Shown here piece after piece: positions 1-32,000 of a DNA stretch of 32,000 nt. How positions within the stretch are numbered: position 1 is the first letter of the stretch; every line of letters starts with the position of its first letter. This DNA is from Candidatus Thalassarchaeaceae archaeon (GTDB lineage Archaea; Thermoplasmatota; Poseidoniia; Poseidoniales; Thalassarchaeaceae), in contig JBJLBP010000001.1 in assembly GCA_045568075.1 (NCBI GenBank), forward strand, positions 1,566,521 through 1,598,520. Reading direction: 5' to 3'. The notes beneath the pieces were generated by a model, which ran no database searches, was not told where the DNA came from, and saw only the letters and a program-made list of their open reading frames with translations. The position numbers and the translations under genes were made by a program.

Positions 1-1737
1 GTAGATCACGGTAAGACCTCACTTCTCGACCATATTCGTGGATTGGGATCTGGTCGTCAAGCAAGCGTGATGGATCGTGAGGCTGGTGGCATAACCCAGC
101 ATATCGGCGCCACTGAAGTTCCCGCAGATTTACTGAACGAACTTTGTGGGCCGCTTCTTGGTGGGAATTCGTTTGATTCACCTGGGCTTTTGTTCATCGA
201 TACACCTGGGCACCACTCGTTCTCAACCCTGCGAGCGCGGGGGGGTTCTCTTGCGGATGTTGCCATCCTGATGATTGACATCATGGAGGGTGTGCGACCT
301 CAGACTATCGAATCTATTCGAATTTTGAAGGCGGCTAAGACGCCGTTCGTTATTGCTGCAAACAAGGTTGACCGACTTCACGGTTGGCGGGCTGAGCGAG
401 ACCGTCCTATGGCTCTGGCAATGCGTGAACAAACCGGTGATACTCTGGGTTATTTTGACCAGCGTTACTGGGATTTGGTCGGGCAATTTGCTGAGCATGG
501 ATTCAATATCGAGCGATATGACCGAATCAAGGATTTCACCAAGGAGATCGCACTAGTACCGATTTCTGCTCGTGAGGGCGAGGGAATCCAGGACTTGCTG
601 GCCGTTGTAATTGGTATGGCCGAGCGCTACTTAGTCGAGCAGTTGACCGATATTGAGGGAGCGGGCGAGGGCACCGTTCTCGAGATGAAGGAAGAGCGGG
701 GCTTAGGCAAGACTCTCGATGTAATTCTCTATCGTGGCTCGGTCAAGAAGGGTGACGAGATTATTCTGACGACTGAAGAGGGTGGCATCTCCACTCGGGT
801 TCGTGGCATGTTCTCCCCTCGCGGGATGTCCGAAATGCGCGATGCTGGAAATCGATGGGATTCCTCTGAAGCTGCTTTCGCTGCGGCTGGACTGAAGATT
901 TCTGCGCCTGATATGGATGGAGTTCTGGCTGGAACAACCATGCGTGTTGTGACTACTGATGAAGAGAGGGTGGCTGCTATGTCGCTTGCGAATGCTGAGG
1001 CTGATATTTCTGTTGAACTGGCTGAAGAGGGAGTTATCATCAAGGCCGACACAGTTGGTGGATTGGAGGCCTTAGCTAAGGAATTAGGTGAACTGGATGT
1101 GCCTATTCGTCATGCTACTATTGGCAAGGTGAATCGCCGCGATGTGCGTAGTGCGGAGAATGCGGCGGACCCTCTGCACAGAATCATCATGGCTTTCTCA
1201 ACCGATATTCTACCAGATGCTTTGGAGGAGATAGAAAACTCAGAGAACGGGGTGAAATATCTCGGCTCCGATATCATCTACCGCATCCTCGAGGAGCGTG
1301 AGGAATGGGTAGAAGATCGCACTCGCGAATTGGAAGAAGCCAGCCGCGAGAAGGTTGTTTATCCTGGACGAATTCTTCTATTGCCGGACCACACTTTCCG
1401 AATTTCCAAGCCTGCAGTTGTGGGTGTGCGTATTCTCGCAGGACGAATCCACGTCGGACAGCGCTTGCTGAAGAATGGCGAGCGAATTGGGCAGATCAAG
1501 TCAATCCGTTCAGGTCAAGAATCTATGAAGGAAGCGAAACAAGGAGCTGAGGTTGCTGTGGCCATCGACGGTGTTACCGTCGGAAGGCAAATCGAAGAAG
1601 ATGATGTCCTACTCGTTGACATCCCCGAATCTCACGCAAAGAAACTCCGAAAGATGGACCTCTCAGCCGCCGAGCAAGAAGTCCTCGAAGAACTCACTCT
1701 AATCCATAGAAAGGACAGTCACTTCTGGGGTCGCTGA
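1..1737 (+). CDS. infB: translation initiation factor aIF5B / IF-2 (5' end cut by window edge)
   Basis: Frame 1 is open from base 1 and continuous with listed ORF 43..1737. GTPase motifs VDHGKTSLLDHIRG (G1), DTPGH (G3) and NKVD (G4). Stop at 1735-1737. Confidence 0.93.
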   Translation, partial: VDHGKTSLLDHIRGLGSGRQASVMDREAGGITQHIGATEVPADLLNELCGPLLGGNSFDSPGLLFIDTPGHHSFSTLRARGGSLADVAILMIDIMEGVRPQTIESIRILKAAKTPFVIAANKVDRLHGWRAERDRPMALAMREQTGDTLGYFDQRYWDLVGQFAEHGFNIERYDRIKDFTKEIALVPISAREGEGIQDLLAVVIGMAERYLVEQLTDIEGAGEGTVLEMKEERGLGKTLDVILYRGSVKKGDEIILTTEEGGISTRVRGMFSPRGMSEMRDAGNRWDSSEAAFAAAGLKISAPDMDGVLAGTTMRVVTTDEERVAAMSLANAEADISVELAEEGVIIKADTVGGLEALAKELGELDVPIRHATIGKVNRRDVRSAENAADPLHRIIMAFSTDILPDALEEIENSENGVKYLGSDIIYRILEEREEWVEDRTRELEEASREKVVYPGRILLLPDHTFRISKPAVVGVRILAGRIHVGQRLLKNGERIGQIKSIRSGQESMKEAKQGAEVAVAIDGVTVGRQIEEDDVLLVDIPESHAKKLRKMDLSAAEQEVLEELTLIHRKDSHFWGR

Positions 1738-1916
1738 GCAACGTACCCTTTCTGCACCCTAATCGAACACAGTACCTCGATTATGAGGGGAAAAGTAAGT
1801 GTTTGAAGTGATCGAGAAGATGGAAATGAACTACACGGGTGAAAGATTAGTGTTCGATGCGCGAGCCGTTCAGAAGCGGCGAATGCTTTAGTATGAAAAT
1901 GAGAGGCCCGAGTTGT

Positions 1917-2900
1917 ATGACTATGGCCGCGAGTGACCCCAAGTCACGCGAACTCATCCAGACTGTGTCGCAGATATCCAACGGCCTCATGGGAGAGGTA
2001 GCGAAGGTCATCATCGGAAAGCAGGAGAATCTGCGCCGTGTGACAATTGGAATTCTCTCAAATGCAAACATGCTAATCGAAGATTTCCCGGGCCTTGCCA
2101 AGACGCTAATGGCTAACACATTCGCTACCTCGCTCGGATGCAAATTCAAGCGTGTTCAATTCACCCCGGACCTGTTGCCCGCAGATATCATGGGGACATA
2201 CATGTATGACCAACAAGCGGGCGAATTCAAGCTCCGACCTGGTCCTCTATTCACCAATGTGCTTCTCGCTGACGAGATTAACCGTGCTCCGCCAAAGACG
2301 CAGGCGGCTCTTCTAGAGGCAATGGAAGAGAAGCAAGTTACAATTGAGGGTATTACCCACAAACTCCCAGCACCTTTCATCACAATGGCAACTCAAAACC
2401 CAATCGAGCAAGAGGGAACTTACCCACTGCCCGAGGCGCAAATGGACCGATTCATGATGAAGATGTCAATGGGTTACCCGGACCGCCAAGAGGAGAAGTC
2501 CATCCTACAGCGAAGGAAGCTCCGAGGAAAGGACGACTACGATATCGAGAAGATCACTTCTCCAAAGAAGGTGGTTGCTATGCAGAAGGCGCTAGAGACT
2601 GTTCACGTCGACACTGCTATTCTTTCCTACATCGTAGAATTAGTTCACCGCACTCGTGAAGATCACCGCGTAATTACCGGAGCATCACCTCGTGCTAGCC
2701 AATCACTGTTCAAGACCGCTCGTGCAAGCGCAGCAATCGATGGTCGCGACTACGTTATTCCAGACGATATCAAGGCCGTCGCACTTCAGGTGGTCAGTCA
2801 CAGAATCCTTCTCAAGCCTGAGTCAAAGATTCGCGGTGTTACTGGTCAGCACATTATGAGGAAGATTCTCTCTGAAGTCCCAGTTCCTGTAATCCAGTAA
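1917..2900 (+). CDS. MoxR-family AAA+ ATPase
   Basis: Listed ORF 1857..2900. Walker A variant FPGLAKT, Walker B LLADEINRAPPKTQAALLEAMEE, and MoxR-type C-terminus (ASPRASQSL, VIPDDIKAVALQVVSHRI). ATG at 1917 (MTMAASDP) is preferred over 1857 because an AT-rich tttagtat box lies about 30 nt upstream. The start is uncertain. Confidence 0.88.
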   Translation: MTMAASDPKSRELIQTVSQISNGLMGEVAKVIIGKQENLRRVTIGILSNANMLIEDFPGLAKTLMANTFATSLGCKFKRVQFTPDLLPADIMGTYMYDQQAGEFKLRPGPLFTNVLLADEINRAPPKTQAALLEAMEEKQVTIEGITHKLPAPFITMATQNPIEQEGTYPLPEAQMDRFMMKMSMGYPDRQEEKSILQRRKLRGKDDYDIEKITSPKKVVAMQKALETVHVDTAILSYIVELVHRTREDHRVITGASPRASQSLFKTARASAAIDGRDYVIPDDIKAVALQVVSHRILLKPESKIRGVTGQHIMRKILSEVPVPVIQ

Positions 2901-2951
2901 TCGACAAATCGTCGCCTGTGATTATGAACTCCTGAGGCTTCGCTTCGTCAG

Positions 2952-3620
2952 ATGGGCCTCATGGAGTTTCTTCGTCCGGCGAAGAACGTCCCAACGACTT
3001 GGTGGAGCGCCGAAGATGCTTGGACTGTAAAACCAAGATTTTCGACTCTATTCATCCTAATCATCGGATTGATTGTATTCGGTGCAGGAGATGCGATAAT
3101 TATCGCTGCAGGAATAGGTAACACTCCTTGGACAGTATTAGCCGAAGGAATTGCAGTTAATCTAGACTGGACAATTGGAAAAGCAACTTTCTTAGTTAGC
3201 GTACTCGTGCTCTTATTTTGGATTCCACTAAAGGAAAAACCAGGTATTGGAACCGTCCTTAACGCAATTCTAATTGCAGCAACAATAGAGGTATTGCTCC
3301 CTGAATTACATACCCCTGATGATTTGATTATGCAACTCTTACAGGTTGTAATCGGAGTTATTCTAGTCGGCATTGGTAGCGGGTTGTATCTGACAGCAAA
3401 TCTAGGCCCAGGTCCACGAGATGGAACAATGACTGGACTGAATAAAGTCACAGGAATCTCGATTGGTCGGGTTCGCGGAGGAGTTGAAATTAGTGTACTA
3501 GCGATTGGTTGGGCGATGGGAGGAACATTTTGGATTGGCACAATTATATTCGCAATTCTGATTGGTCCGTGCGTTGCGATCTGTCTGAATATCGCTAGTA
3601 GGTTCGGATCTAACGACTAG
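2952..3620 (+). CDS. polytopic membrane protein, YczE/YitT-like
   Basis: 222-aa ORF with about 6 hydrophobic helices. Motifs GIGNTPWTVLAEGI and LGPGPRDGTMTGL resemble the YczE-type family as I remember it. The antisense 197-aa ORF is Pro/Ile/Ser-rich and not protein-like. Confidence 0.6.
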   Translation: MGLMEFLRPAKNVPTTWWSAEDAWTVKPRFSTLFILIIGLIVFGAGDAIIIAAGIGNTPWTVLAEGIAVNLDWTIGKATFLVSVLVLLFWIPLKEKPGIGTVLNAILIAATIEVLLPELHTPDDLIMQLLQVVIGVILVGIGSGLYLTANLGPGPRDGTMTGLNKVTGISIGRVRGGVEISVLAIGWAMGGTFWIGTIIFAILIGPCVAICLNIASRFGSND

Positions 3621-3731
3621 AATCAATCCGAATACTGGTCATCTTCGGATAGAGACGGCCATTCATCCACCTCCGACAGCACGATACGCCGCCAGCGTTC
3701 GAGCAGGATTGGTGATCTCATCGGTCCAGTT

Positions 3732-4622
3732 GTGATAGCGGTCACAAATCACAAAGGTGGTTGTGGCAAGACGACAACTGCTGTGAATTTGGCTTCTGCG
3801 CTCGCAGTTGGGAATGAAGAATTTGGTATTGCTGGACGGCGAGTGCTATTGATTGATCTTGATCCAAAGGGAAATATCGCGACGACTTTTGGAATCGACA
3901 AGAAGAAACTCGGGTCGACGATGAATGATTTGTTCAAGGCGGGAATCGACGGCCCGAGCGTCCGTTTTGCTGATTGTTTGATCGGCCCTGAAGCATTGAC
4001 TGAGTCGATGAAAGAGGCTAATCGGCGGCAGAATCCTGAGCGAAAACGCGGACCGCCGAAAGGGCTAGCAGTGGAAAATCTCTGGTTACTACCAGCCGAC
4101 CTCGACCTCGCGGGTATCGAGATTGATTTGGCAACACGAATTGGTCGAGAGAATCGTTTGCGAAATGCGATGCAAGGTGCAATCGGTCATTTTGACGTGG
4201 TGATTATCGATACGCCGGCTTCTCTTGGGTTACTTACGGTGAATGCCCTAGCGGCTGCACAATGGGTGATGATTCCCGTGCAGGCCGAGTTCTACGCTCT
4301 AGAGAATATGAGCCAACTGATGAATACTGTACGTGATGTTCAGTCAGCGGTTAATCCAGGTCTGCGACTCTTTGGAATCGCTCTGACCATGGTTCAGCGG
4401 AGTCGCTTGTCCGAGACCGTCGCCGAGCAGGCTCGCAAGCACTTCGGCGACCGACTTTTCGAATCAGAGATCCCAAGGCTTGTCGCCATCGCTGAGGCTC
4501 CGCTCGATGGTGCACCAATTGTCATTGGCCAAAAACCAAACAAGTCAAATCCAGGGAGTAAGGCTTACTGGGATTTAGCCCTAGAGGTTTCAAACAGAAT
4601 AAAACTAATTCAGACACAATGA
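3732..4622 (+). CDS. ParA/Soj/MinD-family P-loop ATPase
   Basis: GTG start. Deviant Walker A NHKGGCGKTTT, LLIDLDPKGN, Walker B VVIIDTPASLG. Carries a basic insertion (EANRRQNPERKRGPPKG) relative to typical Soj. No ParB-like neighbour is visible. Confidence 0.85.
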   Translation: MIAVTNHKGGCGKTTTAVNLASALAVGNEEFGIAGRRVLLIDLDPKGNIATTFGIDKKKLGSTMNDLFKAGIDGPSVRFADCLIGPEALTESMKEANRRQNPERKRGPPKGLAVENLWLLPADLDLAGIEIDLATRIGRENRLRNAMQGAIGHFDVVIIDTPASLGLLTVNALAAAQWVMIPVQAEFYALENMSQLMNTVRDVQSAVNPGLRLFGIALTMVQRSRLSETVAEQARKHFGDRLFESEIPRLVAIAEAPLDGAPIVIGQKPNKSNPGSKAYWDLALEVSNRIKLIQTQ

Positions 4623-4632
4623 GGAAACTTAC

Positions 4633-6825
4633 TCAACTTCTTTTTGAAATTATTCTAAATACGACAGTTGCTGTGAAAATAATCATTGCAAAAATCAAGG
4701 CAATTGGAAGTAATGACCGGGAGTGTTTACTGGAATCGAGAGGATAGTAATCACCTTCATCAGACCAACCGTCTAAATCTGAATCGACGCAGCCTTTTCT
4801 GTCTTGAGTAGAGCTACCATAGATATCTGGGCAATCGTCAGACAAGTCTGTTCCAGTTTGGTCCCCGAATCCGTCTTTGTCTCTATCTGACCAAAGCAGT
4901 TCAGAAAATGGATGTGAATCTTCTAAATCAGACCATCCATCACCATCTGAATCGGGACATCCTAGGAAAGAAATTGTAGAGTTACCCCAAAGGTTCGGAC
5001 AATCATCGGGCATAGATGCTGGAAATAGATTATCTCCAAAACCATCTAAGTCACTATCTAACCATTGAGTGGAATCTTCTTGAAATGCGTCACCAGCATC
5101 TGACCACCCGTCGTTGTCTCTATCTTCACAACCATAACGATCTTCTGTGCTAGAACCTGCTACTATCGGACAATCATCTGGTAAGTAAGCCGGTGATGGA
5201 TTATCTCCAAAACCATCCAAATCCGAATCCTTCCACTGAGTATCTTGGATAGGAAAGGCATCCGCTCCATCCTCTACAGTCCAATTTATCGATGGATCTG
5301 AATATCCATCTTCATCTGCATCAGCACAACCCATTCTATCGAATTCAGAATAACCCTCTTCGAATGGGCAACTATCTGGATTTACTCCAATCGAATTGTC
5401 TCCAAAACCATCATTGTCTGAATCTAACCACTGTGTTTCATCTGTCGGGAAATCATCTGCTGAATCCGCCCAACTGTCAGCATCTGAATCTAAACATCCT
5501 CGAAATCCTAATGTTGAGGAGCCTGCTATTTCTGGACAGTCATCCGATAGTTCCGAGCCTTTTTGATCCGCAAATCCATCCCCATCCATGTCAGACCACA
5601 GAAGACTGTTGGTTGGGTAAACATCGATACTATCTCTAACCTCATCAAAATCTGTGTCTTGGTATGTGTCCAATCTGATTACACGATTTTTCTCCGAATC
5701 AACATACCACAGTTTTCCTTCGGGACCAATCTCAAGCCCCATGATTGAACCAGCATTTGTGTTCACAGTTCTGGAGTCTGTGAAATTTTTTCCATCTTCG
5801 TTTAGATTGAAACCTGTAATTTTTCCATTACCGTTTTGTGAAACAAACAAGACTCCTTGATGTAATTTTATTCCTGATGGAGATGACAGACCGGATGCTA
5901 AAATTCCCCAATCTACACTTGTCGCTCGATTATAGCCATCGAGAGGCTCCATTTGACTTTCTGCACCTCTTATGTCGCTAATTGTAACATTTGGATCTTG
6001 TGTGTTTACCCACAGAACTCTCCCCCCACCGGTATCTGCAACATACAACATTCCAGTTCCTTTATTCATATCCAAATGACCTGGCACACCGGGATTCCTA
6101 GTGAGTGAAATTTCGATGTATCTTGTTACAATTCCATCTGAGTGATCGTCTTCTCCAGTGTCATGATCTTGTTGAAAATCGTAGTGTACTAATTCCCCAT
6201 AATAGCCATCGTTGTACCAGTACGCATTGTCTGAGTCGTGAGCTATCCCCATTCCTTGAGGACTTTCATGTAACATATCGATATGGCTTCCCAACAAACC
6301 ACCTTGTTCCTGATTCTCTTCTGCAAAATGACTTAGCGAAGACGGCCAAAGAGCGGGACCCATGAAATCATTTGGATTTGCCTGACCATCGTAGGTGTTC
6401 CTAGATTCTTGTGCGGTTGCAAATTGGTAATCAAATTCCTCATGGTATTCTCCAAACGCAATCGCGCTTACCTCCTCCATGAAGTGGTTAGCATTGGAAT
6501 CTTTCCTGTATTCAGTGACTTGATTTGATTGGCCTGCATTATGAATAATCGTGACGCTATCTGTTGCTCGGTTTACAACCCAAAGTTCGTTTTGTCGTGA
6601 GGAATTAGGGTGAAATTCTAGATCCCGAGGGACATCCAAGTTATCTTGTGAAGAAGCTATTTCGGTTTCGATAAAACCAGGACCAAATTGTGAAATGTAT
6701 GTTTCTTTTTGAAAAATATTTTCTTCAGCCAAGGTTGGTGTAGATACCGTTCCAAGAACACTGATTACAAGTATCCCAATTAGAGCAGTAGTTGCGAGTT
6801 GGGAACGATACTTGTTTTTCGCCAT
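4633..6825 (-). CDS. secreted, membrane-anchored protein: beta-propeller (NHL-like) domain plus thrombospondin-type-3-like Ca-binding repeats
   Basis: 730-aa ORF. N-terminal signal/TM (LATTALIGILVISVLGTVSTPTLA). Blade-like segments (GMLYVADTGGGRVLWV, GKLWYVDSEKNRVIRLD). Five C-terminal modules of about 57 aa, each with two DxDxDG motifs. C-terminal TM (LLPIALIFAMIIFTATVVF) followed by a basic tail. Confidence 0.8.
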   Translation of the reverse strand: MAKNKYRSQLATTALIGILVISVLGTVSTPTLAEENIFQKETYISQFGPGFIETEIASSQDNLDVPRDLEFHPNSSRQNELWVVNRATDSVTIIHNAGQSNQVTEYRKDSNANHFMEEVSAIAFGEYHEEFDYQFATAQESRNTYDGQANPNDFMGPALWPSSLSHFAEENQEQGGLLGSHIDMLHESPQGMGIAHDSDNAYWYNDGYYGELVHYDFQQDHDTGEDDHSDGIVTRYIEISLTRNPGVPGHLDMNKGTGMLYVADTGGGRVLWVNTQDPNVTISDIRGAESQMEPLDGYNRATSVDWGILASGLSSPSGIKLHQGVLFVSQNGNGKITGFNLNEDGKNFTDSRTVNTNAGSIMGLEIGPEGKLWYVDSEKNRVIRLDTYQDTDFDEVRDSIDVYPTNSLLWSDMDGDGFADQKGSELSDDCPEIAGSSTLGFRGCLDSDADSWADSADDFPTDETQWLDSDNDGFGDNSIGVNPDSCPFEEGYSEFDRMGCADADEDGYSDPSINWTVEDGADAFPIQDTQWKDSDLDGFGDNPSPAYLPDDCPIVAGSSTEDRYGCEDRDNDGWSDAGDAFQEDSTQWLDSDLDGFGDNLFPASMPDDCPNLWGNSTISFLGCPDSDGDGWSDLEDSHPFSELLWSDRDKDGFGDQTGTDLSDDCPDIYGSSTQDRKGCVDSDLDGWSDEGDYYPLDSSKHSRSLLPIALIFAMIIFTATVVFRIISKRS
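4726..5643 (-). repeat. five tandem coding modules of about 170 bp (TQWLDSDxDGFGDN...DDCP...GSST...GC.DSDxDGWSD); boundaries approximate
   Basis: The repeat structure is read from the translated ORF 4633..6825. The modules are clearly homologous at protein level and diverged at DNA level. Confidence 0.7.
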
Positions 6826-6886
6826 ATGTAATCGACTGATTCATTCTATATGGTGACTATGTATCTATTCTTCATAACAAATCAGC

Positions 6887-7999
6887 TCAGATATCAATTC
6901 CTGTTAGGGCTTCGATACCCAACTCTGTAATCGAGAGAGAGACCTTCAATCCGAAGCGCCTTCTCTCGACCATCTCCCAGTCAATTAGCGAACGGACATG
7001 GTAGGAGAGGACTTGGGGTGATATCCCAATATCTCTAGCCAATTCAGACCCACTCGGTCCTGCTAAATCCATCAAATCGGCCTGATTTAGGTGCATGAGA
7101 ATTGAGCGTTTAATCGAATTCTTACTGAAATTAATATCAAGAAGAGGGCTTGAGAAAGAAGAGGCTGTAGGAACTGAATCCGCAAAGAAAATCAGCAATC
7201 TTCCATCTCTTCGAGACCAAATTCTACCTTCTTTTTCCAATCTGTCCAAATGATATGTGGCTTGGTTATTGCCTAGATCTGAGAGCCTTGTGAGAGCTGA
7301 AAGATGGATACCCGGGTTGCTCTCAATATATCCATACAAGCGCCCCCTCTGGAACTCTCCGTCTTTGGTTTTGCGAACAACTCCGAACATCAGAAGTAGA
7401 CTCAACCAAGCCTTGCGTGATACGGTCCATCTGACTGGTTCTACGGCATATACTGAACCGGCGGCAAGAATTGCCGCCGAGCCACCTACTGCAATCTGAA
7501 TTGTGGCTGGTTTGAGTACAATCTCTTGCTGGATTGGGTCGTGTACAACCGGCAGAGGAATGGGTAGCACTTCGCACCTGCCGTCTCCATTCAAATCCAA
7601 AGGGATGCTACTGCTGTCGATGGGTGAGGTTTCACACAGGATTTCATCAAAATCACTCCATCCATCTTCATCGGTATCCTTGTCTAGAGTATCACAGATT
7701 CCGTCTCCATCCAAATCATTGGGCACTGAGTCAACCAAGAGTGGGTCAGACCCACAGATTTGCTCGATATGGTCCCACCAACCATCGTTGTCATCATCCG
7801 CGTCAAGATGATCGCAGATTCCCGATGAATCGGTATCTTGTGGAACATCCTGCCAATTTTGTGGGTCGGTTCCACAGGACTCTTCATGGTAATCTGTCCA
7901 ACCATCGCCATCACTATCTCCATCTTCTGCTGAGACATTGAAGCTCGCCACGCTCAGCAATATCGCCAAGGTGAGCAGAAGCGAGGATAGACGACCCAT
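6887..7999 (-). CDS. membrane-spanning protein: extracellular TSP3-like repeats plus two cytoplasmic winged-helix (ArsR/MarR-like) domains
   Basis: 370-aa ORF. Signal peptide (LLLTLAILLSVASFNVSA). Three to four DxDxDGxxD/CG(T/S)DP modules. Two hydrophobic helices (IAVGGSAAILAAGSVYAV, AWLSLLLMFGVV). HTH-like segments follow: GIHLSALTRLSDLGNNQATYHLDRLEKEGRI and GSELARDIGISPQVLSYHVRSLIDWEMVER. Confidence 0.72.
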   Translation of the reverse strand: MGRLSSLLLTLAILLSVASFNVSAEDGDSDGDGWTDYHEESCGTDPQNWQDVPQDTDSSGICDHLDADDDNDGWWDHIEQICGSDPLLVDSVPNDLDGDGICDTLDKDTDEDGWSDFDEILCETSPIDSSSIPLDLNGDGRCEVLPIPLPVVHDPIQQEIVLKPATIQIAVGGSAAILAAGSVYAVEPVRWTVSRKAWLSLLLMFGVVRKTKDGEFQRGRLYGYIESNPGIHLSALTRLSDLGNNQATYHLDRLEKEGRIWSRRDGRLLIFFADSVPTASSFSSPLLDINFSKNSIKRSILMHLNQADLMDLAGPSGSELARDIGISPQVLSYHVRSLIDWEMVERRRFGLKVSLSITELGIEALTGIDI

Positions 8000-8021
8000 G
8001 AGACATTCTCACGTTCCTAGT

Positions 8022-9188
8022 TCAAAGGTTGTTCTCACAAGTCTGCCCGTGATAGTATGCAGCTGTACCATCTGGACAGATAGCCCAGTCCCAAGTGACA
8101 CCTGTAATATCCGCAGGCCCGTATGATGGGTTTAGGTAGGCGAGATCTGCTCCAGTCAAATCAGCGCCTGTTAGATTGGCGCCTCTGAGATCTAAGTCAT
8201 ACATCATCGCATTTGTCAGATCGGCATATGAGAGATCGACACCCATCCAATTTCCTCCGCCATAAATCCATGCGCCTGATAAGTTGGCACCGGACAAATC
8301 ACTCCACCTGAATTCTGTGTAAGCCAAATTACTCTGAACCATTATTGCATCGCTGAAGTCACTGCTTCTCCATACGCCATTATACATTGCAGCATGGGTA
8401 AAATCAGTACGATGGAATGTAGAAAACAAGCCGTCCGCACCCGCCAAATTAGCGTTAACGAAGCTAGCGTCGGAAAAGTTGGAATAACTCAAACTCGCAT
8501 TCATCAAGTTTGCAAAATCAAAAATTGGTGGATCCATTTGTACCCCCAAACCATTATTGAAATTGAACAATTGCGCGCCTTGGAAATCGAGGTAAGAAAA
8601 ATCATTCATTGCTCTAGTGTTATTCATCCTGTTCTCAAGGTCAGAAATTGAAGATTGAAGGCTTGATTGTAAAGATTGTAGTGACTGTTGTAATGCTGTA
8701 ATCTGAGATTCAAAGTCACCATCTGATGTATTCTCATCATCTAACGCTTCAACGATTAGTGAAATCTGATTGATTGAATCTTGGCTGTTCTGCAGATTGG
8801 ATTGCAGCGTGTTCAAGGAGGTTAGGAGATTGTTGATTGAGGCAGCATTTGTTGCATTGATTTCTTCCAATGATTGACTGTTTACAATCGCTGCTGCCTC
8901 CATGGCGGCCAGATAGCTCGATTCCAATTCAGTCAATGATTCCTGGTAATCAGATTCCAGTGTCTGAATCGCTTGCATATTTGCGGATTCAATCTGCGAA
9001 ATTGAAGCCAACAAATCGGAATTTGTTTGTTCTTGTTCTGCTAATACAAGTGTCAACTCCAGTTGTGATGTTTCTAACTCAGTGATTCGAGAATCATGAT
9101 TGGTAGTTTGGGCATCATTCGAAGTTGTACATCCGGCAAGGCTAGAGGCGATTATTAGCAAGGCTAGAGTTGCTGCTTTGGTTTGCAT
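8022..9188 (-). CDS. lipoprotein with coiled-coil region and C-terminal pentapeptide repeats
   Basis: 388-aa ORF. Signal with lipobox-like SLAGC. Q/S/L-rich heptad-like stretch (SLQSLQSSLQSSISDLE). Pentapeptide repeats follow (ANLAGADGLF, SDLSGANLSGA, ADLTNA, RGANLTGADLTGADLA). Confidence 0.8.
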   Translation of the reverse strand: MQTKAATLALLIIASSLAGCTTSNDAQTTNHDSRITELETSQLELTLVLAEQEQTNSDLLASISQIESANMQAIQTLESDYQESLTELESSYLAAMEAAAIVNSQSLEEINATNAASINNLLTSLNTLQSNLQNSQDSINQISLIVEALDDENTSDGDFESQITALQQSLQSLQSSLQSSISDLENRMNNTRAMNDFSYLDFQGAQLFNFNNGLGVQMDPPIFDFANLMNASLSYSNFSDASFVNANLAGADGLFSTFHRTDFTHAAMYNGVWRSSDFSDAIMVQSNLAYTEFRWSDLSGANLSGAWIYGGGNWMGVDLSYADLTNAMMYDLDLRGANLTGADLTGADLAYLNPSYGPADITGVTWDWAICPDGTAAYYHGQTCENNL

Positions 9189-9237
9189 GAATTGCCGATT
9201 GAGTTTCTAGACATAAGCAGATTGGGGGGGTTTCTTG

Positions 9238-9260
9238 ATACAGATAATCACCATCTGTAT
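9238..9260. promoter_or_regulatory. perfect inverted repeat ATACAGAT-N7-ATCTGTAT upstream of the 8022..9188 gene
   Basis: Read directly: atacagat aatcacc atctgtat, 50-72 nt upstream of the ATG at 9188. A G7/C7 homopolymer lies at 9224-9230 between the palindrome and the start. An operator role is only inferred. Confidence 0.25.
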
Positions 9261-9265
9261 TCTAA

Positions 9266-9283
9266 AATTAAAGATTTTTAATT
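9266..9283 (-). terminator. AT-rich hairpin with T-rich tract at the 3' end of the coiled-coil gene
   Basis: aattaaa-gatt-tttaatt (7-bp stem) overlaps the stop codon at 9283-9285, in a T/A-rich context. Archaeal terminators are typically oligo-T tracts. Weak call. Confidence 0.25.
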
Positions 9284-10377
9284 CAGTTAGAGCGCTCTAA
9301 GGCACTTTGACGAGCTTCGACAAGGATGGTTTCCCACTTCACCTTCAATTCTGACTCGAGTGCTTTCAGCATCTCCTTGATTTCCTTCTTTGAGAGGCCT
9401 TCACGCTTGGAAAATTGTTTCTCTAAATTCTCAAGCAACTCTTTCTCACGCTTCTTGCGAGTCTCGGCTAGACGTTGTTCCATCTCGACCTCGCGCTCGA
9501 GTGCCATCTCCTGACGCTTGAGGACAAGCGCAGCATCCATGGTTTCGCGCTCGGCTGCAAACCAACGGTCCAACTCAGCCAACATGCCCGCCTCGGCCTC
9601 CTCCTCCAAGGACTTCAGACGAACGTCCACGTCTGCAATCATGCCCTTTTCGCGGGATTTTGATTCTGCTGTGATCTGTTTTTCGAGTTCTGCCTCGTGC
9701 TTTTTTCGAGCGGCGGCAAGCCGCTCGCGCATGCCGATTTCTTGCTCGAGACGATATGACTCGACTTTGCGATGGACCTTAGATTCCTCAGCCTCACGAA
9801 GGTCCATTTCGACTCGGCGCTCCATACGATCCATGTCCTGAGATGCTTCGAGTTCGAGCCGATCATTCAGGAAGGCTTTGCGTCGATCGAACTCGGTCTC
9901 CATTTCTCCCTTCAAGCGATCTCGAAGTTTCGAAGTGTGTTCCTCGATGCGCCGGTCGCGCTCAAGATCTAATTGCTCGCGAAGACGATTCTCCTCCCGG
10001 CGCAATCGGTGAAGCATTTCCTCTCGAAGAAGTCGCTCTTCCCGCTCCAACGCCTCGGTCTCTAAGCGCTCCATCTCAACTTCTAGCTCAGCGCGCATAT
10101 CTGCCTCGATACGATGGAGTTCCTCTTCGAAAAGGATGTCATTCGCTTTACGCAACGCGCCGCGCATTCCCTCGACGCGTTCGCCCATCTCAGCCACGCG
10201 TCGACGACGTTCGCGACGCATTGCAGACCGAAGTTTGCCTTCATCATCAAGCCGATCGCGAGCACGACCAAGAGTGTCAATTGCAGAGGCTGCTGAACGT
10301 ACATGGGCTTCGCGCAGAGCCGCTAGTTCGTCGACACCATCCGCGTCATTACCATTGGGTGACTTGCTCTCACTCAC
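9283..10377 (-). CDS. Glu/Arg-rich long coiled-coil protein, function unknown
   Basis: 364-aa ORF with a GTG start. No TM segment or signal peptide. Almost entirely charged heptad-like sequence with internal duplications (RLAAARKKHEAELEKQI versus RLAETRKKREKELLENLEKQF). The many antisense ORFs are artefacts of GAG/CGC-rich codons. Confidence 0.7.
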   Translation of the reverse strand: MSESKSPNGNDADGVDELAALREAHVRSAASAIDTLGRARDRLDDEGKLRSAMRRERRRRVAEMGERVEGMRGALRKANDILFEEELHRIEADMRAELEVEMERLETEALEREERLLREEMLHRLRREENRLREQLDLERDRRIEEHTSKLRDRLKGEMETEFDRRKAFLNDRLELEASQDMDRMERRVEMDLREAEESKVHRKVESYRLEQEIGMRERLAAARKKHEAELEKQITAESKSREKGMIADVDVRLKSLEEEAEAGMLAELDRWFAAERETMDAALVLKRQEMALEREVEMEQRLAETRKKREKELLENLEKQFSKREGLSKKEIKEMLKALESELKVKWETILVEARQSALERSN

Positions 10378-10470
10378 GGTCCCATCCCCATTTCGACGGT
10401 ATCTGACCCCTATTTGAGAGCGCAGGGTTGTATTCAGCCGTAGGCTGTGATTTGACGAGACAAGTTGATT

Positions 10471-10493
10471 CTCCCAGTTTCACTTACTGGGAG
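10471..10493 (-). terminator. stem-loop CTCCCAGT-ttcactt-ACTGGGAG downstream of the ATPase / zinc-ribbon gene pair
   Basis: Perfect 8-bp stem with a 7-nt loop, 37 nt after the stop at 10530. No flanking T-run, so a terminator role is uncertain. Confidence 0.3.
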
Positions 10494-10529
10494 GGAATCT
10501 CTCTCCCTCTCTCATAGGGCTTCAGGAAC

Positions 10530-10922
10530 TCAAAAGGTAACCTGGAAAGCAGCCTCGCAAGCCGGACAATTCAACTGACGCTTCCCTGGTTTAGGTCGAA
10601 TCCTCAGCGTCCGCTCGCAGCCTGGACAATCAATCTCAGCCTTCACCACTTTCTCTGTCAGTACGAACCCTCCGGAGCAGGCTCCACAAGTGAGGTCAAT
10701 CGGTCGCTCGTCCGTTCCCGCAACAAGAATCGTGTGACAGTGCGGACAAGGGACTTTTTCTTCTATGAGAGCGTCGATTGTTGGTTCATGACTTACTTTG
10801 CAAATAGCGCCGCAGACTTCGCATTCTCGCTCGCCGAGTCCGGGTGGTAACATGTGCTCGCAGTGAGCGCATTCGGCGAGCGGTGGCGCGTGCTTCGACT
10901 CGACCTCGACTCTGTCCGTCAC
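10530..10922 (-). CDS. triple zinc-ribbon protein (six CxxC pairs; MJ0042-type CXXC finger-like)
   Basis: 130-aa ORF with a GTG start. CxxC pairs: CAHC..CEVC, CPHC..CGAC, CPGC..CPAC. The end LNCPACEAAFQVTF is typical of MJ0042-like zinc ribbons. Starts 25 bp after the ATPase stop on the same strand. Confidence 0.7.
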   Translation of the reverse strand: MTDRVEVESKHAPPLAECAHCEHMLPPGLGERECEVCGAICKVSHEPTIDALIEEKVPCPHCHTILVAGTDERPIDLTCGACSGGFVLTEKVVKAEIDCPGCERTLRIRPKPGKRQLNCPACEAAFQVTF

Positions 10923-10947
10923 GCGCCTCGCTCCTCGTTTCGGTTAA

Positions 10948-13797
10948 TCAAGCGGTCGATGGTGGGCTCCCTCCACCACCGGAAAAGAGCACTCCGAAGG
11001 CCTCACGGATATCGCGTACCAAGCCCTTCCCAAGGTCCGTTATAACGCCAATTCTTCCCCCTGCGCCTGCGACGAACATACCGTTGAGAATGATCAGGAA
11101 AACGCTTGCCTCGTGGATTGCGATTCCTGCCGCTATGCTTGTGTTGATGCCTGCGAGAGCCGTGACTATGAGCAGAACTGTGACTCCGACCGACACTGCG
11201 ATATTCGCGTTGACAATCGCTCTCGTTCGCTTCGAGAGCTGGATTAGATTTGCTAATGCTCTCGGGTCTTCGCCAGGGATTAGGACATCGGCAGCATCGA
11301 GATTGACTTGCTCTCCACTGCCGACGGCGACTCCGATGTCAGCTGCTGCTAATGCTCCGGAGTCGTTGAAACCGTCTCCAGCCATGAGTGTCCGACTGAT
11401 TTTTGCTCGCTCGGCCACCCATGACGCCTTTCCTTCGGGATCGACGTTTCCTCTGCAGATTGTTGGGTCGATGCCGAGCCGCTTCGCGAAAGCCTCCACC
11501 GAGGCCTGCTCGTCGCCACTGAGAATTTCGACGCTGATGCCTTGCTGCTGGAGTTTGTCGACCATTTCCTGTACGCCTTCGCGCGCGTCATCGTGTGCGA
11601 AGGTGAATGCGGCGACGGCCTCGCCGTCTATCGCTAGAACGCTGGCTCCGTAGCCAGCGTGACGGCTATCGGCGAGGGCTGCATCGATATCGTAGGGAAT
11701 CTTGACGCCCTCGCCCATCAGCCAATCGGCTCGTCCGAGCATCAGCGGAAGTCCGCGCATCGAGCCGCGAACTCCGGCATCGCCATCTTCGATTTCTGTT
11801 ACTTGAGTGACGGCCTTGCTGCGCTCGGCCGATGCTTCGATCAGAGTTTTCGCATACGGGTGATTACTGCGCTGCTCGAGTCCTGCTGCAATCCGCAGCG
11901 CACTCTCCTCAGTTTCGTCTCCGGCCACGGCGATTGCCACCAATCGTGGCCGGCCACTAGTCAGTGTCCCAGTCTTGTCGAGCAAAGCCAGTTGGATTCC
12001 TGCAGCGGCTTCGATAACATCGCCGCCTCTAGCTACCAAGCCGCTGGCAGAAGCGGTTGAGAGCGCCGTTGCATGAGGCACCGGCGCGGCGAGAAGTAGT
12101 GAGCAGGGGCATGAAACGACCCACAGAACCAGCATGCCGACGATATCGCCGGTAGCCGCGCCGTAAATCGCTGAGCCGACCAAAACCAGTGGAACCCAGA
12201 TCGCGGTGAAGCGCTCAATAATTGTCTGAGTGCGAGTTGGTTGCTCACGGTAGCGACGAACCAACTCGATTAAATCCGCGAGGCGGGTATTCTCACCAGT
12301 TGCTTCTGCTTTGAGATGTATAGGCCCGCGTGTGAGAGTCAGTCCCGCCTCGACAAAAGAGCCGGAGGCAACAGAGACTGGCATTGGCTCGCCAGTCAGA
12401 GGTGCGCGGTCAATCGCCCCCGAACCATCGACAATCGTCCCATCAACTGGCACAACCTCTCCAGAGCGCACCTCAACCACATCACCTGGCTCCAAAGCAG
12501 CAACCGGAGTCCACTCATCATCACATGGATTCTCAACCTCAGGTTGAGAGTGATTATGTCCAGAATCACCAGTAGCAGTCTTGCTCGAAATAATCAGCCG
12601 CGCTCGTCTTGGCAATCGATCCAATCCGCCTTGCATCGACTCGCGCGCACGAACCAGCGCACTCTCCTCCATATGAGCGGCCAAAGCGACCAAACCAGTG
12701 ACCACCAAAGCCTCGGGCCATTCCTTGAGATATAGTGCACCCAAAACAGCCAGTGAAGTCAGAACTTGGAAACCAAGAACGCGATTTTGAATACTTGCAA
12801 TCGCAGATTGAAACATTGGTAATCCAGCGAATAAAATACCGATTCCTGTCACTGCTGCGGCTACCGACCAATGCAAATCCATCTGTTCGATAATGAAAAC
12901 TGCGGCAAGCAATGGAATCGTCAAGACTGCGCCCAATAATTGCACTTGATCAGGGCGCAGTCGGTCATTTTTCGACTCGCCAAGAGTGTATTCACCGAGA
13001 ATACGTCGAAGTCCTTCATCAGTCATTTCTGTCACTTTCGGAGAGTAGGTTGGAGCCCGTTGAATCTCAATCCGACCGTCATCCAAATTGATGTTGAGAA
13101 TACCAGGGACGTCGAGCAAAGCGTTGCGAAGACCCTTGCGATTGATGCCCAATCTTCGAGCAACTTCGCCTGAGGTTTTTCCTTGGACGAGACGCCATTC
13201 GACCTCCGGAGAGTTACCCAGACTCTCGAGAACCGAAGAAACACGAGATACGCGCCCACGTGCAACGTCAAGTTCGATTCGAACACTTCCTTCGGTAGCG
13301 GATACCACCACCTCATCGATACCGGGTAAACGGGTGACTGCTCGAGTTGCCTTCATCGCGCAGTCAGGACAATCCATGCCTCGCAGCGGCCATTCGAAGC
13401 GCTCGACACCGTCGACGACGAGTTCAGGCACGAAAACCGCTTCAGAATCCGAGCTGGGTCCCGCAATCGGAGTGACCTGCTCCATGGATCCATCATCAAG
13501 AATCAATTCGTCAACTGGTGCAGCCGCAGCAGCACGTTTCTCGCGCGAGGAAGCGATACGAGAGCGAATTCCGTCGACACCTCCGGAAAGGGCCCCTCGT
13601 AGACTGGAGAGAAGCCCGCCTCGCGAATCGTTTGGGTCAGAATTTGACTTCGTAGAGGCGAGACGCGACTCAGGCTTTGCCTGAGTCGAAGTATCATCCT
13701 CATCATCAAGGATCAGAAAATCCTCGTCGCTCACGCCTAACGGACAGGAGGGGGCCACATGAATCTGCGGCTTAGCCGGCGCTGGGAATGATGACAA
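10948..13797 (-). CDS. heavy-metal-translocating P1B-type ATPase
   Basis: 949-aa ORF. HMA-like GMDCPDCAMKATRAV, then a second Cys-less HMA-like fold. Actuator PLTGEPMPV, TM6 SCPCSLLLAAP, phosphorylation site DKTGTLT, hinge GDGFNDSGALAAADIGVAVG, final TM HEASVFLIILNG. Metal specificity cannot be assigned from these motifs. The first ~130 aa are low-complexity, so the start may be internal. Confidence 0.93.
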   Translation of the reverse strand: MSSFPAPAKPQIHVAPSCPLGVSDEDFLILDDEDDTSTQAKPESRLASTKSNSDPNDSRGGLLSSLRGALSGGVDGIRSRIASSREKRAAAAAPVDELILDDGSMEQVTPIAGPSSDSEAVFVPELVVDGVERFEWPLRGMDCPDCAMKATRAVTRLPGIDEVVVSATEGSVRIELDVARGRVSRVSSVLESLGNSPEVEWRLVQGKTSGEVARRLGINRKGLRNALLDVPGILNINLDDGRIEIQRAPTYSPKVTEMTDEGLRRILGEYTLGESKNDRLRPDQVQLLGAVLTIPLLAAVFIIEQMDLHWSVAAAVTGIGILFAGLPMFQSAIASIQNRVLGFQVLTSLAVLGALYLKEWPEALVVTGLVALAAHMEESALVRARESMQGGLDRLPRRARLIISSKTATGDSGHNHSQPEVENPCDDEWTPVAALEPGDVVEVRSGEVVPVDGTIVDGSGAIDRAPLTGEPMPVSVASGSFVEAGLTLTRGPIHLKAEATGENTRLADLIELVRRYREQPTRTQTIIERFTAIWVPLVLVGSAIYGAATGDIVGMLVLWVVSCPCSLLLAAPVPHATALSTASASGLVARGGDVIEAAAGIQLALLDKTGTLTSGRPRLVAIAVAGDETEESALRIAAGLEQRSNHPYAKTLIEASAERSKAVTQVTEIEDGDAGVRGSMRGLPLMLGRADWLMGEGVKIPYDIDAALADSRHAGYGASVLAIDGEAVAAFTFAHDDAREGVQEMVDKLQQQGISVEILSGDEQASVEAFAKRLGIDPTICRGNVDPEGKASWVAERAKISRTLMAGDGFNDSGALAAADIGVAVGSGEQVNLDAADVLIPGEDPRALANLIQLSKRTRAIVNANIAVSVGVTVLLIVTALAGINTSIAAGIAIHEASVFLIILNGMFVAGAGGRIGVITDLGKGLVRDIREAFGVLFSGGGGSPPSTA

Positions 13798-13936
13798 AGA
13801 GAGAGTAATCGATGCGGCTGACTGTTAACCGAAAGGGGAGGTACTTTGGGATTCTTGAATCTCAAGCAATTTTTCCAAGCGGTTGAAATACCCTGAGTTT
13901 ACCGGAACACCATGTTGCGTTGATTCTAATTTGATC

Positions 13937-14125
13937 ATGGAAAGAATAAACGACGATATGCTAGACTTGCTAGTTAGGTGCCTTCAAGCATGGCTAACTT
14001 GGCTAGAAAAAGACAAAGAATGTACTGAAGCAGAACTAGATGAGAAAAAGTGGCGTGCTGAGAACGCGGCTTGGTCTCTGAATGAGTTGACCTACAACTG
14101 GGAGTTCACCGAGAAGTGGGAATGA
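13937..14125 (+). CDS. small Trp-rich hypothetical protein (62 aa from ATG 13937; listed ORF begins at TTG 13883)
   Basis: ORF only, with no recognisable motif. It sits in a lower-GC 330-bp gap and abuts the 3' end of the tRNA. Confidence 0.25.
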   Translation: MERINDDMLDLLVRCLQAWLTWLEKDKECTEAELDEKKWRAENAAWSLNELTYNWEFTEKWE

Positions 14126-14127
14126 GT

Positions 14128-14212
14128 TGGTGCAGGTGGCAGGATTCGAACCTGCGAAGCACTACGCAGAGGATCTTGAGTCCTCCCCCTTTGACCACTC
14201 GGGTACACCTGC
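14128..14212 (-). tRNA. tRNA-Leu (anticodon CAA), genomically encoded CCA
   Basis: The reverse complement folds as a cloverleaf. Acceptor GCAGGTG/CACCTGC, anticodon stem GAGGA/TCCTC with loop CTCAAGA, long variable arm, T-arm GCAGG-TTCGAAT-CCTGC, discriminator A plus CCA. Confidence 0.93.
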
Positions 14213-14351
14213 AAGATACGCGAGCCGCGAATCCCTCTTGATTCCAGCGGCTCAAACCCCACTCATCTGTAACCAAGCAGGGAACTAGACGGAATGTTTG
14301 ATGTAGCGCCCGCGAAGGAACCGCTATTGGACGCTCGGAGGAGTAGGAGTC

Positions 14352-14385
14352 AACGCGCATTAAGACAGGCAATTAACGCGCATTA
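14352..14385 (+). promoter_or_regulatory. direct repeat AACGCGCATTA x2 (23-bp spacing) upstream of 14404
   Basis: Copies at 14352-14362 and 14375-14385 are identical 11-mers. The second ends 19 nt before the ATG. The embedded ATTA(A/G)G could be TATA-like. SD-like GAGGTG lies at 14390-14395. Function is inferred only. Confidence 0.25.
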
Positions 14386-14403
14386 GGAAGAGGTGGGAAA
14401 AGC

Positions 14404-15312
14404 ATGAGGTTGAGCAAAAACCAACTCCAGGCGGTCGAGAAAGCGCTCTTTGAAGTCGCCCGAAAACAGAAATCTTCGTCCAGACCTGTTGAACTCCCTA
14501 TACCCGATTTCTGGGCCTCAGTGGGGCAATTAACCTCATTTCTTGAGTCTGAACTTGCAGAGACTGTTCGATCCGAAGGGATGACTGCGAAAGCGCAGAT
14601 GCATACCCGTAGGCTCGGTAATGTCCGAACTTTGGTGACAGACCTAACACGAATTCGATTGAATGCCTTCACTCAGCACGCAGTGCTGGTGAATCTGATG
14701 CGAGGTGGTGGAGCCGAGGCGGCCGCTGCTGTGCAGCATCTGAGTGTGATTGATTGGGAGCGGCACGATCCAAGTGAACGCGCTTACTATCAGAGCCTCG
14801 GTCATCTTGTTGACAAGTACAAGCATGATGTTGCTTGGAAACAATTAGTGAATGGAAATAATGGTGGCAATGGCCACGGTCTGCCTTTTACAAGCCCGGG
14901 CCCGAATGCTTCACTTAGCGAATTTTCTGAGCCGGCTGCTGCAACACCCGAAGTTGCTACTATGCCAGCTGTGGAACCTTCACCGACAGCACCACCAACT
15001 GCGGCTCCTGCCTCCGATTCTCACGATTCTTGGGAAGACCCCGATTTCGATGAGGAGGACCGCATTCGTGCGATGGATGCCTTTCCTGACCGCGCGACCG
15101 GAGTCGACCCTCATCCACCAACTGAGATTAGTGTCGTTGAAACGCTTGGCGGCGACCTGATGAGGATTCGAATCCTGCAGGATTTGTCCGACCCAATCAT
15201 CGGCGAGGATGGTTCGGAGATGAACCTCGCCGAGGGCGATGTCGAGTCCTGTCCAAGCCTAATCGCAGAGACACTCATCGCCGCTGGACTCGCTGTCGCA
15301 GCCCCGCTGTGA
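14404..15312 (+). CDS. probable GINS subunit (Gins51-like) with a long Pro/Ala/acidic linker
   Basis: 302-aa ORF with an SD-like GAGGTG 8 nt upstream. A-domain-like LGNVRTLVTDLTRIRLNAFTQHAVL. B-domain-like LMRIRILQDLSDPIIGEDGSEMNLAEGDVESCPSLIAETLIAAGLA. The family call rests on remembered pattern similarity, not a search. Confidence 0.5.
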   Translation: MRLSKNQLQAVEKALFEVARKQKSSSRPVELPIPDFWASVGQLTSFLESELAETVRSEGMTAKAQMHTRRLGNVRTLVTDLTRIRLNAFTQHAVLVNLMRGGGAEAAAAVQHLSVIDWERHDPSERAYYQSLGHLVDKYKHDVAWKQLVNGNNGGNGHGLPFTSPGPNASLSEFSEPAAATPEVATMPAVEPSPTAPPTAAPASDSHDSWEDPDFDEEDRIRAMDAFPDRATGVDPHPPTEISVVETLGGDLMRIRILQDLSDPIIGEDGSEMNLAEGDVESCPSLIAETLIAAGLAVAAPL

Positions 15313-15402
15313 ACGTAAAACGGCATTTTCTCCTGTGAATTCAGTTCCCAAACTGAGCGCGCCAATGATTATCCGGCGCCGGACTACGATGCTTGACCTG
15401 CG

Positions 15403-16758
15403 GTGGAGAACATGGGCAAGACGGTCACAAAGAAACAACTCAAGGAAATGCGACGAACTTTCGCAGCTGACAGTTCAGCGAAGATGGCACAGAATGCGGT
15501 CGCGAATAACGATCTACTCGATGTCGCACTCGATCGCGCCATGGTGCAAGACATCGATTTCTCCTTCTCGATAAAGCTCGACAAGTGGAGGGTCACCAAT
15601 CAGCGACGTAGTGGACGGTGCTGGCTTTTCGCCACTCTCAATCTATTCCGCCCGAGTACGATGGCCAAACTGAATGTCAAGAATTTTGAGTTCAGCCAAT
15701 CGCATATCCACTTCTGGGACAAATTCGAGCGAGCCAATCATTTCTATGAGGCGATAATCGATACTGCTGATCGTCCCGTCGATGATCGCACAATCGGCTT
15801 CCTGCTAGGCGATCCAATAGGTGATGGCGGGCAGTGGAATATGGCGATGAATCTCATCCGCAAGCACGGACTAGTCCCTAAGTCGGCTTACCCTGAATCG
15901 AAGTCATCATCCAACACTCGCTGGATGAATGCCAACCTGAAGGATATCTTGCGCAGTGGGGCAAGCGAAATTCGCGCAATACTCGAGGCCGGCGGTTCAG
16001 CCGCCGAGGCTCGTGCTCACAAAGAATCCCGGCTCGCCGACATCTGGCGAATCCTCTGCATCCATCTGGGCACCCCGCCCGAGAAGTTCGATTGGCAGTG
16101 GGAAGATAAGGATGGCAAGTTCCATCGAAGAGGGAAAATTACCCCTCAGGAATTCGCGGCCGAGTACGTCGAAATCGATTGGGAAGATTATGTCTGTATC
16201 GTCAACGACCCGCGCAACGAATACTACCGTACATACACAGTCGACTACCTCCAAAACGTCGCCGGCGGGCCTCCTGTTGTGTATCTGAATGTCCCGAGCA
16301 GCGAGATGAAAGGCGTCACTCAGAAGCTGCTCGAGGATGGACTTCCAGTTTGGATGGGTTGCGATGTTGGTAAGCAGATGCACAGGAAGCGTGGTCTGTG
16401 GGATGCAAAACTGTTCGACTTTGGAGCACTTTACGGGGCTGAATTTGGTATGGACAAGGCTGACAGGCTTCGCTTCGGCCAGACGATGATGACACATGCG
16501 ATGTTGTTCACTGGCGTCGATGTTGTGGATGGTAAGCCTCGACGCTGGAGGGTTGAGAATTCCTGGGGAGACAAGGAGTCTGGCCGCAAAGGATACTACA
16601 CGATGAATGACTCATGGTATGACGAATACATGTTTGAAATTGCATGTCCGAGTGATTACCTCAGCGATGAGATGAGCGAGGGATTGGAAACCGAACCCAT
16701 CGTTCTGCCAGCATGGGACCCAATGGGTTCGTTGGCGCGCGATGAAGCGCTTTCCTGA
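15403..16758 (+). CDS. pepC: aminopeptidase C / bleomycin hydrolase (peptidase C1B)
   Basis: 451-aa ORF. Catalytic Cys context QRRSGRCWLFATLN, His in HAMLFTGVD, Asn in VENSWG. GTG at 15403 or ATG at 15412. Confidence 0.9.
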   Translation: MENMGKTVTKKQLKEMRRTFAADSSAKMAQNAVANNDLLDVALDRAMVQDIDFSFSIKLDKWRVTNQRRSGRCWLFATLNLFRPSTMAKLNVKNFEFSQSHIHFWDKFERANHFYEAIIDTADRPVDDRTIGFLLGDPIGDGGQWNMAMNLIRKHGLVPKSAYPESKSSSNTRWMNANLKDILRSGASEIRAILEAGGSAAEARAHKESRLADIWRILCIHLGTPPEKFDWQWEDKDGKFHRRGKITPQEFAAEYVEIDWEDYVCIVNDPRNEYYRTYTVDYLQNVAGGPPVVYLNVPSSEMKGVTQKLLEDGLPVWMGCDVGKQMHRKRGLWDAKLFDFGALYGAEFGMDKADRLRFGQTMMTHAMLFTGVDVVDGKPRRWRVENSWGDKESGRKGYYTMNDSWYDEYMFEIACPSDYLSDEMSEGLETEPIVLPAWDPMGSLARDEALS

Positions 16759-16763
16759 CTAGA

Positions 16764-17093
16764 TCATCCAAGATGTCGTAGTGACAGTTCGATGGTCACG
16801 GAGTCTGGATAGTCGATTCGAAGGACGCGGCGAAGAGCTTTTTCGTCCTTCGCTGCACTTGTTACGAGTTCCAAGAGTCTCTTGTGAACGCGCATCTCCC
16901 AGTGATCCCAGGTTTCAGCACCCTCGCCGTCCGGGCTCTTGCGGCACGGAACTACGAGGCGGCGAGTTGGAAGTGGGATTGGACCACGAAGGTCTACTCC
17001 AGTTTCGTCACAAATCGCCTTGATCTGCGAACAGACCATGTCGACATCCTGATGGTTCTCACCAGTCAGCTTGATCTTAGTAATTACAGGCAT
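16764..17093 (-). CDS. rps10: 30S ribosomal protein S10 (uS10)
   Basis: 109-aa ORF: KIKLTGENHQDVDMVCSQIKAICDETGVDLRGPIPLPTRRL. Sits directly downstream of EF-1alpha, as in the canonical archaeal arrangement. Confidence 0.95.
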   Translation of the reverse strand: MPVITKIKLTGENHQDVDMVCSQIKAICDETGVDLRGPIPLPTRRLVVPCRKSPDGEGAETWDHWEMRVHKRLLELVTSAAKDEKALRRVLRIDYPDSVTIELSLRHLG

Positions 17094-17129
17094 TTCACTC
17101 GCTCCGAGTCTTCCGCCTTCTTACCGAGT

Positions 17130-18422
17130 TCACTTCTTCTCGATCTTGATACAAACGCCAGCTGCAACGGTCTTACCCATGTCGCGGATAGCGAAGCGGC
17201 AGAGTTCAGGGAAGGTGTCCATCTGCTCAATAGCCATTGGCTTGGTTGGAGCGAAGCGAATCAACGCAGCGTCACCAGTCTTGAGGAACGGGGGGTTTGC
17301 TTCCTTGGTCTTCGAGTTCTCGAGCAAATCGACGAATCGAACTGCTACCTGAGAGGTGTGAGCGTGGAACACAGGAGTGTATCCAGCGCCGATCGCCTTC
17401 GGGATGTCCATGAGTTGAATCTGCCCGACGAAGGTTTCGTCGTGGCGCACGTATGCTGGTGCATTGTCTGAGTATCCAGCGACGTCACCACGGCGGATGT
17501 CAGTCGCAGCGAGGCCACGGACGTTGAATCCGACGTTGTCGCCTGGCTCGGCCTTGGCGACATTGGTGTGGTGCATCTCGATACTCTTGACTTCAGCAGA
17601 TTGCTCACTTGGGTTGAAGACAACAGTCTTACCAGCGTGTAGAACACCAGTCTCGATCTTGCCAACAGGCACAGTTCCAATTCCGCCGATCTTGTAGACG
17701 TCCTGAATCGGCAAGCGGAGAGGCTTGTCGACCGGCTTTGCTGGCATCTGGATGCCATCGATTGCCTCGAACAGGGTCTGACCCTTGTACCACTTCATGT
17801 TGTCAGACTTGTTGTAGAGGTTCTCACCGTTGAAGGAGGAACAAGGAATCTTTGGAACGTCGGCTGGATTGAATCCTGCAATCTTCAGAAGATTGTCAAC
17901 CTCAGTGCAAACTGTGTTGTACTTGTCTTCCGAGTAGTCGACACCGCTGATGTCCATCTTGTTGACGTTGACAATCAGTTGCTTGACTCCCAGAACCTTT
18001 GCGAGGAAAGCGTGCTCGCGCGTCTGCGCGTTAACGCCGTCGTTAGCTGCGCACAGAAGAACTGCGGCGTCAGCCTGGCTGGTTCCAGTAATCATGTTCT
18101 TCACGAAGTCACGGTGCCCAGGAGCATCGATGATTGTGAAGTAATAATTAGGTGTGAAAAGCTCCTTGTGCGCAACATCGATTGTGATTCCGCGCTCGCG
18201 CTCTTCCTTCAGTCCATCCATGACGTAAGCAAGACCGAATCCAGCCTTACCAGCCTCAGATGCTAGTTGTTCGTTCTTGTCAATGACGTGCTGCTCGATA
18301 TGACCTGTGTCGAGGAGGAGACGTCCTACGGTTGTTGACTTACCGTGATCGACGTGTCCAATAAACACGATATTAAGGTGCGGCTTGCTTTTATCTTCCC
18401 ACTGTGAACCCATGATAATCAA
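17130..18422 (-). CDS. tuf: translation elongation factor aEF-1alpha
   Basis: 430-aa ORF: KPHLNIVFIGHVDHGKSTTVGRLL, DAPGHRDF, NKMD. The true start may be the fourth codon (ATG at 18413). Confidence 0.97.
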   Translation of the reverse strand: MIIMGSQWEDKSKPHLNIVFIGHVDHGKSTTVGRLLLDTGHIEQHVIDKNEQLASEAGKAGFGLAYVMDGLKEERERGITIDVAHKELFTPNYYFTIIDAPGHRDFVKNMITGTSQADAAVLLCAANDGVNAQTREHAFLAKVLGVKQLIVNVNKMDISGVDYSEDKYNTVCTEVDNLLKIAGFNPADVPKIPCSSFNGENLYNKSDNMKWYKGQTLFEAIDGIQMPAKPVDKPLRLPIQDVYKIGGIGTVPVGKIETGVLHAGKTVVFNPSEQSAEVKSIEMHHTNVAKAEPGDNVGFNVRGLAATDIRRGDVAGYSDNAPAYVRHDETFVGQIQLMDIPKAIGAGYTPVFHAHTSQVAVRFVDLLENSKTKEANPPFLKTGDAALIRFAPTKPMAIEQMDTFPELCRFAIRDMGKTVAAGVCIKIEKK

Positions 18423-18522
18423 CTCTAAGTGTGCCCCGCCGACCGATGATGCCTTTATGAATCTCTCCCCATAGGGGAGGCCTTAATGAGTTCAGTAAGG
18501 GAGGTTCGTTTAGCGGCGCAGT

Positions 18523-19728
18523 TCATCGATATTGCAATTCAATCATGAGACTCTTGACCTCAGTGTTGTGAGTTTTCTCATTCTGCAAATCCACAGTCCA
18601 CGTTCCCGGCTCGAAACCTCGCACAGTAGAACCTCCTATGACAAGCCACACGCATCGGTCATCTGATTGACAATCACCGGCGTTGCGATTATCATCACCT
18701 ACGCCGGTTGTGTTGGCGACCTCTTTGTCAGTCTCGTTGAAGATGAAGAGGTCGAGCTTGTTCTCTGTGTCTACACCGCCGAATGGCTGGTCAGCATCCT
18801 CGGCGGGGTAAGTGAGTTTGGTACGGAGGTAACGAATCTTGTTTTGGCCATCTTCGTAGGATACTGGGTAATCGAAGGTCATGATGACTGGATCCTGATA
18901 TCGTCGGTCGATGACGAAGTCAGTCCAAGTTGCCCGGTAATTGATGTAGAGAGTCGAGTCATCGGAGTCGGTCAATCCGTTATTGTCGGTGACCGTTAGT
19001 TGGATGTCCCACGAACCTGCCGGCATATCCTCGAGATTGATCGATTCTCCAGTCGCGTCAACATCGTTGGTTGCGTCACCATCCTCATCTGAATCAATGT
19101 CGAGGTCAAGGTCCCACTCGTAGGATACAATGTATTCTTCAGCATAACAGTCGGAGTTGTCTGGGTTACAACCAGCCCAGGATTCCGAGCCATCCATGGT
19201 TACGCTAGCGGAGACGGTGATGCTGCGGTCGTTCTCGTCCTTATCCTCGCAGACCCAGACGAGAATGAATGAGCCAGCTGGTGGTTCCTCACCGTCGCAA
19301 TCATTGTCCTTGGAGGTACTGATTTCGGCGCGCGGCTCGCGCGCGGACGCGTCGACGACTGTGATTACCTTGGTAGCGGTCGCTTCGTAGGTGCCGTCAC
19401 TGACTGTCAAAGTCGCACCGTAATCACCTGGCTGAGAATAGGTATGGCTGGTTGTCAAGCCATTGCCGACGTTACCATCACCGAAATTCCAACTGAAGGT
19501 TAGTGCGTCGGCGTCGGGGTCTGAAGAGCCTACTGCGCTGAATGTGAGAGAGTCGCCTGCGCGAACTGCTCCGTCAGGGTCGACGCTCATTTTAGCGGTC
19601 GGCGCACTGTTGAGAGAAAGTGATTCGAGGCAGCCTGCAAATGCCATGCTTAGCATCAGCATGACCACGAATGGAGCCAGACCTCTGGTGCCTCTCATGG
19701 AATACGGTGGTATGGTGGCCGTCATCAA
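18523..19728 (-). CDS. secreted PKD-domain protein (lipobox-like FAGC)
   Basis: 401-aa ORF. N-terminal hydrophobic signal ending AFAGC. PKD signature FSAVGSSDPDADALTFSWNFGDGNVGNGLTTSHTYSQPGDYGATLTVSDG. Acidic, beta-rich C-terminal region. Confidence 0.8.
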   Translation of the reverse strand: MMTATIPPYSMRGTRGLAPFVVMLMLSMAFAGCLESLSLNSAPTAKMSVDPDGAVRAGDSLTFSAVGSSDPDADALTFSWNFGDGNVGNGLTTSHTYSQPGDYGATLTVSDGTYEATATKVITVVDASAREPRAEISTSKDNDCDGEEPPAGSFILVWVCEDKDENDRSITVSASVTMDGSESWAGCNPDNSDCYAEEYIVSYEWDLDLDIDSDEDGDATNDVDATGESINLEDMPAGSWDIQLTVTDNNGLTDSDDSTLYINYRATWTDFVIDRRYQDPVIMTFDYPVSYEDGQNKIRYLRTKLTYPAEDADQPFGGVDTENKLDLFIFNETDKEVANTTGVGDDNRNAGDCQSDDRCVWLVIGGSTVRGFEPGTWTVDLQNEKTHNTEVKSLMIELQYR

Positions 19729-19746
19729 CCCTACGGAATGATGTAA

Positions 19747-22443
19747 TCAGAAGAAATCGGACAAAGTTTGCTGCCTAGTCCCTTCTAGAAGCTCTTTTTG
19801 ATTCCACCCGAAGGCTTCGGTAATTCGGCCTAGAGCGGTGGCTAATCGCCGGGCATAGAACTCTGGATCGTAGACCGGCGGCTCAACTCCCAATTCATCG
19901 ACCATCCAGGCCTCTATGGTCATCGGTGAGGTCTTGGCATTGGTTACAATCCAGCCGACCTTCATCCCCGGAGTGAATCCGAGGCCTGCTTCGATACGTT
20001 GTTTCGCTGCGCGCACGTAAGGCATCGAATCGGGATTCTTGTAAGCCTTGGTGAAATCAACCGAACCATCACGTCGAAGACTGCCCTTGCAAGAGCGTGA
20101 GATGACGAGGTCGGCAACTTCGATGCGGCGTGAGCGCACATCGTCAATGACTGTCTTCGTAAGTTCAACCGAGGACCATGGATCGTTAGCGAGAATCAAC
20201 TCAAACATCTCAGTCATCGTCCTCGTCAGAATTCTGAACGAATCGGTACGCCTCACCTCGTAACCGCGGATGAGCATCTCCTCACGCGGCCAAACTACAC
20301 GTCCGACGTACCTCTTCTTTGCACCGTGTGAAAAGAAAGCCGAGAGAGCGGTTTCGAATTCGAGTTCTGCACCCTCTCTCGTGAATCGCTCGGCGAGTCG
20401 ATTACCAAAGCTAAGCGTCTCCTCACGAGCCGCCTTCCAATCTGCGAATACCAATGCATTCTCTGGAGGGCGGTCAATGGGTGAGTCCGCTTCGACAGGG
20501 GCGCGAACAAAGATCGAGTCGGTGTCGGAATAGACCACACCATAGCCATCATTCTCGAGGCTCGCAATGATTGTCCGAATGTTGTGCCGAGCCCATTCCG
20601 TGATACTCGCTCCGAGGTCAGGATGGGTGAATCGATAGAAAGAAGACGCGAATACTCCATAGAAGGAATTCATCAGAATTTTCACCGCATACTGCAGTTG
20701 GTCATGCAAGAAAGCAGCCTCTTCGTCACCCGATTCGCGTGCTTTCTTGAGCTCCGCTTTGTGATGGTCGCGCCGAGCCATAAGATCACTGAGCAGGCGC
20801 GGGACCAAACCATTCCGCTCATCGGTTGAAACGTAACGCGTGCTGGTGGCTGGAGAGATATTGTGTGAACTGTCGACACGCCCATCTCTGACAAGTGTGG
20901 TCGAGCAGATATTCTGTGCAATCATGATTGAAGGGTACATCGATTTGAAGTCGAGCACGGCGACCCAAGGATGGATTCCCGGCTCGACTTCGTGGACGTA
21001 GCCGCCAGCGATTTGGTCGCGGCGGCGGGGTCCTGATTGAGTCATCGGCACGGCGATATTCTCGCGGTCTGCGAGGCGGATTACAAGCGAGTCAATCCAT
21101 TGACTGGTCGTGCCAGCGGCAGCGGTTTCAACCGTAGTACTGGCTACCGCTGCCAGCGCTTCTTTGCGTTCGACGGATTGTAAGTGACCGAGGATGTCGA
21201 GTGGAAGATGAGTATCTCTGACACAGTATTCCATCACCTCATCTGGGCGAGCCGCCCATTCCTCATCCATCCGGCTTGCATCGATGTCGAGTTTCTGCTT
21301 GTCTTCGGAGTCCGGCCAGAGCATATTGGCGACGAAGCGGAGTGATTCACGCTCTGGCCGCAGGGTCTGGCGAACCTGCCACCAAGCATCCATCGGGATT
21401 CGGCCTGTCATCCGCCAGACTCGGTTGACGGCGCGTTCGGGCTTCAGCCTCTTGGCTTCGCTCTCAATCGCTGGAACGCGTCCCCAACCACACAAAGCAG
21501 CCTGCTCAAAACGCGAGCGACCCGAGTTCTCCTCGGCTCGCTCGATAATCCGCGGCAGATCGAAATTATCGATATTGTATCCTGTGATGAAATCAGGATC
21601 TTCGTCGCGCACCAGCCGAGTCATCCCCTCGAGGATGTCTTTCTCGGCCCCACGGAACTCATGCTCGGTGCGTGAACCTCCACGATCAACCACAACTGCC
21701 GCGCACAGAATCGTATTGTGTTTCACGCTCGTCTCCAAATCTAGAGAGAGTGTGACAAAGGGAGCGGGGAAAGGATCTGCACGAGATAGGTCTTCGACTG
21801 TACAAGAGATTACCACATCGCATGGATAGAGTCCCGAGCCGCCGAAGTCGCGGATGCGCTCGGCGGCCTCGACGCGCCCACCATCAAAATCGGCAGCCAA
21901 CTCGGCGGGTGCACGGCTACCAGCCCACAACACCTCACCTGTAACACGCACGTGAGGACCGAGGTCGAGGTCGAGCAGCAAGCGCTGAACAAACAAAATG
22001 TCCGCACTGGTCACCTCCCAATCGTTGTCCGCAAGCAGTCGCTTGCGCAAGCGGGGCACCACGTATGGCTGCTCAACATCCACTCGCCAGTGAGGTTTCA
22101 TTCCCAAAGGAGTCCACTTCTCAACAGGCTCGCCGATACCGGTAACCTCGCTCATTTCGCGCACCAAATCGAGTGATAGGTCCGCTGCCTCAGCCTGACG
22201 TGGCTTTCCAGGCAGCGCAATCTCGAGGAACGGTTTCAATCCTTGAACAAGCACAACGACGGAATGTCCCTCGCGCGCACGGCACCACAACTCAACAGTT
22301 GTGCGCGGCGGAGTCGAAGCCACCGCCTGATACGATCCGGAGACGATGCACATCTCTCCTTCCCAACGCATGGTAGAACCCCGAGTGACCGTGGGTGAGT
22401 CACCAATGAAGCCTTTTGCGGAGGGCTGAAAATCAGATTTCAC
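19747..22443 (-). CDS. polB: family B DNA polymerase
   Basis: 898-aa ORF. ExoI LSLDLETS, ExoII YNIDNFDLP, ExoIII YCVRDTHLPLDIL. Motif A LDFKSMYPSIM, motif B KILMNSFYG, motif C YSDTDS, and KKRYVG. GTG at 22443; the alternative ATG at 22371 (MRWEGEM) is equally plausible. Confidence 0.95.
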   Translation of the reverse strand: MKSDFQPSAKGFIGDSPTVTRGSTMRWEGEMCIVSGSYQAVASTPPRTTVELWCRAREGHSVVVLVQGLKPFLEIALPGKPRQAEAADLSLDLVREMSEVTGIGEPVEKWTPLGMKPHWRVDVEQPYVVPRLRKRLLADNDWEVTSADILFVQRLLLDLDLGPHVRVTGEVLWAGSRAPAELAADFDGGRVEAAERIRDFGGSGLYPCDVVISCTVEDLSRADPFPAPFVTLSLDLETSVKHNTILCAAVVVDRGGSRTEHEFRGAEKDILEGMTRLVRDEDPDFITGYNIDNFDLPRIIERAEENSGRSRFEQAALCGWGRVPAIESEAKRLKPERAVNRVWRMTGRIPMDAWWQVRQTLRPERESLRFVANMLWPDSEDKQKLDIDASRMDEEWAARPDEVMEYCVRDTHLPLDILGHLQSVERKEALAAVASTTVETAAAGTTSQWIDSLVIRLADRENIAVPMTQSGPRRRDQIAGGYVHEVEPGIHPWVAVLDFKSMYPSIMIAQNICSTTLVRDGRVDSSHNISPATSTRYVSTDERNGLVPRLLSDLMARRDHHKAELKKARESGDEEAAFLHDQLQYAVKILMNSFYGVFASSFYRFTHPDLGASITEWARHNIRTIIASLENDGYGVVYSDTDSIFVRAPVEADSPIDRPPENALVFADWKAAREETLSFGNRLAERFTREGAELEFETALSAFFSHGAKKRYVGRVVWPREEMLIRGYEVRRTDSFRILTRTMTEMFELILANDPWSSVELTKTVIDDVRSRRIEVADLVISRSCKGSLRRDGSVDFTKAYKNPDSMPYVRAAKQRIEAGLGFTPGMKVGWIVTNAKTSPMTIEAWMVDELGVEPPVYDPEFYARRLATALGRITEAFGWNQKELLEGTRQQTLSDFF

Positions 22444-22502
22444 GAGTTTGTTCAGAAATTGTTGAAAACCGACCCCTCTCCCACTGATTCATCGGTGGTC
22501 GG

Positions 22503-23540
22503 ATGATGGAGGAAACAGATTCCGGAGCCGAGCCTGCTATTGACTGGGACTCGATGACTTTCAGCTTCACCGAGACCGACCGAATGTACATCGCAAAGTG
22601 CAAACAAGGCGAAGATTGGCAAGCGGGCATAATGCAGGACTTCCAAGAGCTCAGACTCTCCCCTGCTGCGGGCGTCATCAACTACGGACAGGGACTGTTC
22701 GAGGGGATGAAAGCGCGGCGGGCGGAAGATGGCAGAGTGCTGCTATTCCGCCCGGAACTGAATGCGAGGCGCGCCCAGGGTGGCAGTAAGCGCCTCGGGA
22801 TGGCTGTTGTATCGGAGGAGATGTTCCTCGATGCAGTCCATCAGGTGGTTCAAGAGAACATCAGGTGGCTTCCACCTAACGGACGCGGAGAACTCTACAT
22901 TCGCCCACTAATCTTTGGCAGTGGTGCGATTCTTGGAGTCGCTCCCGCACCCGAATACACATTCTTGGTCTATGCAGTACCCGTTGGACCTTACTTCAAG
23001 GGCGGAATGAATCCGATTGCACTGAAGGTGTCCAATGAATTCCACCGAGCTGCGCCCGGTGGTTCGGGCGGCGTCAAGGCGATTGGAAATTACGCGCCCG
23101 GAATGATGCCTTCGAAGAATGCGAAAGCAGAGGGATATGCTGAGATCATCTATCTCGACGCTGTTCATCACCGATACGTCGAGGAGGTCGGAGCGGCCAA
23201 CTTCTTCTGTGTCAAGGACAATGTTCTCTACACTCCAGAGTTGACCGGAACGATTCTTCCCGGAATTACCCGACTCTCTGTCATCGAGCTCGCTCGCTCA
23301 CTCGGCTACCAAGTGCTCGAGACGAAAGTCGACATCGAATTCGCGATGGGGTCCGATGAAGCCTTCTGCGCTGGAACCGCAGCAGTCATCTCACCAATCG
23401 GCTCAATCGAGCACGGTGGTAATGTGGCGACCTATTGCGATGGCGAGGTCGGTGCGGTCACCAAGCAACTCTACGATGCCTTGTCTGCCATACAAGAGGG
23501 CAGAGCCCCAGACCCATTCGGCTGGACCCCATCGGTCTGA
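22503..23540 (+). CDS. ilvE: branched-chain amino acid aminotransferase (fold type IV)
   Basis: 345-aa ORF: YGQGLFEGMKARR, LFRPELNARR, GGSGGVKAIGNYAPGM, EVGAANFF, ILPGITR. Confidence 0.92.
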   Translation: MMEETDSGAEPAIDWDSMTFSFTETDRMYIAKCKQGEDWQAGIMQDFQELRLSPAAGVINYGQGLFEGMKARRAEDGRVLLFRPELNARRAQGGSKRLGMAVVSEEMFLDAVHQVVQENIRWLPPNGRGELYIRPLIFGSGAILGVAPAPEYTFLVYAVPVGPYFKGGMNPIALKVSNEFHRAAPGGSGGVKAIGNYAPGMMPSKNAKAEGYAEIIYLDAVHHRYVEEVGAANFFCVKDNVLYTPELTGTILPGITRLSVIELARSLGYQVLETKVDIEFAMGSDEAFCAGTAAVISPIGSIEHGGNVATYCDGEVGAVTKQLYDALSAIQEGRAPDPFGWTPSV

Positions 23541-24359
23541 CCGCTCTTGGCTCCAAATCATTCTATTGGAATTACTGGGAACAAATCTGTAGTAGAGTGT
23601 GAATTCATACTCAGAAGTTGGCCAAACCGAAGAAGGATCCATAGTCATCGTAGCGATGTACCTGGCCCGACCCTTGGTAATTTCCATTCTCATCGAAAGC
23701 AGATTGCCGGATTGAGTATCAATCTCGTTCCAAGATGGATAAGATCTCAATAGAGATATTCTCCCAACCACCGTACAAACTTCGTGTATCTTAGAGCGAG
23801 CAGGGACCTTCGCTCGTATTCCAGGGATGATCGTAATAGAATGAGTTCGCCCCAACTCATTTGTGGGCCACCAACGTCGCAGTGGTAGTCGCAGATGGGA
23901 GCAATCCAAGTCACCCCAGCAGCCAGAGTAAGCTGTGCTGGCCATGAATACTGGATATACTCAATTGCGTAGCCCTCCGGGATGTCTATAGTCAAGAATT
24001 GATAACTGATATCCGTAAACTTGCGCTAGCCCAATGGAATTGGCATGGGAGCCTTCGCAAAGGCTCCGTAACGGTCGAAGTACCAGGCCGCCTCATCTAG
24101 CAAATCGGCCACTAGTGGAGTTGTAGGTTTGTTCCCACGCATTGTAGTAATTGCTGCTATCTTCCCAATAGTTTACTTGGTTCGATGAGCCGTTTGATTG
24201 ACTACCAACGATATAGAATACACTGCATGAGAAAGTCGAAGGCATCAGTCCTCTCCGAATTTGTCAGGTAATCATAGTAAGTGAAGGTGTAAGTGAAATC
24301 GTTATCCTGAGGGTCAGCCGGGGGGTTGATAATCGGGGAACAAATCTAATGCCGTAAAT
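23541..24359 (-). pseudogene. decayed continuation of the lipoprotein gene that starts at 24761
   Basis: About 820 bp with no intact long ORF in an otherwise gene-dense window. Minus-strand coding-like stretches change frame at least five times. One frame is open for about 140 codons (24172 to 23747) except for a single TAG at 24026-24028. A C6/G6 run at 24320-24325 lies at one of the frame switches. Confidence 0.4.
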
Positions 24360-24761
24360 TCAAGATGTGCAACGAACATCAGGCCGCCTCCACTTGTCTG
24401 TTCCATTGACTCCTTCTCCAAACGAGGCGCCTCCGATATTCCAGGTGTTTTCAGACTGGTCGTAATTGTTGTTTTCAACTTCCCCACCATCGACATTCGT
24501 TGTGTTGTTGAAGTTGTTATTCACAATGTCGTGATAGGTGCCATCATCAACGATATATGTCGTATTGTTGTGGTAGTGAATCTCCTGATTCACCGTCACA
24601 GACGTGTTATTGATGAAGTCCTGAAGGTTATCATCAATCATCTCGTTTAGTATCTCCATATCTATTCCAGAAGTGCCATCTCCATCTGGATCACCAGAGG
24701 TACATCCAGCAAAGGATGCGCTCAGCATCAGTAGAATCATTGGTATCGCGACTGCTCTCAT
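24360..24761 (-). CDS. lipoprotein N-terminal fragment (Asn-rich), probably the truncated head of a longer ancestral gene
   Basis: 133-aa ORF. Signal with lipobox MILLMLSASFAGC, then GDPDGDG and an N/T-rich region. The ORF ends where another frame continues. Confidence 0.5.
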   Translation of the reverse strand: MRAVAIPMILLMLSASFAGCTSGDPDGDGTSGIDMEILNEMIDDNLQDFINNTSVTVNQEIHYHNNTTYIVDDGTYHDIVNNNFNNTTNVDGGEVENNNYDQSENTWNIGGASFGEGVNGTDKWRRPDVRCTS

Positions 24762-24885
24762 TGTTTCAGCAATGAAAATCGGCCTATGATAAACTTAGAG
24801 CAGGATTCAGCGCTTTCCGAATTTCTTACGTCGAGAAGACCCGGATTTTCCTTTGAATGACTTTCTTTGGGCGCGTTGCTGACGA

Positions 24886-25260
24886 TTACCACGCGAGGGG
24901 CCCTTTGCCGTGGCTTGAGCCTCGGCCTCCTTTGCCTCCTTCATCTGACTTCGAAGCCGAAGACCAATCGACTGAAGCACACCCTCCTTCGACTCGGCTT
25001 TGGTCGAGCCGAGAGCGTCTTTGGCAGAAATCTCCAGCCGTCCCCTCTTGGGAATAGGGTCGTGATGGGTGGCTTGTCTCTGGCTTGCGGCGCATCCGTG
25101 TAATTCCAGCCGCGCGCGCAGCCCATGCTACAGCTTCCAGAGTAGGATTAGCAATCGCGGCCTCCTTCGGCACACGACGCCCCTCTGATCGGCTCAACCG
25201 GGCGTCGAAATACCCAGTCCAAACCCACATCTCTTCTGTGCGCGAAGCCATTGCTGTCAC
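24886..25260 (-). CDS. srp19: signal recognition particle protein SRP19 (as-sequenced ORF; the C-terminal half appears frameshifted)
   Basis: N-terminal half matches the SRP19 pattern (VWTGYFDARLSRSEGRRVPKEAAIANPTLEAVAWAARAAGI...SHPSRPYSQEG). The expected continuation (GRLEISAKDALGSTKAESKEGVLQSIGLRLRSQ plus a basic tail) is in a different frame that ends at 24807. Confidence 0.8.
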   Translation of the reverse strand: MTAMASRTEEMWVWTGYFDARLSRSEGRRVPKEAAIANPTLEAVAWAARAAGITRMRRKPETSHPSRPYSQEGTAGDFCQRRSRLDQSRVEGGCASVDWSSASKSDEGGKGGRGSSHGKGPLAW

Positions 25261-25354
25261 CCCTGCGGTAAATCGGACTCACTTGAGACGTTCGGCAATA
25301 CGAAGTCGAAGAAAGTGCAGAAGCGAATCTAGCCGAACCGGCTTGATTCCAATT

Positions 25355-25750
25355 TCACTCTTCGATGAGAATGCCGGAGACGACGCCATCCATGCCCGGG
25401 CGCGAGGTAATTCTTACCTTGCCAGCCTCGGTATCTGCGATCGCGCCCTTGGTGATGATGTTGCGTCGAACGTAGTTAGGGTCAGCATCATTCTGAATGA
25501 CGCTCTTTATTGTGGAGCGGATGGTCTTGCCAGTCTTTGGGTCACTGACATTGACTGAGTTTGCTTGCATGACTCGAACGGTGGTTGAACCAGCGTGCTT
25601 TCGGTAGCCCTTGCGAATGTCCTTCTCGCCAATAAAGGCGAACTGCTTCTCGCTGGAAATCTCCTTTCGGCGCTTGCCTCGGTAGCGGTTTGGTCGCTTC
25701 AAGCGTCCGCCGGTCGGCTTGCGTCGTGAGATGCCATGCCACTGTGCCAT
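25355..25750 (-). CDS. rps8e: 30S ribosomal protein S8e (eS8)
   Basis: 131-aa ORF: MAQWHGISRRKPTGGRLKRPNRYRGKRRKE...NYVRRNIITKGAI. GGGAGG lies 16 nt upstream. Confidence 0.95.
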   Translation of the reverse strand: MAQWHGISRRKPTGGRLKRPNRYRGKRRKEISSEKQFAFIGEKDIRKGYRKHAGSTTVRVMQANSVNVSDPKTGKTIRSTIKSVIQNDADPNYVRRNIITKGAIADTEAGKVRITSRPGMDGVVSGILIEE

Positions 25751-25840
25751 GCGCCTCGCCGACCAACCTCCCTTATTTCAATCGATTGGCAAGAGAGTAA
25801 TTTCTCTGTCTGCCGACCCTTACGGGTCGATGAAGCCCGA

Positions 25841-26458
25841 TTACTCGCCCATGGCGCTGGCAGCGGCTTCGATCTGCGCCATGAGTTCGGCGTAGTCTGT
25901 GACGACTGGGAACTGCGGGAATTCGTCGATTACATTCTGCGGTGGACGGAACAAAATACCAGTATGAGCTTCTGCTAACATGTTGGTATCGTTGTATGAA
26001 TCGCCGATTGCAATCGTCTTGAAATTCATCGCGCGAAGACCCTCGACAGTCACTCGCTTCTGGTCTTCGAGGCGGATGCTCCAACCACTTATCATCCGCG
26101 TTTCATCGTTGATTTGCAGGTCGTGGCAGTAGAGCGTCGGGCGGTCGAGTGTGACCATCATCGGTTCACCAAATTGGTAGAAGGTGTCGGATAGAATCAG
26201 CACTTGCCAACGCGCGCGTACGGCATCGAGAAAGGCCTTGGCCCCTGGCAATGGCTCCATAGTGGCGATAACTTGCTGGATATCGTCGATGGTGATTCCA
26301 TTCTCGTTGAGAATGTCGAGCCGGTATCGCATGAGTTTGTCATAATCCGGCTCGTCCCTTGTTGTTCGTCGCAGTGCATCGATTCCGGTCTTTTCAGCGA
26401 CGTTGATCCAGACCTCGGGCATGAGGACCCCTTCCAAGTCGAAGCAGACCACGTGCAT
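25841..26458 (-). CDS. thrH: ThrH-type HAD phosphatase (phosphoserine phosphatase / homoserine phosphotransferase)
   Basis: 205-aa ORF that appears collinear with Pseudomonas ThrH as I remember it. Matching segments: CFDLEGVLMPEVWI..AEKTGIDAL..TTRDEPDYDKLM, ILSDTFYQF, GDSYNDTNMLAEAHTGILFRPPQNVIDEFPQFP. Confidence 0.88.
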   Translation of the reverse strand: MHVVCFDLEGVLMPEVWINVAEKTGIDALRRTTRDEPDYDKLMRYRLDILNENGITIDDIQQVIATMEPLPGAKAFLDAVRARWQVLILSDTFYQFGEPMMVTLDRPTLYCHDLQINDETRMISGWSIRLEDQKRVTVEGLRAMNFKTIAIGDSYNDTNMLAEAHTGILFRPPQNVIDEFPQFPVVTDYAELMAQIEAAASAMGE

Positions 26459-26544
26459 GACAGGGGCTTCGAGTGGTTGGCTTCAACATATTCGCACATG
26501 AAACCTGCGCGAGGTTCATTGAATGCGGGCCTCGCGTTCTAATT

Positions 26545-27048
26545 GTGTCAGAAAAGAGATTGAGGCGGAGAACGCCGGTTCGGTTCAAGCAGGTGAAGAA
26601 TATCATCGCAGAATTATCCGAGCGAATTGGTGTTGACATCGATGGTCGAACCGTCTTCCTAGAGAAAGCAAATTTCGACAATCGTGACCTGCTTCTGGTC
26701 GACAAAACACCTCTGGCTATGCAGGTCGAAACCGAGGATGGTCGCAAGTGGTTCCCGACCCTGCGCGGCATCCTCGCTTGGCAACCCGGTGGAAAATGGG
26801 CAGCCGTCGATCACGGCGCCATCCCCTTCCTGATGAACGGCGCCGACTGCATGGGAGCTGGAGTGCAGATGGCAGATCCGAATGTTGAGGCGGGAGAATT
26901 GGTTTGGGTTCGTGACGAGACTCATGGCAAACCTCTGGCCCTTGGAATCGCCATGGTCAATGGAGAAGAAATGGTCGCGATGACAAAAGGAAAAGCCATC
27001 ACCACTCTTCATTGGGTTGGCGACGAATTATGGCAACTTGAATCCTGA
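26545..27048 (+). CDS. PUA-domain RNA-binding protein (archaeal Tma20/MCT-1-like)
   Basis: Listed ORF 26473..27048. Pre-PUA plus PUA pattern: VDHGAIPFLMNGADCMGAGV, GELVWVRDETHGKPLALGIAMVNGEEMVAMTKGKAITTLHWVGDELW. GTG at 26545 is preferred because the ATG at 26473 leaves only 14 bp to the divergent thrH start. Confidence 0.85.
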   Translation: MSEKRLRRRTPVRFKQVKNIIAELSERIGVDIDGRTVFLEKANFDNRDLLLVDKTPLAMQVETEDGRKWFPTLRGILAWQPGGKWAAVDHGAIPFLMNGADCMGAGVQMADPNVEAGELVWVRDETHGKPLALGIAMVNGEEMVAMTKGKAITTLHWVGDELWQLES

Positions 27049-27091
27049 TTAACTACGCGAGGTTGAAAGAGGACCGTCGGCACCTCGCATC

Positions 27092-27280
27092 ATGAGAATC
27101 GGTTTGGGCATCGCCACCTTCCTTCTCTCAATCCCGATTATTGCCTTGAGTTCTGACTACGCAACAGTCGATGTCGGCTGGCTCACCAATTGCTGCTTCT
27201 CCAGCATGCTGGCAGCCGGTGCGACAATGCTTCCCAAGCCAGCGAAGAAGAAAATCGTCGTTGTCCGTCCAAAGAACTGA
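27092..27280 (+). CDS. small membrane protein (62 aa, two hydrophobic segments, basic tail)
   Basis: ORF with IGLGIATFLLSIPIIAL and SSMLAAGATML followed by KPAKKKIVVVRPKN. No recognised family. Confidence 0.4.
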   Translation: MRIGLGIATFLLSIPIIALSSDYATVDVGWLTNCCFSSMLAAGATMLPKPAKKKIVVVRPKN

Positions 27281-27323
27281 ATCTCTCGGTGATATTATCG
27301 CCTTTCACGACTGAGCCCAATAC

Positions 27324-27440
27324 ATGCCTGAGTGGATTATCGCCACCATCGCCATTCTCGCAATCATCCCAGGTTGGGCAGTAGCCCTCTTCGGCTTCGC
27401 TGTATATCTCTGGCGCAGGCATGTGAAATCGAAGGAATGA
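27324..27440 (+). CDS. candidate 38-aa single-pass membrane micro-protein (below the ORF-track cutoff)
   Basis: Hand-translated: MPEWIIATIAILAIIPGWAVALFGFAVYLWRRHVKSKE followed by a stop. The palindrome GTCCTGtCAGGAC directly follows the stop. Confidence 0.3.
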   Translation: MPEWIIATIAILAIIPGWAVALFGFAVYLWRRHVKSKE

Positions 27441-27503
27441 GTCCTGTCAGGACCATGGACAAGCATGCGGAATCTGTAGGGAATTTGATGCCCGTATCAT
27501 GAA

Positions 27504-27908
27504 GTGCCTTCAGTATCAGGGCACAATATGGAACACGCACCAGCAATGCAAATCGTGGGGGCCGTATTGATCCTCGTTGCAATAATGAAAAATAGAGATC
27601 CCATTGGTATGAACAAGAGTATATTCGGCGATGTCGAGGGAATAGAAGGCGGACCAGCGGCATCGATGAGGATGCTTATCGGAGGGGGCTTTGCAGGGAT
27701 AGGGACAATCAACCTTTACTGCAGTTTCAACGTAGACGATGCCGCAGCAGGAGAAGCAATCCTCGTCGGTACGGCAATAGGCCTGGCTCTGGTATTTGGC
27801 ACGATTATCTGGGCCAAGCTCAGGGGCTATATGGAGCACATCCCAACGCCTCCGATTGTAATTTTCCCAACACTCATCGCAGTATGCCTGTACTCAGCGA
27901 TGATGTAG
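27504..27908 (+). CDS. integral membrane protein (about 4 TM), unknown function
   Basis: 134-aa ORF. Hydrophobic helices IVGAVLILVAIM, LIGGGFAGIGTINLY, AILVGTAIGLALVFGTIIW, IVIFPTLIAVCLYSAMM. Alternative start at MEHAP (27528). Confidence 0.55.
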   Translation: MPSVSGHNMEHAPAMQIVGAVLILVAIMKNRDPIGMNKSIFGDVEGIEGGPAASMRMLIGGGFAGIGTINLYCSFNVDDAAAGEAILVGTAIGLALVFGTIIWAKLRGYMEHIPTPPIVIFPTLIAVCLYSAMM

Positions 27909-28112
27909 TCGTAGGCATTCACTTCCCTAGTAATCGAGCAGCGGTCGGTTTCATTTGCCCACTCAATCTCGCCAGCAACATGCGCCAGCTGCTCGTCCTG
28001 CTGACTGTGGCGATGCTCGCCGCTATCCGTCAGTGCTGTAGCAGGTGAGAGCGGAGTCAACGAATCAACATCTACCGAAGGAACCCAAATCGCATACATT
28101 AGCCACGCCTCT

Positions 28113-28535
28113 TTGGTTCAAGAAGGAGGGGTTTTCGACATGTACGTGACCGTGAATCAGGGAAGCAATGTGACTTCGATCCAGTGGATTACCCAGATAT
28201 GTATCAACAGTGGAGTCTGCTACCCTCCTGAGATTAATGACATGGAACCTGTCGACAACGACACTTACACTGCGACAGTGGATGTTGATCCCACTGCGGC
28301 CTACATCAACTGGAAGTTTGTCCTACACAGCGAAGATGATTCCGAGTCCACAGTCCCCGAGACTGGCTTCGGCTGGAAGGTTTGGTCCGAGTGCTGGTAC
28401 GATAACGAGACTTGGGGTGGGCCTTCGACTGACTGTCAAGGAATAGAGAGTGTTGGGAGCTTACTACCAGGCTTCGCAGCCCCTGCTGCGGCTGCGGCCA
28501 TAGGGATGGCAGCATTGATGGCAAGACGCGACTGA
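28113..28535 (+). CDS. PGF-CTERM (archaeosortase-sorted) surface protein; the N-terminal signal peptide appears to be in another frame
   Basis: The C-terminus LLPGFAAPAAAAAIGMAALMARRD matches the PGF-CTERM sorting signal. The body has N-glycosylation sequons (NVTS, NDTY, NETW). The ORF as listed starts at TTG with no signal peptide. A signal-like mini-ORF starts at 27980 in the preceding frame. Confidence 0.7.
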   Translation: MVQEGGVFDMYVTVNQGSNVTSIQWITQICINSGVCYPPEINDMEPVDNDTYTATVDVDPTAAYINWKFVLHSEDDSESTVPETGFGWKVWSECWYDNETWGGPSTDCQGIESVGSLLPGFAAPAAAAAIGMAALMARRD

Positions 28536-28543
28536 GCCAATGT

Positions 28544-29224
28544 ATGGGCGAGGGCGACGAGGAACCGGGCTTCATCCAACTCGAGTTCGAAGAGTTGCCC
28601 GCAGATGAGATGCTCTCACGCGCACGTGACTTCTACGAGCAGATGGATGAGCGTCGAACAACTCGTCATTTCTCAAACAGAGAAGTTCCGCGTGAATTGA
28701 TTGAATTGGCCATTAAGACGGCTAGTACCGCACCTTCAGGGGCTCACTTACAACCTTGGACATTCGTTGCAATTTCTAATCCAGAAGTTAAGGCACAAAT
28801 CCGCGAGGCAGCCGAGGCTGAGGAGCGCAAGACATACTCTGAGAGAATGCCAGAAGCTTGGGCTGAGGTTCTGCGACCATTGGGGACAGATCACGTCAAA
28901 GAACATCTGAGTGATGCTCCTTGGATTGTTGTTGTTTTCAGGCAGAGCAAGCGGCAAAGAGACAGTGGCGAATGGGGGCCGACTTACTATGCTCAGGAAT
29001 CATGCGGAATTGCTGCAGGGCTGTTTATCGCTGCGATTCACAATATGGGATTGACAACGCTTACTCACACGCCTTCTCCGATGGGATTCCTTCGAGATAT
29101 TCTCAATCGACCAGAGCATGAGCATGCGATGTTGGTAATGCCGGTGGGGTATCCGGATGAGGGTGCTAAGGTTCCGAATCTGGGTCGGAAATCTCTGGAA
29201 AATATCTCAGAATTCTTTGAGTGA
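28544..29224 (+). CDS. nitroreductase-superfamily flavoprotein, iodotyrosine deiodinase (IYD)-like
   Basis: 226-aa ORF. RRTTRHFSNREVP...TAPSGAHLQPWTFV appears collinear with animal IYD as I remember it. The substrate-lid triad spacing is preserved: E-x3-Y (EERKTY), then Lys exactly 21 residues after the Tyr (HVKEHL). Confidence 0.85.
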   Translation: MGEGDEEPGFIQLEFEELPADEMLSRARDFYEQMDERRTTRHFSNREVPRELIELAIKTASTAPSGAHLQPWTFVAISNPEVKAQIREAAEAEERKTYSERMPEAWAEVLRPLGTDHVKEHLSDAPWIVVVFRQSKRQRDSGEWGPTYYAQESCGIAAGLFIAAIHNMGLTTLTHTPSPMGFLRDILNRPEHEHAMLVMPVGYPDEGAKVPNLGRKSLENISEFFE

Positions 29225-29231
29225 ATCAGAG
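29161..29231 (+). repeat. direct repeat copy A (71 bp), covering the last ~21 codons, the stop and 7 nt of the nitroreductase gene
   Basis: gggtgctaaggttccgaatctgggtcggaaatctctggaaaatatctcagaattctttgagtgaatcagag. Aligned by eye to copy B with 8 mismatches and no gaps. Confidence 0.85.
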
Positions 29232-29252
29232 GGTACCAATCTGACTCATCCC

Positions 29253-29723
29253 TCAGTCTAGAATTGCTTCCAAGCCCAGAGATTCCTCATCACTAAGCCA
29301 ACTGAAGGTACTCTGTCTACGAATCAGGTACGCGAAGGGTGAGTTCCGAAGAGATGTTTCATTCAGTTGGTTCCTCTGTAGTTTCAACCTGATTCGCATC
29401 GCCTCTCCTCCACGGTTTTTGTGTCCATGAGTCCAAGAGCTGTCCATATCTCCGGTGGTCATCCTGACGTCCGATGCGGTTTCACCAACCGCGAGGAAGC
29501 CAGAACCGCCTGTACCGAGGAGAAAAACGGGTGTGCCCAGTGGCACGGATCCAGACTTTAGTCGACATGTCCATTCAATCTCCGCAACTGAGCCATCTGC
29601 GGGAATCTTCTCCCACCATTTCCAGTGCTTAGGGTTGCATCTTACTAGAAGCCCGAATCTCTCCGCCATGAGGGGCGCTAACTCGATGATGGCAAAAACG
29701 ATTCCCCGACACGGGCAAGTCAA
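29253..29723 (-). CDS. EVE/PUA-like small protein (likely start ATG at 29669, 138 aa)
   Basis: The pattern resembles the EVE fold consensus: FGLLVRCNPKHWKWW (yWLlKsNP..w), LGTPVFLLGTGGSGFLAVGETAS (GD.V.fYhs...giVGia.V.s), and C-terminal MRIRLKLQRNQLNETSLRNSPF...STFSWLSDEESLGLEAIL. Judged from memory of the family, not from a search. Confidence 0.45.
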   Translation of the reverse strand: MTCPCRGIVFAIIELAPLMAERFGLLVRCNPKHWKWWEKIPADGSVAEIEWTCRLKSGSVPLGTPVFLLGTGGSGFLAVGETASDVRMTTGDMDSSWTHGHKNRGGEAMRIRLKLQRNQLNETSLRNSPFAYLIRRQSTFSWLSDEESLGLEAILD

Positions 29724-29724
29724 A

Positions 29725-29795
29725 GGGTGCTAAGGCTCCGAATCTGGATTGTAAATCTCTAGAAAATATCTCAGAATTCTTCGATTGAATCGGAG
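29725..29795 (+). repeat. direct repeat copy B (71 bp), a displaced pseudo-3' end of the nitroreductase gene
   Basis: gggtgctaaggctccgaatctggattgtaaatctctagaaaatatctcagaattcttcgattgaatcggag. In frame it still reads GAKAPNLDCKSLENISEFFD-stop, versus GAKVPNLGRKSLENISEFFE-stop in copy A. It overlaps the stop of the 395-aa ORF. Confidence 0.85.
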
Positions 29796-30958
29796 TCTCC
29801 CCATTCGTGCTTTGCAACATAGCTCATAGCACTTTGAACTGACAATCTATTAGTTGAATTTCCTATTCTGACAAAAAACTCTTCTCTTGCTTCACTGGTA
29901 TTTGCAAAAACCGGTTCGTCGGATTTCAGAACATCCACGCGGGCAATGGTAACTCCTTTATGCTCAGGAAAACTAACCCTCACCTTCCTTGCTACAACCT
30001 GTTTTTCCAATGTATTGGTTAGCATACTGAATAAATCCAATTCATATCCGTCTAAATCTCCTCGCCCAGATAATTCCATGTCTTTTTGAATACCATAAGA
30101 ATCTCCATCATCCGAGACTCCAATGAACAGCGTCCCTCCATCAGCATTTAGAAATCCGGCGACAGTTCGAATTATTTTGTCACGAACTCTTGAAGCACTT
30201 TTGTTGGCAACATATCCGGGATCGTTCTTTGCTCGCGAATAATCAAACCAAATAGCAGGTTTGAATTCTACACTGACCGATTCGCCCCCTGAAATTAGAC
30301 TGGATGCATCGTCAGCTCCTGTTTCACTTCCTTTGAAACTAAATTCAGCATAGTGCGAAACTTGTTCTGAATTTACCATTCCTCCTTCAAGCAGTCTTTC
30401 GTATTCTTTCATTAGTGATACAATTCTAGTAAGAAAATAAATCAGCACAGGAGCCAAGCAATCAGCATCATCCATTAAGCATGTGAAAAATTTCTTTCTT
30501 GAACTGGTGTCATTGAGAATTTTGCTACGTAAATCTATTTCTTTAACTCCATTTTCTTGTAGCAAATTGAAGATATTTGGATAAATCCCACTTAGTTCTT
30601 TTATTGTAGTCATTGATGTTGTATATTTCTCAGGATTCTTCTTACTCGGGGTTGGGATTGTCAGATCCATTGCATATCCTTGTTCTTTCTGATTTACTGA
30701 AATTTTCAGTCGATTATTTAGTTGACCAAAAACCCACATAGGGCCATTAAATGCTCTTCCACCAATAACCCATTTATTGCCATTTTCTAATTGAATATAA
30801 TGAATTTCCATCCTTAGATTGTGCGGGCCTGTGGCATTGAAAATCAGTGCACTGCCCTCAACTATTTTTCTTTCGTCGCGCACAAACAAGGCCACAGACG
30901 AATCATTCGAATCATTTGAGAGGGTGAACTCCTCTACCCTCAGACCCCTCTCAACCAC
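29771..30958 (-). CDS. protein with unknown ~225-aa N-domain and C-terminal AlbA_2 (Schlafen-core-like) domain
   Basis: 395-aa ORF with a GTG start, 20 bp downstream of the methyltransferase stop. AlbA_2 hallmarks at about aa 224-375: GESVSVEFK, IIRTVAGFLNADGGTLFIGVSDDGDSYGI, FFVRIGNST. About 32-38% GC. Confidence 0.7.
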   Translation of the reverse strand: MVERGLRVEEFTLSNDSNDSSVALFVRDERKIVEGSALIFNATGPHNLRMEIHYIQLENGNKWVIGGRAFNGPMWVFGQLNNRLKISVNQKEQGYAMDLTIPTPSKKNPEKYTTSMTTIKELSGIYPNIFNLLQENGVKEIDLRSKILNDTSSRKKFFTCLMDDADCLAPVLIYFLTRIVSLMKEYERLLEGGMVNSEQVSHYAEFSFKGSETGADDASSLISGGESVSVEFKPAIWFDYSRAKNDPGYVANKSASRVRDKIIRTVAGFLNADGGTLFIGVSDDGDSYGIQKDMELSGRGDLDGYELDLFSMLTNTLEKQVVARKVRVSFPEHKGVTIARVDVLKSDEPVFANTSEAREEFFVRIGNSTNRLSVQSAMSYVAKHEWGDSDSIEEF

Positions 30959-30978
30959 ATTCGCAGATTAACTTATGA

Positions 30979-32000
30979 TTATTCAGTTTGATGAATAAGA
31001 ATTGAATGGCAAATTCTTGAAACCACTCCGCAAACCAATGCATTGCCCATAAAGAAAGCACGCCGACCATCACTCACTAAACCCGTATGATTATCAGGAA
31101 ATCCATTCAATCTTTCTAGTTCCACAGGAGTCAACCTCCTGACCCATTCCGTTTTTTTCAGACTGAGTCTCCCTCTAACCTTTGAATTTAATTTTTCATC
31201 TAACTTTAGACGCTTAATTTGTCCTTTTGTTGGTCTGAACTTTACTACATGTTTGAATCTAGATGGGGACCTTCCTCCTTCTCCTGTGACTATGGTTCTA
31301 GAGGGGCGTTCTAAGGCGTCTGGAAATGTGACTGGCCCTTCTGAGTATTTGTAGGTAAATCCATCTCGCCCCTCTCTCATTTCTTTCTTCCCACCTTTGA
31401 GGTAAATCCATCCTTTTGCCCTCAATACCGCTTCAGCATCAAGTATGTACTCATCAGGAATGGTTCCTGGAGTCTGAAGGACACCTCCAAGAGTCTGTTT
31501 TTCTCCGTCATAATTCCCTGAGTATTTCGATGTCCAAACAGTTCCATCTTTCATCACGCCACCGTTGCAGAAAGGACTTTTTTTGTCTCCTTCGCTAACA
31601 TTGAATTTACTTGAGATGTCAGCAAGATCATCACCATCCTCTGACAGAGGGAAAGTTTCCACATTCTCCAACTCATGAATGGGGAATGCCCTAGCTAGAA
31701 CACCGTCTTTCTCTATCACCGAATGAGGATTTTTCAGTTTACCATTCTGTTCTGCGAAGATGAAAACTCTCTTTCGTCTCTGTGGGAAACCGTATTCAGA
31801 GGCATCTATCACCCTCCATTCAACTGCATATCCTAATTCATTCAAAGAGGCGAGCATGACTGCGAAGTCTCTTCCTCTTTGATTTCTTGGCGATTTCAAT
31901 AATCTATCTACATTCTCCAGAAGAAGGTAATGAGGTCTCTTTTCTTCGAGAATCCTGTGAATCTCCCACCATAGAACCCCCTTCTTTCCAGATATCCCAT
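30979..32000 (-). CDS. DNA (cytosine-5) methyltransferase (5' part beyond the window edge)
   Basis: The frame is open to base 32000. Motif VI HYLLLENV, motif VIII FPQRRKRVFIF, a long target-recognition region (TIVTGEGGRSPSR), motif IX RRLTPVELERLNGFP, motif X MGNALVCGVV. Motifs I-IV are expected upstream of the window. Confidence 0.93.
   Translation of the reverse strand, partial: GISGKKGVLWWEIHRILEEKRPHYLLLENVDRLLKSPRNQRGRDFAVMLASLNELGYAVEWRVIDASEYGFPQRRKRVFIFAEQNGKLKNPHSVIEKDGVLARAFPIHELENVETFPLSEDGDDLADISSKFNVSEGDKKSPFCNGGVMKDGTVWTSKYSGNYDGEKQTLGGVLQTPGTIPDEYILDAEAVLRAKGWIYLKGGKKEMREGRDGFTYKYSEGPVTFPDALERPSRTIVTGEGGRSPSRFKHVVKFRPTKGQIKRLKLDEKLNSKVRGRLSLKKTEWVRRLTPVELERLNGFPDNHTGLVSDGRRAFFMGNALVCGVVSRICHSILIHQTE

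Follow-up and report, generated by a model that had tools for sequence, protein, structure and literature searches.

The end of the window (the whole 32,000-nt stretch of DNA analyzed here) encodes ALBA, a 395-aa two-domain protein that we interpret as a sensor-plus-Schlafen RNase co-effector and as a conserved accessory component of an ATP-dependent restriction island of the paraMORC type. We place the probability of this reading at roughly 55%. According to it, the neighboring C5 cytosine DNA methyltransferase (MTase), or Dnd in relatives, would mark host DNA, and a helicase, a GHKL ATPase, and a nuclease would attack unmarked DNA. ALBA would serve as a co-effector or back-up, with its N-terminal domain (N-domain) responding to an infection cue or to a disturbed restriction complex. 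The triggered Schlafen (SLFN) domains would then pair and cut RNA, most likely tRNA, resulting in translation arrest. We infer the nuclease activity and the RNA or tRNA target of ALBA, as well as its trigger and its physical contact with the restriction proteins.

Genes and boundary at the end of the window

The ALBA gene (29771..30958, GTG start) and the MTase gene (30979..>32000), of which the window holds the C-terminal 339 codons and the stop codon, are both on the minus strand; strand was absent from an earlier note on this DNA. Between the MTase stop codon and the ALBA start codon lies an intergenic spacer (30959..30978, minus strand) of exactly 20 nt, in agreement with the 20 bp and common strand given in that note. 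The atypical low-GC composition that it ascribed to both genes was also found: GC drops from ~0.51 to ~0.40; the ALBA ORF has 0.394 and the MTase portion 0.425, compared to 0.513 for positions 1-29200 of the window. The sole Rfam RNA element in the window is a tRNA-Leu at 14131-14212.

The MTase matched Pfam PF00145 at positions 82-322 (E 2.5e-36; 126 bits, cut-off 22), TIGR00675 dcm (4e-40; 138 bits, cut-off 100.65), and the PADLOC model MTase_II (PDLC03329; E 4e-103), and is thus a member of the Dcm type. Motifs VI-X are inside the window, and ENV, QRRKR, TPVELERLNGFP, and GNA are readable in the translation, as expected from the earlier assignment of motifs VI, VIII, IX, and X. Motifs I and IV (FAGVGG and GGFPCQ) are visible solely in contig L001, which is 99% identical, because the window cuts off the MTase N-terminus. 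The full-length protein in L001 has 450-460 aa, which leaves the N-terminal ~111-121 aa past the window end.

On the other side of ALBA, a nitroreductase gene (28544..29224, plus strand; PF00881, E 2.5e-23) forms a conserved chromosomal flank and the island boundary. The same flank was found in L087, L089, L091, L095-97, L100, L105, and the P0009 contig. The last 65 nt of the nitroreductase gene lie within copy 1 (29160-29240) of an 81-nt direct repeat. Copy 2 (29724..29804, strand not assigned; 85% identity to copy 1) repeats the nitroreductase 3' end in diverged form and also covers the final codons and stop codon of the ALBA gene. The insert between the repeats (29241..29723, minus strand; GC 0.52) contains a 156-aa ORF (29253..29723) that had no match in Pfam, NCBIfam, PADLOC, or PDB sequences, and this insert is absent from the closest relatives.

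ALBA carries a Schlafen-type domain

ALBA consists of the sensor-like N-domain (aa 1-200; 30359..30958, minus strand) and a C-terminal AlbA_2/Schlafen core domain of the nuclease type (aa 226-372; 29843..30283, minus strand). The core domain was detected with the Pfam model SLFN_AlbA_2 (PF04326; E 2.6e-13) at 51 bits, against a gathering cut-off of 25.3. A Foldseek search with an AF2 model of the whole protein (pLDDT 85.6) returned 3lmm, SLFN13 (5yd0), SLFN14, and SLFN11 at E values of 4e-5 to 8e-4, and an ALBA-family profile matched SLFN5, SLFN11, SLFN12, and SLFN14 among PDB sequences (E 1e-6 to 7e-3).

The core domain starts with E226-S-V-S-V-E231-F-K233 (30260..30283, minus strand), the Ex4ExK motif of Schlafen nucleases and a string of the same type as 'ESQSIEFK' in SLFN11. 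Ex4ExK has been described as a catalytic motif (PMC13056530). E226, E231, K233, and D283 were invariant in 36 of 36 family members, including a subgroup in which the C-terminal domain has been replaced. D283 (FIGVSD283DG; codon at 30110..30112, minus strand) is the third acidic residue and aligns with D233 of SLFN5 ('GVHDE', 6rr9/7q3z numbering). The earlier note had recognized an AlbA_2/Schlafen-type domain with catalytic-type acidic residues, which proved to be conserved across the family, and E226, E231, F232, K233, and NADGGTLFIGVSDDG match its quotation of the hallmarks. It had taken D272 as the catalytic-site Asp, but residue 272 is Ala, D273 is not conserved, and the third acidic position is D283.

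The SLFN_AlbA_2 domain, the Ex4(E/D)xK motif with a downstream Asp, and the Schlafen-core fold are the features of prokaryotic Schlafens (pSlfns). ALBA is a pSlfn-type protein, with a single-lobe AlbA_2/Schlafen domain that is predicted to be a metal-dependent nuclease. The Ex4ExK...D signature is also retained in BrxL-type and small membrane AlbA_2 proteins, and it therefore cannot separate a nuclease from a nucleic-acid binder.

ALBA is linked to a GHKL ATPase

The island beyond position 32000 was read from L001 and L087, which are 97-99% identical, as the window itself shows just the MTase; gene context was examined in the 99%-identical contig and in some 40 related loci. Further partner genes had been suspected past the window end, and both contigs have them there: adjacent genes for a divergent SF2 helicase (ResIII, 2.6e-28; DEAD; Helicase_C) and a GHKL ATPase (HATPase_c_3, 1.3e-15). 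A GHKL ATPase was encoded in each of the 20 loci where 3 kb or more of sequence upstream of ALBA was available (15/15 when non-redundant), and SF2 helicases and PLD proteins were each present in 11 of the 15 non-redundant loci. No PLD nuclease was found in L087, the closest long relative, where an 822-aa protein without a Pfam match follows in its place; neither this recurrent neighbor nor the GHKL protein matched any PDB sequence. The same procedure, applied as a control to 78 loci (1.2 Mb) surrounding AlbA_2-only relatives, gave 0 matches to any island partner. The reverse search, from the GHKL protein, found the ALBA gene again in L130/L131; the L130 island combines ALBA, MTase, helicase, GHKL, and PLD genes with DndC-sp-DndD-DndE. 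An island with a helicase, a GHKL ATPase, and modification genes agrees with the defense context that had been proposed for the gene pair. The helicase, GHKL ATPase, and PLD nuclease are better candidates for the restriction activity than ALBA.

ALBA might nevertheless be a self-contained single-gene Schlafen defense (sensor plus nuclease, like RorSlfn5 or EcoSlfn7) that sits at the edge of a hot spot where GHKL, helicase, R-M, and Dnd cassettes turn over, and might have no functional connection with the MTase and the restriction proteins. It abuts the nitroreductase at the island edge in the window, L087, L089, L091, L095-97, and the P0009 contig, the junction bears att-like repeats and alternative cargo, and single-gene pSlfns work alone (PMC13056530). 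Adjacent cassettes are also exchanged while ALBA stays: L087 and L089 share 93% identity in ALBA and just 39% in the GHKL protein. Mirror-tree comparison of ALBA divergence gave r values of 0.85 with the adjacent MTase, 0.92 with DndC, 0.35 with the GHKL ATPase, and 0.48 with the helicase, and the weak correlations with the last two lend no support to an obligate partnership. At least one complete HEL-GHKL-PLD-Dnd system, L134, has no ALBA gene, and the GHKL family, with at least 974 clusters, is far larger than that of ALBA (about 62), indicating that ALBA is dispensable for the core system.

We nonetheless consider an independent ALBA unlikely. Chance neighborhood is hard to reconcile with a GHKL ATPase in 15/15 non-redundant contexts and 0/78 control loci, or with an association that spans three gene orders, different GHKL subtypes, and ALBA genes with GC from 0.36 to 0.61. 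In L002, L107, and L120, ALBA lies within a series of co-directional genes, helicase > ALBA > DndC, with gaps of 62 and 72 nt. The 20-nt MTase-ALBA junction recurs in L006, L087, L095, and L096 and is kept down to 49% protein identity, so the linkage of ALBA to the MTase seen by the earlier note is real. Shuffling of the modules is evident, and part of their association could stem from a common integration hot spot.

The modification module is interchangeable

The window carries a C5 MTase, as do L001, L006, L087, L095, L096, L099, L108, L114, and L130, and DndC-sp-DndD-DndE is present in L002-5, L107, L110, L115, and L119. Homologs that are 86-93% identical to ALBA are found with DndC-DndD-DndE instead of, or alongside, the MTase. 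One of them, P0009 (86% identical), occupies the identical chromosomal site, beside the same nitroreductase, with Dnd and a D12 MTase. Since close homologs occur with Dnd and no C5 MTase, ALBA function cannot depend on 5-methylcytosine (5mC) from this MTase, and since the modification module is interchangeable, ALBA is not the MTase's dedicated restriction partner.

These findings bear directly on the pair that was originally proposed, a solitary MTase whose 5mC restrains ALBA as the restriction effector of a two-gene R-M-like system. The same-strand 20-nt spacing, the low GC of both genes, and the recurrence of the junction in four non-redundant locus groups would fit such a pair, but the context largely refutes it and we regard it as very improbable. 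The MTase is not solitary: the helicase and GHKL genes follow just past the window end, it belongs to a larger module that in many relatives includes a PLD nuclease, and these PLD nucleases could do the DNA cutting. The obligatory DNA-endonuclease partner of a classical type II R-M pair was not found either, as ALBA homologs at 86-93% identity occur without the MTase, with Dnd genes or other cassettes. Known Schlafens, moreover, cut RNA, which DNA methylation cannot protect (PMC13056530, PMC13462974).

The N-terminal domain of ALBA

The N-domain was modeled with high scores (AF2 pLDDT 92.8, pTM 0.90) as a beta-rich fold with a long C-terminal helix. It had no fold match in PDB or BFVD and no match in Pfam, NCBIfam, or PADLOC. 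In a library of 1.84 billion representatives, 317 relatives were found, in varied fusions: with HEPN_Swt1 (P0206, P0243), NERD (P0184, P0213), PglW/MAD6-type Ser/Thr kinases (P0144, P0154, P0156, P0182), a PbeA-like helicase (P0152), and another AlbA_2 domain (P0133). The N-domain also occurs as a stand-alone protein, and its gene in L121 overlaps an NYN RNase gene. Residues conserved across the N-domain family are mostly basic (R85, R144, R154/155, and R178) rather than an acidic catalytic set. The N-domain is a member of an undescribed domain family and most likely detects a signal or provides a docking site for a partner. Because it is without a recognizable fold relative, the label "sensor" follows from the logic of the architecture alone. 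The P0152 fusion was considered as Rosetta-stone evidence of contact and rejected, since its helicase shares just 24% identity with the island helicase over 117 aa.

The basic residues also invite a non-catalytic role, in which the AlbA_2 domain binds and does not cut, and ALBA is a nucleic-acid-binding regulator or adaptor. It could then control expression, like the C-proteins of R-M systems or DndB, or be the DNA- or RNA-recognition subunit of a GHKL-helicase machine. The ALBA gene is often divergent from the helicase/GHKL operon. In canonical dnd clusters, the regulator gene dndB lies just upstream of dndC, and this slot is occupied by ALBA in L002, L107, L110, L115, and L119. A DndB-like identity was rejected, as ALBA had no DndB match in PADLOC, Pfam, or NCBIfam and the analogy is one of position only. 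The closest AlbA_2 relatives outside the family are BrxL-like BREX proteins (35-42% identity), and many bacterial AlbA_2 proteins have HTH domains (PMC13056530). In ALBA, by contrast, neither an HTH nor any other DNA-binding domain was detected with Pfam. The Ex4ExK motif and D283 persist without exception, also where the whole C-terminal domain has been exchanged, and the other partners of the N-domain (HEPN, NERD, kinases, NYN) are effectors, not regulators. On this evidence, a purely regulatory or binding function appears distinctly unlikely, and we retain the reading of ALBA as a Schlafen RNase co-effector.

More speculatively, the N-domain may be an unrecognized, widespread trigger-sensing or docking module that links immune systems based on modification (MORC-type R-M, Dnd, Pgl/BREX-like, and MADS-like kinases) to effectors of abortive infection (Schlafen, HEPN, NERD, NYN, and Ser/Thr kinases). 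In this archaeal island, it would make a Schlafen tRNase the guard of the restriction machinery, with 5mC and phosphorothioate marks serving equally well, a generalized form of the PrrC-EcoprrI principle. We offer this broader idea tentatively and hold it to be doubtful as a whole.

Comparison with known defense systems

The earlier note called its effector novel. Prokaryotic Schlafens were, however, demonstrated to be tRNase defense effectors in 2025-26 (PMC13056530, PMC13462974). pSlfns with a fused sensor domain act as tRNases upon activation by phage (PMC13056530), and the Schlafen-Csx15 fusion Cash is a CRISPR-associated tRNase activated by cA4; Schlafens with unknown domains were reported to cluster next to R-M systems (both PMC13462974). 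ALBA resembles RorSlfn5, EcoSlfn7, and Cash in its single AlbA_2/Schlafen domain, its Ex4(E/D)xK motif, its fused non-catalytic unknown or sensor domain, and its location in defense islands. Unlike in these proteins, the extra domain of ALBA is N-terminal and comes from a family absent from Pfam, NCBIfam, PADLOC, and PDB. The ALBA family is linked specifically to GHKL-helicase modules that use Dcm or Dnd as the marking system.

The gene set of the island resembles that of the R-M systems of the MORC/paraMORC type, predicted to comprise a GHKL ATPase, an SF2 helicase, a nuclease, and a DNA cytosine methylase (Iyer, Abhiman & Aravind 2008, PMC2292703). A HATPase_c_3 GHKL protein is adjacent to a ResIII/DEAD helicase in L001 and L087, a C5 methylase is present, and an HKD/PLD nuclease is found in 11/15 non-redundant relatives, though not in L087. 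That paper contains no mention of an AlbA_2/Schlafen partner or of a phosphorothioation module (PMC2292703), whereas in the island DndC-sp-DndD-DndE can provide the mark and the Schlafen protein recurs as an additional component. CglI and NgoAVII (PMC4267653, PMC5861437) likewise combine a C5 MTase with a PLD-family nuclease and a DEAD-type helicase-like motor, and the island PLD protein gave a weak RE_NgoFVII match.

Modification-dependent defense with a PbeA-like SF2 helicase and an HKD nuclease is shared with PbeABCD/CxC-ABC, DndFGH, and DndI (PMC6459918, PMC10853773, PMC11662687), and in these Dnd-linked partners, as in the island, methylation and phosphorothioation are interchangeable as the mark. 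The island helicase matched the PADLOC PbeA model at 6e-28. Unlike in PbeABCD/CxC-ABC, the helicase and PLD proteins of the island are encoded by separate genes with the GHKL ATPase gene between them, and its ABC ATPase is of the DndD type, without the CxC hook. Identity with PbeABCD/CxC-ABC was rejected, as the ABC ATPases have no CxC motif, the helicase has no HKD fusion, and ALBA hit no Pbe model; nor was homology of ALBA detected with the PbeB/C/D, DndF/G/H, or DndI models. The phosphorothioate-dependent restriction modules described to date do not include a helicase-GHKL-PLD partner for DndCDE.

In SLFN-pAgo, a GHKL domain drives assembly of the SLFN nuclease (bioRxiv 10.64898/2026.05.29.728809). 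The AlbA_2 domains of BrxL and SLFN-pAgo are fused to Lon-like/AAA or Ago/GHKL domains, whereas the island GHKL protein is encoded by a separate HATPase_c_3 gene.

The PrrC-EcoprrI locus provides a conceptual analogue. PrrC is an anticodon nuclease in a type I R-M locus, where it serves as an RNA-cutting suicide back-up effector. ALBA could hold a comparable position in its island, although the two nuclease families are unrelated.

Three features make the ALBA family a compact test case for how Schlafens are wired into multi-gene systems: a Schlafen effector that recurs in an ATP-dependent restriction island, the swap of methylation and phosphorothioation marks, and an unclassified N-domain, modeled with confidence, that also occurs in PglW/MAD6-like kinases and in HEPN and NERD effectors. 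The N-domain signal, once found, could explain how restriction is handed over to abortive infection, and its function would also apply to several hundred uncharacterized proteins.

No viral relatives of ALBA were found in IMG/VR, and the family is known solely from marine metagenomes and MAGs.

ALBA, an AlbA_2/Schlafen-type protein encoded beside a C5 methyltransferase gene

A minus-strand C5 cytosine methyltransferase (MTase) gene runs in from beyond the window end (32000), with its stop at 30979. Exactly 20 nt downstream is the GTG start of the ALBA gene (29771..30958, minus strand), which encodes 395 aa. The 339 MTase residues within the window matched PF00145 (E = 2.5e-36), TIGR00675 (4e-40), and the PADLOC type II MTase model (4e-103), and ALBA aa 226-372 matched Pfam SLFN_AlbA_2 with 51 bits (gathering score, 25.3). 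GC content is 0.39-0.43 in the two genes versus 0.51 in the remaining window. Spacing, shared strand, and atypical composition are as an earlier note had described them, and the ALBA translation likewise contains the E226, E231, F232, and K233 residues and the string NADGGTLFIGVSDDG listed there.

An AlphaFold2 model of ALBA (36-sequence alignment; pLDDT 85.6) showed two domains and a disordered linker at aa 209-216. The C-terminal half matched 3lmm, SLFN13, SLFN14, and SLFN11 by Foldseek (E = 4e-5 to 8e-4) and SLFN5, 11, 12, and 14 by profile (E = 1e-6 to 7e-3). E226-S-V-S-V-E231-F-K233 is the same type of string as 'ESQSIEFK' of SLFN11, and PMC13056530 describes this Ex4ExK motif as catalytic. 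D283 aligned with the Asp of 'GVHDE' in SLFN5, and E226, E231, K233, and D283 are invariant in 36/36 aligned members. The AlbA_2/Schlafen assignment of the earlier note thus holds, as do the first two residues of its acidic triad, but not the third, D272: position 272 is Ala, D273 is variable, and the invariant acidic residue is D283. BrxL-like and small membrane AlbA_2 proteins share the signature, so its conservation is compatible with catalysis rather than proof of it. That ALBA is a non-catalytic regulator or adaptor seems to us quite improbable.

In L088, L090, and L096-L098 and in proteins P0018, P0021, and P0028, the N-terminal domain is kept at 81-93% nucleotide identity while the AlbA_2 domain differs. 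The replacement is distantly related, begins at the linker (aa ~217, window ~30308), and retains ExxxxExK and the Asp. Recombination at the domain boundary has exchanged the effector domain.

The N-terminal domain occurs in many conflict-related proteins

Modeled alone, the N-terminal 200 aa gave a pLDDT of 92.8 and a pTM of 0.90, but neither PDB nor BFVD yielded a significant fold match, and Pfam, NCBIfam, and PADLOC gave no match either. By profile, 317 relatives were found among 1.84 billion representative proteins, most of them stand-alone (~190 aa). One stand-alone gene overlaps the stop of an NYN RNase gene, and another lies in a radical-SAM/'GT4-conflict' neighborhood. In fusions, the domain is C-terminal to NERD plus Ser/Thr kinases matching BREX PglW and MADS MAD6 models, to NERD alone, or to HEPN_Swt1, and N-terminal to a PbeA-like helicase; in P0133 its fusion partner is another AlbA_2 domain, a distant one. 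Across the wider family, conservation falls on structural or basic residues (R85, R144, R154/155, and R178), with no acidic catalytic set. The variety of unrelated effector domains with which it is combined in conflict loci is most easily explained if the N-domain is a sensor or docking module. A passage of PMC10853773 places a gene with an 'MTaX1' domain in methylase-containing systems.

Four PglW/MAD6-like NERD and tandem-kinase proteins (P0144, P0154, P0156, and P0182; ~960-1235 aa) end in this domain, and PglW models cover only their first ~800 residues. In L123, the locus of P0154, there is a C5 methylase at a distance of 5 kb.

ALBA is a recurrent accessory of GHKL-helicase islands

The MTase had been thought solitary, with further partners possible beyond 32000. 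It is not solitary, because SF2 helicase and GHKL ATPase genes follow in the related contigs L001 and L087, as the second suggestion had anticipated. L001 (4.6 kb, metagenomic; 2304 nt aligned to the window at 99% identity) encodes an identical ALBA, a full-length MTase (450-460 aa, motifs I and IV included), and a divergently transcribed 538-aa SF2 helicase (ResIII, 2.6e-28; DEAD; Helicase_C), whose stop is overlapped by the GHKL ATPase start. The complete 663-aa HATPase_c_3 protein was read from L087, a 97% identical contig.

The full-length ALBA family comprises ~62 clusters at 90% identity, all metagenomic and none named; among 185,579 species-representative genomes, only two carry it, MAGs of Acidimicrobiales and Marinovum. 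We compared 43 loci, mapping genes by phmmer against Pfam-annotated references. A GHKL ATPase was present in all 20 loci with at least 3 kb upstream of ALBA (15/15 non-redundant); 11/15 had a helicase and 11/15 a PLD/HKD protein (PLDc_2; the RE_NgoFVII match is weak). No island partner was matched in 78 control loci (1.2 Mb) around proteins sharing AlbA_2 only. Three gene orders were seen among the islands. L002 is co-directional, GHKL > PC4-like > helicase > ALBA > DndC > small protein > DndD > DndE, with gaps of 62 and 72 nt flanking ALBA.

Alternatively, ALBA could be a self-contained, one-gene Schlafen system located at the margin of a hot spot, as suggested by its shuffled neighbors (L087 and L089 share 93% ALBA versus 39% GHKL identity; overall r, 0.35) and by the nitroreductase flank shared among loci. 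The GHKL co-occurrence of 15/15 versus 0/78, the internal operon positions of ALBA, and the range of GC contents speak against this, and we consider it unlikely. A reverse search from the GHKL protein found ALBA in one of three contexts, L130/131, adjoining a divergently transcribed MTase, with helicase, GHKL ATPase, PLD, and Dnd genes farther along the contig. L134, a locus in a 3-Mb genome, has a complete system without ALBA, and L129 has no copy within 10 kb. Given L134 and a GHKL family >10 times the size of the ALBA family, ALBA is a recurrent accessory, not a core part, of these systems.

Other genes recur in the islands. One subtype has a PC4-like (ssDNA-binding fold) protein of ~200 aa between GHKL ATPase and helicase (L002 7639-8259, L006 1670-2257, and L120 2988-3602). 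A protein of 640-850 aa, unmatched in Pfam, PADLOC, and PDB sequences, is found in many islands (L087 1-2467, L094 1487-3958, L129 4774-7314, L002 2532-4847, L008 2876-4801, and L108 1-1411) and, in the window's closest relative, occupies the slot that elsewhere holds the PLD nuclease. Immediately upstream of the helicase, two different islands have a small opposite-strand gene pair (232 aa and 123/138 aa) that Pfam does not match (L129 3265-4473 and L130 2359-3612).

The DNA-marking module is interchangeable

A C5 MTase adjoins ALBA in the window and at least nine loci. The 20-nt junction is identical in L006, L087, L095, and L096 and is kept down to 49% protein identity. Elsewhere, DndC-small protein-DndD-DndE lies directly downstream of ALBA (L002-5, L107, L110, L115, and L119) or, in L088, L095, L109, L116/117, and L130, at the opposite island end. 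P0009, 86% identical to the window ALBA and adjoining the same nitroreductase gene, is accompanied by GHKL-helicase, D12 MTase, and DndC-DndD-DndE genes, without a C5 MTase. The MTase coupling proposed earlier is thus recurrent but not obligatory, and, since close homologs have Dnd in place of the C5 MTase, the role of ALBA cannot depend on reading, or block by, 5-methylcytosine. A search for the CxC hook in the ABC ATPases of these modules was negative, so they are of the DndD rather than the PbeC type.

Helicase-GHKL-PLD followed by DndC-small protein (60-64 aa)-DndD-DndE, sometimes with TusA, was observed in L130/L131, L134, L088, L095, L109, and L116/117, without DndA/DndB and with or without the Schlafen gene. 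The array is not DndFGH, PbeABCD, SspE, or DndI, and it may represent a phosphorothioate-linked restriction module not described before. Under GHKL, MORC, MutL, and HATPase, the Dnd survey PMC10853773 mentions no such partner of DndCDE.

Proposed function

Prokaryotic Schlafens that carry a fused sensor domain protect against phage as tRNases activated by a trigger (PMC13056530). Cash, a Schlafen tRNase, is activated by cA4, and Schlafens joined to unknown domains are reported to cluster with R-M systems (PMC13462974). In SLFN-pAgo, the SLFN nuclease is assembled through ATP binding by a GHKL domain (bioRxiv 10.64898/2026.05.29.728809), and neighborhoods of GHKL, SF2 helicase, HKD nuclease, and cytosine methylase genes are predicted R-M systems (PMC2292703). 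Alongside the domain identities, conserved motif, linkage, and module swapping observed here, these precedents suggest a model to which we assign a probability of about 0.55. Self DNA would be marked by the MTase or Dnd; unmarked DNA would be restricted by the helicase, GHKL ATPase, and nuclease; and the Schlafen protein, once its N-domain is triggered, would cut RNA as a co-effector or back-up. The context data and the RNA targets of known Schlafens contradict a two-gene R-M-like pair of MTase and ALBA, as first proposed, and we regard such a pair as very improbable. New here are the ALBA family itself (SLFN joined to an unclassified N-domain), its association with GHKL-helicase islands whose mark is 5mC or phosphorothioate, the wider distribution of the N-domain, and helicase-GHKL-PLD as a partner of DndCDE.

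Island boundary and other features of the window

An 81-nt direct repeat (85% identical copies at 29160-29240 and 29724-29804, spaced 564 bp) contains the nitroreductase gene 3' end in copy 1 and overlaps the ALBA stop in copy 2. The insert between them (29241-29723; host-like GC of 0.52) has a 156-aa ORF with no database match and is absent from the closest relatives L087, L091, L095, and L096; in L089 and L097, a MUG113/T5orf172 gene lies between copies of the same repeat. The junction looks like an att-like site collecting cassettes.

The rest of the window has archaeal-type genes (aIF5B-like GTPase, family B DNA polymerase, PUA protein, and HVO_0163-type HTH protein), which make a marine archaeon the probable host. 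The only RNA gene found in the window by ARAGORN and Rfam is tRNA-Leu(CAA) at 14128-14212 on the minus strand. A second low-GC stretch (4500-9500; 0.41-0.43) encodes a 730-aa ORF unmatched in Pfam, a pentapeptide-repeat protein, and an HVO_0163-type HTH protein that has TSP3 repeats; this block, too, may have been acquired horizontally.
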